A stretch of 64,000 nucleotides of DNA from Gemmatimonadales bacterium (GCA_033853695.1 JAWOLH010000026.1:20299-84298); one strand, 5' to 3'. Shown: positions 1-64,000, counted from the stretch's first letter. Notes: generated from the letters alone by a model not told the origin. Translations and numbers: made by a program.

Positions 1-68
1 CACGAGACGACCGAGAACACCACCAGGACCGCGAGGACGACTTTCGTTTCGCGGCTCGATGTCAGCAC
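1..68 (-). CDS. 5' end of a CDS that runs off the left edge; the N-terminus looks like a signal or TM anchor
   Basis: GTG at 68..66 opens a frame to position 1 that reads MLTSSRETKVVLAVLVVFSVVS, a short charged n-region followed by a hydrophobic core. It is on the same strand as, and just downstream of, the epimerase gene. Too short to identify. Confidence 0.3.
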   Translation of the reverse strand, partial: MLTSSRETKVVLAVLVVFSVVS

Positions 69-118
69 CAGCTCCCATGGCGTGGTGGGCACCGCCCGCC
101 CGACTTGCAAGAGCACCC

Positions 119-1063
119 TTACCCCTCCCGGATCCAGCGGAGTGTGCGCGCCACGCCTTCGGGCAGCGCCACCCGCGGACGCCAATCCAGTTCCCGTGCG
201 GCCTTCGACACGTCCAGCGCACTGCGCAGGATCTCCCCGGCCCGCGCCGGGGCGTGGCTGATCGAGCTCTGCGAGCCGGCCGCGTCGGCGATGATCCGCG
301 TGAGGCGGTTGACCGTGGTCTCGACTCCGGTGCCGATGTTGTAGGCGCGGGCGTCGAGGCCGCCGAGCGGCGGCAAGGGGCGCTCGGCGGCAATGACGTT
401 GGCCGCGGCCACGTCCTCGACGTACACCAGGTCGCGCGTCTGTTCCCCGTCACCGTAGATCGTGACCGGCTCCCCGGCGAGCAGCCGGCGCCCGAAGATC
501 GCCACGACCCCCGCCTCTCCATGCGGATTCTGGCGCGGCCCGTACACGTTGCTGTAGCGCAGGCAGACCGCCTCCAGGCCGAACAACTGTGCGAACGTCG
601 CGAGATAGTACTCCGACGTCAGCTTGGCGGTCCCGTAGGGGGAGGCGGGGAGCTTGCCGGCGGTTTCGGGCGTCGGCGTGGGGGCACCATCGCCGTACAC
701 CGTTCCCCCCGATGACGCGAACACGACGCGGCGCACCCCCCCCGCCCGCGCCCCCTCGAGGACGTTCAGCAGGCCGATCACGTTCACCTGCGCGTCGAAT
801 ACCGGGTCGGCGACCGAGCGCCGCACGTCCATCTGGGCGGCGTGGTGATTGAGGATGGTGAAGCCGCCGGTGGCTGCGAGCGACCGGGCTTCTGGCGAGC
901 GGACGTCGGCGCGGACCAGCGGCACGCCGGCGGGGAGGTTCTCGGCCTTGCCGGATGAGAGGTCGTCGAGGACCGTGACGTCGTCACCGGCGGCCAGGTA
1001 GGCGCGGACGAGGTGGGAGCCGATGAACCCCGCGCCGCCCGTTATCAAGACTCGGCGTTTCAT
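119..1063 (-). CDS. NAD-dependent epimerase/dehydratase, UDP-glucose 4-epimerase (GalE)-like
   Basis: N-terminal Rossmann motif VLITGGAGFIGSH and the YxxxK catalytic motif (SPYGTAKLTSEYY). Extended-SDR length of 314 aa. ATG at 1063. Confidence 0.85.
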   Translation of the reverse strand: MKRRVLITGGAGFIGSHLVRAYLAAGDDVTVLDDLSSGKAENLPAGVPLVRADVRSPEARSLAATGGFTILNHHAAQMDVRRSVADPVFDAQVNVIGLLNVLEGARAGGVRRVVFASSGGTVYGDGAPTPTPETAGKLPASPYGTAKLTSEYYLATFAQLFGLEAVCLRYSNVYGPRQNPHGEAGVVAIFGRRLLAGEPVTIYGDGEQTRDLVYVEDVAAANVIAAERPLPPLGGLDARAYNIGTGVETTVNRLTRIIADAAGSQSSISHAPARAGEILRSALDVSKAARELDWRPRVALPEGVARTLRWIREG

Positions 1064-1133
1064 AGGAATGCGATTCCCGTGAGGGACCTGCCAACCGCCG
1101 GCGCCGGGCGATGCCGGTGCCGGGCGGAGGCGG

Positions 1134-2411
1134 TCAGGAGGGCATTTTCTTGATCAACCGCACCGGCATACCTGGAATGAGCTGCGGATTCGACATGCCG
1201 ATGACGATCGCCGAGGAGGTGTGTTCGCGGGTATGCGCAACCAGCAGCTGTACCCTGACCTCCTCGGACCGGGCACCGATCTCGCCCGATGCCGGGCGGT
1301 ATGCCTCGAACACATCCCCCAACGCCACGCCGTCGGCGCGGCCTTTGTCGAGGAACACCACCTGTTGCACGCTGGCGAGCACGTGCGAGTCCCGCATGTC
1401 GATCAGGTGACCCTGCAACCCCTGATCCACGTCCGCCGGGCGCACCTCGCCGGGATCCTTGAAGGGCTCGAGCGGCAACGCCACCGTCCCACCCCGGATT
1501 CGCCCGAACTGCATGATGATGGTCGCCAGCACCTGCTTCTGCTGCAGCGACGTGACCCGGGCCACCCCCACGGGGACGACGACCGAACCCCAGGGGTCGA
1601 GGTCGCGGTCGAGCCGCGCGACGAGCAGCGAGTCCCCGATGTGATACGACGCCTGCGACGGCGGCAGAATGGCGAGCTCCTCGAACTGTGTAGCCACGCT
1701 CGCTTGCGGATTCGCCAGCACCGGAATCGACGGCTTCGCCGTGTTCCCCACGACCGTCGCCCACGGCAGCTTTTCGCCCTCGGTCAGGAAGCCGGACGAG
1801 TAGAACTCGCCGCGCCGTACCGGGCGGTACACCTGGTGCGCGTACGCGCGCAGCACGTCCGCGACGCGTTGCTGCTGCGTCGCGCGGCGGTCAAAGATGG
1901 TCCCCGGCCCCTCGGGCTCGGCCGCAGGCGGCGGGGGCGGCGGAGCGACCTGCGTCGTGTCGGCCGCACCCGTGGTGTCCGCCGCGCCGGCCTCGCGCTG
2001 CGCGACGGTCTGCGTCGTATCGGTCACAGGAGCCGTTGCGATGCCGCCCAGGTCCAGCACCTCGCCGGGGTAGATCCAGTGGGGGTCCTCGATCACCGAC
2101 GTATTACGGCGGTAGATCTCCGGCCACAGGAGGGCATCGGAAAAGTTCTGCTGTGAGATCGACCAGAGCGTCTCACCGCTGACGACGACGTGTTTGCCGG
2201 CGGCGGGAAGCGGCGGTGTGGTGTCTTGCGAGACCGCCGGGTGGGGCTTGGTGGTGTCTTGCGGGGCCGCCGGGTGAGCCTTCGTCGTGTCTTGCGGGGC
2301 CGCCGGGCGAGCCGTAGTGGTGTCCTGCGCGACGAGGGTCGCGGCCAGCGGCAGGGCGACCACCACGGCCCACATGACGCGGCTAGAACGGCAGATCGTC
2401 GTCCTCCTCAT
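1134..2411 (-). CDS. Secreted LysM-domain (peptidoglycan-binding) protein with N-terminal Pro/Thr-rich tandem repeats
   Basis: Signal-peptide-like N-terminus (MRRTTICRSSRVMWAVVVALPLAATLVAQ). LysM-like segment HVVVSGETLWSISQQ...WPEIYRRN...IYPGEVL. ATG at 2411 overlaps the ssb 3' end by 29 nt; an alternative ATG at 2375 avoids the overlap. Confidence 0.8.
   Translation of the reverse strand: MRRTTICRSSRVMWAVVVALPLAATLVAQDTTTARPAAPQDTTKAHPAAPQDTTKPHPAVSQDTTPPLPAAGKHVVVSGETLWSISQQNFSDALLWPEIYRRNTSVIEDPHWIYPGEVLDLGGIATAPVTDTTQTVAQREAGAADTTGAADTTQVAPPPPPPAAEPEGPGTIFDRRATQQQRVADVLRAYAHQVYRPVRRGEFYSSGFLTEGEKLPWATVVGNTAKPSIPVLANPQASVATQFEELAILPPSQASYHIGDSLLVARLDRDLDPWGSVVVPVGVARVTSLQQKQVLATIIMQFGRIRGGTVALPLEPFKDPGEVRPADVDQGLQGHLIDMRDSHVLASVQQVVFLDKGRADGVALGDVFEAYRPASGEIGARSEEVRVQLLVAHTREHTSSAIVIGMSNPQLIPGMPVRLIKKMPS
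2196..2327 (-). repeat. Four tandem 33-bp (11-aa) repeats inside the LysM gene
   Basis: Protein repeats QDTTTARPAAP / QDTTKAHPAAP / QDTTKPHPAVS / QDTTPPLPAAG. The DNA period ggtgtcttgcgRgRccgccgggtg is visible on the plus strand. Confidence 0.7.
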
Positions 2412-2862
2412 CCAGGGCCTCCGGGAACGCGTCGAGCGACTCGGTCTTGCCTTCGGGAGTCACCTTCGCCGTCGCCTTGGCGCGGGCGAAGTCTCCCGAT
2501 CCTTCACCCCCGGCGCCCCGGGGCGACAAGAGGATGATTTCTCGAGCGACGATCTCGGTGACGTAGCGGGTCTGTTTCTCCCGGTCTTCCCAGGTGCGGT
2601 ATTCCACCCGCCCCTCGACGTACACCTTGTCGCCCTTCTTCATGTACTTCTCTGCGAGATCGGCCAGCTGCGATCCCTTGTTATTCCAACAGATCACCCG
2701 GTGCCACTCCGTCTTCTCCTGCTTCTCGCCCTTCTGATCGGTCCACTGCCGGCTGGTGGCGAGGGAAAGGTTGGCGACCTTCGACCCGTTGCTGGTGCTG
2801 CGCACCTCTGGATCGGCCCCCAAATTGCCGATCAACATGACCTTATTCAGGCTTCTGCTCAC
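2383..2862 (-). CDS. ssb: Single-stranded DNA-binding protein
   Basis: OB-fold N-terminus MSRSLNKVMLIGNLGADPEVR...TEWHRVICWN, a Gly-rich linker and the acidic C-terminal tip EEDDDLPF. GTG start at 2862 with AGGAGG 5-6 nt upstream. Confidence 0.95.
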   Translation of the reverse strand: MSRSLNKVMLIGNLGADPEVRSTSNGSKVANLSLATSRQWTDQKGEKQEKTEWHRVICWNNKGSQLADLAEKYMKKGDKVYVEGRVEYRTWEDREKQTRYVTEIVAREIILLSPRGAGGEGSGDFARAKATAKVTPEGKTESLDAFPEALDEEDDDLPF

Positions 2863-2907
2863 GACTGCCTCCTGGCATTAGGCGGGTGGGGGCCAAGGAT
2901 GCCCCAG

Positions 2908-2936
2908 ATTATATGACTCGCAAGTCATTCTGTCAA
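2908..2936 (-). promoter_or_regulatory. Consensus sigma-70-type promoter for ssb (TTGACA-N17-TATAAT)
   Basis: The minus strand reads ttgaca (2936..2931), a 17-nt spacer, then tataat (2913..2908), about 45 nt upstream of the ssb GTG. The spacer carries the inverted repeat ATGACT-N4-AGTCAT (2913..2928). Confidence 0.6.
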
Positions 2937-2962
2937 TCAAAGATACGCCACTTGTACCCCTT

Positions 2963-3469
2963 TTACGCGGAAGTGCTGTCTGCCGAAATGGCGGCCCGGA
3001 GAACGACGGCGTCCTCCATCGGTCGCTGGTAGTACCGCGGCCGCCGCCCCACCTCCTCAAAACCAAACGACTCGTACAACTGCTGCGCCGGAATATTGGA
3101 CTCGCGCACCTCGAGGAATGCGGAGACCACCCCGCGGCGAGCAAACTCGCCGAGCAGCGTGCGCACCAGCGCCGTGCCGATACCGCGGCGCCGCACCGCC
3201 AACGCGACCCCGAGATTGAGGATCTCCCCCTGATCCACGACCGCGCGCCCGACGATGTACCCGATCGGCGCGGCACCGTTCTCCGCGACGTAGATCGGCC
3301 AACCGTTCCGGAGACAGTCGGCGAAGTCGCCGCGCGACCACGGATCGGTAAAGGCGATCCGTTCCAGCGCAGCAAGCGCCGGCAGGTCAGCTTCCCGGGC
3401 GGGTCTGATGTGAAAGGGGACGTCCGTGGTGAGCCTCCCAACGTGCCTGCGCTTCGGCGGGCCGGCCAT
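2963..3469 (-). CDS. rimI: Ribosomal-protein-alanine N-acetyltransferase (GNAT)
   Basis: GNAT core ...IGYIVGRAVVDQGEILNLGVALAVRRRGIGTALV...LEVRESNIPAQQLYESFGF. Sits in the conserved tsaE-tsaB-rimI context. The start is uncertain: ATG 3469 is chosen and overlaps the tsaB tail by 83 nt. The track ORF extends to 3610. Confidence 0.8.
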   Translation of the reverse strand: MAGPPKRRHVGRLTTDVPFHIRPAREADLPALAALERIAFTDPWSRGDFADCLRNGWPIYVAENGAAPIGYIVGRAVVDQGEILNLGVALAVRRRGIGTALVRTLLGEFARRGVVSAFLEVRESNIPAQQLYESFGFEEVGRRPRYYQRPMEDAVVLRAAISADSTSA

Positions 3470-4121
3470 ACTCCGGTTCCGCCGTAGCGGGATCCTCGAT
3501 GGGGCGCGCGGCACCCGCGAGCGGCACGAGCGCCAGCAACGACGCCGCCACGGGTCGCAGGGCGCGAACGTCGAGCGGCCGCGCGCCCGTCCACTGCTCC
3601 AGCGCCGCACCGTAACGCACCGCCCCGTCGCCCACCGCCGCGCGCGGACGCACGGGCGCTGCGGCCATCAACTCCTCCAGCGTCCAGAGCGCAGGGGCGA
3701 CGACGACCTCGAGACGCTCCAGCCGCACCACATATACGGCACCAAAGACCTGGCCGCGCAGCGCATCGAAACAGGCCACGATGGGAACGGGTCCGAGCAC
3801 CGCCGCCGCGCTCGCCGCGGCGGCCGCCAGCGCCGGGATCGCGATGAGGGGGATGTCCCGCTCCTGCGCGAGGCCCTTGGCGGCCGCCCATCCGATGCGC
3901 AACCCGGTGAAACTTCCCGGTCCATCGGAAACGACGAGCCCCGCCAGGTCGGCGATGGCGAGGCCGGCCGCGCGCAGGGTGCGATCGACGAGCTCGACGA
4001 TCCCTCCGGCGTGCGTGCGCGCGCCTTCGAGCAACGTTGCGGAGCGGGCCTGCGGTGGCTCCCCCGCGGCCACCGACGCGACCGCGGTCGCCGTATCGAG
4101 CGCGAGCCACGCGCCGCTCAC
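3387..4121 (-). CDS. tsaB: tRNA t6A37 biosynthesis protein TsaB (YeaZ)
   Basis: WLALDTAT...GIVELV...VVSDGPGSFTGLRIGWAAAKGLA, the ASKHA-fold TsaB signature. GTG at 4121 forms a GTGA overlap with the tsaE stop. The track ORF start at 4217 would overlap tsaE by 100 nt. Confidence 0.85.
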   Translation of the reverse strand: MSGAWLALDTATAVASVAAGEPPQARSATLLEGARTHAGGIVELVDRTLRAAGLAIADLAGLVVSDGPGSFTGLRIGWAAAKGLAQERDIPLIAIPALAAAAASAAAVLGPVPIVACFDALRGQVFGAVYVVRLERLEVVVAPALWTLEELMAAAPVRPRAAVGDGAVRYGAALEQWTGARPLDVRALRPVAASLLALVPLAGAARPIEDPATAEPEYGRPAEAQARWEAHHGRPLSHQTRPGS

Positions 4122-4522
4122 CGCTCCTCCAGGATCCGGTAGGCAGGATCGCTGTCGTGACTGAGATGGAAGTAGCGATCGAGCGGCGGCATCATGTGCC
4201 CGGCCTTCTCCGGCCATTCCACGAGCAGAATGGCCTTCTGCAGGAGGATGTCGTCGAGGCCCAGATCGCGGGCTTCCTTGGACGACTGCAGTCGATAGCA
4301 GTCGACGTGGAACACGGGCCCGCTGGGCGACTCGTAGCGGTGGACGAGGGCGTAGGTCGGACTCGTCGCCGGGACCTCCGCCCCCAGACCGCGGCAGATT
4401 GCCTGGACCAGCGCCGTTTTCCCGGCGCCGAGGTCGCCCGAGATACCGATGATCACCGGGGGGCGCAGTGCGCTGCCCAGGTCCTCACCGAACCGGTTGA
4501 GCTCGTCCTCGCGCAGGCGCAC
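4118..4522 (-). CDS. tsaE: tRNA t6A37 biosynthesis ATPase TsaE (YjeE)
   Basis: P-loop GDLGAGKT followed by [11 protein letters not shown], the typical TsaE motif pair. 134 aa. Confidence 0.85.
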
Positions 4523-6515
4523 GGCGCCCTCCCCGCGGCTCGAGCTCCGCCTTGAGCTCGAGGAGTTGATCGCGCAGCAGGGCGGCCTGCTCGAAATCCA
4601 GGGCTTCGGCGGCCGCCTGCATCTGTGATTCGAGGAGCCGGATCATCGCCTCGCGCTCGCGGGCGTCCGCGGGGCGGTGCACCGGCGTCTCCGGGACGCG
4701 GCTGCCGCGCGCGTCGGCGACCCGCGTGACGAAACGAATATCGCCGACCGATTTCACGATCGAGCGCGGCGTCACGCCATGCTCCACGTTGTAGGCCTGC
4801 TGCAGCGCCCGGCGTCGCGACATCTCCTCGAGCGCGCGCTGCATCGACCCCGTCATCCGGTCGGCGTACAGGATCGCCCGGCCGTGCAGGTTGCGGGCCG
4901 CCCGGCCCACCGTCTGAATGAGCGAGCGATCGGACCGCAGGAAGCCTTCCTGATCCGCGTCCAGCACCGCAACGAGCGACACCTCGGGGAGGTCGAGACC
5001 CTCGCGCAGCAGGTTGATGCCGACGAGGACGTCGAACTCACCGAGCCGCAGCCCCCGGATGATCTCGACCCGCTCGATGGCGTCGATCTCCGAGTGGAGG
5101 TATCTGACACGCACGCCGTGCTGCTGCAGGTAATCGGTGAGGTCCTCCGCCATCCGTTTGGTGAGCGTCGTGACGAGCACGCGCTCTCCCGCCCTGGCGC
5201 GCTCCCGGATCTCGTGCAGCAGGTCGTCGACCTGCCCCTTGACCGGGCGGACCTCCACCTCCGGATCGACGAGCCCCGTGGGGCGGATGATCTGCTCCAC
5301 CACCACGCCTTCGGACAAGCGCAGCTCCAGGTCGCCGGGAGTCGCCGAGACGAAGATGATGCGCGGCACGAGCTCCATGAACTCGTCGTAGCGCAGCGGC
5401 CGGTTGTCGAGCGCCGAGGGGAGCCGGAAGCCGTAGTCGACCAGCGTCTGTTTGCGCGAGCGGTCGCCCTCGTACATCCCCCCCAGCTGCGGCAACGTCT
5501 GGTGCGACTCGTCGATCACGCAGATGAAGTCGCCGGGAAAGTAGTCGAGCAGGCACGCTGGCCGTTCCCCCGTCTCCCGGCCGGTGAGATGCCGCGAGTA
5601 GTTCTCGATCCCGGTGCAGCGCCCCACCTCGAGCAGCATCTCGACATCAAATTGGGTGCGCGATTCCAGCCGCTGCGCCTCGACGAGCTTGTTCTGCGAG
5701 CGCAGCTCGCCGAGCCGCTCCCGGAGCTCGGCCCGGATCGCCGCCACCGCGCGCTCGACCGTCGGACGCTCGGTCACGAAGTGCGTGGCCGGATAGATGA
5801 CGGCCCGCTTGAGCTGGGCGATGGGGTTGCCGGTGAGCGGATCGATCTTGGTCACGCGCTCGACCGCGTCGCCCCACAGTTCGATGCGCACGCCCTGCTC
5901 GTCGTAGGCGGGGAGCACCTCGATCGTGTCACCGCGCACGCGGAAGGTGCCGCGCTCGAACGCCGTGTCGTTTCGCGCATAGTTGATGCGCACCAGATCG
6001 GCGAGAATCGCGTCCCGCCCCCGCTCTTCGCCCACGCCGACGGTCATCAACAGGCGGCGATACGCTTCGGGATCGCCCAGGCCGTAGATCGCCGAGACGC
6101 TCGAAACGATGATGACGTCGTCCCGCTCCATCAGGCTCGACGTCGCCCGCAGCCGGAGCGCGTCGATGTCGTCGTTGATCGACGAGTCCTTGGCGATGTA
6201 GGTGTCGGTCTGGGGAACGTAGGCTTCAGGCTGATAGTAGTCGTAGTAGGAAATGAAGAACTCGACAGCGTTTCGCGGAAACAGGGCCTTCAGCTCGCCA
6301 TACAACTGTGCCGCCAATGTCTTGTTGTGCGACAGAACGAGCGTGGGGCGCTGCGCGGCGGCGATGACGTGCGCCATCGTCATCGTCTTCCCCGACCCCG
6401 TGACCCCGAGCAACGTCTGGTAGCGTTCGCCGTGCGCCAGCCCGGCGCTCAGCGCCTGGATGGCGTGCGGCTGGTCCCCTGCCGGGGCGAAGGGTGAGAC
6501 GAGCTCGAACGGCAT
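4485..6515 (-). CDS. uvrB: Excinuclease ABC subunit B
   Basis: [19 protein letters not shown]..., Walker A GVTGSGKT, helicase motifs, and a C-terminal UVR domain ([15 protein letters not shown]). 676 aa. Confidence 0.97.
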
Positions 6516-6528
6516 GGCGCCAAAATAA

Positions 6529-8709
<2,181 letters not shown>

Positions 8710-8735
8710 CCGTGGAGGATGGCGAGGCTCCGTCG

Positions 8736-9419
8736 CTACAGCAAGCCCGCCTCCGAAAAACTGATATAGCGCTCACCGCCGATGATGACGTGATCGTAGA
8801 CGGGGAGGTCGAGGAGCCGTCCCGCCTCGACCAGCTGGCGGGTGACCGCCCGGTCATCCGCCGAAGGGGTGGGATCGCCGCTCGGGTGGTTGTGCACGAC
8901 GATGACGCCGGCCGCCGCCTCGGCGATGGCCGCGCGGAACACCTCGCGCGGGTGCACCAACGAGCTGTTGAGCAGCCCGCGGGTGATCAGCAGGTCGGCG
9001 AGGAGCTGGCTCTGGGTCCCCAGCGCCAGGACGTGGAATTCCTCGACCGCGAGGTCTCTCAGGCGGGGGGAGCAGAGCCGCTGAACATCGCCCGGGCCGC
9101 GGATCCGCTGAGGCGGGGGCGTCGCCTCAGCCTCGAGACGCCGTCCCAGCTCGAGCGCGGCAGCGAGACGGGCGGCTTTGGCTCGCCCGACCCCGGGGGT
9201 GCGCGCGACCTCGACCGCCGGCCGGCTCGCCAACCGGCACAACGATCCTTCCACCCGTGACAACAACTCCGCCGCGACCTCGAGCGCCCCCCTCCCGGCG
9301 TATCCCGTGCCGAGCAGCAGGGCGACGAGCTCCTGAGCGGTGAGCGCCTGGACGCCGAGGCGCCACAGACGCTCGCGCGGCCGATCGGCCGCCGGCTGCC
9401 CCGCGTCGACCATGACCAT
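8736..9419 (-). CDS. radC: RadC-family JAB/MPN domain protein (UPF0758)
   Basis: N-terminal HhH-like region, plus the JAMM motif VHNHPSGDPTPSADD and the C-terminal HVIIG. Confidence 0.9.
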   Translation of the reverse strand: MVMVDAGQPAADRPRERLWRLGVQALTAQELVALLLGTGYAGRGALEVAAELLSRVEGSLCRLASRPAVEVARTPGVGRAKAARLAAALELGRRLEAEATPPPQRIRGPGDVQRLCSPRLRDLAVEEFHVLALGTQSQLLADLLITRGLLNSSLVHPREVFRAAIAEAAAGVIVVHNHPSGDPTPSADDRAVTRQLVEAGRLLDLPVYDHVIIGGERYISFSEAGLL

Positions 9420-9503
9420 CGGCGGTCAACGTAGCAGCGGGATGGGAATGTCGTGGTACCAGAAGCACGCCGCGATGAGCAGAACGCGGCGCGGGGCGGC
9501 GCG

Positions 9504-12800
<3,297 letters not shown>

Positions 12801-12806
12801 CAGTCC

Positions 12807-13373
12807 TCAGCTCGTGCGATACAGGCCGTGCGCGGCGATGTACTCGCGCACCGCGTCGGGCACCAGATACCGGATGGAGCGCCCCGCGGCGACCCGCCAC
12901 CGGACGTCGGTTGCCGAGATCTCGATCGCGGGCACCTCGATCACTCGCCGGATCGGCAGGTTCGGGGCGATCGCGCACCCGGGCCGGCCGAATACCACGA
13001 TGTCCGCCAGACCGGGAAGCGCCCCCGCTTCATGCCAGGCGGGCAGCTCGGCGGCCGCATCCGCCCCCAAGAGTAACGTGAACCGGTTCCCCGGCTCACG
13101 CTCCCCCAGCGCGCGCAATGTATGCACGGTGTAGGACGGCGCGGGCAGGTCGAGCTCGATCCGTTCGACCGCGAGCCGGGGGTTGCCGCGCACGGCGAGG
13201 TCGAGCATCTCGACGCGCTGGGCCGGCGTTGCGCGGGCGGCGCCCCGCTTGAAGGGCTGCTCGCGCGCCGGCATGAGCCGCACCCGCGCTCCCAGGGCGT
13301 CGGCGGCCGCTTCGGCGACCACGAGATGTCCGAGATGTACCGGATCGAAGGAGCCGCCGAACAGCGCGTCCAC
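12807..13373 (-). CDS. nadD: Nicotinate-nucleotide adenylyltransferase
   Basis: GGSFDPVHLGH (HxGH motif) and EISATDVR (ISSTxxR-like motif). GTG at 13373 lies 4 nt after the bamD stop. The 430-aa track ORF is an upstream extension into bamD. Confidence 0.9.
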   Translation of the reverse strand: MDALFGGSFDPVHLGHLVVAEAAADALGARVRLMPAREQPFKRGAARATPAQRVEMLDLAVRGNPRLAVERIELDLPAPSYTVHTLRALGEREPGNRFTLLLGADAAAELPAWHEAGALPGLADIVVFGRPGCAIAPNLPIRRVIEVPAIEISATDVRWRVAAGRSIRYLVPDAVREYIAAHGLYRTS

Positions 13374-13377
13374 GCGC

Positions 13378-14130
13378 TCAGGGCGTGGTGCCGGCCGGGG
13401 TCGTGACCGGGGGGCACGAGCGCTCGACGTTGCGCGCCTGCGGATAGAACTGGCGCAGATGGGCGCACGCTTCCTGGCGCTCCTCCTTGTATCCGATGAT
13501 GCGATAGCTGTCGGCGAGCCGCAGCAAGGCGTCCACCGCGCGCGGTGTCTCGGGGTAGTTCGCCAGCACGTCCTTGAAGTAGATGATGCCGGAGTCGTAC
13601 GCTCCGCGCTTGAAATAGAAGAGACCGTTTCTGTAATCCTTGTCGGCAAACCACTCGCGCAGCTGGCGCACATGAACCTGTGCCCGAGCGGTGGCATCGG
13701 TGCCGGGATAGCGGCCCGCCAGCTCCTGATAGGTCGCCAACGCCGACTGGCCGTAGCTGGGATCGAGCTCGGGGCTGTGCCACAGCCGCATCTGTGCATC
13801 GCCGGCGCGCAGCAACGCCGTAGGCGCGTAGCCACTCTGCGGGAACTGGTCCGCGGTTTCGCGAAAGTCGTGCGCGGCCTCGACCAGCTGCCCCGATTGG
13901 AACTCGGCCTCCGCCAGGTAATAGTGGGCTTCCGCGAGCGTGGAATCGTTGGGCGCCAGCTCGAACTGGAGGCGGCGATAGCTCTGCATCGCCTTCCCCA
14001 TGTCGCCGGCGTGGAACTGGCGCCGCGCCTGCACCAGCAGATCGGCCGGCCCCAGGGTCGTGACGGGGCGCGCGCCATGGTGGCACGCGATGAGCGCAAG
14101 AAGCGGGAGCCAACGGATTACTCGCATCAA
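13378..14130 (-). CDS. bamD: Outer-membrane protein assembly factor BamD (YfiO)-like TPR lipoprotein
   Basis: Lipobox LLALIAC. TPR-like repeats with the characteristic ...AHYYLAEAEFQSGQ...YPGTDATARAQVHVRQLREWFADKDYRNGLFYFKRGAYDSGIIYFKDVLANYPETP... layout. Confidence 0.8.
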   Translation of the reverse strand: MMRVIRWLPLLALIACHHGARPVTTLGPADLLVQARRQFHAGDMGKAMQSYRRLQFELAPNDSTLAEAHYYLAEAEFQSGQLVEAAHDFRETADQFPQSGYAPTALLRAGDAQMRLWHSPELDPSYGQSALATYQELAGRYPGTDATARAQVHVRQLREWFADKDYRNGLFYFKRGAYDSGIIYFKDVLANYPETPRAVDALLRLADSYRIIGYKEERQEACAHLRQFYPQARNVERSCPPVTTPAGTTP

Positions 14131-15042
14131 TCACTCGTGCTGTGGGCCGCTCGTCGAATCCGCTTTGCCGAGGGCGTTGAGTTTTTCCTGTGCGCGCTGC
14201 GCCAACGTGTCTCCCGGCATTCCGCCGACGAGTGCCTGCTGATAAAAGTCGACTGCCGACGTGATGTCGCCGCGGGCCAGCGCCACGTCTCCCAGACCGA
14301 GCGCCGCTGACCGCGCCACCTCGGTCCCCGCCCCCGGCGTGGAGGCCCGCTGAAACCAGGCCTCGGCGTCGGCGGGATGGCCCGCGGCGAGGATCGCTTC
14401 GCCGCGCATCAGCGCGCAGCGCGCCATCCCCTCGCGCGCGGCATCCAGGACCGCGGGCTGCCGCTGCCGTCGTAGCACGCCGTCGAACACGGCCGACGCC
14501 GTCACGCAGTCCTTCGCCAGAGCCGCTGCCTCCCCATACACGTACAACAGGGAGTCGGCGGTCCCGGCATCGGGAGCGGTGGCGATGGCCGTGGGCAGGT
14601 ACGCCAGCGCGTCTGCGGAGTTCCCCGCCGCGGCGGCGTCGAGTGCCACGACCCCCGCGTAGGGCCCGAGGGAGCGCGTCGGGGCGATCTCCCGCAGGCC
14701 GTCCAGGGCGGCCGCCAGCGCGGTGCGGTCGTTCGACCCTCCCGCCTGGCGGGCCGTGCGCTCGAGCCCGTCGGCGGCCTCATCCGTCCGGCTCGGATCG
14801 TCGTGGGCCAGAGCGCGGTACTCTTGCGCCGCGAAGCCGAGATCGCCGGTGTGGAGCGCGGCCGCGGCAGCCTTCGCGTGGAGCCCCTTGCCGCCTCCGG
14901 CGCGCAGGCCGAGCTGGTATTCGGCAAGGGCGCTGCGGTAGTCGGCAGCCACATACAGCCGGTCCCCGAGGACTTCATGATTGGCCGCGCTCTGGGCGCA
15001 GGCTACGGTCGCCAGCGCCAGGGCGGCGATGCGGCGGTTCAC
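14131..15042 (-). CDS. Secreted TPR-repeat protein
   Basis: Signal peptide MNRRIAALALATVACAQSA, followed by an Ala-rich protein with TPR-like periodicity (YRSALAEYQL..., FAAQEYRALA..., AVDFYQQAL). Function unknown. Confidence 0.7.
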   Translation of the reverse strand: MNRRIAALALATVACAQSAANHEVLGDRLYVAADYRSALAEYQLGLRAGGGKGLHAKAAAAALHTGDLGFAAQEYRALAHDDPSRTDEAADGLERTARQAGGSNDRTALAAALDGLREIAPTRSLGPYAGVVALDAAAAGNSADALAYLPTAIATAPDAGTADSLLYVYGEAAALAKDCVTASAVFDGVLRRQRQPAVLDAAREGMARCALMRGEAILAAGHPADAEAWFQRASTPGAGTEVARSAALGLGDVALARGDITSAVDFYQQALVGGMPGDTLAQRAQEKLNALGKADSTSGPQHE

Positions 15043-15797
15043 GGCGCGGGGTGCCGTCCCGATGTGCGAGCCGCGGCCTCCGAAGCGGCCAGGAGGTCGC
15101 CGCGATCGAGCATCGCAAGATACGCCTCGACGCGCGGATCCTCAGGACGGCGGCGCCGGCAGTCTTCCCACACGACGCGCGCCGAGAGCCCGTCCCCGCT
15201 CAGGTAGCACGCCAGGCCCAGCATCGCGGCCGCGTCGAGAAAGTTGGGACGCGAGCGGACGATGATCTCGAACTGCTCGCGCGCCTCGAGCACCCGGCCC
15301 GCCTGAAGCAGAAGGCGCCCCAGCTTGTAGCGCAGATCGTGAAACTCGGGACCGAGCGCCAGGGCGGCCTGGTATTGGCCGATCGCCTCGCGCATGCCGC
15401 CGGCTTCGACGTACGCCTCCGCCAGGTGCGCGTGCAGGTTGGCGAGCTTCGCCGCGAGGTGCGTGGGGAACCCGAGCCGGGACTTTCCTCCGATCTGCCC
15501 TGCTCGTCGCAGCGACTCGGTGGCCTCCTGCTCACGTCCCAGGTCGTTGAGGACGAGCGCCCGGTGCACCAACGCTTCGACGTAATGCGTGTTCAGCTCG
15601 AGCGCGCGATCGAGATGGGCGAGCGCCTTCTCGGGCTGTCCCACGAGCGAATACGAGAGGCCGAGCAAGTGCTCCGCGTCGGCGAAGGCGTGACCCACCG
15701 AGGCGATCTCCTCGAGGAGGTGAATCGCCCCGTAATAGTCCTGTAGCTGAAAGCGCTCGCGCGCCTGGTCGACTCGACGCTCAGGACTGGAGTCCAT
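15039..15797 (-). CDS. TPR-repeat protein
   Basis: Clear TPR units (YYGAIHLLEE..., AEHLLGLSYSLVGQPEKALAHLDRALELNTHYVEALVHRALVLNDLGR..., AIGQYQAALALGPEFHDLRYKLGRLLLQAG). 4-nt overlap with the next gene. Confidence 0.7.
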   Translation of the reverse strand: MDSSPERRVDQARERFQLQDYYGAIHLLEEIASVGHAFADAEHLLGLSYSLVGQPEKALAHLDRALELNTHYVEALVHRALVLNDLGREQEATESLRRAGQIGGKSRLGFPTHLAAKLANLHAHLAEAYVEAGGMREAIGQYQAALALGPEFHDLRYKLGRLLLQAGRVLEAREQFEIIVRSRPNFLDAAAMLGLACYLSGDGLSARVVWEDCRRRRPEDPRVEAYLAMLDRGDLLAASEAAARTSGRHPAP

Positions 15798-16752
15798 GAA
15801 CCTCCCGGTACCAGGCGACGAACCGCCGGATCCCTTCTTCGATCCCCACCTTGGGACGATAGCCCAGCTCCCGCTCGGAGCGGGAGAGATCCGCGGCGGT
15901 CAGGGGCACGTCCCCCGGCTGATCGGCCCCGCGCTCGATGATCGGCTGCCGCCCGGCGGCCGCGCCGATCAGCGCGATCAGACGGTCCAGTCGCACGCGC
16001 TCGCCGCCACCTAGATTGAAGACGCGCCATGGCTCGCCGCCGGCCGAGCCTGCGCGCGTCGTCCACTCCAGGGCCGAGACGATGCCATCCACGATATCGG
16101 AAACATACGTGTAATCGCGGGCGCTCGAACCGTCGCCTCGCATGACGATCGGTTGTCCCGCCATGATCCGGGCGGTAAACCGATGCACCGCCAGGTCGGG
16201 GCGCTGGCGTGGGCCGTAGACCGTGAAGAAACGCAGGCAGGCGATCCGGGTCCCGTACAAGTGCGTGAACACCCGGCTCACGAGCTCGCCGGAGCGCTTG
16301 CTCGCGGCATACGGCGAGATGGGACCATCGGCGACCGCGTCCTCCGCAAAGGGCGCGGGCGTCGTATCCCCGTATACCGACGACGACGAGCCGAACACCA
16401 CGCGCCCGATACCGTCGCGCCGCGCCTGATCGAGGAGCCGGGCAGTGCCCGTCACGTTGGCCTCCATATATCCGACCGGATCGTCGAGCGAGGGCTGGAC
16501 GCCGGGGCGCGCCGCCAGATGCACGATCACCTCGACCCCCGCGGTCGGCAGTGGATCACGCACGAGGTCCCCTTCGGTGAATCGAAAGGTCGGGCGGCCC
16601 TTGAGCCCTACGAGGTTTCGCTCTTTCACCGCGCGCGGATAGAACGGGTCGAAGTTGTCGAATCCATGGACCTCGTGGCCGGCCGCCACCAGCGCCTCAC
16701 ACAAGTGTGACCCGATGAACCCGGCGGCCCCCGTCACCAGAATGCGGCTCAT
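15781..16752 (-). CDS. NAD-dependent epimerase, probable UDP-glucuronate 4-epimerase family
   Basis: [14 protein letters not shown]...[17 protein letters not shown] pattern and [11 protein letters not shown] (YxxxK). Adjacent to ugd and uxs. The substrate assignment is inferred from family pattern and context. Confidence 0.7.
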
Positions 16753-17684
16753 CCAGCCCCTTTCTCACGGAAGAAGGCGATCGTTCGGCGCAGGCCTTCG
16801 TCGAGCGGCACGCGTGGCTCCCATCCCAGCAGCTCACGCGCCCGCGTAATGTCGGGCTGGCGCACGCGCGGATCGTCCACCGGCAGCGGCCGGTAGACGA
16901 TCTCGCTCTTGCTCCCGGTCAGGGCGAGGACACGGTCGGCCAACTGGCGCACGGTGAACTCCCCCGGGTTCCCGATGTTCGTCGGGTCGGCCGTGCCGCG
17001 CTCGAACAGGCGGATGATGCCTTCGATGAGGTCGTCCACGTAGCAGAACGACCGCGTTTGCGACCCGTCGCCGTAGATGGTGAGCGGCTCCCCGCGCAAC
17101 GCCTGAATGATGAAATTCGACACGACCCGCCCGTCGTGGGGTCGCATCCGGGGACCGAAGGTGTTGAAGATGCGCACGATGCGCGTGTCCAGGCCGTGAT
17201 AGCGATGGTACGCCATGGTCATCGCTTCGGCGAAGCGCTTCGCCTCGTCGTACACGCCGCGCGGCCCTACCGGGTTGACGTTGCCCCAGTACGTCTCCGG
17301 TTGGGGATGCACGAGGGGGTCCCCGTAGGTCTCCGACGTCGACGCGAGCAGGAACCGGGCGCGCTTCGCCCGGGCGAGCCCGAGCGCCTTGTGCGTGCCG
17401 AGCGATCCGACCTTCAGCGTCTGGATCGGGAGCTCGAGGTAATCGACCGGGCTCGCGGGGCTCGCGAAATGCAGGACCGCCTCGAGCGGGCCCTCAACTT
17501 CGATGAACGTCGTGACGTCGTGACGGACGAACTGAAACGCCGGATGATGCTCGAGGTGCGCCAGGTTGGTCGGGGTGCCGGTGATGTAATTGTCCATCCC
17601 GTACACCCGGTGCCCGTCCGCCAGCAGGCGGTCGCAGAGATGAGACCCGAGAAAGCCCGCCGCCCCGGTTACGAGGACGCGCAT
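16749..17684 (-). CDS. uxs: UDP-glucuronate decarboxylase (UDP-xylose synthase)
   Basis: [21 protein letters not shown]...GMDNYITG...[35 protein letters not shown]...[10 protein letters not shown]...[12 protein letters not shown] is a textbook UXS motif series. ATG 17684 is preferred over the TTG at 17705. Confidence 0.9.
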
Positions 17685-18988
17685 GCCAGGGGACGGCCGA
17701 TGCAATCGTAGGTGAAACCGAGCTGGCTCAACCGTTCGGGATCATAGAGGTTGCGACCGTCCACGATCAGGGCCCGCTTGAGCCCTTGCTTGATGCGGGC
17801 GAAATCGGGGTTGCGATACTCCAGCCACTCGGTGACCACCGCGAGGGCGTCGGCGCCCGCGATGGCTTCGTACGAATGCTCGACGAAGGTGACCCGGTCG
17901 CCGAGGACGCGGCGTGCGGTCTCGAGCGCGGCGGGATCGTGGGCCCGAACCTTCGCCCCGGCCCCGAGCAGCGCCTCGATGAGAACGAGCGCCGGGCTCT
18001 CGCGTACGTCGTCGGTCTCCGCCTTGAACGCGAGCCCCCAGACCGCCACCGTCTTTCCCTTCAGGTTGCCTTCGAAGTGGTGCGACAGCTTCTCGAACAG
18101 CACGCGCTTCTGGCGCTCATTCCCGCTCTCCACCGCCTGGAGCACCCCGAGCTGAACCTGCTTGCCGTCGGCGGTTCGGACGAGCGCTTTCACGTCTTTC
18201 GGGAAGCAGGAGCCGCCGTATCCCGGCCCGGGGAACAGGAACGCCGAGCCGATGCGGCGATCCGATCCGATACCCTTGCGCACGTGTTGCACGTCGGCAC
18301 CCACCGCCTCGCACAATTGCGCGATCTGGTTCATGAACGTGATGCGCGTCGCGAGCATGGCGTTGGCCGCGTACTTCGTCATCTCGGCCGAGGGGATATC
18401 CATGAAGATCAGCGGATTCCCGGTGCGCACGAACGGCCCGTACAGCTCCTCGAATACGCGGCGCGACTCGGGGTGATCCACGCCGACGATCACGCGGTCG
18501 GGCTTCATGAAATCCTCGACCGCCGCCCCCTCTTTCAGGAACTCCGGGTTCGAGCACACGTGGAACGGCGTCTTCGTCTCTTTGGCGATTTCGGCCCGGA
18601 CCAGCTCGGCCGTGCCGACGGGGACGGTGCTCTTCGTGGCGACCACCTTGGACCGGTTCATGTGCTGGCCGATGGTGCGCGCCACGGCGAGTACGTGCTG
18701 CAGGTCGGCAGAGCCGTCCTCGTCGGGGGGCGTGCCCACGGCGATGAACACGACGTCGCATTCCTCGATCGCGGCCCCGACGTCCGTCGTGAACTGGAGC
18801 CGGCCTTCCCGCTGGTTGCGGACGACGAGCGGTTCGAGACCCGGCTCGTAGATCGGCAGACGGTTCTCCTTGAGCCCGCCGATCTTCTTCGCATCGACGT
18901 CGGCGCAGCGGACATCGTTGCCGGTCTCGGCGAAGCAGGCGCCGACGACGAGCCCCACATACCCGGTGCCGACCACGCAGACTTTCAC
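17669..18988 (-). CDS. ugd: UDP-glucose 6-dehydrogenase
   Basis: [26 protein letters not shown]...[16 protein letters not shown]...FIAVGTP...[12 protein letters not shown] 18988 forms a GTGA overlap with the upstream stop. The track start at 19102 is an extension. Confidence 0.9.
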
Positions 18989-20295
18989 GGTTTCCTCCGG
19001 GTTGCCGTGGGCAGCGCATGCCGCGTATCCACCACCAGCTTGGCTTCCCGCGCCACAAGCGGATAGTCGAGCGCGGTGTGGTCGGTGACGATGACGACGC
19101 AATCGGTCCCGTGCAACATGTCGGCGGTCAGCGGAATCGACTCGAGCTCGACCCCGTCCTCGTGCAATCTCGGCACGTGCGGATCGTGGTACTTCACGAT
19201 CGCACCGCGCTGCTCCAGGAGCCGGATCACGTCGAGCGCCGGGCTCTCGCGGATGTCGTCGATATCTTTCTTGTAGGCGACGCCGAGGACGAGGACCGTG
19301 CTGCCCCGCACCGCCTTCCCTTGATCGTTGAGCCGGTCGGCGACACGGGCGACCCAGTACTCGGGCATTTCGGCGTTGATCTCACCCGCGAGCTCGATGA
19401 AGCGGGTGCGGTAGTTCAGCGTTCGCATCTTCCAGGCGAGGTAGTGCGGATCGAGCGGGATGCAGTGGCCCCCGACGCCCGGACCGGGGGTAAACTTCAT
19501 GAACCCGAACGGCTTCGTTGCCGCCGCGTCGATGACCTCCCACACGTCGACGCCGAGCTTGTCGCACACGATCGCCATTTCATTGACCAGCCCGATGTTG
19601 ACGCTGCGGAACGTGTTCTCGAGGATCTTGACCAGCTCCGCCGCCTCGGTGGAGGTCACCGGGACGATGCGCTCGATCGCCGGCTCGTACAGCGCGACCG
19701 TCACCTGAAGGCAGTTCGGCGTAATCCCACCGACCACCTTGGGGGTGTTGCGGGTGTTGTACTTCGGATTGCCAGGGTCGACCCGCTCGGGGGAGAAGGC
19801 CAGGAAGAAGTCCTCGCCGACCTTGAGGCCGGTGCTCTCGAACGCCGGCAGCATGAGCTCGCGCGTCGTGCCGGGGTAGGTCGTGGATTCGAGAATCACC
19901 AGCTGGCCGCGCCGCAGCGTTTTCTTGATGGACTCCGTGGCGCTCAGCACGTAGCTGACGTCGGGGTCCTTGGTCTTCGAGAGGGGCGTCGGCACGGCGA
20001 TGGAAATGGCGTCCGGCTCCGAGAGCCGCGACAGGTCGTTGGTCGCGGAGAATTTCCCCGCCGCCACCGCCTTCGCCACCGCGTCGGCGGGAACGTCCTG
20101 AATGTGGGAGCGGCCCGCGTTCAACCCGTCGACGACCCGCTTCGAGATGTCAAAACCGATCACCCGGTAGCCCGCCCGCACCAGCTCCATGGCGAGCGGC
20201 AACCCGACGTAGCCGAGCCCGACGATGCCGAACACGGCGGTCTTGTCCTTGGCCTTCGACAGCAGGGCATCCCGGGGATTCTGGGAAACGGTCAT
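18985..20295 (-). CDS. Nucleotide-sugar dehydrogenase, UDP-N-acetyl-D-glucosamine 6-dehydrogenase (WbpA)-like
   Basis: FGIVGLGYVGLPLAMEL...GFDISKRVVDGLNAGRSHIQDV...GVGGHCIPLDP. Followed directly by WbpB/E/D-like genes. Confidence 0.8.
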   Translation of the reverse strand: MTVSQNPRDALLSKAKDKTAVFGIVGLGYVGLPLAMELVRAGYRVIGFDISKRVVDGLNAGRSHIQDVPADAVAKAVAAGKFSATNDLSRLSEPDAISIAVPTPLSKTKDPDVSYVLSATESIKKTLRRGQLVILESTTYPGTTRELMLPAFESTGLKVGEDFFLAFSPERVDPGNPKYNTRNTPKVVGGITPNCLQVTVALYEPAIERIVPVTSTEAAELVKILENTFRSVNIGLVNEMAIVCDKLGVDVWEVIDAAATKPFGFMKFTPGPGVGGHCIPLDPHYLAWKMRTLNYRTRFIELAGEINAEMPEYWVARVADRLNDQGKAVRGSTVLVLGVAYKKDIDDIRESPALDVIRLLEQRGAIVKYHDPHVPRLHEDGVELESIPLTADMLHGTDCVVIVTDHTALDYPLVAREAKLVVDTRHALPTATRRKP

Positions 20296-21296
20296 AGAGA
20301 GATCGGGGTTCCTCCGCCCGCGAGCGAACGCGTCGCCGCATCGAGCACACGCACCACACGAACGCCATCGGCGGCGCTGGCGCGGGGAGCCTCCGCGCCC
20401 CGCGCCACGCGCACGAAATGCGCGAGCTCGGCCGCCAGCGGCTCCACGTTGGGAATCTTGGGAATGAAGATGTCACCCTCACGGATCGCGAGACTCTCGC
20501 CCCACGACGCGTACTCCGGGGGTCGCGTCACCCCCTTGTCGTAGATGCGCAGCTTCTCGCGTGGCTCCATGTCGTCGAACACCACCATCTTCCTGTCACC
20601 TACCACGGTGAGCTTCCGTTCCTTGTGGGGATCGAGCCACGACAGCTGAACGTGCGCCAGGGCTCCGCTCGCGAACTCCATGTGGAGGAACACCACATCC
20701 TCCACGCCCGGCTGCAGATACGACGACCCCTGGGCCGTCACCCGCACCGGCGCCTCCCCCAGCAAATGCAGGGCCACGGAAACGTCGTGGGGCCCGAAGC
20801 TCCACAGGGCATTTTCATCTGCCCGGACCTGGCCGAGGTTCACTCGCAGGCCGTACATGTAGAGCACGCGCCCCAGATCCCCCTCCGCGATCAGGCGCCG
20901 CAGCGCGTCAACCGCAGGGTGGAAGACCAGGAGGTGTCCCACGAGCACCGGCACCTTCGCCGCTGCGGCCGCCTGAGCTACCCCTTCGGCATCGGCCACC
21001 CGCAGGGCGAACGGCTTCTCCACGAGACACGGCTTGCCGGCCGCGATCGCCCGGTGGGCGTACTCGGCGTGCGTCCGGGCGGGCGAGGCGATCACGACCG
21101 CGTCGACCCGTCCCAGGAAAGCGTCCGCGTCGCCGGTGACGAGCGCGCCCGGGTATTGACGGGCCACGCTCTGGCGGACCTTCTCCTCGGTGTCACAGAC
21201 GGCCACGAGCTCCGCGTCGGCGAGGCCGGCGGCGGTACGCACGTGATTCCTACCCCACGCCCCGGCGCCGACGACGCCGAGTTTCAATCGGCTCAA
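20292..21296 (-). CDS. Gfo/Idh/MocA oxidoreductase, WbpB-like (UDP-GlcNAcA 3-oxidase)
   Basis: N-terminal LKLGVVGAGAWGRNHV Rossmann motif with the EKP motif (CLVEKPFA). Placed between WbpA-like and WbpE-like genes with 4-nt overlaps. Confidence 0.75.
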   Translation of the reverse strand: MSRLKLGVVGAGAWGRNHVRTAAGLADAELVAVCDTEEKVRQSVARQYPGALVTGDADAFLGRVDAVVIASPARTHAEYAHRAIAAGKPCLVEKPFALRVADAEGVAQAAAAAKVPVLVGHLLVFHPAVDALRRLIAEGDLGRVLYMYGLRVNLGQVRADENALWSFGPHDVSVALHLLGEAPVRVTAQGSSYLQPGVEDVVFLHMEFASGALAHVQLSWLDPHKERKLTVVGDRKMVVFDDMEPREKLRIYDKGVTRPPEYASWGESLAIREGDIFIPKIPNVEPLAAELAHFVRVARGAEAPRASAADGVRVVRVLDAATRSLAGGGTPISL

Positions 21297-22408
21297 CGGT
21301 AGAACTCGCGGATCGCGTCGACCACATAGTCGAGCTGCGCCCGCTCGAGCTCCGGATAAATCGGCAGCGACAGCACCTCGAGGGCCGCCTGTTCGGAACG
21401 CGGCAGGCTCCCCGCGCGGTATCCCAGATCGGCGAAGCAGGGCTGCCGGTGCAGCGGCATCGGATAGTAGATCGCGGTACCGATACCCTTCGACTTCAGG
21501 TACGCCTGCAGCGCGTCGCGCCGCTCGACCCGCAGGGTGTATTGGTGGAAGATGTGCTCGTTGCCGGGCGCGACGACCGGCGGGCGAACGGTGGACAACC
21601 CGCTCAACGCCTTGTTGTAGTACGCGGCGTGCTCACGCCGCCTGGCCGACCATCCGGCGAGATGCGGCAGCTTCGCGAGCAGAATCGCGGCCTGGACGCT
21701 GTCGAGCCGGGAGTTCGTCCCTACCTCTTCGTGGTGGTACTGCTTCGCGCCACCGTGAAGCCGCAGCTTGCGGAGTCGCTCGGCGGCCGCGTCGTCCGAC
21801 GTGACGATCATGCCGGCATCGCCCCAGGCACCGAGATTCTTGCTCGGGAAGAACGAGTACCCGGTCGTCCAGCCCAGCTCGCCCGCCATGCGCCACACGC
21901 CGTCGATCGACCGTCGCGCGCCGATCGCCTGGGCCGCGTCCTCGACGATCTTCAACCCGTGGCGTCCGCCGATGACGAGGAGGCGCTCCATCTCCGCCAT
22001 CTGACCGTACAAGTGGACCGGCATGATGGCGCGCGTCCGGGGAGTGATCGCGGCCTCGACGGCGGCCGGGTCGATGTTGAAGGAGTCGGGGTCGATGTCC
22101 ACGAACACCGGGCGCCCCCCGGCGTTGTGAATCGTCCCGGCGGTCGCGAAGAAGGTGAACGGGGTCGTGATGACCTCGTCCCCGGGTTTCAGGTTCAGGG
22201 CCTTGAGCGACAGGAGTAGCGCGTCGGTCCCGCTGGCGCAGCCGATGCCGTGCCGCGCATGCGACAACTCGGCGATCTTCGCCTCGAGCTGCGCGATGCC
22301 GGGACCCATGATGAACTGCTGCGACTCGACAACCGCCTGGAGGGCGGGAAGAACCTCGTCCTTGATGGCCCGGTATTGGCCGACGAGATCCAGCAACGGC
22401 ACGTTCAC
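21293..22408 (-). CDS. DegT/DnrJ/EryC1/StrS PLP-dependent aminotransferase, WbpE-like
   Basis: VPLLDL..QY..IKDEV......FIMGP....LE......H..GCASGTDALLLSL...PGDEVITTPFTF.AT; FFPSKNLGAWGDAG carries the PLP lysine region. GTG start at 22408. Confidence 0.85.
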   Translation of the reverse strand: MNVPLLDLVGQYRAIKDEVLPALQAVVESQQFIMGPGIAQLEAKIAELSHARHGIGCASGTDALLLSLKALNLKPGDEVITTPFTFFATAGTIHNAGGRPVFVDIDPDSFNIDPAAVEAAITPRTRAIMPVHLYGQMAEMERLLVIGGRHGLKIVEDAAQAIGARRSIDGVWRMAGELGWTTGYSFFPSKNLGAWGDAGMIVTSDDAAAERLRKLRLHGGAKQYHHEEVGTNSRLDSVQAAILLAKLPHLAGWSARRREHAAYYNKALSGLSTVRPPVVAPGNEHIFHQYTLRVERRDALQAYLKSKGIGTAIYYPMPLHRQPCFADLGYRAGSLPRSEQAALEVLSLPIYPELERAQLDYVVDAIREFYR

Positions 22409-22456
22409 GTATATTCTATCCGCAAAAGAGGCAACAATTTACATAGGCGATGCGGG

Positions 22457-23029
<573 letters not shown>

Positions 23030-23988
23030 CTAGTTGCCGAGAACCTTGATCTCGAGCTCGAGCTCGACGCCGGTCTTCTTGGCGACCGTCTTCTTGATGT
23101 GGTCGATGAGTCGCAGCACATCGGCCGCGGTGGCATTTCCCAGATTCACGAAATAATTGGCGTGCATCGGCGACACCTGGACGCCACCGAGGCGGAAGCC
23201 CTTCAGCCCCACTTCGTCGATCAGCATTCCGGCCGTCTTGTTGCCGCCGGGGTTCTTGAACGTCGATCCGGCGCACGGCTGATCGAATGGCGTGCCCGCC
23301 TTGCGCCAGCGGAACAGCTTCGCCTGCAGCTCCTTGAGTTTGGCGGGCGACTCTTCGCCCAGTTGGAGCTTCGCCTCGAGGACGATCACCTCACCCAGGT
23401 TCGAGCCGCGGTACTTGTAGGAGATCTGCTTGCGCGGGATGGTGCGGGCCTTCCCCTTCCCGTCCATCACGGTGACCTCAGTGACGATCTCAGCGAATTC
23501 GGCGCCGTGGCAGCCGGCGTTCATGTAGATGCCGCCGCCCACGGTGCCGGGAATGCCGATGAAGCGCTCCACACCCGAGAACCCCGCCTCGGCGGTGCGG
23601 CGCGCCAGGATCGGCGTGGCCATCCCGGCGCCGACGATCGCCGTCGCGCCCTTCATCTCGAACTTGTCGAGTCCTTTCCCCATCCGGATCACGATGCCGG
23701 GGAAGCCGCCATCCTTCACGAGGACGTTGGAGCCGAGACCGAGCACCAGCCACGGCAGTCCGCGCTCGCGCGCCATCTCGAGGCCGCGCACGACATCGTC
23801 GACGTCGGCCGGCTGAAGGAGGTAGCGGGCCGGCCCGCCGATGCGCCAGGTGGTGTAACGCGACAGCGGCTCGTTCTCGAGCATCCGCCCATGGAACTTC
23901 ACTTTGGGCGGTGCCGGCGGCGCCTTCGGCTGTACGGCAGCCTTCGGCTTGGGCGCCTTGGCAGGCAGGGCCTTGGCCTTCCCCTTGG

Positions 23989-27268
<3,280 letters not shown>

Positions 27269-27285
<17 letters not shown>

Positions 27286-28222
27286 CGAGCACGTCTCGCA
27301 GCACGTCGTCGAGTGAATGACGCGGGCGCCACCCGGTGGCGGCGCGCAGCTTCGACCCGTCTCCCACCAGATGCGGGACAGTATCGGGCCGTACGTCGGC
27401 GCTGTCTACTTCCAGAATCGGCTGCCAGCCGGCCAGCACGCAGAGCCGGAGCACCACGTCTTTGAGCACGACCGCTTCCCCGGAGGATACGTTGTACGTT
27501 TCACCCGCCTGCCCTCCCACGAGCAGCCGGGTGTAGGCGTCGACCACATCGGCGACGTGCAGAAAGTCGCGCACGCCGTCCAGCAACCCCGTCGGAATCG
27601 CGGGAGCGCGGACTTTCCGGGCGACGAGGACCCGGCTGGCGTAGCGCGGGATGAATCCCATCTCGCCCTGTCCCCGGCCGGAGTGGGGTGACGGCCGGAC
27701 GACGATGAGACGCAGCCCCGCGCGCCGCGCTTCCTGGGCCGCGACCACCTCGGCCCCCACCTTGCTCGCGGCGTACGCCGAGATCGGCGCCGGAGGATCG
27801 GTCTCGCGACGCAGCGCCGGCCCACCGAGACCGTACACCTCGAGACTGGAGACGATCAGGACCAGTGGATCGGCGCCACCGGCTCGGCGCATATCCCCCA
27901 GGGCGCGCAGCAGACGCGCCGTCCCACCCGCGTTCTCGTTCCAGGCTCGTCCCGGGTCTCGGTCGGCGAGGCTCACCCAGCTCACCGCCGCCAGGTGGGC
28001 GACCGCGTCCCAGGGCGCCTCGCTCACGTCGCGCACCGACGCCGCATCGGAGAGCTCGAGGGGGCGCCAGGACAACCGGTCGAGTAGCGCCGGGTCGTAC
28101 CGCTCGGCGCGATGATCGTCTTCCGGGCGATACGTACCGGTGACGGCATGGCCCTCGTCGAGCAGGCGACGCGTGAGCCACGACCCGACGAATCCGTCTG
28201 CCCCCGTCACGAGCACGTTCAC
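27269..28222 (-). CDS. rmd: GDP-4-dehydro-6-deoxy-D-mannose reductase (Rmd)-like SDR
   Basis: [25 protein letters not shown] (YxxxK), [15 protein letters not shown] and [28 protein letters not shown] resemble my recollection of Rmd. Immediately downstream of gmd. GTG 28222 lies 2 nt after the gmd stop. Fcl cannot be excluded without alignment. Confidence 0.7.
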
Positions 28223-28224
28223 GC

Positions 28225-29526
<1,302 letters not shown>

Positions 29527-29883
29527 TTACTCACTCAGCAATTCGATTCTCGCCACGTCGGCCCCATCGCCGGGCCGATGGCGAAGCTTGACGATCCGGG
29601 TGTATCCACCGGGACGGGCGGCGAACCGCTTGCCCAGCTCGGCGAAGAGCCGGTGCGTCACGTCGCGATCCTTGATTTTCCGCTCGACCAGCCGCCGCGC
29701 GTGCAGGTCGCCGCGCCGCGCCAGGGTGATGAGCCGCTCGGCATAGGGCCGCAGCTCCTTCGCCTTCGCCTCGGTCGTTTCGATGCGGTCGTGGCGAAAC
29801 AGGCTGGTCGCCATGTTGGCGAGCATCGCCCGCCGGTGCGTAGCGGTGCGCGAGAGCTGCCGGTGCTTGGCGCGGTGACGCAC
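29527..29883 (-). CDS. rplQ: 50S ribosomal protein L17
   Basis: [54 protein letters not shown]. Last gene of the alpha operon. Confidence 0.95.
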
Positions 29884-30938
29884 TATTCCTCTCCGCCTTC
29901 GGTGGCGTGCGCCATCGGCGTGACGCCGGGATCGGTCACCCGCACGACGCCATCCGTCTCCTCATAGCGCATGCCGAAGTTCAACCCTTCGCGCCGCAGC
30001 AGGTCGGCGATCTCCCCCAGGGCCTTCTCGCCCACGTTCTTCACCTTCAGGAGATCGGTCTCGGTGTACTGCACGAGGTCGCCCAGCGTGCGGATGTTCG
30101 AGTTCTTGAGCGAGTTCACCGAGCGGACCGACAACCCCAGGTCGTCGATCGAGCGCTCGAGGGAAGCCTTGAGGCCATCCGAGCCACCGCCCACCGGGGC
30201 CGCTTCGGCGGCCACCATCGGGACCTTGCCGAAGTCGACGAAGAAACGGAAGTGCTCCTGGGCCAGCGCCGCGGCGTAGGCGAGCGCGTCTTCGGGGGAG
30301 ATGGTCCCGTTGGTCTCGACGGAGACCGTCAGCCGGTCGTAGTCGGTGCGCTGACCGACGCGCGTCTCGGCGACGGTAAAGTTGGCACGGCGTACCGGAT
30401 TGTAGATCGAATCGATGCGCACGACGTCCACGGGGAGGGTGCGGTCGACGGGATGCTGCTCCGCCTCCACATAGCCGCGACCCTTGTTCACGTACAGCTC
30501 ACCGCCGACATCCCGGTCGTCCTGTAACGTGAACAGCAGCTGATCGGGGTTCACGACGGTCACCGCGGCATGGGCTTCGATGTCGCGCGCGTAGACCGGG
30601 CCGGCCTTGTCGCGCCGCACGTGCAGCACCGCCTCGTCGACGTCGGGATCGAGCACCAGCGTCAGCTGCTTCAGCCGCTGAATGATCTGGTGCACGTCTT
30701 CCACCACGCCGGGGATCGTCTGATGCTCGTGGACGACCCCGTCCAGGCGGAACGCCCAGACGGCGGCGCCGCGCAGCGACGACAGCAGCATGCGGCGCAG
30801 GGAATTACCGAGGGTATAGCCGTAGCCCCGCTCCAGCGGCTGCAGGCGGAACTCGGCGGCATTGGGATTGTCTTCACGCTTGGTCATTTCGACCAGATGG
30901 GGTCGGACCAAGCCCGTCAAATCGAGAGTCGTCATCAC
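29883..30938 (-). CDS. rpoA: DNA-directed RNA polymerase alpha subunit
   Basis: [30 protein letters not shown] in the N-terminal domain, and a C-terminal domain with [23 protein letters not shown]. Confidence 0.97.
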
Positions 30939-31570
30939 TTGGAGTAAAGCTCGACGATTAACTGTTCCTGCGCGGCGATCGGAATCGTCTCGCGCGTGGG
31001 CCGCTCGGTCATGCGTCCGACGGCCTTATCAGAGTCCACCTGGACCCAGGTCACCGGTTGCGTGCGCCCGAACTGGTCGCGCGCGACCTTGATGGGGATG
31101 AGCTCGCGGCTCGTCTCGGCGACGCGCACTTCGTCGCCCGGACGCACGCGATAGGACGGAATGTCCACCGTGCGCCCGTTGACCTGAATGTGCCGGTGGC
31201 GGATCAATTGACGGGCCTGGCGGCGCGACACCGCGAAGCCCATCCGGTACGCCATGTTGTCGAGGCGGCTTTCGAGCGCCACCAGCAGCGCCTCGCCCGT
31301 CACCCCGGGCTCCTTCAGCACGCGCTCGAAGACGTTGCGGAACTGCCGCTCCGAGAGCCCGTAGATGCGCTTCACCTTCTGCTTCTCCCGCAGCTGCTTC
31401 GAATACTCAGAGGCCTTGCGGCGCCGGCCCGCGGTCTGGCCGTGCTGGCCCGGCGCGTAGGCGCGCCGCTCGATGGCGCACTTCTCCGTGAGACAGCGCG
31501 TCCCCTTGAGGAAGAGCTTCGTGCCCTCCCGGCGGCACAGCTTGCAGGCGGGACCGGTGTACCGAGCCAT
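30935..31570 (-). CDS. rpsD: 30S ribosomal protein S4
   Basis: MARYTGPACKLCRREGTKLFLKG.RC...KCAIERR.YAPGQHG... Confidence 0.97.
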   Translation of the reverse strand: MARYTGPACKLCRREGTKLFLKGTRCLTEKCAIERRAYAPGQHGQTAGRRRKASEYSKQLREKQKVKRIYGLSERQFRNVFERVLKEPGVTGEALLVALESRLDNMAYRMGFAVSRRQARQLIRHRHIQVNGRTVDIPSYRVRPGDEVRVAETSRELIPIKVARDQFGRTQPVTWVQVDSDKAVGRMTERPTRETIPIAAQEQLIVELYSK

Positions 31571-31574
31571 CGCG

Positions 31575-31967
31575 CTACACCCGCCGCTTCTTCGGGGGCC
31601 GGCAGCCGTTGTGCGGGATCGGCGTCACGTCGCGGATCGAGCGGATTTGCAGCCCCGCCGTCGCGAGCGCCTGGATCGCCGATTCGCGACCCGAGCCGGG
31701 ACCCTGCACGCGCACGTGCACCCGCTTCACGCCGAGGTTCACCGCCTCGCGGGCCGCCTGTTCCGCTGCCACGGTCGCCGCGAACGGCGTGGACTTCTTC
31801 GATCCCTTGAAGCCTGCCTTCCCCGACGAGCCCCACGTGATCGCATTGCCCTGCATGTCGGTGATCGTGATGAGCGTGTTGTTGAACGTCGCGGTGATAT
31901 GCGCGACGCCCTCCGCTTCGACCACTTTCTTGGCGCGCTTCGCGCCCGGTGCTTTCCCTTGTGCCAT
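31575..31967 (-). CDS. rpsK: 30S ribosomal protein S11
   Basis: [21 protein letters not shown]...W.S.G..GFKGS.KSTPFAA... Confidence 0.97.
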
Positions 31968-31976
31968 GACCGCCGT

Positions 31977-32360
31977 TTACTTTTTCAGGGCTGGTTTCTT
32001 TTTGCCTGCGATGGCGCGCCGCGGCCCCTTCTTGGTGCGCGCGTTGGTGTGGGTCCGCTGTCCCCGCACCGGCAGCCCCTTGCGGTGCCGCCCGCCACGA
32101 TACGTCCCGATATCCATCAGACGCTTGATGTTCATCGCGACTTCGGTGCGCAGCGCGCCTTCGACCTTGTAGTCGCGCTCGATCACCTGCCGCAGCCGCG
32201 CCACTTCCGCGTCACGCAAATCGCGCACGCGCGTGTCCGGACTCACGCCGGTCTCGGCGAGAATCCGCTTCGCGTTACTCCTGCCGATGCCGTAGATATA
32301 CGGCAACGCGAACTCGACCTTCTTTTCCCGGGGGAGATCCACACCGGCGATACGCGCCAT
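31977..32360 (-). CDS. rpsM: 30S ribosomal protein S13
   Basis: [34 protein letters not shown].... Confidence 0.97.
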
Positions 32361-32364
32361 GACG

Positions 32365-32481
32365 CTAGCCCTGCCGCTGTTTGTGCTTGGGACTGCGCTT
32401 GCAGATCACCCGCAACACACCCCGACGCCGCACCACCTTGCAGTGCTCGCAGATCGGACGCACGCTCGAACGCACCTTCAC
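32365..32481 (-). CDS. rpmJ: 50S ribosomal protein L36
   Basis: GTG at 32481 gives (M)[37 protein letters not shown], 38 aa with the CxxC...C..H zinc pattern. The 61-aa track ORF is an upstream extension. Confidence 0.9.
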
Positions 32482-32521
32482 GCTTCGACTCCCCGCCAAA
32501 AGAGTTTCTCGTGAGCCTTGA

Positions 32522-32550
32522 ACTATAGACCGGCCCGTAAGTCCACGCAA
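32522..32550 (-). promoter_or_regulatory. Candidate sigma-70-type promoter of the rpmJ-rplQ (alpha) operon
   Basis: The minus strand reads TTGCGT (32550..32545), N17, then TATAGT (32527..32522). A GGGGAG-type SD follows, ahead of the rpmJ GTG. Confidence 0.4.
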
Positions 32551-32567
32551 GGGGCGCGATTACGCCC

Positions 32568-32984
32568 TCAGCGAGCGGTGCGCAACTCGACCACCACCCA
32601 CTGGTTTCCACGCCGCCGAAATCCGAGAAACACCGTCTCATGCCGCTCCTCCGTCGTCCCGGTGACGATGAAGCGACGCTGCAGTTCGACGTACCCGCGC
32701 CCCTCCTCCATCTCCCGCGCCACCCGGACCTCCACCGCCCGCTCCTGGGAAGTTCGCAGGTACCGCCCGAGTAGCTCGCTCGCCTGGTCCCGGCTAATCG
32801 CCGAGGAGGGGTCTGCCCCGGGGATCTCCAACGTCACCCCGGGACTTCCGGCGAGCAGGGCGGCGGGATCGTGCGCGAGCCACGCCGAGCGCGCCCGGGC
32901 GGCGGCCTCGTCCAACCCGCCCCCTCCCTGCCCGGCGAGCGACCCGCCGATCATCAGCACGCACCCGATCCAAGCCCGATTCAT
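32568..32984 (-). CDS. Small secreted protein, DUF4783-like (NTF2-like fold family)
   Basis: Signal-like N-terminus MNRAWIGCVLMIGGSLAGQ. The pattern ...LEIPGA....AISRDQASELLGRYL......VEV.......GRGYVELQRRF.......ERHETVFLGFRRRGNQWVVVELR matches my recollection of DUF4783. Not verified by search. Confidence 0.55.
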   Translation of the reverse strand: MNRAWIGCVLMIGGSLAGQGGGGLDEAAARARSAWLAHDPAALLAGSPGVTLEIPGADPSSAISRDQASELLGRYLRTSQERAVEVRVAREMEEGRGYVELQRRFIVTGTTEERHETVFLGFRRRGNQWVVVELRTAR

Positions 32985-33655
32985 ATGGATTTCAGTATCT
33001 GCTGGTACACCAGTGCGGGATCGGCCGCGCGCGTAATCGGGCGCCCGACGACGAGATGCGTCGCACCGAGGCGGACCGCCTCCGACGGCGTGACGGTCCG
33101 GGCCTGATCGTCCGTCGGGTCACCCGCCAGCCGCACTCCGGGCACCACGATCCACGGCTGGTTCCCCAGTGCGGCCCGCACGATGCCGATCTCCCGTCCT
33201 CCGGTCACCACGCCACGCAGTCCGGCCGCCAGAGCGATCCGGGCGAGCCGCTCGCCTTCGAGTCCCATGTCGGGGACGCCCCGGCCGACGATCTGCTCCA
33301 TGTCCACGGTTGTGTGCGACGTCAGTACCGTGACCCCGATGAGGGGAAGATCGCCCGCCGCCCGGACCGCGGCCACCAGCATGTCGTGCCCGCCAAGGCA
33401 GTGGACCGTCGCCATGGCGACCCCCAGCTCGCGCGCGGCCCCAACCGCCCGCTCGACCGTGCTCGGGATGTCATGCCATTTGAGGTCGAGAAACACCCGG
33501 ACATCGCGAGCGGTGAACTCCCGCACCAGCGCCGGCCCCTCCCGTACGAACAACGCCGACCCGATCTTCGCCCAGCTGAGCGTCGGGAGCCGATCGGCGA
33601 GGGCGAACGCCTCGCGGCCGCTCGAGTGGTCAAAGGCGACAATGAGCTCAGCCAC
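32981..33655 (-). CDS. pyrF: Orotidine 5'-phosphate decarboxylase
   Basis: LIVAFDHSSG.EA..LA..L......KIG..LF...GP.LV.....R...VFLDLKWHDIP.TV is the type-1 OMPdecase motif (DLK.HDIP). Confidence 0.9.
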   Translation of the reverse strand: MAELIVAFDHSSGREAFALADRLPTLSWAKIGSALFVREGPALVREFTARDVRVFLDLKWHDIPSTVERAVGAARELGVAMATVHCLGGHDMLVAAVRAAGDLPLIGVTVLTSHTTVDMEQIVGRGVPDMGLEGERLARIALAAGLRGVVTGGREIGIVRAALGNQPWIVVPGVRLAGDPTDDQARTVTPSEAVRLGATHLVVGRPITRAADPALVYQQILKSI

Positions 33656-34487
33656 GTGCCAGATCCCGGGCTATGCGCTCGGGGACTCGAGGGTCGGCGA
33701 GCGCCGCCGTCCCCACCGCCACCAGCGCGGCCCCGGCATGCAGGTACTCGCGCGCATCCGCCGCGGTGCACACGCCGCCGACGCCGATAACCGGGAGATC
33801 CAAGCGCTCACGGACACGTCGGGTGGCGAGCACGCCGATGGGAAGCAGCGCCGGCCCGCTCATGCCGCCGAACGGGTTGCCGAGGCGGCCTTCGAGCATC
33901 CCCGGCATGGTGTTGACGAGGCTCACAGCGTCCGCCCCCTCCTGGTGCGCCACGCGCGCCATGGCGACGATGTCGGGCAGCGCCGGCGAAAGCTTGATCA
34001 CGAGTGGCTTCGTAGTGCGGTGGCGGCAGCGCCGAACCAACTGCGCCAGGACCTCCGAATCGGCGCCGAACTCGAGGCCGCCGGCCGAGGTGTTGGGACA
34101 AGACGCGTTGATCTCGAACGCCGTGATCACGGCGGCGCCGGTCAATCGCTCCACCACCTGCTCGTAGTCCTCGATCCTCGCCCCGGCCACGTTGACGAGC
34201 ACCCGCGCCCGGGACAGCCGGCCTGCGAGCCAGGGGAGGTCGTGTGTCGCGACCGCTTCGAGACCGGGGTTGGCCAGGCCGACCGCGTTGAGCATGCCCC
34301 CCGGAAACTCCGCCACGCGCGGGCCGGGATGCCCCCGGCGCGGCTCGGGAGTCACCGCCTTGGTCACGAGTCCCCCGAGAGCATCAAGATCGATGACGCC
34401 GTCGATTTCTCTCCCGAATCCCGCTGTACCGGCCGCGAGCAGCACCGGGTTTTGAAACCGGGCTCCGAAGATTTCGGTCGCGATCAG
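33648..34487 (-). CDS. pyrD: Dihydroorotate dehydrogenase, class 1 (Cys active site)
   Basis: FQNPVLLAAGTAGFG...GLVTKAVT.EPR.G.P.PR..E...GMLNAVGLANPG...FEINASCPN...IKLSP...VSLVNT...GGMSGPAL.P...IIGVGGV. The track ORF begins at GTG 34445 inside the conserved N-terminus. I extend it to CTG 34487 (see finding). Confidence 0.85.
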   Translation of the reverse strand: MIATEIFGARFQNPVLLAAGTAGFGREIDGVIDLDALGGLVTKAVTPEPRRGHPGPRVAEFPGGMLNAVGLANPGLEAVATHDLPWLAGRLSRARVLVNVAGARIEDYEQVVERLTGAAVITAFEINASCPNTSAGGLEFGADSEVLAQLVRRCRHRTTKPLVIKLSPALPDIVAMARVAHQEGADAVSLVNTMPGMLEGRLGNPFGGMSGPALLPIGVLATRRVRERLDLPVIGVGGVCTAADAREYLHAGAALVAVGTAALADPRVPERIARDLARG

Positions 34488-35857
34488 GGGGCCTCGAGTT
34501 TGGGTCCGCGGGGCCCCGTGTGCGGCGGCTCGACGGCAGGGGTCGAGGATCCGGCTATCGCGTTGCGCGCGCCGCTGACGCCCAGGGCGACGGCGAGCGA
34601 ATCTTCCATCGCCCCATACGCGGGACTCGCGAGGCCGTGGAATGCTTGCGTGTATGGCGAATCGGCATACCGGGTGCGCAACGCGTCATCGACCGAGTCG
34701 AGAGCCTCGGGACGGAGTTGGCCGGCGGCGATCAGCGCCTTGGGCGCGAACAGCGAGGTCGGGTGCGCCGCGGCGAACTGCAGAAACAAGCCGGCCGCGA
34801 GCGCGGGAGCGGCGAGTGAGTCGCGTGCCAGCTCGGCGTCGCGGAAGGCCTTCACCTCGGTGGTGTCCTCGCGCTGGATCGCCTGGATCTCGGCCTGCAG
34901 CGCGCGGGCCTCGGTCACGGCAGATCCGGCGGCGGTCAGCTCGACGAGGCGGGTGGAGATCGAGTCGAGGTCCGCCAGAGTCCGCGCCTGCGCGAGACGG
35001 ACACGCTCGACCCGCACACGCGCGCGAGCGGCCTCAGCCGAATCGGGAACGAGGGCCGCGGCGGCGCCGTACCGCTCGAGGGCCCGGTCGAGTATGTGGG
35101 CGGCGCGCAACCGGTCGCCGTCGGCGATCAGCAAGCGGGCGCGGGACGCAAGCCGCAGCTTGCCCCGCGCCAGCAACCGATCGAGGGCGTCCGCCGCCGT
35201 CATCGGCCCCGCCGACCGTGACACCGCCTCGAGCGCATCGCTCCAACGGCCCTCGTCATCGTCGCGACGGGCGACGCTGTCAATCAGCACCACCGCCGCA
35301 CGCGGCCGGCCCGCTGCCGCCAGCGCCACGACGCACGCCGTGGCCGCCTCCGGGCGTGTCGACGCGGCGAACCGCTGCTCCGCCAGCGCATGATCGCCAC
35401 GCTGCTCCGCGGCGAGTCCGGCGATGTACGCCGCGCTCGAGCGCCGTCCCGCATCGCGTGATTCGAGCACGGGCGCGAGATAACGCTCCGCGTCGGCGAG
35501 GCTTCCTTGCCTCACGGCGCACAGCGCCGCGGCGATGGATGCCCGCTCCCGCAGGCCGTCGTCGGTCACCGTGGCGACCGCACGGTTCAGCGGGGGCATC
35601 GCGGCCTCGCAGCTGCCGCTCCGAGCCAGCCCCTCTCCCTGCAGGACCAGAGCCTCGTCGGCCCAGCGGCTGCGCGGATGATGCACGAGCACGGTCTCGG
35701 CTTTGGCCGCCGAGCGGCTCCAGTTGAGCCGCGCCTCGTCGGCCATCCCCTGCGCCTCGAGCTTGCGCGCATCGCTCGCGAGGCGGTTCGCCGTCCACAA
35801 GCCGTTGTAGTACGCACATCCAGCGAGGGCGAGTGTCAAGAACAGGCAGCGCCTCAT
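34484..35857 (-). CDS. TPR-like repeat lipoprotein of unknown function
   Basis: Lipobox LTLALAGC at the N-terminus. The protein is long, Ala/Arg-rich and helical-repeat in character. It is translationally linked to the amidase upstream (4-nt overlap) and to pyrD downstream. Confidence 0.65.
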   Translation of the reverse strand: MRRCLFLTLALAGCAYYNGLWTANRLASDARKLEAQGMADEARLNWSRSAAKAETVLVHHPRSRWADEALVLQGEGLARSGSCEAAMPPLNRAVATVTDDGLRERASIAAALCAVRQGSLADAERYLAPVLESRDAGRRSSAAYIAGLAAEQRGDHALAEQRFAASTRPEAATACVVALAAAGRPRAAVVLIDSVARRDDDEGRWSDALEAVSRSAGPMTAADALDRLLARGKLRLASRARLLIADGDRLRAAHILDRALERYGAAAALVPDSAEAARARVRVERVRLAQARTLADLDSISTRLVELTAAGSAVTEARALQAEIQAIQREDTTEVKAFRDAELARDSLAAPALAAGLFLQFAAAHPTSLFAPKALIAAGQLRPEALDSVDDALRTRYADSPYTQAFHGLASPAYGAMEDSLAVALGVSGARNAIAGSSTPAVEPPHTGPRGPKLEAP

Positions 35858-37170
35858 GGCGCGCCGCCGATCGCCACTTTGCGCTCGAACTCGAGCAGGT
35901 AGCTCACGATGCCGTCGGCGAGGGCGCTCGCGATCTTGCGTTCCCCCGCGGAAGAGGCGAGGAATGCTCCGTCGCCCTTGTTGGTCGAGAATCCGGTCTC
36001 GACGAGAATCGCGGGCCGCCGCGCGCTGTTGAGAACGTAGAAGCCGGCCTGCTGCACGCCGCGATCCTCTCCCGGATGGATGCGGGCGACCTTCTGCTGG
36101 ACCAGCTCGGCGAGCCGTGCCGACTCCCGCAGGTACTCGTTCTGCTGCAGGTCCTTGAGGATCGTCGCCAGGCCGCCCTCGACCGCCTGAGCATCGGGCG
36201 ACTCGAAGCGGATCGCGTCGTTTTCCATCTGTGCCACGCGGCGCTGGTCCTCGGTCTTGGCGTCGGAGAGGAAATACGTTTCTACTCCGCTCGCCACGGC
36301 GTTCCGCTTGCCGTCCGGCATCGAGTTGACGTGGATGCTGACGAACAGGTCGCAGTCGTCATGGCAGTACCCCGCGCGATCGTGCAGGTCGATCAGCGTA
36401 TCGCCGGTGCGCGTCAGCGTCGCCACAATCCCCCGGCTCGCCAGCTCGTCGCGCAGCAGTTTCCCGATCGCGAGGTTGACGTCCTTCTCGGTCATCCCCG
36501 GCGGGAAGAACCGGCCCGGGTTTCCGGGATCGCGCCCGCCGTGGCCCGGATCGATCACGACTACATGGCGATGACGCAGACCCGTAATCGGATTGGGCTT
36601 GTCGCGCACCGGCCCGGCGGCCGGGATCGCTGGAACACGCGGGGGCGCGGCAGTCGTTGCCACCGGAGTCGCGGAGCCGGATCCCCCCGTCTGCGAGTCG
36701 GCGGGTTGGCGCGCCGTGGGACCGGAGGTGGGCGGACCAACGGGCGGATCCGCGCGCACAACCGCCGCTTCCGCCGGAGCCGATGCGCTTTCCGTCAACC
36801 GGCTGCCCTCCGGATCCCAGCGGAAGCGGCCCGCGAACACCCGCGGGACACAGTCGGTGAACCAGGCGAGCGGCAGGAAGAGCGTGTCGCGGGCGACGTA
36901 CGACTCGTCTACCAGCTCGCACATCCGGGTCCCGATGCGGGCATACGGCGAGCCGAACGCGAACACGAAGCCCGCACCGCGCAGGACCACCGTCGCCCGC
37001 CCGCCTTCGATCGCGACCGCCAAGTCCAGAGGGCCCGTGACGAGCGGCGCCGCCACTGCGGCTCCCCGCTCGTGACTGATCGGGACGCTCGCGTCGCCGC
37101 GCGCCGTGGTAATGCGGACCGAGTCGCGCGGTGCCAGCGCCTGCAGGGCCAGGGATAGCTGCAAGATCAC
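35854..37170 (-). CDS. N-acetylmuramoyl-L-alanine amidase (Amidase_3, AmiC-like) with an N-terminal extra domain
   Basis: C-terminal catalytic domain VVVIDPGHGGRDPG......EKDVNLAIGK.L...L...G..V.LTR..D......R........DLFVSIHVNS.......GVETYFL...A..ILVETGF.TN. GTGA overlap with the smpB stop. Confidence 0.85.
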   Translation of the reverse strand: MILQLSLALQALAPRDSVRITTARGDASVPISHERGAAVAAPLVTGPLDLAVAIEGGRATVVLRGAGFVFAFGSPYARIGTRMCELVDESYVARDTLFLPLAWFTDCVPRVFAGRFRWDPEGSRLTESASAPAEAAVVRADPPVGPPTSGPTARQPADSQTGGSGSATPVATTAAPPRVPAIPAAGPVRDKPNPITGLRHRHVVVIDPGHGGRDPGNPGRFFPPGMTEKDVNLAIGKLLRDELASRGIVATLTRTGDTLIDLHDRAGYCHDDCDLFVSIHVNSMPDGKRNAVASGVETYFLSDAKTEDQRRVAQMENDAIRFESPDAQAVEGGLATILKDLQQNEYLRESARLAELVQQKVARIHPGEDRGVQQAGFYVLNSARRPAILVETGFSTNKGDGAFLASSAGERKIASALADGIVSYLLEFERKVAIGGAP

Positions 37171-37634
37171 GCGCGGCGCGCCCGGAATTCCCGGGCGACC
37201 TCCCGTTCGGTCGCGCGCCGCTTCAGATCCTCGCGTTTGTCGTGCAGCTTCTTGGCCCGGGCGAGCGCGATCGCCACCTTCGCGACGCGATCCTTGAAGT
37301 ACAGCTCGAGGGGAATGAGGGTGAGGCCCTTCTGCGTGGTGCCGCCGATGAGCTTGCGGATCTCGGACTTGTGCAGCAGCAATTTGCGGGAGCGGGTCGG
37401 CGGAGGGTTGTTATAGCTACCCTGCGCATAGGGCGAGATCGTCAGCCCTTCGAGCCACACCTCTCCACGTTGCACATGCGCGTAGGCTTCGCCCAAGCTG
37501 GCCTTCCCTTCTCGCAACGACTTCACCTCGGTGCCGGTGAGCACCAAACCAGCCTCCCAGGTTTCCAGGAGGTGGTAGTCGTGTCGAGCCCGCGGATTGC
37601 GCGCGATGGAGATCTTGTTCAAGTCACCCGGCAA
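37167..37634 (-). CDS. smpB: SsrA-binding protein
   Basis: IARNPRARHDY.LLETWEAGLVLTGTEVKSLREGKASL.EAYA.......L.G..ISPY.....N..P.R.RKLLLHK.EI.KL.....KGLTLIPL.LYFK. Confidence 0.95.
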   Translation of the reverse strand: MPGDLNKISIARNPRARHDYHLLETWEAGLVLTGTEVKSLREGKASLGEAYAHVQRGEVWLEGLTISPYAQGSYNNPPPTRSRKLLLHKSEIRKLIGGTTQKGLTLIPLELYFKDRVAKVAIALARAKKLHDKREDLKRRATEREVAREFRARRA

Positions 37635-37670
37635 AAATAGAAACGTGGGGTCGAGGGGTCAAGCCAAGCA

Positions 37671-37700
37671 TTGACTTGGAGTTATACCGTCGTCTATATT
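37671..37700 (+). promoter_or_regulatory. Candidate promoter for tRNA-Leu
   Basis: TTGACT (37671..37676), an 18-nt spacer, then TATATT (37695..37700). The predicted TSS is about 12 nt upstream of the mature tRNA 5' end. Confidence 0.45.
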
Positions 37701-37719
37701 CGCCGTTCCGAAGTGGTGC

Positions 37720-37804
<85 letters not shown>

Positions 37805-37807
37805 CTC

Positions 37808-38935
37808 TCAATAGCGCGCCAGCTGGGGATCGACCTCCGTCGCCCATGCGTCAATCCCACCCCGCACACTCCACACCTTCGAGAATCCCGCCGCCCGCAA
37901 CAGCTCGACCGCCTGGCGCGAGCGCGTTCCGTGATGGCAATAGACGAGCACCTCGGCGTGCCCGTCGAGCTCCCGCAACCGGGCGGGCAGCTCGCGCAAC
38001 GGCACGTGCCGGGCCCCGTCGACGTGCACGATGTCCCACTCGAACGGCTCGCGGACGTCGAGCAGCACGACCGCGCGGTCTCTCCCGCGTGCCGCGCTCG
38101 CATCGGTCGCGGAGATCTCGCCGTCCGCCGCCCTCGGCGCGCCGACCCCGCAGAATGCCTCGTAGTCGATCAGCTGGGTCACGGTTGGATGCGGACCGCA
38201 CAGCACGCACTCGGGATCTTTCGTGAGGGCGATCTCACGGAACTGCAGTTTCATCCCGTCGAACAACAGCAGGCGTCCGATGAGCGGCAGGCCGGTGCCG
38301 GTGACGAGCTTGATCGCCTCGAGTGCCTGGAGGCTGCCGATTACACCGGGAACCACACCCAGCACGCCGCCCTCGGCGCAGGACGGCACCAGCTCCGGAG
38401 GAGGCGGCTCGCGGTACAGGCAGCGGTAGCAGGGTCCGCGGTGCGTATCGAATACCGACACCTGTCCTTCGAATCGCAGCACGGCGCCGTACACCGTCGG
38501 AGTCCCGAGCAGGACGCAGGCGTCGTTGACGAGATAGCGGGTCGGGAAGTTGTCGCTGCCGTCCAGGACGACGTCCCACCCCCGCAGGCGCTCGAGGGCG
38601 TTCGCCGCGGTGAGACGGGCCTCGATCGTCTCCACCTGCACGTGCGGGTTCAGGTCGGCGAGGCGCGCCCGGGCCGAGGCGAGTTTCGATGTCCCGACGG
38701 CGGCGGTGCCGTGCAGCACCTGGCGCTGCAGATTCGACCCATCCACCACGTCGAAATCGATCAGGCCGATCGTCCCGACCCCCGCGGCGGCGAGATACAA
38801 AGCCGCCGGGGAGCCGAGACCGCCGGCGCCGACGAGGAGTACGCGGGCGGCTTTGAGGCGTTCCTGTCCCGCAAGACCGATCTCGGGCAGGATCAGGTGG
38901 CGGGAGTAGCGGATCAGCTCGTCGTGTGACAGCAT
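37808..38935 (-). CDS. moeZ: MoeB/ThiF-family adenylyltransferase fused to a C-terminal rhodanese domain (MoeZ-type sulfur-carrier activating enzyme)
   Basis: YSRHLILPEIG..GQ..L..A.VLLVGAGGLGSP.ALYLAAAGVG..GL.D.D.V..SNLQRQ, Zn motifs CYRC...PSCAEGGVLG, and a rhodanese loop YCHHGTRS. The stop is only 4 nt from the convergent tRNA 3' end. Confidence 0.85.
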   Translation of the reverse strand: MLSHDELIRYSRHLILPEIGLAGQERLKAARVLLVGAGGLGSPAALYLAAAGVGTIGLIDFDVVDGSNLQRQVLHGTAAVGTSKLASARARLADLNPHVQVETIEARLTAANALERLRGWDVVLDGSDNFPTRYLVNDACVLLGTPTVYGAVLRFEGQVSVFDTHRGPCYRCLYREPPPPELVPSCAEGGVLGVVPGVIGSLQALEAIKLVTGTGLPLIGRLLLFDGMKLQFREIALTKDPECVLCGPHPTVTQLIDYEAFCGVGAPRAADGEISATDASAARGRDRAVVLLDVREPFEWDIVHVDGARHVPLRELPARLRELDGHAEVLVYCHHGTRSRQAVELLRAAGFSKVWSVRGGIDAWATEVDPQLARY

Positions 38936-39000
38936 CGCGGTTCAGGCGAAGTATCACCGAGCCGCCCCGCCCGTTCAATGGGCCCGGCGATCCCGCGGGC

Positions 39001-39414
39001 CTAGTGCACGAGTACGCCGATGACGATTCCCGCCACGTTCATGCGAACGAGCCACGCCCAGAACGTCGCATTCATGAGCGCGCGCACGCGGTCGTACCAG
39101 ACGCCGGTGCCGATCGTCGAGAGGGCGATCGTCGGCAGCCACAGGATGGTGGCGAACTCCATCCCCGCGAGGACGCCGCCGCCACGCACCCACAGGTTCT
39201 CCATGAAGCGCCGGTAGAAAAACGCCAGCAGCACGCCGAAGACCAAAGCCAGCACCGCCGACTTCACCATCATCGGTCCCATGTTCATCGGCTGACTGGG
39301 AGACGGCTTCGTCACGTACTCATCCATGCCCTTCGTGAACACTTTGGTCCACAGGAAGAAATCGGCGAACCACGCCGCCAGCCCCGCGATCAATCCCGCG
39401 AGCCACCAGGTCAT
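39001..39414 (-). CDS. Small integral membrane protein (DUF1761-like)
   Basis: Four predicted hydrophobic segments. The N-terminus MTWWLAGLIAGLAAWFADFFLW resembles the DUF1761 family from memory. No catalytic motif is recognised. Confidence 0.55.
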   Translation of the reverse strand: MTWWLAGLIAGLAAWFADFFLWTKVFTKGMDEYVTKPSPSQPMNMGPMMVKSAVLALVFGVLLAFFYRRFMENLWVRGGGVLAGMEFATILWLPTIALSTIGTGVWYDRVRALMNATFWAWLVRMNVAGIVIGVLVH

Positions 39415-39440
39415 GTCCCCTCCGGTTGGATGGTGTGATG

Positions 39441-40853
39441 CTACCCGCCTCCTCCGATGCCGCGCACGCCGATGTCCGTCATGGCGCGCAGGTCGAGCAC
39501 TTCGTCGAGCTCTTTCCCCTTGAGGATGCCCTTCTGCAGCAGCAGCTCACGCACCGAGAGGTTCCGCTCCACGGCTTCCTTCGCGAGCTTCGCCGCTTCG
39601 GCGTAGCCGATTGTGGGCGCGAGCGCCGTCACCAGGGCGGGACTGCGATCGAGCCAGTATGCGCACATCGCCTGGTCCGCGGCGATGCCGTCGATGCAGC
39701 GCTCCGCCAGCACCCGGGTAGCGGACGTGAGGATGGCGATCGTGAGAAACAGGTTTTGGGCGATCAGCGGCATCATCACGTTCAGCTCGAGCTGCCCCGC
39801 TTCGGCCGCGGCGGCGATGGTGACGTCGTTCCCGATCGCCTGGAAGCAGACCATGTTGACCATTTCCGCGATCGACGGATTGACCTTCCCCGGCATGATG
39901 CTCGACCCGGGCTGTACCGCCGGGAGCCGGATTTCCGCCAAGCCGGTCCGCGGTCCGGAGGCGAGGAGCCGGATGTCGCTCGCGATCTTCCCCAGGTCGA
40001 CGGCGTACGTGCGCAGCGCGCCCGACAGAGCGGTCGCGTCGCCCATCGACTGCATCAACTGGACGCGGTCCCTGCCCTCGCGCAGGTCGAGCCCGGTCAC
40101 CGCGCGCAGGTGTTTGACCATGAGCCCGGGGTAGGCGGGCTCAGCGTTCAACCCCGTCCCGACGGCGGTCCCACCGATCCCCAAGTCCCCCAGGTCATCG
40201 GTCGTGCGCGCGATGCGCTCGCGATTGCGTTGCACGGTATGCCCGTACGCCGTGAACTCCTGGCCCAGGCGGATCGGCGTCGCATCCTGCAGATGCGTGC
40301 GCCCGGACTTCAGCACCTGATCGAATGCCGTGCCCTTCGCCAGAAGCGCCTGGCTCAGCCGATCGAGCGCCGGGAGGAGCCCGCGCACCAGCGAGAGCGC
40401 CCCGAGCCGGATCGCCGTCGGGATCACGTCATTGGTGGACTGGGCCATGTTCACGTGATCGTTCGGGTGCACCGGCGTGTAGCTTCCACGCGTCCCGCCG
40501 AGCAGCTCGTTGGCGCGGTTCGCCAGCACCTCATTCACGTTCATGTTGTGCGAGGTGCCGGCGCCCGCCTGATAGGGGTCGACCACGAATTGATCGCGGT
40601 GCCGGCCGCCCAGGACCTCATCGGCCGCCCGGACGATGGCGTCGGCGAGCTTCGCGTCGAGCCGACCGGTCTCCCGGTGCGTGAGGGCGGCGGCCTTCTT
40701 GACCCACACGACGGCGTCGATGAAGACCGGCTGGGGCGCGAGTCCGGAGATCGGAAAGTTCTGCCGCGCCCGCTCGGTCTGGACTCCGTAGAGGGCGTCG
40801 CCGGGAACCGGCAGCTCGCCCAGCGGATCGCGTTCGACACGCGTCGTGCTCAT
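39441..40853 (-). CDS. aspA: Aspartate ammonia-lyase (class II fumarase/aspartase family)
   Basis: Signature GSSIMPGKVNP. DPYQAGAGTSHNMNVNEVLANRA and PNDHVNMAQSTNDVIPTA fit AspA (QGGAGTS, HVN..QSTND) better than FumC (QTGSGTQ, SQSSND). Confidence 0.8.
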   Translation of the reverse strand: MSTTRVERDPLGELPVPGDALYGVQTERARQNFPISGLAPQPVFIDAVVWVKKAAALTHRETGRLDAKLADAIVRAADEVLGGRHRDQFVVDPYQAGAGTSHNMNVNEVLANRANELLGGTRGSYTPVHPNDHVNMAQSTNDVIPTAIRLGALSLVRGLLPALDRLSQALLAKGTAFDQVLKSGRTHLQDATPIRLGQEFTAYGHTVQRNRERIARTTDDLGDLGIGGTAVGTGLNAEPAYPGLMVKHLRAVTGLDLREGRDRVQLMQSMGDATALSGALRTYAVDLGKIASDIRLLASGPRTGLAEIRLPAVQPGSSIMPGKVNPSIAEMVNMVCFQAIGNDVTIAAAAEAGQLELNVMMPLIAQNLFLTIAILTSATRVLAERCIDGIAADQAMCAYWLDRSPALVTALAPTIGYAEAAKLAKEAVERNLSVRELLLQKGILKGKELDEVLDLRAMTDIGVRGIGGGG

Positions 40854-40878
40854 CGGTTCGTTCCCTTCGAGCTCAAGT

Positions 40879-41772
40879 CTATTCCGTCACTCGCGGTTTG
40901 GCCCTCCGCGCCCAGCCGATCGTCACGAGCTCCCGCGCGGCCCGCGACCCGAGTGAATGCACCATCAGATACACACCCAGGATCGTGAGCAGGATAACCG
41001 AGTAGAACCTCCACCAGAGCAGCATCCGCACGCCGTGTGCGGCGAAGTCACCGGCGAAGCCGGACAGAAATGCGACTTCGATCCCGCCACCGCCGGAAGG
41101 CAGCGGGACGACGAGCGGCGAGGCCAGCAGCGCCAGCGCCCCGTAAAACATCTGCCCGAACGGCGGCGCGTGCGGCATCCCCCACGCCAGCGCCGGCAGG
41201 ATGAGGGCGCGGGCGGCGAGACTGACGGCGGTGAGCGCCGCGTTCACGATCTGCACCCAGAGCGGCGCCCGACGCACGTGTGCCCACGCCACACGCCATT
41301 GGCGCCGCACCCGGTGGCGGATGGCGCCGGCTTTTACGAGTCGCTGCGTCAGATAGATGATGAGCAGGACGGCGAGCGCCGCGATTTCGATGACGATCAG
41401 ATCCGCCGCGATGTGACGCCTGAGCCACTGCTCGGCGGCGACCTTCCAGTCCGGGACGTAATGGACCAGCAGGGCGATCAGCATCAGCAGAAACACCGGC
41501 CACTCCCCCGCGACCTCCACGCCCACCGCGACGAGCGCGGTCACCGACCGGATTCCCGCTTCGGTGAGGCCAGCGAACCGCGCCGCCTCGCCGCCGAGCC
41601 GGTTGGGCGTCAGCGTCGACGCGGCCTCACCATACAGGTTGAGCCGGACCGCTGGCCAGAAGGGCAGCGCGCCCCCTGCGGTCCACGCTGCCAGCTGGAT
41701 GCGCCAGGCGCGGACGAGGACGTCGACCGCCAGCGCGCCGAGTGCGAGGAGATGAGGGATCAATCCGAGCAA
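40879..41772 (-). CDS. Polytopic membrane protein, LPG-synthase-TM / flippase-like (UPF0104) family
   Basis: Six to eight hydrophobic helices. The N-terminal pattern ...VRAWRIQLL......L.F..A.R..L.GEAAS.LTPNRLGGEAAR is as I recall for PF03706. TTG start at 41772; a second TTG 9 nt downstream is possible. Confidence 0.5.
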   Translation of the reverse strand: MLGLIPHLLALGALAVDVLVRAWRIQLAAWTAGGALPFWPAVRLNLYGEAASTLTPNRLGGEAARFAGLTEAGIRSVTALVAVGVEVAGEWPVFLLMLIALLVHYVPDWKVAAEQWLRRHIAADLIVIEIAALAVLLIIYLTQRLVKAGAIRHRVRRQWRVAWAHVRRAPLWVQIVNAALTAVSLAARALILPALAWGMPHAPPFGQMFYGALALLASPLVVPLPSGGGGIEVAFLSGFAGDFAAHGVRMLLWWRFYSVILLTILGVYLMVHSLGSRAARELVTIGWARRAKPRVTE

Positions 41773-41870
41773 TCACCGAGCGGGTAGAGGAACCCGCAAT
41801 TGGTGCACGGGTTCTTGCACCCCCACGGGCGCGGCCGCACGACCGCGCCGCACCGCAGGCAGGTCGCCAA
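41760..41870 (-). CDS. Unlisted 36-aa Cys-rich zinc-ribbon-like small ORF
   Basis: TTG at 41870, 4 nt after the MBL stop, gives (M)ATCLRCGAVVRPRPWGCKNPCTNCGFLYPLGDCSD with CxxC...CxxxCxxC. Nearly every codon ends in G or C, as in real genes here. It fills an otherwise empty gap within a coupled operon. See finding. Confidence 0.35.
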   Translation of the reverse strand: MATCLRCGAVVRPRPWGCKNPCTNCGFLYPLGDCSD

Positions 41871-41874
41871 CGGC

Positions 41875-42516
41875 TTAGACGATGGGGAAGGCCCCGGTGA
41901 GGAACGGATTGGCGCGACGCTCGACACCGATCGTGGTGGCTGGTCCATGGCCGGAGTACACGATGGTCGAATCGGGGAGAACGAGCAACTCCCGCTCGAT
42001 GCTCCCAATGAGCGTCTCCAGGTCGCCGCCCGGGAGATCGGTCCGCCCGATGGACCCCTGGAAGAGCACGTCGCCGCTGAACACGACTCCCTCACCGGCG
42101 AGCGACACCGAGCCCGGCGAATGTCCCGGCGTATGCCGCACGTCGAACGTCAGCGTCCCGACCCGGATCGATTGGCCCGGGGTCCAGCTCCGGTCAGGTG
42201 GCGGCAGGCGTGACACCGTTGGGAGCCCAAACGCCGCCGCCTGCTCCGGGACATGGTCGTAGAGTGGGCGATCGGCGGGGTGCAGATAGATCGGGGCCCC
42301 CGTCTCGGCGCGGATCTGCGACACCCCGAGGACGTGGTCGAGGTGCGCGTGGGTGATCCAGATGGCGACTGGCTTCGCGCCGGCCTGCTCGACCTGGTGC
42401 AGAATCAGGCCGGCCTCCTCTCCCGGATCGACGACGGCGCATTCCCCGGCGGCCTCGTCCAACACGAGATAGCAGTTCTCCGCAAACGACCCGTTCGGAA
42501 TCTGGACGATCTTCAT
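41875..42516 (-). CDS. MBL-fold metallo-hydrolase (glyoxalase II / YcbL-like)
   Basis: THAHLDHV metal motif, HTPGHSPGS, GDVLF.GSIGRTDLPGG, and SGHGP.TTIG.E. ATGA overlap with the trxB stop. Confidence 0.85.
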   Translation of the reverse strand: MKIVQIPNGSFAENCYLVLDEAAGECAVVDPGEEAGLILHQVEQAGAKPVAIWITHAHLDHVLGVSQIRAETGAPIYLHPADRPLYDHVPEQAAAFGLPTVSRLPPPDRSWTPGQSIRVGTLTFDVRHTPGHSPGSVSLAGEGVVFSGDVLFQGSIGRTDLPGGDLETLIGSIERELLVLPDSTIVYSGHGPATTIGVERRANPFLTGAFPIV

Positions 42517-43496
42517 GAGACCGCCGCGTGCTTCGCCGGCGCGAGCTCGCCTTTTGCCCGCAACCCGGCGAGATACTTCTCGACCGCGATCGCGGCCGTC
42601 GTCGCGTCGCCCACCGCCGTCGTGATCTGCCGCGTCACCTGGCTGCGCACGTCCCCGGCGGCGAAGAGACCGGGAATCGACGTCATCATCTTCTCATCGG
42701 TGACGAAGTAGCCCCCCTCATCGTGACGGTAGTGCCCCGCGACGAGACCGGCGTTGGGGCGAAACCCGATGAACACGAAGACGCCGCCGACCGAGAGCCG
42801 ACTCTTCTCGCCCGTGACCGTGTCCTCGAGCTCCAGATGCGTGGTGCCCTTCTCGCTGCCGCCGATCTCGAGCACGCGCTTGTTCCAGATGAATTCGATC
42901 TTGGGATTCGCGAACGCCCGCTCCTGGAGGATCTTGGATGCGCGTAGCGTATCGCGGCGGTGCACGATGTACACCTTCTGCGCGTAGCGCGTGAGATAAT
43001 CCGCCTCTTCCACGGCGGCGTCGCCCCCGCCCACTACCGCCAGCACCTCTCCTTTGAAGAACGCCCCGTCACACACCGCGCAATACGACACGCCCTTCCC
43101 CGCGTATTCCCGCTCCCCCGGGACGCCGAGCTTCACGGGGGTACCGCCCGCCGTCAGGATCACGGCCGGGGCGCGATAGGTCCGCCCGCGCGCGGTGCTG
43201 ATGTCGAACCACCCATCCTCGGCTTTGCGGATCTTCTCAACCGTGTCGGTGACGATCTCGGCGCCGAACTTCAGGGCGTGCGCGTGGAACTTCTGGGCGA
43301 GCTCCCACCCCTTGATGCTTTCGTACCCGATATAGTCCTCGACCAGATCGGTGTTCAGGAGCTCCCCGCCCGGTGCGCCGCGCTCGATGGTGAGCGCGTG
43401 GATCATGCCGCGCCCGGCGTACATCGCCGCGCACATCCCCGCGGGGCCCGCCCCCACGATGATGAGGTCGTAGCTCGACTGTTTCGTCTCAGCCAT
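42513..43496 (-). CDS. trxB: Thioredoxin-disulfide reductase
   Basis: YDLIIVGAGPAGM.AA.YA.R, redox-active CAVCDG, and the second dinucleotide site VVGGGDAAVEEA.YLT. ATG 43496 is chosen; the track start at 43643 is an extension. Confidence 0.9.
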   Translation of the reverse strand: MAETKQSSYDLIIVGAGPAGMCAAMYAGRGMIHALTIERGAPGGELLNTDLVEDYIGYESIKGWELAQKFHAHALKFGAEIVTDTVEKIRKAEDGWFDISTARGRTYRAPAVILTAGGTPVKLGVPGEREYAGKGVSYCAVCDGAFFKGEVLAVVGGGDAAVEEADYLTRYAQKVYIVHRRDTLRASKILQERAFANPKIEFIWNKRVLEIGGSEKGTTHLELEDTVTGEKSRLSVGGVFVFIGFRPNAGLVAGHYRHDEGGYFVTDEKMMTSIPGLFAAGDVRSQVTRQITTAVGDATTAAIAVEKYLAGLRAKGELAPAKHAAVS

Positions 43497-43842
43497 CGGT
43501 TCGCACTTCCAGCTGCGGGGGATCCGCCTCCCCCGCCAAGGCCCGCGACAGGCGGTCGCGGAAACGCACCGTCTCGATCTCCACCGCGGGATGTTGGGCA
43601 CCGGCGAGCTTCTCAAGCGCCGCGGCTCCGACCACGACGACACCGTGGCGATTGCCCCGGTCTCGATGCAGCAGCGCTGCCGCGGCTTGAATCAACCCCT
43701 GCCACACCCGCCGCTCACTCTCGTCAATTATAGAACGCCAGACGGTTTCCAGCGCTTCATGGGCAAGCCAGTACTCGCCCGCGTTGAACAGTTGAACGGC
43801 ATGTGCGACCTGCCGCCGGCGGGCAGCCGCGCTGTCAGCCAT
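43489..43842 (-). CDS. DUF309 domain protein
   Basis: AVQLFNAGEYWLAHEALETVW......ERRVWQGLIQAAAALLH...GN..G is the DUF309 hallmark (FN.g.yw.aHE.lE..W....GLIQ.A). Function unknown. Confidence 0.7.
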   Translation of the reverse strand: MADSAAARRRQVAHAVQLFNAGEYWLAHEALETVWRSIIDESERRVWQGLIQAAAALLHRDRGNRHGVVVVGAAALEKLAGAQHPAVEIETVRFRDRLSRALAGEADPPQLEVRTDG

Positions 43843-43848
43843 CAGCCT

Positions 43849-44631
43849 TCACCCGTCGGCACTGGCAGCTGACGGCTCGGCGCCGATTCGCAAGAGATTG
43901 ACCGCCCCGTGACAGGTGCTGACGGTGGCGACCAGCACGAGCCCCCCTTCGGGTCGACGGGCTGTCTCCGCCACGATGCGCTCGCCGTCGAGCACGGTGT
44001 CGACGGTGAATGTCCCCACGCCGAACACGTGATGCCGGCACACGAACAGCGCGGGCCCGGCCACGGGCTCGCCCGCCCCGCGCATCCGCTCGGCGAGGCC
44101 GCGCACGGCCTCCGGCATCTCCCAGGTGCGGCGAGCGCCGATCGCCGGGCAGATCGTCGGCTCGATGCAGTGCGTCGGACACACCCAGTCGGCGAACGAG
44201 ACGTAGCGCGTTCGATCGGGGGCCGTCCGGTCGTACGGGGTGTCGAGATTCCCGGGCACCGGAATGACCTCGAGGACACGGCGGGGGAACCGGGCCTGGG
44301 TACGGCGCACCACCCATTCGAACATCAGATGCGACATGTGCGGCGACGGAACGACATGATCGCGGGCGCCGGCGCTCGAGCCGGGACTCGCGGTGAAGAA
44401 GAAGTGATCGAAAAAAGCGTCCCACTCGCTGGTGACGAACCTCCGGTCCGGCGCGTCCGCCAGCTCGCGCCGGGCGCGGCAGTCCGGGTCGCGATCCACC
44501 ACGATCACCGACCGGTACTCGGTCTTGCCGCGCGCTTTGGCCTTCGCGAGCTGCGTGGCGTAGAACGTCCCGTAGCACCCGCCACCCACTACCACGACAT
44601 CTCGCATCCGGGCGACCGCGGGCTCGCTCAT
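43849..44631 (-). CDS. Rossmann-type dinucleotide-binding protein of unknown function with a conserved-looking Cys cluster
   Basis: ATG 44631 (ATGA overlap with the upstream SDR). DVVVVGGGCYGTFYATQL is a GxGxxG motif. The central WVCPTHCIEPTICPAIG contains three Cys, with a further C....H and C.H downstream. I do not recognise a family. Confidence 0.55.
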   Translation of the reverse strand: MSEPAVARMRDVVVVGGGCYGTFYATQLAKAKARGKTEYRSVIVVDRDPDCRARRELADAPDRRFVTSEWDAFFDHFFFTASPGSSAGARDHVVPSPHMSHLMFEWVVRRTQARFPRRVLEVIPVPGNLDTPYDRTAPDRTRYVSFADWVCPTHCIEPTICPAIGARRTWEMPEAVRGLAERMRGAGEPVAGPALFVCRHHVFGVGTFTVDTVLDGERIVAETARRPEGGLVLVATVSTCHGAVNLLRIGAEPSAASADG

Positions 44632-45356
44632 CGGATCAACCGGCCACCATCGACGGGCAACACGACCCCGGTGACGTAGTCGTTCTCGAGGAGATAGCGA
44701 ACGGCCGCCACGACGTCCTCGGGTGCACCGAGCCGTTTGAGTGGCGTGGTGGCGACGAGATGCTCGCGGGCGCTGGCCGGCCAGTCCTCGGGAGGGAGAA
44801 TCGCGCCCGGCGCGATGGCGTTGACCGTGACCTCGGGTGCGAGCACGCGCGCGAGCCCGTGCGTCAGCATCACCACTCCCGCCTTCGAGATGTTGAGCGG
44901 GAGATATGCGGGCCAGACTTCGAACGCCGCCAGATCGGCGATGTTGACGATCTTGCCGCGACGCGACCGGAGGTGCGGAGCGGCGCCCTGGGAGACGAAG
45001 AACGCGGCGGACAGATTGAGGGCCAGGGTATCGTGCCATTCGGCGGCGCTGATTCCCTCAAACTCGGCATGCGCGATCACCGCTGCGGAGTTGATCACGA
45101 TATCGAGCCGGCCGAACGTCTGGACGACCCGGTCCGGCAGCGCCCTGGCGACCGCGGCGTCGCGAAGGTCACCGGGGAATCGCTCCGCCCGTCGTCCGGC
45201 GGCTCGCGTGGCCCCGAGCGTCGCCTCCGCCCCATCGACGGATGCATTGTGGTGCACCGCAATGTCGCACCCGGCTCGCGCCAGCCCGATCGCGATCGCC
45301 GCCCCCAGACGGCGCCCCGCTCCCGTCACCAGGGCGACCCGGCCGGCGAGATCCAC
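44628..45356 (-). CDS. SDR-family oxidoreductase, pteridine-reductase/FolM-like
   Basis: ALVTGAGRRLGAAIA (TGxxRRxG as in PTR1/FolM), NIAD in place of the usual NISS, LAPEVTVNAIAPGAILP, and a C-terminal VTGVVLPVDGGRLIR. GTG 45356 lies 5 nt after the upstream stop. Confidence 0.75.
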   Translation of the reverse strand: MDLAGRVALVTGAGRRLGAAIAIGLARAGCDIAVHHNASVDGAEATLGATRAAGRRAERFPGDLRDAAVARALPDRVVQTFGRLDIVINSAAVIAHAEFEGISAAEWHDTLALNLSAAFFVSQGAAPHLRSRRGKIVNIADLAAFEVWPAYLPLNISKAGVVMLTHGLARVLAPEVTVNAIAPGAILPPEDWPASAREHLVATTPLKRLGAPEDVVAAVRYLLENDYVTGVVLPVDGGRLIR

Positions 45357-45361
45357 CGTTC

Positions 45362-46090
45362 TCAGTCCGGTGCTGCGAGCAGCGGCAGCACGTGCCCGGT
45401 CACCGTGGCGGCGGCGTCGGACGCGAGCCACAGCACCGTCCGCACCAGGTCCGCCAACTCGACGAAGCGCGCCCCGGAGCCCATGTCGCGCTCGTTGGCC
45501 GCCGTGCGAACCGCTTCGGGTGCAATCGCGTTGACCCGGATCCTGTCATCCCCAAATTCGCGCGCGAGGGCGCGCGTCAGCGCCGCGACGCCTCCCTTGG
45601 CCGCGGCGTAGGCGGCCAGGCTCGGCTGCGGCTGTCGCACGGCGATGGACGCGAAGTTCACGATCGCGCCGCCGCCGCGGCGCCTGAGCGCCGGAATGGC
45701 CGCCTGGCTCATGGCGAACACCGTCCGCAGGTTGCTCGCGAGCTCACGGTCGAGCGCGGCGACATCGCTCTCCAGAAATGGCCCGTAGCTCGTGAGACCA
45801 CCGGCCGCGTTGATGAGGAGGTCGAGGCCGCCGAACCGCTGCTCCGCGGTGGCGACCGCCCCGCGGGCGGCCGCCGGATCCCCCAGGTTGCCGGCCGCCA
45901 GTGCCGCCGCAATCCCGCGCGCTTCGAGCTCCTGCACCCGCGCCTCGAGCGCATCCCGCCGGCGCGCCGCCACCACAACCTTCGCCCCGGCCTCCCCCAG
46001 CGCCGCGGCGAGCGCGGCGCCGATCTGCCCCGCCTGCCCCACGCCGCTCACGAGCGCCACCTTGCCGGCGAACGAGGCGGCCGGACTCAC
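45362..46090 (-). CDS. SDR-family oxidoreductase (FabG-like)
   Basis: GKVALVSGVGQAGQIGAA, NAAG, the S...YAAAKGG catalytic pattern, and IRVNAIAPE. GTG start forms a GTGA overlap with the peroxiredoxin stop. Confidence 0.8.
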   Translation of the reverse strand: MSPAASFAGKVALVSGVGQAGQIGAALAAALGEAGAKVVVAARRRDALEARVQELEARGIAAALAAGNLGDPAAARGAVATAEQRFGGLDLLINAAGGLTSYGPFLESDVAALDRELASNLRTVFAMSQAAIPALRRRGGGAIVNFASIAVRQPQPSLAAYAAAKGGVAALTRALAREFGDDRIRVNAIAPEAVRTAANERDMGSGARFVELADLVRTVLWLASDAAATVTGHVLPLLAAPD

Positions 46091-46536
46091 GCACCCTCAC
46101 CAGCCGCAGCGACGATGTCGTCGACGGCGGGCGCTCCACGCTGGCCGAACCGCACCGTCCCGTCTTTCCCGACGACGTACACCGTCCGGGCGATGCCGCG
46201 GTCGTCCTCCTTCAACGCGTGATACGCCCGCGCGATCGCGCGGTCGGGATCGGAGAGCAGCGGGAAGTTGAAGTGCATCTTGTCGACGTACTTCTTGTGG
46301 GCGTCGACGGTCGCGGGATTCACCCCGAAAGGTTGAATCCCGGCTCGCTCGAACTTCTTCATCTCATCGCGCACGGCGGAGAGTTGGCGGTTTCACCCGG
46401 GTGTGTTGTTCCCCGGGTAAAACACCAGGGCAACGGATCCGCGCCGCAGCAGGTCGGCCAGGCGGTAAGTCTTCCCATCCGACGCTGGAGCCTCGAACGC
46501 CGGAGCCAGTGTCCCGATCGCGAGTGGTTCGCTCAT
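46087..46536 (-). CDS. bcp: Bcp/PrxQ-type peroxiredoxin with in-frame TGA (46395..46393) at the peroxidatic Cys position; candidate selenoprotein, alternatively a pseudogene
   Basis: ATG 46536 with a [15 protein letters not shown]. The frame reads MSEPLAIGTLAPAFEAPASDGKTYRLADLLRRGSVALVFYPGNNTPG-TGA-NRQLSAVRDEMKKFERAGIQPFGVNPATVDAHKKYVDKMHFNFPLLSDPDRAIARAYHAL...TVYVVGKDGTVRF as a single frame of 149 codons. The track reports only the 3' 95 aa. Confidence 0.6.
46362..46382 (-). promoter_or_regulatory. Candidate bacterial SECIS-like hairpin downstream of the in-frame UGA
   Basis: The mRNA reads UCUC-CGC-[CGUGC]-GCG-AU-GAGA: 4+3 bp with a 2-nt bulge and a GU in the apical loop about 19-20 nt after the UGA. 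The stem is short and was hand-folded only. Confidence 0.3.
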
Positions 46537-46573
46537 TTACGCCTTTCTCCTTCCGTAGCCCCACCCTACGCGG

Positions 46574-47503
46574 TTATCCAACCGCCTTAGCCTTACGCGC
46601 CTCCAACTCCGCCAACCACTCCAGTGGCACGTCCAGTCCTCCGAGCGGCGCGTGGGCCCCCCCGGTCTCGCCGTCGCCGTGCCAATCGGATCCTCCCGAG
46701 ACGGCGAGGTCGAGCCGGCGCGCCAGTCTGGCGAGGCGCTTCTCGACCTGCGGAGAATGACTGGGATGCCGGATTTCGATGCCGTCAAGACCGTCGGCCA
46801 TGAAGGCCCTCACCTGAGCTTCCTTCCCACGCTCGCCGAGATGCGCGGCCAGAACGAGGCCGCCGCGCGCGTGCACGAGGTCCGCCACCTCGCGCAACGC
46901 GGGCAGGATCTTGGCCACGAACGCGGGACGGCCGTAGCCGAGGAACCGGTCGAACGCCTGCTCGAAGTCGTCGACCACCCCGGCGTCGATCAGAGCGCGT
47001 GCGACGTGCGGCCGGCCTAGCGCGCCCCCCGCGGCGGCGGCCTGGTAGGCGAGATCCTCCAGATCGATTTCGATACCCAGCTGCTGCAGCTTCTTCACCA
47101 TTTGGGCGCCGCGCTGCTCCCGCATTTCGCGGGCTCGGGTGAGAAACGCCTCGAGAGTAGGATCGCCCACCGGCAGGAAATAGGCGAGGAGATGTAGCTC
47201 TCCCCAGGGGGCCTGCACGCTGAACTCGCACCCCGCAACGACGCGCACGCCCGTCGCATCACCCGCCCCGCGCGCGGCAGGGACGCCCGCCAGCGTGTCA
47301 TGATCGGTGAGCGCAATGGCGGAGAGGCCGACCTCTTTGGCGCGCTGCACCACCGCGTCGGGACTCGCCCGGCCGTCCGACGCAGTGGAGTGACAGTGCA
47401 GATCAACGCGCGCCGTAGGCGCCTTCCGGGGCGGTCCAGGCCGGCTGCGACTGATGGAACAGCTCCAGCAGCTCGCGATCCGACAAATCCCGGAGCGCGG
47501 CAT
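46574..47503 (-). CDS. PHP-domain phosphoesterase (TrpH/YciV family)
   Basis: VDLHCHSTASDG......V..A...G..AIALTDHDT..G, GCE, the GRPH..A pattern, and a C-terminal GGSDWHG. The start is unresolved: the conserved part begins at about 47407, but the nearest canonical starts are ATG 47503 and GTG 47518. Confidence 0.8.
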   Translation of the reverse strand: MPRSGICRIASCWSCSISRSRPGPPRKAPTARVDLHCHSTASDGRASPDAVVQRAKEVGLSAIALTDHDTLAGVPAARGAGDATGVRVVAGCEFSVQAPWGELHLLAYFLPVGDPTLEAFLTRAREMREQRGAQMVKKLQQLGIEIDLEDLAYQAAAAGGALGRPHVARALIDAGVVDDFEQAFDRFLGYGRPAFVAKILPALREVADLVHARGGLVLAAHLGERGKEAQVRAFMADGLDGIEIRHPSHSPQVEKRLARLARRLDLAVSGGSDWHGDGETGGAHAPLGGLDVPLEWLAELEARKAKAVG

Positions 47504-47672
47504 CGGGGCGGCGCGCACCGAGCGGCGTGTACCGCGTGAACCGGCGCTTGCGCTCGGGGCCGGTCCCGAGCTGGAACATCAGACCGTACTGGTCCTGACC
47601 ATAGACCGTCGACCGGCCCGATGGATACACTGACCACTCCTGCCCCTCCACCATGAGCGCGCGCGCCGGCAT
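47403..47672 (-). CDS. Hypothetical 89-aa protein
   Basis: ATG 47672 forms an ATGA overlap with the upstream stop. MPARALMVEGQEWSVYPSGRSTVYGQDQYGLMFQLGTGPERKRRFTRYTPLGARRPDAALRDLSDRELLELFHQSQPAWTAPE has a balanced, protein-like composition, unlike the Arg/Ala/Pro-rich off-frame ORFs here. Confidence 0.55.
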   Translation of the reverse strand: MPARALMVEGQEWSVYPSGRSTVYGQDQYGLMFQLGTGPERKRRFTRYTPLGARRPDAALRDLSDRELLELFHQSQPAWTAPEGAYGAR

Positions 47673-47986
47673 CAGGCCTCCGCCTCGGCGGCGAGCGACA
47701 CCTCGCTCCACAGCTCCCAGGCGTCGGGGGCGTATGTCACGAGGCCCTGCAGCTTCTTCTCGAGCTTCGTCTCTTCGGGAAGCCGCGACGCCTGCGCGCG
47801 ATGCGACATCTCGGTCTGGCTTTCGGAAAACTCGATGAAGAGCCGTGGATCCTTCGAGTTGCGGAACACCCAGATCCGCTGTCCGCGCGCCTCGGCGAAT
47901 TGCGCCAGCTCCCGCAGGGTGGCGAGGTAATCCAGCTCATTCGCGGCCGGGACGCGCACGCGCGCCGCCGTCAGGACCTTCGGCAT
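47672..47986 (-). CDS. Hypothetical 104-aa protein, possibly a ferredoxin-like alpha+beta barrel (ABM/Dabb-like)
   Basis: ATG 47986 lies 2 nt after the E2 stop. MPKVLTAARVRVPAANELDYLATLRELAQFAEARGQRIWVFRNSKDPRLFIEFSESQTEM... The fold guess is from the beta-alpha-beta pattern only. Confidence 0.55.
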   Translation of the reverse strand: MPKVLTAARVRVPAANELDYLATLRELAQFAEARGQRIWVFRNSKDPRLFIEFSESQTEMSHRAQASRLPEETKLEKKLQGLVTYAPDAWELWSEVSLAAEAEA

Positions 47987-47988
47987 CG

Positions 47989-49329
47989 CTACATCTCCTG
48001 CTCGGGGAAGTTCTGCAGCGTGGCCTTGACATCGGCCAGGAACTTGTCCGCGTCGGCGCCGTCGACCACGCGGTGGTCGTACGACATCGTGAGCATTCCC
48101 ATCGACCGGATCGCGATCGCGTCCGCACCGTCGTCCTGGGTGATCACCTTGGGACGCTTCTCGATCGTGCCCACACCGAGGATCGCGACCTGCGGCTGGT
48201 TGATGATGGGAATGCCGGCGTAGGGACCGAAGCCGCCGGGGTTGGTGATCGTGAACGTGCCGTGCTGAATGTCGTCGGGGGAGAGTTTCTTGGTCCGCGC
48301 GCGCTCGCCCAGATCGTTGATGGCGCGGGCCAGCCCCAGAAGCGACAGCTCGTCGGCGTGCTTCACGACCGGGACGATCAGACCCCAGTCGAGCGCCACG
48401 GCGATGCCGATGTTGACGTCGCGGCGATAGATCGTGCTCTCCCCGGACACCGCGGCGTTGATGATCGGATGCTTGCGCAGATTGGCGGCGCATGCCTTGG
48501 CGATGAACGCGAGGAACGTGAGGTTCACTCCCCGGTCCGCGTAGGACGCCTTGTGCTTGGCGCGCAACCGCGCCACCTGGGTGTAGTCGATCTCGAAGAA
48601 GCTCGCGACGTGGGCCGAGACGCGCCGCGACATGATCATGTGATCGGCGGTGATCTTGCGGATTTTGGACCACGGCTCGACGCGGTCGCCCGGCCACGGC
48701 TCTGTGACGGCATGTTCGATCGCGGCGACCGGTGTCACGACTCGGCTGCCGGGGGTCGGGGCAGTCCGCGAGGGCGCCTGCTCGATGAAACCCAGGATGT
48801 CCTGCTTCGTCACGCGTCCCGCGAAACCGGTCCCGGCGATCTGCGAGATGTCGACCTGATGCTCGGCGGCGATTTTGCGCACCAGCGGCGTGGAGCGGCG
48901 GCGGAGCCGGTCCTCCGCGGTTTCGCCGTTGCCGCCCACGATCGCCGGAGCAGGTACCGGCTGGGCCGGGACCGCGCGTGGAGCGACAGGTGCCGCCGGC
49001 GTGGGAGTGGGTGCGGCCTTTGCGGCCGGCGCGGGCTCGGGCTTGGGTGCGGGGGCCGCCGGAGCGGGCGCCGGCGCTGCCGCACCCTTCTCGGTTTCCA
49101 GCACGGCGACGAGTGTCTGGACCGGGACCGTCTGTCCCTCCTGCACCTTGATCTCCGCGAGGACTCCCGCCGACGGCGAGGGGATCTCGGCGTCCACCTT
49201 GTCGGTCGAGATCTCGAACAGTGGCTCGTCGCGCTTGACCGCATCGCCGACCTTCTTGAGCCACTTGCTGAGGGTCCCCTCGGCGATCGATTCGCCCATC
49301 TGGGGCATGAGGACGTCTATGCGGGCCAT
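47989..49329 (-). CDS. 2-oxoacid dehydrogenase E2 (dihydrolipoamide acyltransferase)
   Basis: Lipoyl domain MPQMGESIAEGTLSKWLKKVGD.V..DEPLFEISTDKVDAEIPSP.AGVL, an Ala/Pro linker, a subunit-binding domain, and the catalytic DHRVVDGA. ATG 49329 is chosen. Confidence 0.9.
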   Translation of the reverse strand: MARIDVLMPQMGESIAEGTLSKWLKKVGDAVKRDEPLFEISTDKVDAEIPSPSAGVLAEIKVQEGQTVPVQTLVAVLETEKGAAAPAPAPAAPAPKPEPAPAAKAAPTPTPAAPVAPRAVPAQPVPAPAIVGGNGETAEDRLRRRSTPLVRKIAAEHQVDISQIAGTGFAGRVTKQDILGFIEQAPSRTAPTPGSRVVTPVAAIEHAVTEPWPGDRVEPWSKIRKITADHMIMSRRVSAHVASFFEIDYTQVARLRAKHKASYADRGVNLTFLAFIAKACAANLRKHPIINAAVSGESTIYRRDVNIGIAVALDWGLIVPVVKHADELSLLGLARAINDLGERARTKKLSPDDIQHGTFTITNPGGFGPYAGIPIINQPQVAILGVGTIEKRPKVITQDDGADAIAIRSMGMLTMSYDHRVVDGADADKFLADVKATLQNFPEQEM

Positions 49330-49362
49330 GAGAACCTCGAATGCGTCATCGGTTTTCGGTCT

Positions 49363-49405
49363 TCGGTCATCGGCGACATCGAATCTACCGATATCCGATG
49401 ACCGA
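49363..49405 (-). repeat. Intercistronic inverted repeat (11-bp stem) between E1beta and E2
   Basis: tcggtcatcgg (49363..49373) and ccgatgaccga (49395..49405) are perfect reverse complements with a 21-nt loop. A third copy of the gtcatcgg core lies at 49345..49352. Confidence 0.5.
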
Positions 49406-49412
49406 TAACGCC

Positions 49413-50393
49413 TTAGTACTTCGCCAGCCAACGAGCTGCGTTGACGATGTCCTCCGTCTGCGGCAGCACAAAATCCTCCAAGGTCGGCGCGTACGGCAGC
49501 GGCACGTCGTGCGCCGTAACGCGCATGATCGGCCCATCGAGCCACTCGAAGGCCTGCTCGTTGATTCGGGCCGCGATCTCGCCCGCAACCCCGCCGGTGC
49601 GCGTGTCCTCGTGGACGATCAGGACCTTGTTCGTCTTCCGGACGGTTGCCATGACGCCCTCGTCATCGAGCGGAAGGAGCGTGCGCAGATCGAGCACTTC
49701 GACGTTGACACCATCGTTCTGGGCCAGCTGATCGGCCGCCTCGAGCGCCTTCCACACGGTGGCCCCGTAGGTGATGATCGACAGGTCCTTTCCCTCGCGC
49801 GCCAGCCGGGCCTTCCCGATCGGCGTGAGGATCTCCTCGCCCTCGGGGAGCGCCTCCTTGATCCGACGGTAGAGCCACTTGTGCTCGAGATAGATGACGG
49901 GGTCGTCATCGCGGATCGAAGCCTTGATCAGTCCCTTCGCATCGCGCGCGGTCGCCGGGTAGACGATCTTCAGCCCCGGCGTATGGAAGAATGCCGCCTC
50001 GGGATTCTGTGAATGAAACGGGCCGCCGCGCACGTAGCCCCCGCAGGGGCCGCGCACGACGATCGGCGTCCCCAGGCCCGCCCGGTAGCGCGCGGTCGCG
50101 ACGTAATTCGTGAGCATATCGTAGGCGCACGAGATGAAGTCGATGAACTGCATCTCCGCGACGGGACGCATACCCATGTGCGCCGCGCCGGCGGCCGCTC
50201 CCACAATCGCCGCTTCCGAGATCGGCGTGTCGATCACCCGCGACTCGCCGAAGCGCTTCTGGAATCCCTCGGTGACCTTGAACGCTCCCCCGTAGGCGCC
50301 GATGTCTTCGCCCAGCATGAACACGCGGTCGTCGCGCTCCATCTCCTCCCACAACCCCTGGCGCAGTGCCTCGAGAAACGTGATCTCGGCCAT
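49413..50393 (-). CDS. 2-oxoacid dehydrogenase E1 component beta subunit
   Basis: MAEITFLEALRQGLWEEMERDDRVFMLGEDIG.YGGAFKVT.GF...FGE.RV.DTPISE.AIVGAA.GAA..G.RPV.EMQF.DF. ATGA overlap with E1alpha. Confidence 0.92.
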   Translation of the reverse strand: MAEITFLEALRQGLWEEMERDDRVFMLGEDIGAYGGAFKVTEGFQKRFGESRVIDTPISEAAIVGAAAGAAHMGMRPVAEMQFIDFISCAYDMLTNYVATARYRAGLGTPIVVRGPCGGYVRGGPFHSQNPEAAFFHTPGLKIVYPATARDAKGLIKASIRDDDPVIYLEHKWLYRRIKEALPEGEEILTPIGKARLAREGKDLSIITYGATVWKALEAADQLAQNDGVNVEVLDLRTLLPLDDEGVMATVRKTNKVLIVHEDTRTGGVAGEIAARINEQAFEWLDGPIMRVTAHDVPLPYAPTLEDFVLPQTEDIVNAARWLAKY

Positions 50394-51454
50394 CACAGCT
50401 CCCGATACCAGAGGCGGTACGCCGAGGACGGATCGGCATACACACCGCTCAACGCCGAATCGCCCGGAGGTAACGGCTCGTTCACGCACGCGTCCGTCAC
50501 CCGGTCGATTTCGTCCTTCACGGTCTGATCGATGTCGGCGAGCTCCGACTCCTCCGCCCAGCCATTCTCCAGGAGCTGCTTCACGTACCGATCGACCGGG
50601 TCGTTCTCCCTGGCCCAGCGCTCCAGCTCCCCCTTCGGCTGATATGACTGATCGTCGTGCTCCGCGTGCCCCTTGCGGCGGTACGTCTTTACCTCGATGA
50701 AGTGGGTCCCCTTGCCACGGCGCGCCCGCTCCACGGCGTGCTTCGCAGCAGCGTACACCGCCAAAACATCGTTGCCGTCGATCGTGACCGTATGAATGCC
50801 GTACCCCTTCGCTTTGTCCGCCAGATCCCGCACCGCGAACTGCTTCTCGGGCGGCGTCGAATACGCCCAGTGGTTATACTCTCCGATCACGACGAGGGGG
50901 CAGCGCTGCACCGCCGCAAAGTTCAATCCCTCGTGAAACGCCCCGGTCGACGTCGCGCCATCTCCCACATAGACCATCCCGACCCGCGGCTCGCCGCGCA
51001 TCTTGAAGGTCAGCGTAATCCCGGCCATCACGGGTACCATGTCGCCCAGATGCGAGATCTGGCCGAGGTATCCCTTCTCGAGATCGTTGAAATGGACGTT
51101 CAGCTCGCGGCCGTGGGTGGGACTTTCGGCCTTGGCCATGTACTGGCGCAGGATCTCGATCGGTTGTGCGCCCATCACGAGCATCGACCCAAGATTGCGG
51201 ATCAGCGGCGACAGGATGTCGCGGTGGCGACCGCGATCGAGAGCGTACGCCGTGGCCACCGACTCCCCCTCCTGACCGAGCGAGCGGAACAGCCCCCCGA
51301 TCACCTTGCTCTGCCGGTATAGCGCCACCAAGCGCTCCTCCAGAGTCCGCGTCAGCCGCAGGTAGCGGTACATTTCGATGAGCTGCGGACGCTCGAGCTC
51401 GGCCGGGATGGCCTGTGGCTCGCGACTTGTGGCGGGTAGGGGTTGAGGAGGCAT
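50393..51454 (-). CDS. 2-oxoacid dehydrogenase E1 component alpha subunit (TPP-dependent)
   Basis: TPP-binding region VYVGDGATSTGAFHEGLNFAAV...PLVVIGEYNHWAYSTP. The typical E1alpha N-terminus reads M..LR..EE......Q.K..G. Whether the substrate is branched-chain, pyruvate or acetoin cannot be decided by eye. Confidence 0.9.
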   Translation of the reverse strand: MPPQPLPATSREPQAIPAELERPQLIEMYRYLRLTRTLEERLVALYRQSKVIGGLFRSLGQEGESVATAYALDRGRHRDILSPLIRNLGSMLVMGAQPIEILRQYMAKAESPTHGRELNVHFNDLEKGYLGQISHLGDMVPVMAGITLTFKMRGEPRVGMVYVGDGATSTGAFHEGLNFAAVQRCPLVVIGEYNHWAYSTPPEKQFAVRDLADKAKGYGIHTVTIDGNDVLAVYAAAKHAVERARRGKGTHFIEVKTYRRKGHAEHDDQSYQPKGELERWARENDPVDRYVKQLLENGWAEESELADIDQTVKDEIDRVTDACVNEPLPPGDSALSGVYADPSSAYRLWYREL

Positions 51455-51462
51455 TCCGCTAA

Positions 51463-51468
51463 ATTATA
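51463..51468 (-). promoter_or_regulatory. TATAAT box 8 nt upstream of the E1alpha ATG (possible leaderless or very short-leader transcript)
   Basis: The minus strand reads tataat-ttagcgga-ATG with no SD between them. No convincing -35. On the plus strand the same AT patch gives TATAGT (51465..51470), with TTGAGG 16 nt upstream, as a candidate copZ promoter. Confidence 0.3.
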
Positions 51469-51521
51469 GTGGGCCGTAAAGTTGCGGGGACCGAGGGGCT
51501 AAATCAAGCGCGAGGCGTCAC

Positions 51522-51737
51522 ATGGCGAGCGCCAAATTCAGCGTGAGCGGCATGACCTGCCACCACTGTCAGCAAAAGGTTGAGAAGGCCCTCAAGGGGG
51601 TGGCGGGGGTCTATTCGGCGGTGGTGGATTTGCCGAACGGTGTGGCGGAGGTGGACTTCGACGACGATGCGGTGACGTCGTCGGCGCTCGTCGCCGCTGT
51701 CGAGCGAGCCGGCTATGGAGCGCGGCTCGCCGGATAG
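51522..51737 (+). CDS. copZ: Heavy-metal-associated (HMA) copper chaperone CopZ-like
   Basis: MASAKFSVSGMTCHHCQQKVEKALKGVAGV is the GMTCxxC ferredoxin-like HMA domain. 71 aa. Confidence 0.9.
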   Translation: MASAKFSVSGMTCHHCQQKVEKALKGVAGVYSAVVDLPNGVAEVDFDDDAVTSSALVAAVERAGYGARLAG

Positions 51738-51741
51738 CTCG

Positions 51742-52032
51742 TTAGTAGGCTCCGCGTAGCTCGTGCGCCGGCTCGACCTGGCGGTGAATTTCGGAGAGGA
51801 ACCGCTTGGCGACCTTGTCCAGCTCCGACTCGCCCACCTGGTCGGTCTGCACGTCGACCAACGTGTAGTGCCCACCCTCCGCTTTCACCGAGACCGTCAC
51901 CTTTCCCAGCGAGCCGCGGAATCCGAGCCGGCGCGAGGCCTCTTCTGACGGCGCGAGCCGCGGACCAAAGTAGGCCTTTGCGGCCGTCAGCACGGCATCG
52001 GGAGAGAGCGAAGTCCGATGGAAGTATCGCAT
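51742..52032 (-). CDS. Hypothetical 96-aa protein downstream of copA
   Basis: MRYFHRTSLSPDAVLTAAKAYFGPRL...GKVTVSVKAEGGHYTLVDVQTDQVGESELDKVAKRFLSEIH has a protein-like composition. It starts 10 nt after the copA stop. No recognisable motif. Confidence 0.5.
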   Translation of the reverse strand: MRYFHRTSLSPDAVLTAAKAYFGPRLAPSEEASRRLGFRGSLGKVTVSVKAEGGHYTLVDVQTDQVGESELDKVAKRFLSEIHRQVEPAHELRGAY

Positions 52033-52042
52033 GCGAGATCCC

Positions 52043-54559
52043 CTAGGAAACCCACGCCGGAGTGTAGCGCCGCAGGCGCAGGCTGTTCAAGACCACGCTG
52101 AGGCTGGACCACGCCATCGCGGCGCTCGCCAGCACCGGTGAGAGCAGGGCGCCGGTGAACGGATAGAGGACGCCGGCCGCGATCGGGATGCCGAGCAGGT
52201 TGTAAATGAAGGCCCAGAACAGGTTCTGGCGGATCGTCGTGATCGTGCGGCGCGACACCTCGATCGCGGCGACGATGCCGCGCGGGTCGCCGCGAATGAG
52301 CGTCACGTCTGACGCCTCGATCGCCACCTCGGTCCCCGTGCCGATCGCCACGCCCACATCCGCCTGTGCCAGGGCCGGTGCGTCGTTGATGCCGTCCCCC
52401 ACCATCGCGACGGTGCGACCCTGGGCCTGGATCTTCCTCACCAAATCGACCTTCTGGGACGGCAACACCTCGGCCACGACCTCCGCAATGCCGACCTCCC
52501 GGGCGACCGCTTCCGCCGTGCGGCGCGCGTCGCCCGACAGCATCCGCACCTCGACGCCTAGCTGGCGCAGCCGCTCGACCGCCTCCTTGGCGGTCGGCTT
52601 GACGGGATCGGACACGGCCAGGACCGCGTGCACCGTATTGTTGACCACCACGACGAGCACCGTCCGCCCCTGCTGCGCGAGTCGCTCGGCATCCTGCTCG
52701 AGGCTGCCCAGCTGCAGGCTGCGCTCTCTCGCATGGCGCGCGGAGATGACCTCAATGAGGCGGCGGTCGACCGTGCCGCGCACGCCGCGTCCTTCCATGA
52801 GCGCGAACTTCTCGACCGGCAGGAGCAGCAGCATCCGCTCCTGGGCGGCCCGCACGATCGCCTGCGCGACAGGATGCTCAGAGCGCTGCTCCACCGATGC
52901 GGCCCAGCGCAGGACTTCGGGAACGGGGACGGCGGTGCCGTCCGGCTTGCGAGCGGTGACGACGTGCGTGATCGCTGGATGCCCCTCGGTAATCGTCCCC
53001 GTTTTGTCGAGCAGCACGGTGCTTACGCGGGACAGTAGCTCGAGCGCCTCGCCCCCTCGGATGAGGATTCCCTGCTCCGCGGCGCGACCGGTCGCGACCA
53101 GGACGGCAGTCGGCGTCGCCAGGCCGAGCGCGCAGGGACAGGCGATGATCAGCACGGTGACGAGCGCGATCGTGGCGAACAAGAGCGCGGGCTGCGGGCC
53201 AAAATCGAACCAGACCACGAACGCTGCGATCGCGATCGCCATGACGACCGGCACGAACACCCCGGCGACCCGGTCGGCGAGGCGTTGAATCGGCGCCTTG
53301 GAGCTCTGTGCCTCCTCGACCATCCGAACGATCTGGCCGAGTGCGGTGTCCTTGCCGACGTGGGTGACCCGGAACGTGAACGTGCCGGTGGTGTTGACCG
53401 TTCCGCCGATGACCTCAGCGCCCACTTGCTTCGTCACGGGAATCGGCTCCCCCGTGAGCATCGATTCATCGACCGACGACGATCCCTCCGTGATGACGCC
53501 GTCCGCCGGAACACGCTCCCCCGGCTTCACAACGATGAGCTGCTGCACCGCGAGGGCCGCCACGGGGACGTCCTGCGTGCCGGTCCCCTGCACGACGTGG
53601 GCGACTGCCGGCGTGAGGGACGCGAGCCGCCGGATCGCCGCGGAAGTGCTGCCCCGGGCGCGCGCCTCGAGCAGCCGTCCGAGGAGGATCAGCGCGATGA
53701 CGGCGGCGACGACCTCGTAGTAGACATTGGCGGTGAGCCCGGCGCTCGTGAAGAGCCCCGGCGCGGCCGTCGCCGCCAGGGAGTACAGCAAGGCGGCCCC
53801 GGTACCGACGGCGATCAGCGTGTTCATGTCGGCGGTCCGGTGCTTGAAGCCGCTCCAGGCGCCGCGATAGAACTGTCGACCCGACCAGAGCACGACGGGG
53901 AGCGTCAACAGGGCGAGCACCCAGTGCACGCGTCCCGCATGCGCCAGGAACCCATGCTCGGTGACGGCGTGGAGCCGCTGGGCCACTGCGCCGGCGTGCG
54001 AGCCGGTCATCGTCGACATCGAGCCGAGCATCGACACGACCGCGGCCAGCGCCGCGACGACGAACTTCCACGTCAGCTGGCGCACCTCCCGCTCGCGGGC
54101 GAGACGCTCACGCTCCACGGGATCCTCGGCGGCGATCGGCGCGGCGACCTGGAAGCCCGCGGCCGCCACCGCCGTTTCGAGCTGCTCCGTGGTCGTGACG
54201 CCGGGCACGTACGTCACGGTCACCGTTTCCGTCGCCTGATTGGCGACGGCGCGCAGCACCCCCGGCACGGCCGCGAGGCCACGCTCCAGACCCTCGACGC
54301 TCGGCGCGTAATGGAGATCGGTGACGGCGAAGCTCACCTGCGCCTGCCCGGCGTCGTAGCCCGCCTCGCGGACGGCGTGCACGAGCGACACGATGCCGGT
54401 GCGCGTATCGTCGTAGTCGACGGCGGCCTTTCCGGTGGCGTAGTTCACCGACGCCTGCGCGACGCCGGGAACCGCTCCGAGAGCGCCCTGCACCGTGACC
54501 GCGCAGGCAGCGCAGCTCATCCCCTCGATGGGGAGGGTGAGGCGTTGACTAGCCACCAT
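52043..54559 (-). CDS. copA: Copper-translocating P1B-type ATPase
   Basis: N-terminal [11 protein letters not shown] plus a second Cys-less HMA-like repeat, TM CPC motif ([12 protein letters not shown]), DKTGTIT, and [11 protein letters not shown] 54559 is preferred; the track start is 54610. Confidence 0.95.
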
Positions 54560-54974
54560 GACTCCCGTGCGGTGAAGCGGCGGCTTTGGTGCCGCCGGCC
54601 GGCTCGACAACCAGCAACCCCTTCAGCATCGACATTCCACAACGAAAGGGATACTCGCCGGGTTCCTGCGGCGTGAACTCGATCAGTGTGGTTTCGAACG
54701 CGGGAAGGTGGCGGTCGATGCCGAACTGCTCGAACACCACGCGTTCCGAGCAATCGGCGGTCTCATCGCGATAGAAGCGCAACCGGACCGGCTTTCCCGC
54801 CTGCACGAGAATCGTGTCCGGCAGGTAGCCGCCCTTGACCGTCACGGCGACTTCCTGGATGCCGCGGTTCGGGCGCGCGGCCACGGCCGGAGCCCGCGAC
54901 CACAGGAAATACCACAGCACCCACCCGACCGCCGCGACTCCGAGGACGGTGACGACGACCTGCGCCGTGGTCAC
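54549..54974 (-). CDS. Membrane-anchored cupredoxin-like domain protein
   Basis: An N-terminal TM helix, then [30 protein letters not shown]...C......F........[22 protein letters not shown], the Cupredoxin_1-type pattern commonly found next to copA. Confidence 0.7.
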
Positions 54975-54984
54975 CGGTCACCTC

Positions 54985-57471
<2,487 letters not shown>

Positions 57472-57514
57472 CAGGGAGTGTCTCCGGAGCTGATGGTTCG
57501 CGTCACGCGGTGGC

Positions 57515-58846
57515 TTATTTCTCTCCGTACTCGTAGTACTCGACGCCCAGGTGCGTAATCTGGGCCTCGCCCATCAGCCACCGCAGCGTGTTCTTGAGCT
57601 TGGTCTGCTGGATGAAGAGATCGTGCTCGGGACTCAGGCCCGGCGCAGCCTGCGGGCTCTTGAAGTAGAACGACAGCCACTCCTGCACGCCGCCCAGGCC
57701 GGCGCGGTGCGCCAGGTCGAAGAACAGCGCCAGATCGAGCACGATCGGCGCGGCCAGAATCGAGTCGCGGCACAGGAAATCGACCTTGATCTGCATCGGG
57801 TAGCCGAGCCACCCGAAGATGTCGATGTTGTCCCACCCTTCCTTGTTGTCGCCGCGCGGCGGGTAGTAGTTGATGCGCACCTTGTGGAACACCTTGCCGT
57901 ACAACTCCGGATACATGTCGGGCTGCAGGATGTATTCCAGTACGCCAAGCTTCGACTCTTCCTTCGTCTTGAACGACTCGGGATCGTCCAGCACCTCGCC
58001 ATCGCGATTCCCGAGAATGTTGGTCGAGTACCAGCCCGCCAGGCCGAGCATGCGCGCCTTGAACGCCGGCGCGAGCACCGTCTTCATCATCGTCTGGCCG
58101 GTCTTGAAGTCCTTCCCCCCGATCGGGAGATGCTTCTCCTCGGCCAGTTGCACCATCGCAGGAATGTCGACGGTGAGATTCGGGGCCCCGTTGGCGAACG
58201 GCACGCCCTCCATCAGCGCCGCCCAGGCGTAGAGCATCGACGGCGCAATCGCCGAATCGTTCTGCTCCATCGCCTTCTCGAAGCTCGCCAGCGACTGATG
58301 CGCCGGTCCCGCCGTGATGAACACCTCCGTCGACGCGCACCACACCATGACGAGGCGGTCGCACCCGGACGACTGCTTGAAGTTTCTGATGTCGGCCCGC
58401 AGCTGCTCGGCCAGGTCGCGCTTCGTCTTCCCCGTTTTGACGTTCGTCCCCTGGAGCCGCTTCACGTAATTCTGATCGAAGGCGGCCGGCATCGGCCGGA
58501 TGCCCTTGAGAAACGCCGCGATCGGCTCGAGGTGCTCGCGCTCGAGCACCCCAGCCTTCGTGGCGGCGGTGTAGGCGTCGTCGGGAATCGGGTCCCAGGC
58601 GGCGAAGACCAGATCGTTGAGATCGGCGAGCGGCACGAAGTCCTTGATCTTCGGCGCGCGATTCTCGGTCCGCCTGCCGAGCCGGATCGACGCCATTTGC
58701 GACAACGAGCCGATCGGCAACGCCTTGCCTCGACGGACGCTTTCTACGCCGGCGATGAAGGTCGTGGCGACGGCGCCCAGCCCCACGAGCAAGACACCCA
58801 GTTTCCCCTGCGCCGGGGCGATGTCCCGGCGACCCGAATCCCGCAC
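57515..58846 (-). CDS. ino1: myo-Inositol-1-phosphate (inositol-3-phosphate) synthase
   Basis: GVLLVGLGAVATTFIAG, WCASTE, ANGAPN, GKDFKTGQT..K..LAP, NILGNRDG, and a KEESK...DNKEGWDNID tail are typical of the bacterial/archaeal MIPS family. GTG 58846 lies 2 nt after the upstream stop with an AAAGGA SD. Confidence 0.88.
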   Translation of the reverse strand: MRDSGRRDIAPAQGKLGVLLVGLGAVATTFIAGVESVRRGKALPIGSLSQMASIRLGRRTENRAPKIKDFVPLADLNDLVFAAWDPIPDDAYTAATKAGVLEREHLEPIAAFLKGIRPMPAAFDQNYVKRLQGTNVKTGKTKRDLAEQLRADIRNFKQSSGCDRLVMVWCASTEVFITAGPAHQSLASFEKAMEQNDSAIAPSMLYAWAALMEGVPFANGAPNLTVDIPAMVQLAEEKHLPIGGKDFKTGQTMMKTVLAPAFKARMLGLAGWYSTNILGNRDGEVLDDPESFKTKEESKLGVLEYILQPDMYPELYGKVFHKVRINYYPPRGDNKEGWDNIDIFGWLGYPMQIKVDFLCRDSILAAPIVLDLALFFDLAHRAGLGGVQEWLSFYFKSPQAAPGLSPEHDLFIQQTKLKNTLRWLMGEAQITHLGVEYYEYGEK

Positions 58847-58848
58847 GA

Positions 58849-59544
58849 TCAGGTTCCTTTCCGCAGTGATGCGCGACCGGGAAGCGTGTCCCGCTGCCGC
58901 GGACCACCCGTTCGCCTCACCGGGACCGCGTCCGCGGTCCGGGCGACATAGATGACTCGCTGGATCACCGTGATCACGGTGACGAGCGCCAGCACGGCCA
59001 CGATCCAGAGCAGCAGGCGCCCGCCCCACGCGGCACCGAACAGGAGCGTCGGCGCGCCGAGCACCAGAAACCGCTCCGCCCGGGCGGCGATGCCCACCTT
59101 GCACTCGAGACCCAGCCCCTCGGCCCGCGCTCGCGTGTATGACACGAGCAGCGACGCGGCCAGCGCCGTAATCGCCAGCATCACGCCGAGCGCGACTTCG
59201 GCCGGCGGCAGGCCGCCCCGCAAGAAGTGCAGCGAGATTCCGGAAAACAGTGCGGCCTCGCCCACCCGATCGAGCGTACTGTCGTAGAAGGCGCCGAACG
59301 TGGAACCGCTCCCGCCGATGCGCGCTACCTGGCCGTCGAGAATGTCGAACAACCCTGACAGCAGCAGCAGAAAACCGCCCAGACGGATCTCGCTCAACCC
59401 GAACGCGACCGCCGACCCGACTACGATGAGCACACCGAGAGTCGTGATCATGTTCGGCGACACTTGGGCCCGCACCAGACGCCCGACGATCGGCTTCGTG
59501 AGACTCACGAAGCCGTCTTTGACGGCTTGCGGGATCACGTTCAT
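58849..59544 (-). CDS. CDP-alcohol phosphatidyltransferase, probable phosphatidylinositol-phosphate synthase
   Basis: Family signature D-G-x2-A-R-x7-8-G-x3-D-x3-D in FDILDGQVARIGGSGSTFGAFYDSTLDRVGE. Six TM segments. Placed immediately upstream of MIPS. Confidence 0.75.
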   Translation of the reverse strand: MNVIPQAVKDGFVSLTKPIVGRLVRAQVSPNMITTLGVLIVVGSAVAFGLSEIRLGGFLLLLSGLFDILDGQVARIGGSGSTFGAFYDSTLDRVGEAALFSGISLHFLRGGLPPAEVALGVMLAITALAASLLVSYTRARAEGLGLECKVGIAARAERFLVLGAPTLLFGAAWGGRLLLWIVAVLALVTVITVIQRVIYVARTADAVPVRRTGGPRQRDTLPGRASLRKGT

Positions 59545-59592
59545 AGCCGCGGGAAACTAACAGGCGCCCGGGGTCCCGCAAAGGGGAAACCT

Positions 59593-60807
59593 TCAGTAGA
59601 GCAAGTACTTGGCGCGACTCCGCCGGAACTGTGCGAGCCCCTCGGACCAGCCGGTCCAGATGTCGGATGCCGAGCGGCCGCTCTCGATTGCCTGCCGCAG
59701 ACCAGGCCCGGCCGCGAGGACATCGAACCATTCGGAGCGAATCCGAAAGCTGTCGGGATGGACCGCGCGCAGCGCCACGAGCAACGCCACGGCGAGCCGG
59801 GTGGGGTCATAGCGGGAGCGATCGGTGACGTGCAGGTGAATGCCGTGTACCTCGATGCCATCGAACTTCCCGTCGGCCGGGAGGTGCGGCGTGAAGTCGG
59901 TCGCGGTGACCTCCACACCCTCGAGCGCCGCTCGCGGGACGGCGGCGAGGAGACGGCCCGCATCGAGCCACGGTGCCCCAAGCAGTTGAAACGCCTCCCT
60001 CGTCCCCCGTCCGACGGAAAGGTTCGTCCCCTCGAACAGACACGTCCCCGGATAATGAAACGCGCTCTCGAGAGTCGGCATGTTGGGGGACGGTCTCACC
60101 CACGGCAGACCGGTCGAATCGTAGCTCGCGCCCCGGTGCCACCCGGCCGCGGGAACCACGATCAGGTCGGCGTGCAACTCCAGCGCATCATTCGCCAGCC
60201 GCAACAGCTCACCTAGCGTCATGCCGTGCCGCATCGGCACCGGGAGAAACCCGACAGCGTTCCGCATCGGGTCACCGATCGTGGCCCGGACGTTGCCCTG
60301 CAGCATTTCACCCCCGATGGGATCGGGACGATCGAGCACCACGACCTGTTTGCCCCGCGCCGCCGCCCCGCCGATGAGCATCGTGGCGGTGGCCGGATAG
60401 GTGTAGTAGCGCGCGCCGATGTCCTGCAGGTCGATCAGCAGCACGTCGATCGAGTCGAGCGCCGCCTGCGCCGCACTGCGCGAGCCACCGAACAGGCTGT
60501 AGATTGGGAGGCGCGTGGCGGAATCGATCGCGTCGGGCAGGCCGGGCCGGTCCTCCGACCCGCGAAACCCGTGCTCGGGACTGAACAGCGCTACCAGGCG
60601 CAACCCAGCCGCCAGGAGTCGATCGACGTCGCGCCGTCCCGCGACGTCCACGCCGGTCTGGTTGGTCAGAAGGCCGAGGCGTTTGCCACGCACCAGATGC
60701 ACTGAATCGGCGAGCAACACCTCGATCCCCGGGCGCACCGTCCCGGTCGCCACGGGCTGGCCGCCACAGGTGAGCACACTCAAGAGCCAGAGGCCATGCG
60801 CGCGCAT
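59593..60807 (-). CDS. namZ: DUF1343 family exo-beta-N-acetylmuramidase (NamZ/YbbC-like), probable lipoprotein
   Basis: GLLTNQTGVD......D.L.....L.ALFSPEHGFRG......D..T.LPIYSL.G........L...DVLLIDLQDIG.R.YTY is the characteristic DUF1343 N-terminal half. ATG 60807. The track ORF (664 aa) is an upstream extension. Confidence 0.8.
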   Translation of the reverse strand: MRAHGLWLLSVLTCGGQPVATGTVRPGIEVLLADSVHLVRGKRLGLLTNQTGVDVAGRRDVDRLLAAGLRLVALFSPEHGFRGSEDRPGLPDAIDSATRLPIYSLFGGSRSAAQAALDSIDVLLIDLQDIGARYYTYPATATMLIGGAAARGKQVVVLDRPDPIGGEMLQGNVRATIGDPMRNAVGFLPVPMRHGMTLGELLRLANDALELHADLIVVPAAGWHRGASYDSTGLPWVRPSPNMPTLESAFHYPGTCLFEGTNLSVGRGTREAFQLLGAPWLDAGRLLAAVPRAALEGVEVTATDFTPHLPADGKFDGIEVHGIHLHVTDRSRYDPTRLAVALLVALRAVHPDSFRIRSEWFDVLAAGPGLRQAIESGRSASDIWTGWSEGLAQFRRSRAKYLLY

Positions 60808-62556
60808 TGTCTGACCGTCCTCCTGTTGGCCGCCGCGTGCCGGACCGGCGGTGGAGCCGGAGCCGCTGCGCCGGCGCCGACCGTGCCGGTCGCCACGCCG
60901 GTGACGGCGGTGGATTCGATCCTCGTAAATCTGAGCGTCCGCCAGCGTGTCGGACAACTCATCGTTCCGTGGCTGTCCGGCGCCTACGCCGCCGCCGACG
61001 ACTCCGTGTTCCTCGAAGTGGAGCGGTGGGTCGACTCGCTGCAGGTCGGCGGCATCATCATCTCGGTCGGTGGTCCGTTCGCCATCGCGGCGAAGCTCAA
61101 TGCCCTGCAGCTGCGCTCGAAGCTGCCGCTCCTCGTGTCGGCTGACCTCGAGTGGGGCGCCGCGATGCGCGTCGTCGGCGCGACCGCGTTCCCGCAGATC
61201 ATGGCCGTCGGCGCTACGGGCGACTCGAACGACGCCTACACGATCGGCGCAGCCGGCGCACTCGAAGGGCGTGCGGTCGGGATCCACGTGAATTTCGCTC
61301 CCGACGCCGATCTCAACAACAATCCGATGAACCCGATCATCAATACGCGCTCCTTCGGCGAGGACCCGCGGGCCGTGAGCGCGCTGGTGCGGGCGTACGT
61401 GCGGGGCGTGCACGACGGGGGGATGCTCGCCACGCTGAAGCATTTCCCCGGCCACGGCGATACGGAGACCGATTCGCACATCGGGTTGCCAGTCATCACG
61501 GCGGGCTACGCCCGGCTCGATACGCTGGAGCTCGTTCCGTTCCGCGCCGGCATAGGCGCCGGAGCCGACGTCGTGATGAGTGCGCACATCGCGTTTCCCG
61601 CGCTGACCGGCTCGAGCGAGCCCGGCACGCTGTCGGCCGCCGTCCTAACGGGCCTGCTCCGGGATTCTCTGCACTTCGACGGGCTCGTCGTCACCGACGC
61701 GCTGCAGATGGGGGCCATCGTCAGCAAGTACGGAGCGGGCGAGGCGACGGTGCGTGCGTTTGTCGCCGGGTCCGACGTCCTGCTGATGCCCGCCAGCCCC
61801 GACTCGGCGCTCGATGCGATGACCGTGGCGGTCGAATCGGGACGGATCACCCACGATCGGCTGGACGCGTCGGTGCGGCGCGTCCTCGCGATCAAGCAGC
61901 ACCTCGGCCTGTTCGATCACCGCACGGTTCCGCTCGATCGCATCATGCAGACCGTCGGTACGCGACGCTGGCAGAACGCGGCTGACGACATTGCCGTCCG
62001 CTCGCTCACGCTGGTGCGCGACGCCGCAGGAGCGTTGCACCAGCTGCGCGCGCACCGGACCCGTCTCGCTGTCATCGCCTACGCCGACGAGGGAACGACG
62101 TCCGTGGCGCTGCACTTTGCCGACCTCCTGCGTGTGAACGGCGACACCGTCGACTACTTCCGCCTGTGGCCGATGTCGGGCCCGGCGTCGTACGACTCGG
62201 CGCGCACCGTGTTGGCCCGCAACCCCGTCGCGCTGTTCGCCGCCAACGTGAAGCCGATCTCCGCGAGAGGGAACATCGCCCTCCCCGACTCGCTCGCCGC
62301 ATTGATCACCGCCACGGACGCCGCCCGGCCCACCGTCGTGGTGTCGTTTGGCAGCCCCTATCTGCTCGACCAGACACCCTCCGTGCGGACGTACCTCATC
62401 GCGTGGAGCGGCGTGCGGTCCTCCGAGCGCGCCGTTGCGCGGGCGGTGCTCGGACTCTCGCCGATCGGGGGACATCTCCCGATCCGGCTCCCGCCCGCCT
62501 ACCACATCGGATGGGGAGTGATGGTGCCGGACTCGGTCGTCGCGGGGAATCCATGA
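60796..62556 (+). CDS. nagZ: Glycoside hydrolase family 3 beta-N-acetylglucosaminidase (NagZ/YbbD-like), probable lipoprotein
   Basis: Lipobox LLLAAAC. GH3 motifs SADLEWG, N.INTRSFGEDP and KHFPGHGDTETDSH. 586 aa with an extra C-terminal domain. Confidence 0.85.
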   Translation: MRAHCLTVLLLAAACRTGGGAGAAAPAPTVPVATPVTAVDSILVNLSVRQRVGQLIVPWLSGAYAAADDSVFLEVERWVDSLQVGGIIISVGGPFAIAAKLNALQLRSKLPLLVSADLEWGAAMRVVGATAFPQIMAVGATGDSNDAYTIGAAGALEGRAVGIHVNFAPDADLNNNPMNPIINTRSFGEDPRAVSALVRAYVRGVHDGGMLATLKHFPGHGDTETDSHIGLPVITAGYARLDTLELVPFRAGIGAGADVVMSAHIAFPALTGSSEPGTLSAAVLTGLLRDSLHFDGLVVTDALQMGAIVSKYGAGEATVRAFVAGSDVLLMPASPDSALDAMTVAVESGRITHDRLDASVRRVLAIKQHLGLFDHRTVPLDRIMQTVGTRRWQNAADDIAVRSLTLVRDAAGALHQLRAHRTRLAVIAYADEGTTSVALHFADLLRVNGDTVDYFRLWPMSGPASYDSARTVLARNPVALFAANVKPISARGNIALPDSLAALITATDAARPTVVVSFGSPYLLDQTPSVRTYLIAWSGVRSSERAVARAVLGLSPIGGHLPIRLPPAYHIGWGVMVPDSVVAGNP

Positions 62557-63779
62557 AGCGACGCCACGACGGTACGACGCTATGGTGTACGATCGGCGTG
62601 GTGCTGAGCACGGCGTGCCACACCGGCGCGCCAGCGCCGGCGAACCGCGACATCCCTGCGGCGCTCCCGGAGTCGCTCGGGTTCGACGCGCCCCGCCTCG
62701 ACCGCGTGAGGGAATACGTGGCATCGCAGGTGGACAGCGCGTATCCGGGCGCGGTGGTGGCGGTCGGCCGCCACGGCCGCCTCGCGCTCCTCGCGGCGGT
62801 TGGACACTATGGTGCGAACGACTTGCGACCCGTCGAGCCGGAGACGGAGTACGACCTCGCCTCCCTCACCAAGGTGATCGGGTTGACGACGGCGTGCATG
62901 ATCCTCGTGCAGGAGGGGAAGCTGGACCTTGACGCTCCGGTGCAGCGTTACGTCCCCGAGTTTCGCGGAGCGGAGAAGGACCGGGTCACGATCCGCCTGC
63001 TGCTCACCCATTCCGCGGGCATGCACTGGTGGCGACCGCTGTTCCGCGAGGCGACCGACCGGAGCAGCGCCATCGCGCTCGTCGACACGACGCCGCTCGA
63101 CACGACGCCCGGCACGCACTTCGTCTACTCCGACCTCGGCGCGATCCTCCTCATGCAGGTCGTGGAGCGCATCACGGGCGAACGACTCGATCACTACCTC
63201 GCCCGGCGCGTGTTCGAGCCGCTGGACATGACGGCCACGAGGTACCTCCCGCCCGAAACATGGAAGAGCAGGATCGCGCCGACGGAAATCGACACCGTTT
63301 TCCGACACCGCCTGATCCGGGGCGAGGTACACGACGAAAACGCGGGGCGCATGGGGGGAGTGTCGGGGCATGCGGGACTGTTCAGCAACGCACCCGACCT
63401 GGCGCGGTTCGCGACCTGGCTTATGGCCGTGCGCGCCGGCCGGGTGTCACCGAGCCCTGGGCCCGGAGTTCACCCACCCGCGCTGACATCCGAGATCGTG
63501 ACGGCGTTCACGACGCGCCAGAACATTCCGCCCGGATCGACGCGTGCCCTGGGCTGGGACACGCCCTCGGACTCGGGCTACTCGAGCGCGGGGACGAAAC
63601 TCTCACGTCGCGCTTTTGGACACACCGGCTTCACCGGCACATCGATATGGATGGATCCGGACAACGACCTGTTTGTGATCCTTCTGACCAACCGGGTGAA
63701 TCCGACACGCGCGAACACGAAGATCCTGCAGGTGCGGGCGACGGTGGCGGATCTGGTAGCGGAGGCGCTGACCAATTAG
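62553..63779 (+). CDS. Beta-lactamase-fold serine hydrolase (class C/AmpC-like; AmiE/YbbE-like candidate)
   Basis: ATGA overlap with the nagZ stop. SxxK (ASLTKV), YSDLG and GHTGFTGTSIWMDP motifs. Its context next to nagZ and namZ parallels B. subtilis amiE-nagZ-namZ. Confidence 0.75.
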   Translation: MKRRHDGTTLWCTIGVVLSTACHTGAPAPANRDIPAALPESLGFDAPRLDRVREYVASQVDSAYPGAVVAVGRHGRLALLAAVGHYGANDLRPVEPETEYDLASLTKVIGLTTACMILVQEGKLDLDAPVQRYVPEFRGAEKDRVTIRLLLTHSAGMHWWRPLFREATDRSSAIALVDTTPLDTTPGTHFVYSDLGAILLMQVVERITGERLDHYLARRVFEPLDMTATRYLPPETWKSRIAPTEIDTVFRHRLIRGEVHDENAGRMGGVSGHAGLFSNAPDLARFATWLMAVRAGRVSPSPGPGVHPPALTSEIVTAFTTRQNIPPGSTRALGWDTPSDSGYSSAGTKLSRRAFGHTGFTGTSIWMDPDNDLFVILLTNRVNPTRANTKILQVRATVADLVAEALTN

Positions 63780-63803
63780 CTTATGGCTCAAGGAGGAGTA
63801 ACC

Positions 63804-64000
63804 GTGACGACGACTCACAAACCGGAATCCATCACCCTGACGTTGTCGGAGCGCGCCGCCGCCGAGGTCCAGAAGTTCATGGCCGAGGAGCAGGTCGATC
63901 CCGCAACCGCAGGGTTGCGCGTGGGGGTGCAGCCCGGCGGGTGTTCGGGATTCAAGTACATGCTCAATATCGAAGAGAAGCCAGAAGCGGACGACATCGT
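63804..64000 (+). CDS. HesB/IscA/ErpA-family iron-sulfur cluster insertion protein (5' part, truncated by the window end)
   Basis: AGGAGG SD then GTG 63804. (M)TTTHKPESITLTLSERAAAEVQKFMAEEQVDPATAGLRVGVQPGGCSGFKYMLNIEEKPEADDIV matches the G.R..V..GGCSGF.Y motif. Confidence 0.8.
   Translation, partial: MTTTHKPESITLTLSERAAAEVQKFMAEEQVDPATAGLRVGVQPGGCSGFKYMLNIEEKPEADDI

Follow-up and report, generated by a model that had tools for sequence, protein, structure and literature searches.

Peroxiredoxins of the pfam00578/COG1225 (Bcp) type that carry selenocysteine (Sec) in a TxxU motif are an established selenoprotein family, described in the catalogues of Zhang, Gladyshev, and co-workers (PMC9312934; PMC2398784, Table 2; PMC1794560). 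Twelve Sec-type members had been counted in 2006 (PMC1794560), and the GOS marine data hold 253 Sec-containing members versus 7,348 Cys homologues (PMC2398784). The Sec peroxiredoxin PrxU of Eubacterium acidaminophilum has been characterised experimentally (Sohling et al. 2001, cited in the review PMC9312934). Here, we analyze a gene located in a 64,000-nucleotide stretch of DNA from a Gemmatimonadales bacterium (GCA_033853695.1; hereafter, the window), which, judging from comparative sequence analysis, very probably encodes a single 149-residue Bcp/PrxQ-type peroxiredoxin with Sec, specified by UGA at codon 48, as the peroxidatic residue. The enzyme type is already known, and the locus reveals no new kind of system.

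At the sequence level, the predicted protein fits the defining features of the TxxU peroxiredoxin family, namely, the domain, a UGA at the Cys position of the TxxC motif, and the existence of Cys homologues. The resemblance to the described members extends to the T45-P-G-U48 motif, the predicted replacement of the peroxidatic Cys by Sec, the abundance of the Cys homologues, and a predicted stem-loop directly 3' of the UGA. Unlike the described members, the window gene originates from soil-dwelling Gemmatimonadales, and our literature searches turned up no paper that mentions selenoproteins in this lineage. Furthermore, most genes in the sampled clade are of the putative Sec form, whereas Sec forms are usually in the minority (PMC1794560, PMC2398784), and the SECIS-like element of the window clade is invariant in sequence.

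The peroxiredoxin gene lies on the minus strand (46536..46087) and consists, by direct translation, of 149 codons followed by a terminal TGA stop. The start codon, ATG at 46536..46534, is preceded at a distance of 10 nt by a Shine-Dalgarno-like AAGGAG (46547..46552, minus strand) and opens 47 sense codons, the last of which read ...VALVFYPGNNTPG. An in-frame TGA follows as codon 48 (46393..46395, minus strand), after which the frame continues through 101 sense codons, NRQLSAVRDEMKKFERAG...FPLLSDPD...VVGKDGTVRF..., to the stop TGA at 46089..46087; the peptide spanning UGA48 is GSVALVFYPGNNTPG-X-NR, where X is the residue inserted at the UGA. Translation, Pfam and PDB matches, and dN/dS values all support a full-length gene for a putative selenoprotein at 46087..46536 (minus strand), with the layout M1...T45-P-G-U48...R117...A149. 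The SDR gene that lies downstream (45362..46090) begins with a GTG, which overlaps the true stop of the peroxiredoxin in a GTGA at 46087..46090 (minus strand), as seen by direct reading and in the ORF calls. The terminal TGA has no conserved element 3' of it and thus serves as an ordinary stop. The G+C content of the window is 68%, and the GC3 of the peroxiredoxin gene is 0.80.

An earlier, sequence-only reading of this DNA had described the ATG at 46536 with its Shine-Dalgarno motif, the TGA at 46395..46393 with the frame continuing beyond it, a total of 149 codons, the GTGA coupling of the stop to the next gene, and the use of TGA as an ordinary stop elsewhere in the window. Direct reading confirmed all of these, with AAGGAG at 46552..46547, 47 sense codons, TGA, and 101 further sense codons, and the GTG start at 46090. 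Of the 29 confident ORFs of the window, 19 have TGA as their normal stop, among them the peroxiredoxin itself, and UGA has therefore not been reassigned. Mechanical ORF calling breaks the gene into a 47-aa ORF at 46393..46536 and a 95-aa ORF at 46087..46374, and public gene calls on a contig of GCA_037916995.1, which is 99.91% identical to the window across 14.5 kb, also split it (47 aa and 91 aa). This independent assembly carries TGA at peroxiredoxin codon 48 as well, which speaks for the genuineness of the codon.

With Cys substituted for the internal stop, the product matched the Pfam AhpC-TSA profile (PF00578) with an E-value of 1.9e-34 over residues 7–129, covering profile positions 1–122 of 124, and its best relatives of solved structure were the BCP/PrxQ proteins 5enu, 3drn, and 2cx3 (E 7.5e-19 to 3.9e-16). 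The TGA codon aligns with the peroxidatic Cys of FYPKDNTPGC in 5enu, as does Arg117 with the GIERSTF Arg of the same protein; together with the alignment of the Cys orthologues, this points to codon 48 as a Sec codon in place of the peroxidatic Cys. Cys48, Thr45, and Arg117 are invariant across 16 aligned Cys-type orthologues, and T45 is present in all 149 Sec-type proteins, 147 of which contain no Cys. A second Cys, located 5–6 residues after the first, occurs in 15 of the 91 Cys-type relatives. The window protein thus resembles the Cys-type Bcp/PrxQ proteins (5enu, 3drn, 2cx3, and E. coli BCP) in fold family and in the active-site Thr and Arg, but has a predicted Sec for Cys and lacks a resolving Cys. 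The best NCBIfam match, to the Bcp equivalog (thioredoxin-dependent thiol peroxidase, NF006960), scored 72.2 bits, below the cut-off of 140. PrxU likewise is a peroxiredoxin with Sec for the peroxidatic Cys, but belongs to another peroxiredoxin subfamily, and the window protein scored 40.6 bits on the 233-position PrxU equivalog model (NF040737), short of the cut-off of 270. Since neither equivalog cut-off is reached, the protein represents a divergent Bcp/PrxQ-like lineage, and on its sequence it is classed as Bcp/PrxQ-like at the family level only.

The TGA is shared widely among the relatives. In a genome scan restricted to one genome per species, all of the best 80 loci, each from a Gemmatimonadales/Gemmatimonadota MAG, carried TGA at codon 48, and 80 loci from a soil-metagenome scan comprised 78 with TGA and 2 with TGC, despite the scan being seeded with Cys-type proteins. 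The column that is occupied by an invariant Cys in the 16 aligned homologues is thus occupied by TGA in 158 of these loci, a recurrence well beyond chance. Altogether, 159 Sec-type genes were found, including that of the window, and 158 of them had full upstream sequence. An ATG stands 47 codons 5' of the TGA in 155 of these 158 genes, none of which contains a further stop or a frameshift; the two parts are always in frame, and their spacing is constant. The 158 orthologues sharing the TGA are 72–92% identical, and their pairwise dN/dS is 0.16 for codons 1–47 and 0.18 for codons 60–149, with synonymous divergence in these flanks near saturation (pS 0.55). The relatives obtained in a protein search fall into full-length proteins of 147–152 aa with 55–78% identity, of which those inspected carry ...TPG-C-NRQLS..., and a large set of closer relatives (81–93% identity) that are just 90–97 aa long and correspond to the same split product. 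Purifying selection acting on both halves, in one frame and in many species, rules out that the TGA arose by a recent nonsense mutation or through faulty assembly, and the comparison indicates that the UGA and both flanking coding parts are kept by selection across species. The dN/dS values bear out the statement of the sequence-only reading that the conserved sequence on both sides of the TGA is intact, and rule out the alternative it had named, a recent TGC-to-TGA nonsense pseudogene.

Directly 3' of the UGA, we identified a SECIS-like element (46363..46392, minus strand), spanning +3..+32 after the U of the UGA and recognized from synonymous-site conservation, a hairpin, and the position of the loop GU. 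The 30 nt, AAC CGC CAA CUC UCC GCC GUG CGC GAU GAG, comprise a 9-nt spacer, AACCGCCAA (46392..46384, minus strand), and a predicted hairpin, CUC-UC-CGC-[CGUGC]-GCG-AU-GAG (46383..46363, minus strand), in which the CUC/GAG and CGC/GCG stems are separated by a UC/AU internal loop and close the CGUGC loop at 46375..46371. Across 81 distinct sequences, the third-codon positions within +3..+32 are 96–100% conserved, except for +29 (T 78%/C 22%), compared with 45–75% elsewhere in the gene. Correspondingly, pS among the 158 orthologues is 0.084 in codons 49–58 versus 0.55 in the flanks. Position +29 is unpaired and is the sole variable site within the hairpin, and the 9-nt spacer is likewise invariant among the TGA genes. 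Every one of the 159 TGA genes has the complete 21-nt hairpin sequence, which is disrupted in each of the 8 syntenic Cys orthologues (Fisher p 8e-14, a value that ignores shared ancestry), a contrast that supports the candidate SECIS of the sequence-only reading. The Cys orthologues differ from the Sec consensus at 2–7 of the 30 positions; several of them have an identical NRQLSAVRDE peptide and use other codons (CGG, CAG, CTG, TCG, GTA/GTT, and GAA/GAT), and some swap the loop Val for Ala (GTG to GCG). Because these orthologues encode the peptide with other synonymous codons, the peptide does not explain the 30-nt constraint. One Sec-type gene that is nested among Cys-type relatives (L086) possesses the full element, which is absent in its Cys neighbours. 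Within the compared sequences, the conserved RNA element directly 3' of the UGA occurs only in the UGA-bearing genes.

The sequence-only reading had placed a short GU-loop hairpin at 46362..46382; the hairpin is present, at 46363..46383, with the loop GU at +22/+23. RNA folding recovered it, but folding energy alone did not single it out: the minimum free energy was -7.8 kcal/mol with a z-score of -1.55 (38 nt), 16 of 200 shuffled sequences folded as well, and a wider segment of 71 nt displayed no unusual stability (z +0.74). All 12 paired positions are invariant across the TGA genes, and there is therefore no covariation to prove the fold. No match to any Rfam SECIS family was obtained for the whole window at gathering thresholds, and a search of 46300..46450 at E ≤ 10 gave chance matches only. 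Like the SECIS of E. coli fdhF, the element is predicted to form a hairpin directly 3' of the UGA within the coding sequence, with a stem interrupted by unpaired residues, and its loop GU is at nearly the same distance (+23/+24 in fdhF). The two differ in sequence, the window stem being shorter and weaker than that of fdhF (about -15 kcal/mol for a comparable stretch), and in the loop, which is a 5-nt CGUGC in the window and GGUC in fdhF; in the window element, the 9-nt spacer is also invariant.

The freezing, across 80+ species, of 30 nt, among them a G-avoiding 9-nt spacer, is the basis for considering that the signal might be read by sequence and not just by shape. Under that explanation, the recoding signal would be specific to the lineage and involve an unusual SelB-mRNA-ribosome contact, or else the UGA would be decoded otherwise, for example, by a tRNA-Cys with a UCA anticodon. 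As a separate point, a predominance of Sec in a soil lineage would run counter to the association of Sec peroxiredoxins with anaerobes that has been reported. We consider this reading as a whole unlikely.

Neither the window nor 1.19 Mb of loci from related Gemmatimonadales contained selA, selB, or selD, searched for by tblastn at E ≤ 1e-3 with the E. coli proteins, or a tRNA-Sec (ARAGORN), as is to be expected given that such loci are a small sample of each genome. In one data set, selA (K01042) and selD (K01008) are each present in a fraction of 0.8636 of the Gemmatimonadota MAGs (PMC8938466, supplement file 13). Apart from this per-phylum gene table, our literature searches revealed nothing published about the use of Sec by Gemmatimonadetes/Gemmatimonadota. 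A composition scan of the window for other selenoprotein genes, with a GC3 > 0.8 filter that excludes the peroxiredoxin itself, gave 3 sites, none of them convincing; one was rejected because it simply marks where one long gene ends and another begins in the same frame. When 1,068 ORFs were scanned for Cys/TGA pairs against 1.53 Mb, a scan that was not exhaustive owing to the same GC3 > 0.8 filter, off-frame artefacts only were returned.

The shared TGA, the purifying selection, and the TGA-specific element together support the interpretation put forward by the sequence-only reading, a Sec peroxiredoxin split by standard ORF calling. What these data demand, however, is translation of the UGA and a downstream RNA element, whatever the residue, and the UGA could be recoded other than as Sec, either as Cys through a tRNA-Cys(UCA), possibly delivered by SelB, or through SelB-independent near-cognate read-through with the help of the 30-nt signal. 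tRNA-Cys(UCA)/SelB systems exist, and the window and the 1.19 Mb of related loci yielded no Sec machinery. Against such recoding, the element has the position and the loop GU of a bacterial SECIS, and selA and selD are reported to be common in the phylum (PMC8938466). For the insertion of Cys, moreover, a plain TGC would suffice, and some relatives do use it and then lose the element. The retention of the UGA and of the 30-nt constraint in 80+ species argues for a residue that is not otherwise encodable, which makes decoding as anything but Sec distinctly unlikely.

The split gene calls could also be taken at face value, the locus then producing a 47-aa peptide together with a C-terminal fragment of approximately 91–95 aa that has a start of its own. 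A GTG (Val55) and, in the window, an ATG (Met59) do stand soon after the TGA and are used as starts by gene callers, but only 45 of the 81 distinct sequences have ATG as codon 59, the others having ATC or ATA, and the invariant GTG is within the hairpin loop and is not preceded by a Shine-Dalgarno motif. The frame shared by the two parts and the spacing between them never vary, neither part alone contains the complete Thr-Cys/Sec-Arg active site, and the Cys-type orthologues at the same locus are single proteins, so that we regard two separate products as very unlikely. It is more improbable still that the gene is an ordinary Bcp that a TGC-to-TGA nonsense change has recently turned into a pseudogene: the TGA is one base away from a Cys codon, and automatic annotation gives two fragments, but the TGA is common to 158 orthologues that are 72–92% identical, the start codon is conserved, frameshifts and extra stops are lacking, dN/dS is 0.16–0.18 on either side of the TGA, and a conserved, TGA-specific element lies 3' of it. 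Nothing beyond the bare in-frame stop speaks for an error in sequencing or assembly, or for UGA having come to encode a standard amino acid throughout the lineage. The same codon recurs in independent assemblies and on 150+ contigs from many projects, and UGA terminates 19 of the 29 confident ORFs of the window, this gene included; the probability of either is negligible.

Under the favoured interpretation of a Sec peroxiredoxin, the hairpin 3' of the UGA would recruit SelB carrying Sec-tRNA(Sec), which would outcompete release factor 2 such that Sec is put in at UGA48, and translation would then proceed as far as the genuine stop codon (46089..46087). The resulting thioredoxin-fold enzyme, with Thr45, Sec48, and Arg117 in its active site, would reduce peroxides via a selenenic-acid intermediate. 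Because 147 of the 149 Sec-type proteins are free of Cys, a resolving residue would be lacking, and the enzyme may be a "1-Sec" peroxiredoxin that is recycled directly by an external thiol. Thioredoxin is the obvious candidate for this reductant, as a TrxB gene is part of the same conserved cluster. Binding by SelB, the nature of the residue put in at the UGA, the dependence on thioredoxin, and the substrate are inferred.

The peroxiredoxin gene belongs to a conserved co-oriented cluster, PHP - Prx - SDR - SDR - AF_1314_C - DUF309 - TrxB - MBL, the order of which is identical at the Sec-type loci and at the Cys-type loci, the latter being from other Gemmatimonadota. PHP here denotes a PHP-domain protein, and MBL a protein with the metallo-beta-lactamase fold. 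The thioredoxin-disulfide reductase gene of this cluster is at 42513..43496 (minus strand; coordinates mapped from locus L001) and matches NCBIfam TIGR01292 with 362.4 bits versus a cut-off of 343.45. An AhpD-like (CMD) gene is found near two of the Cys-type loci (L168 and L169) and is missing at the corresponding place in the window. In a rough neighbour-joining tree, 23 of the 91 Cys-type sequences nest inside the Sec clade, and some of them keep SECIS remnants, which suggests repeated switching between Sec and Cys within the clade.

The value of the finding lies mainly in the correction of annotation and in a data set on SECIS evolution. In at least 80 genomes of Gemmatimonadales species and on many soil metagenome contigs, the gene is called as two fragments or as a truncated "peroxiredoxin" of 90–97 aa, and protein catalogues consequently lack what is probably a conserved selenoenzyme with an antioxidant role in a phylum that is abundant in soil. 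The 159 putative Sec genes, set against syntenic Cys orthologues with partial remnants of the element, constitute a natural data set for the rise and decay of SECIS elements. If the interpretation is true, these bacteria would be dependent on selenium and possess the trait of Sec decoding.

Public calls of the peroxiredoxin gene are systematically truncated, dividing it into a 47-aa and a 90–97-aa piece, as at positions 9827..10276 of L001, the related locus from GCA_037916995.1, and in protein records P0031, P0049, P0059, and others. The truncated pieces are often labelled "peroxiredoxin Q/BCP" in public records, and the error has been carried through dozens of protein clusters. The peroxiredoxin gene shares one conserved, co-oriented cluster with a gene for thioredoxin-disulfide reductase (42513..43496, minus strand; TIGR01292, above cut-off), the other members of which encode two SDRs (one of them pteridine-reductase-like), an AF_1314_C protein, a DUF309 protein, and a metallo-beta-lactamase-fold protein.

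Another TGA of the window, at about 12809 on the minus strand, divides two long same-frame ORFs of 436 and 1100 codons. This TGA looks like a normal boundary between genes, the start of the next one lying directly after it, and is no candidate for a selenoprotein site. The only tRNA within the window, tRNA-Leu(CAG) (37720..37803, plus strand), is adjoined on the opposite strand by a gene for a ThiF-plus-rhodanese fusion protein (37808..38935, minus strand) with a MoeB/MoeZ-like sulfur-transfer architecture.

The UGA and the SECIS-like hairpin are separated by a 9-nt spacer, AACCGCCAA (46384..46392, minus strand; +3..+11 after the UGA), which, like the hairpin, is nearly invariant across the 159 Sec genes and avoids G. 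Its Gln codon is CAA in 157 of the 159 Sec genes versus CAG in 5 of the 8 syntenic Cys orthologues, and its Arg codon is CGC, CGT, or CGA in the Sec genes, with CGG found in none of the 159 and in 4/8 Cys orthologues. Base pairing does not explain this conservation, because the predicted partners at +34/+35 are variable. A second Cys, likely the resolving one, lies 5–6 residues past the peroxidatic Cys in 15 of 91 Cys-type relatives (P0003 and P0007 among them), and none of the Sec-type proteins has a second Cys 5–6 residues after the Sec site. The equivalent window codons, 53–54 (about 46375..46380), fall within the SECIS stem and the first part of its loop, so constraint on the RNA may rule out Cys codons at these positions in Sec genes.

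Near one Cys-type locus, a PLP-dependent decarboxylase of 494 aa (L168, 5..1489, minus strand) has an overlapping Pfam SepSecS match. Since Pyridoxal_deC and related PLP-enzyme families match the same product, the SepSecS match looks like family overlap, and its reading as Sec machinery is disfavoured. In some Cys-type genes (L164, L165, L166, and L169), the codons after TGC/TGT largely retain the SECIS sequence, with 2–4 differences, for example GTG to GCG in the loop, or CAA to CAG together with GAG to GAA. A rough NJ tree places 23 of the 91 Cys-type proteins within the Sec clade. Taken together, the retained sequence and these placements look like decaying SECIS remnants and repeated Sec-to-Cys (or Cys-to-Sec) switching.
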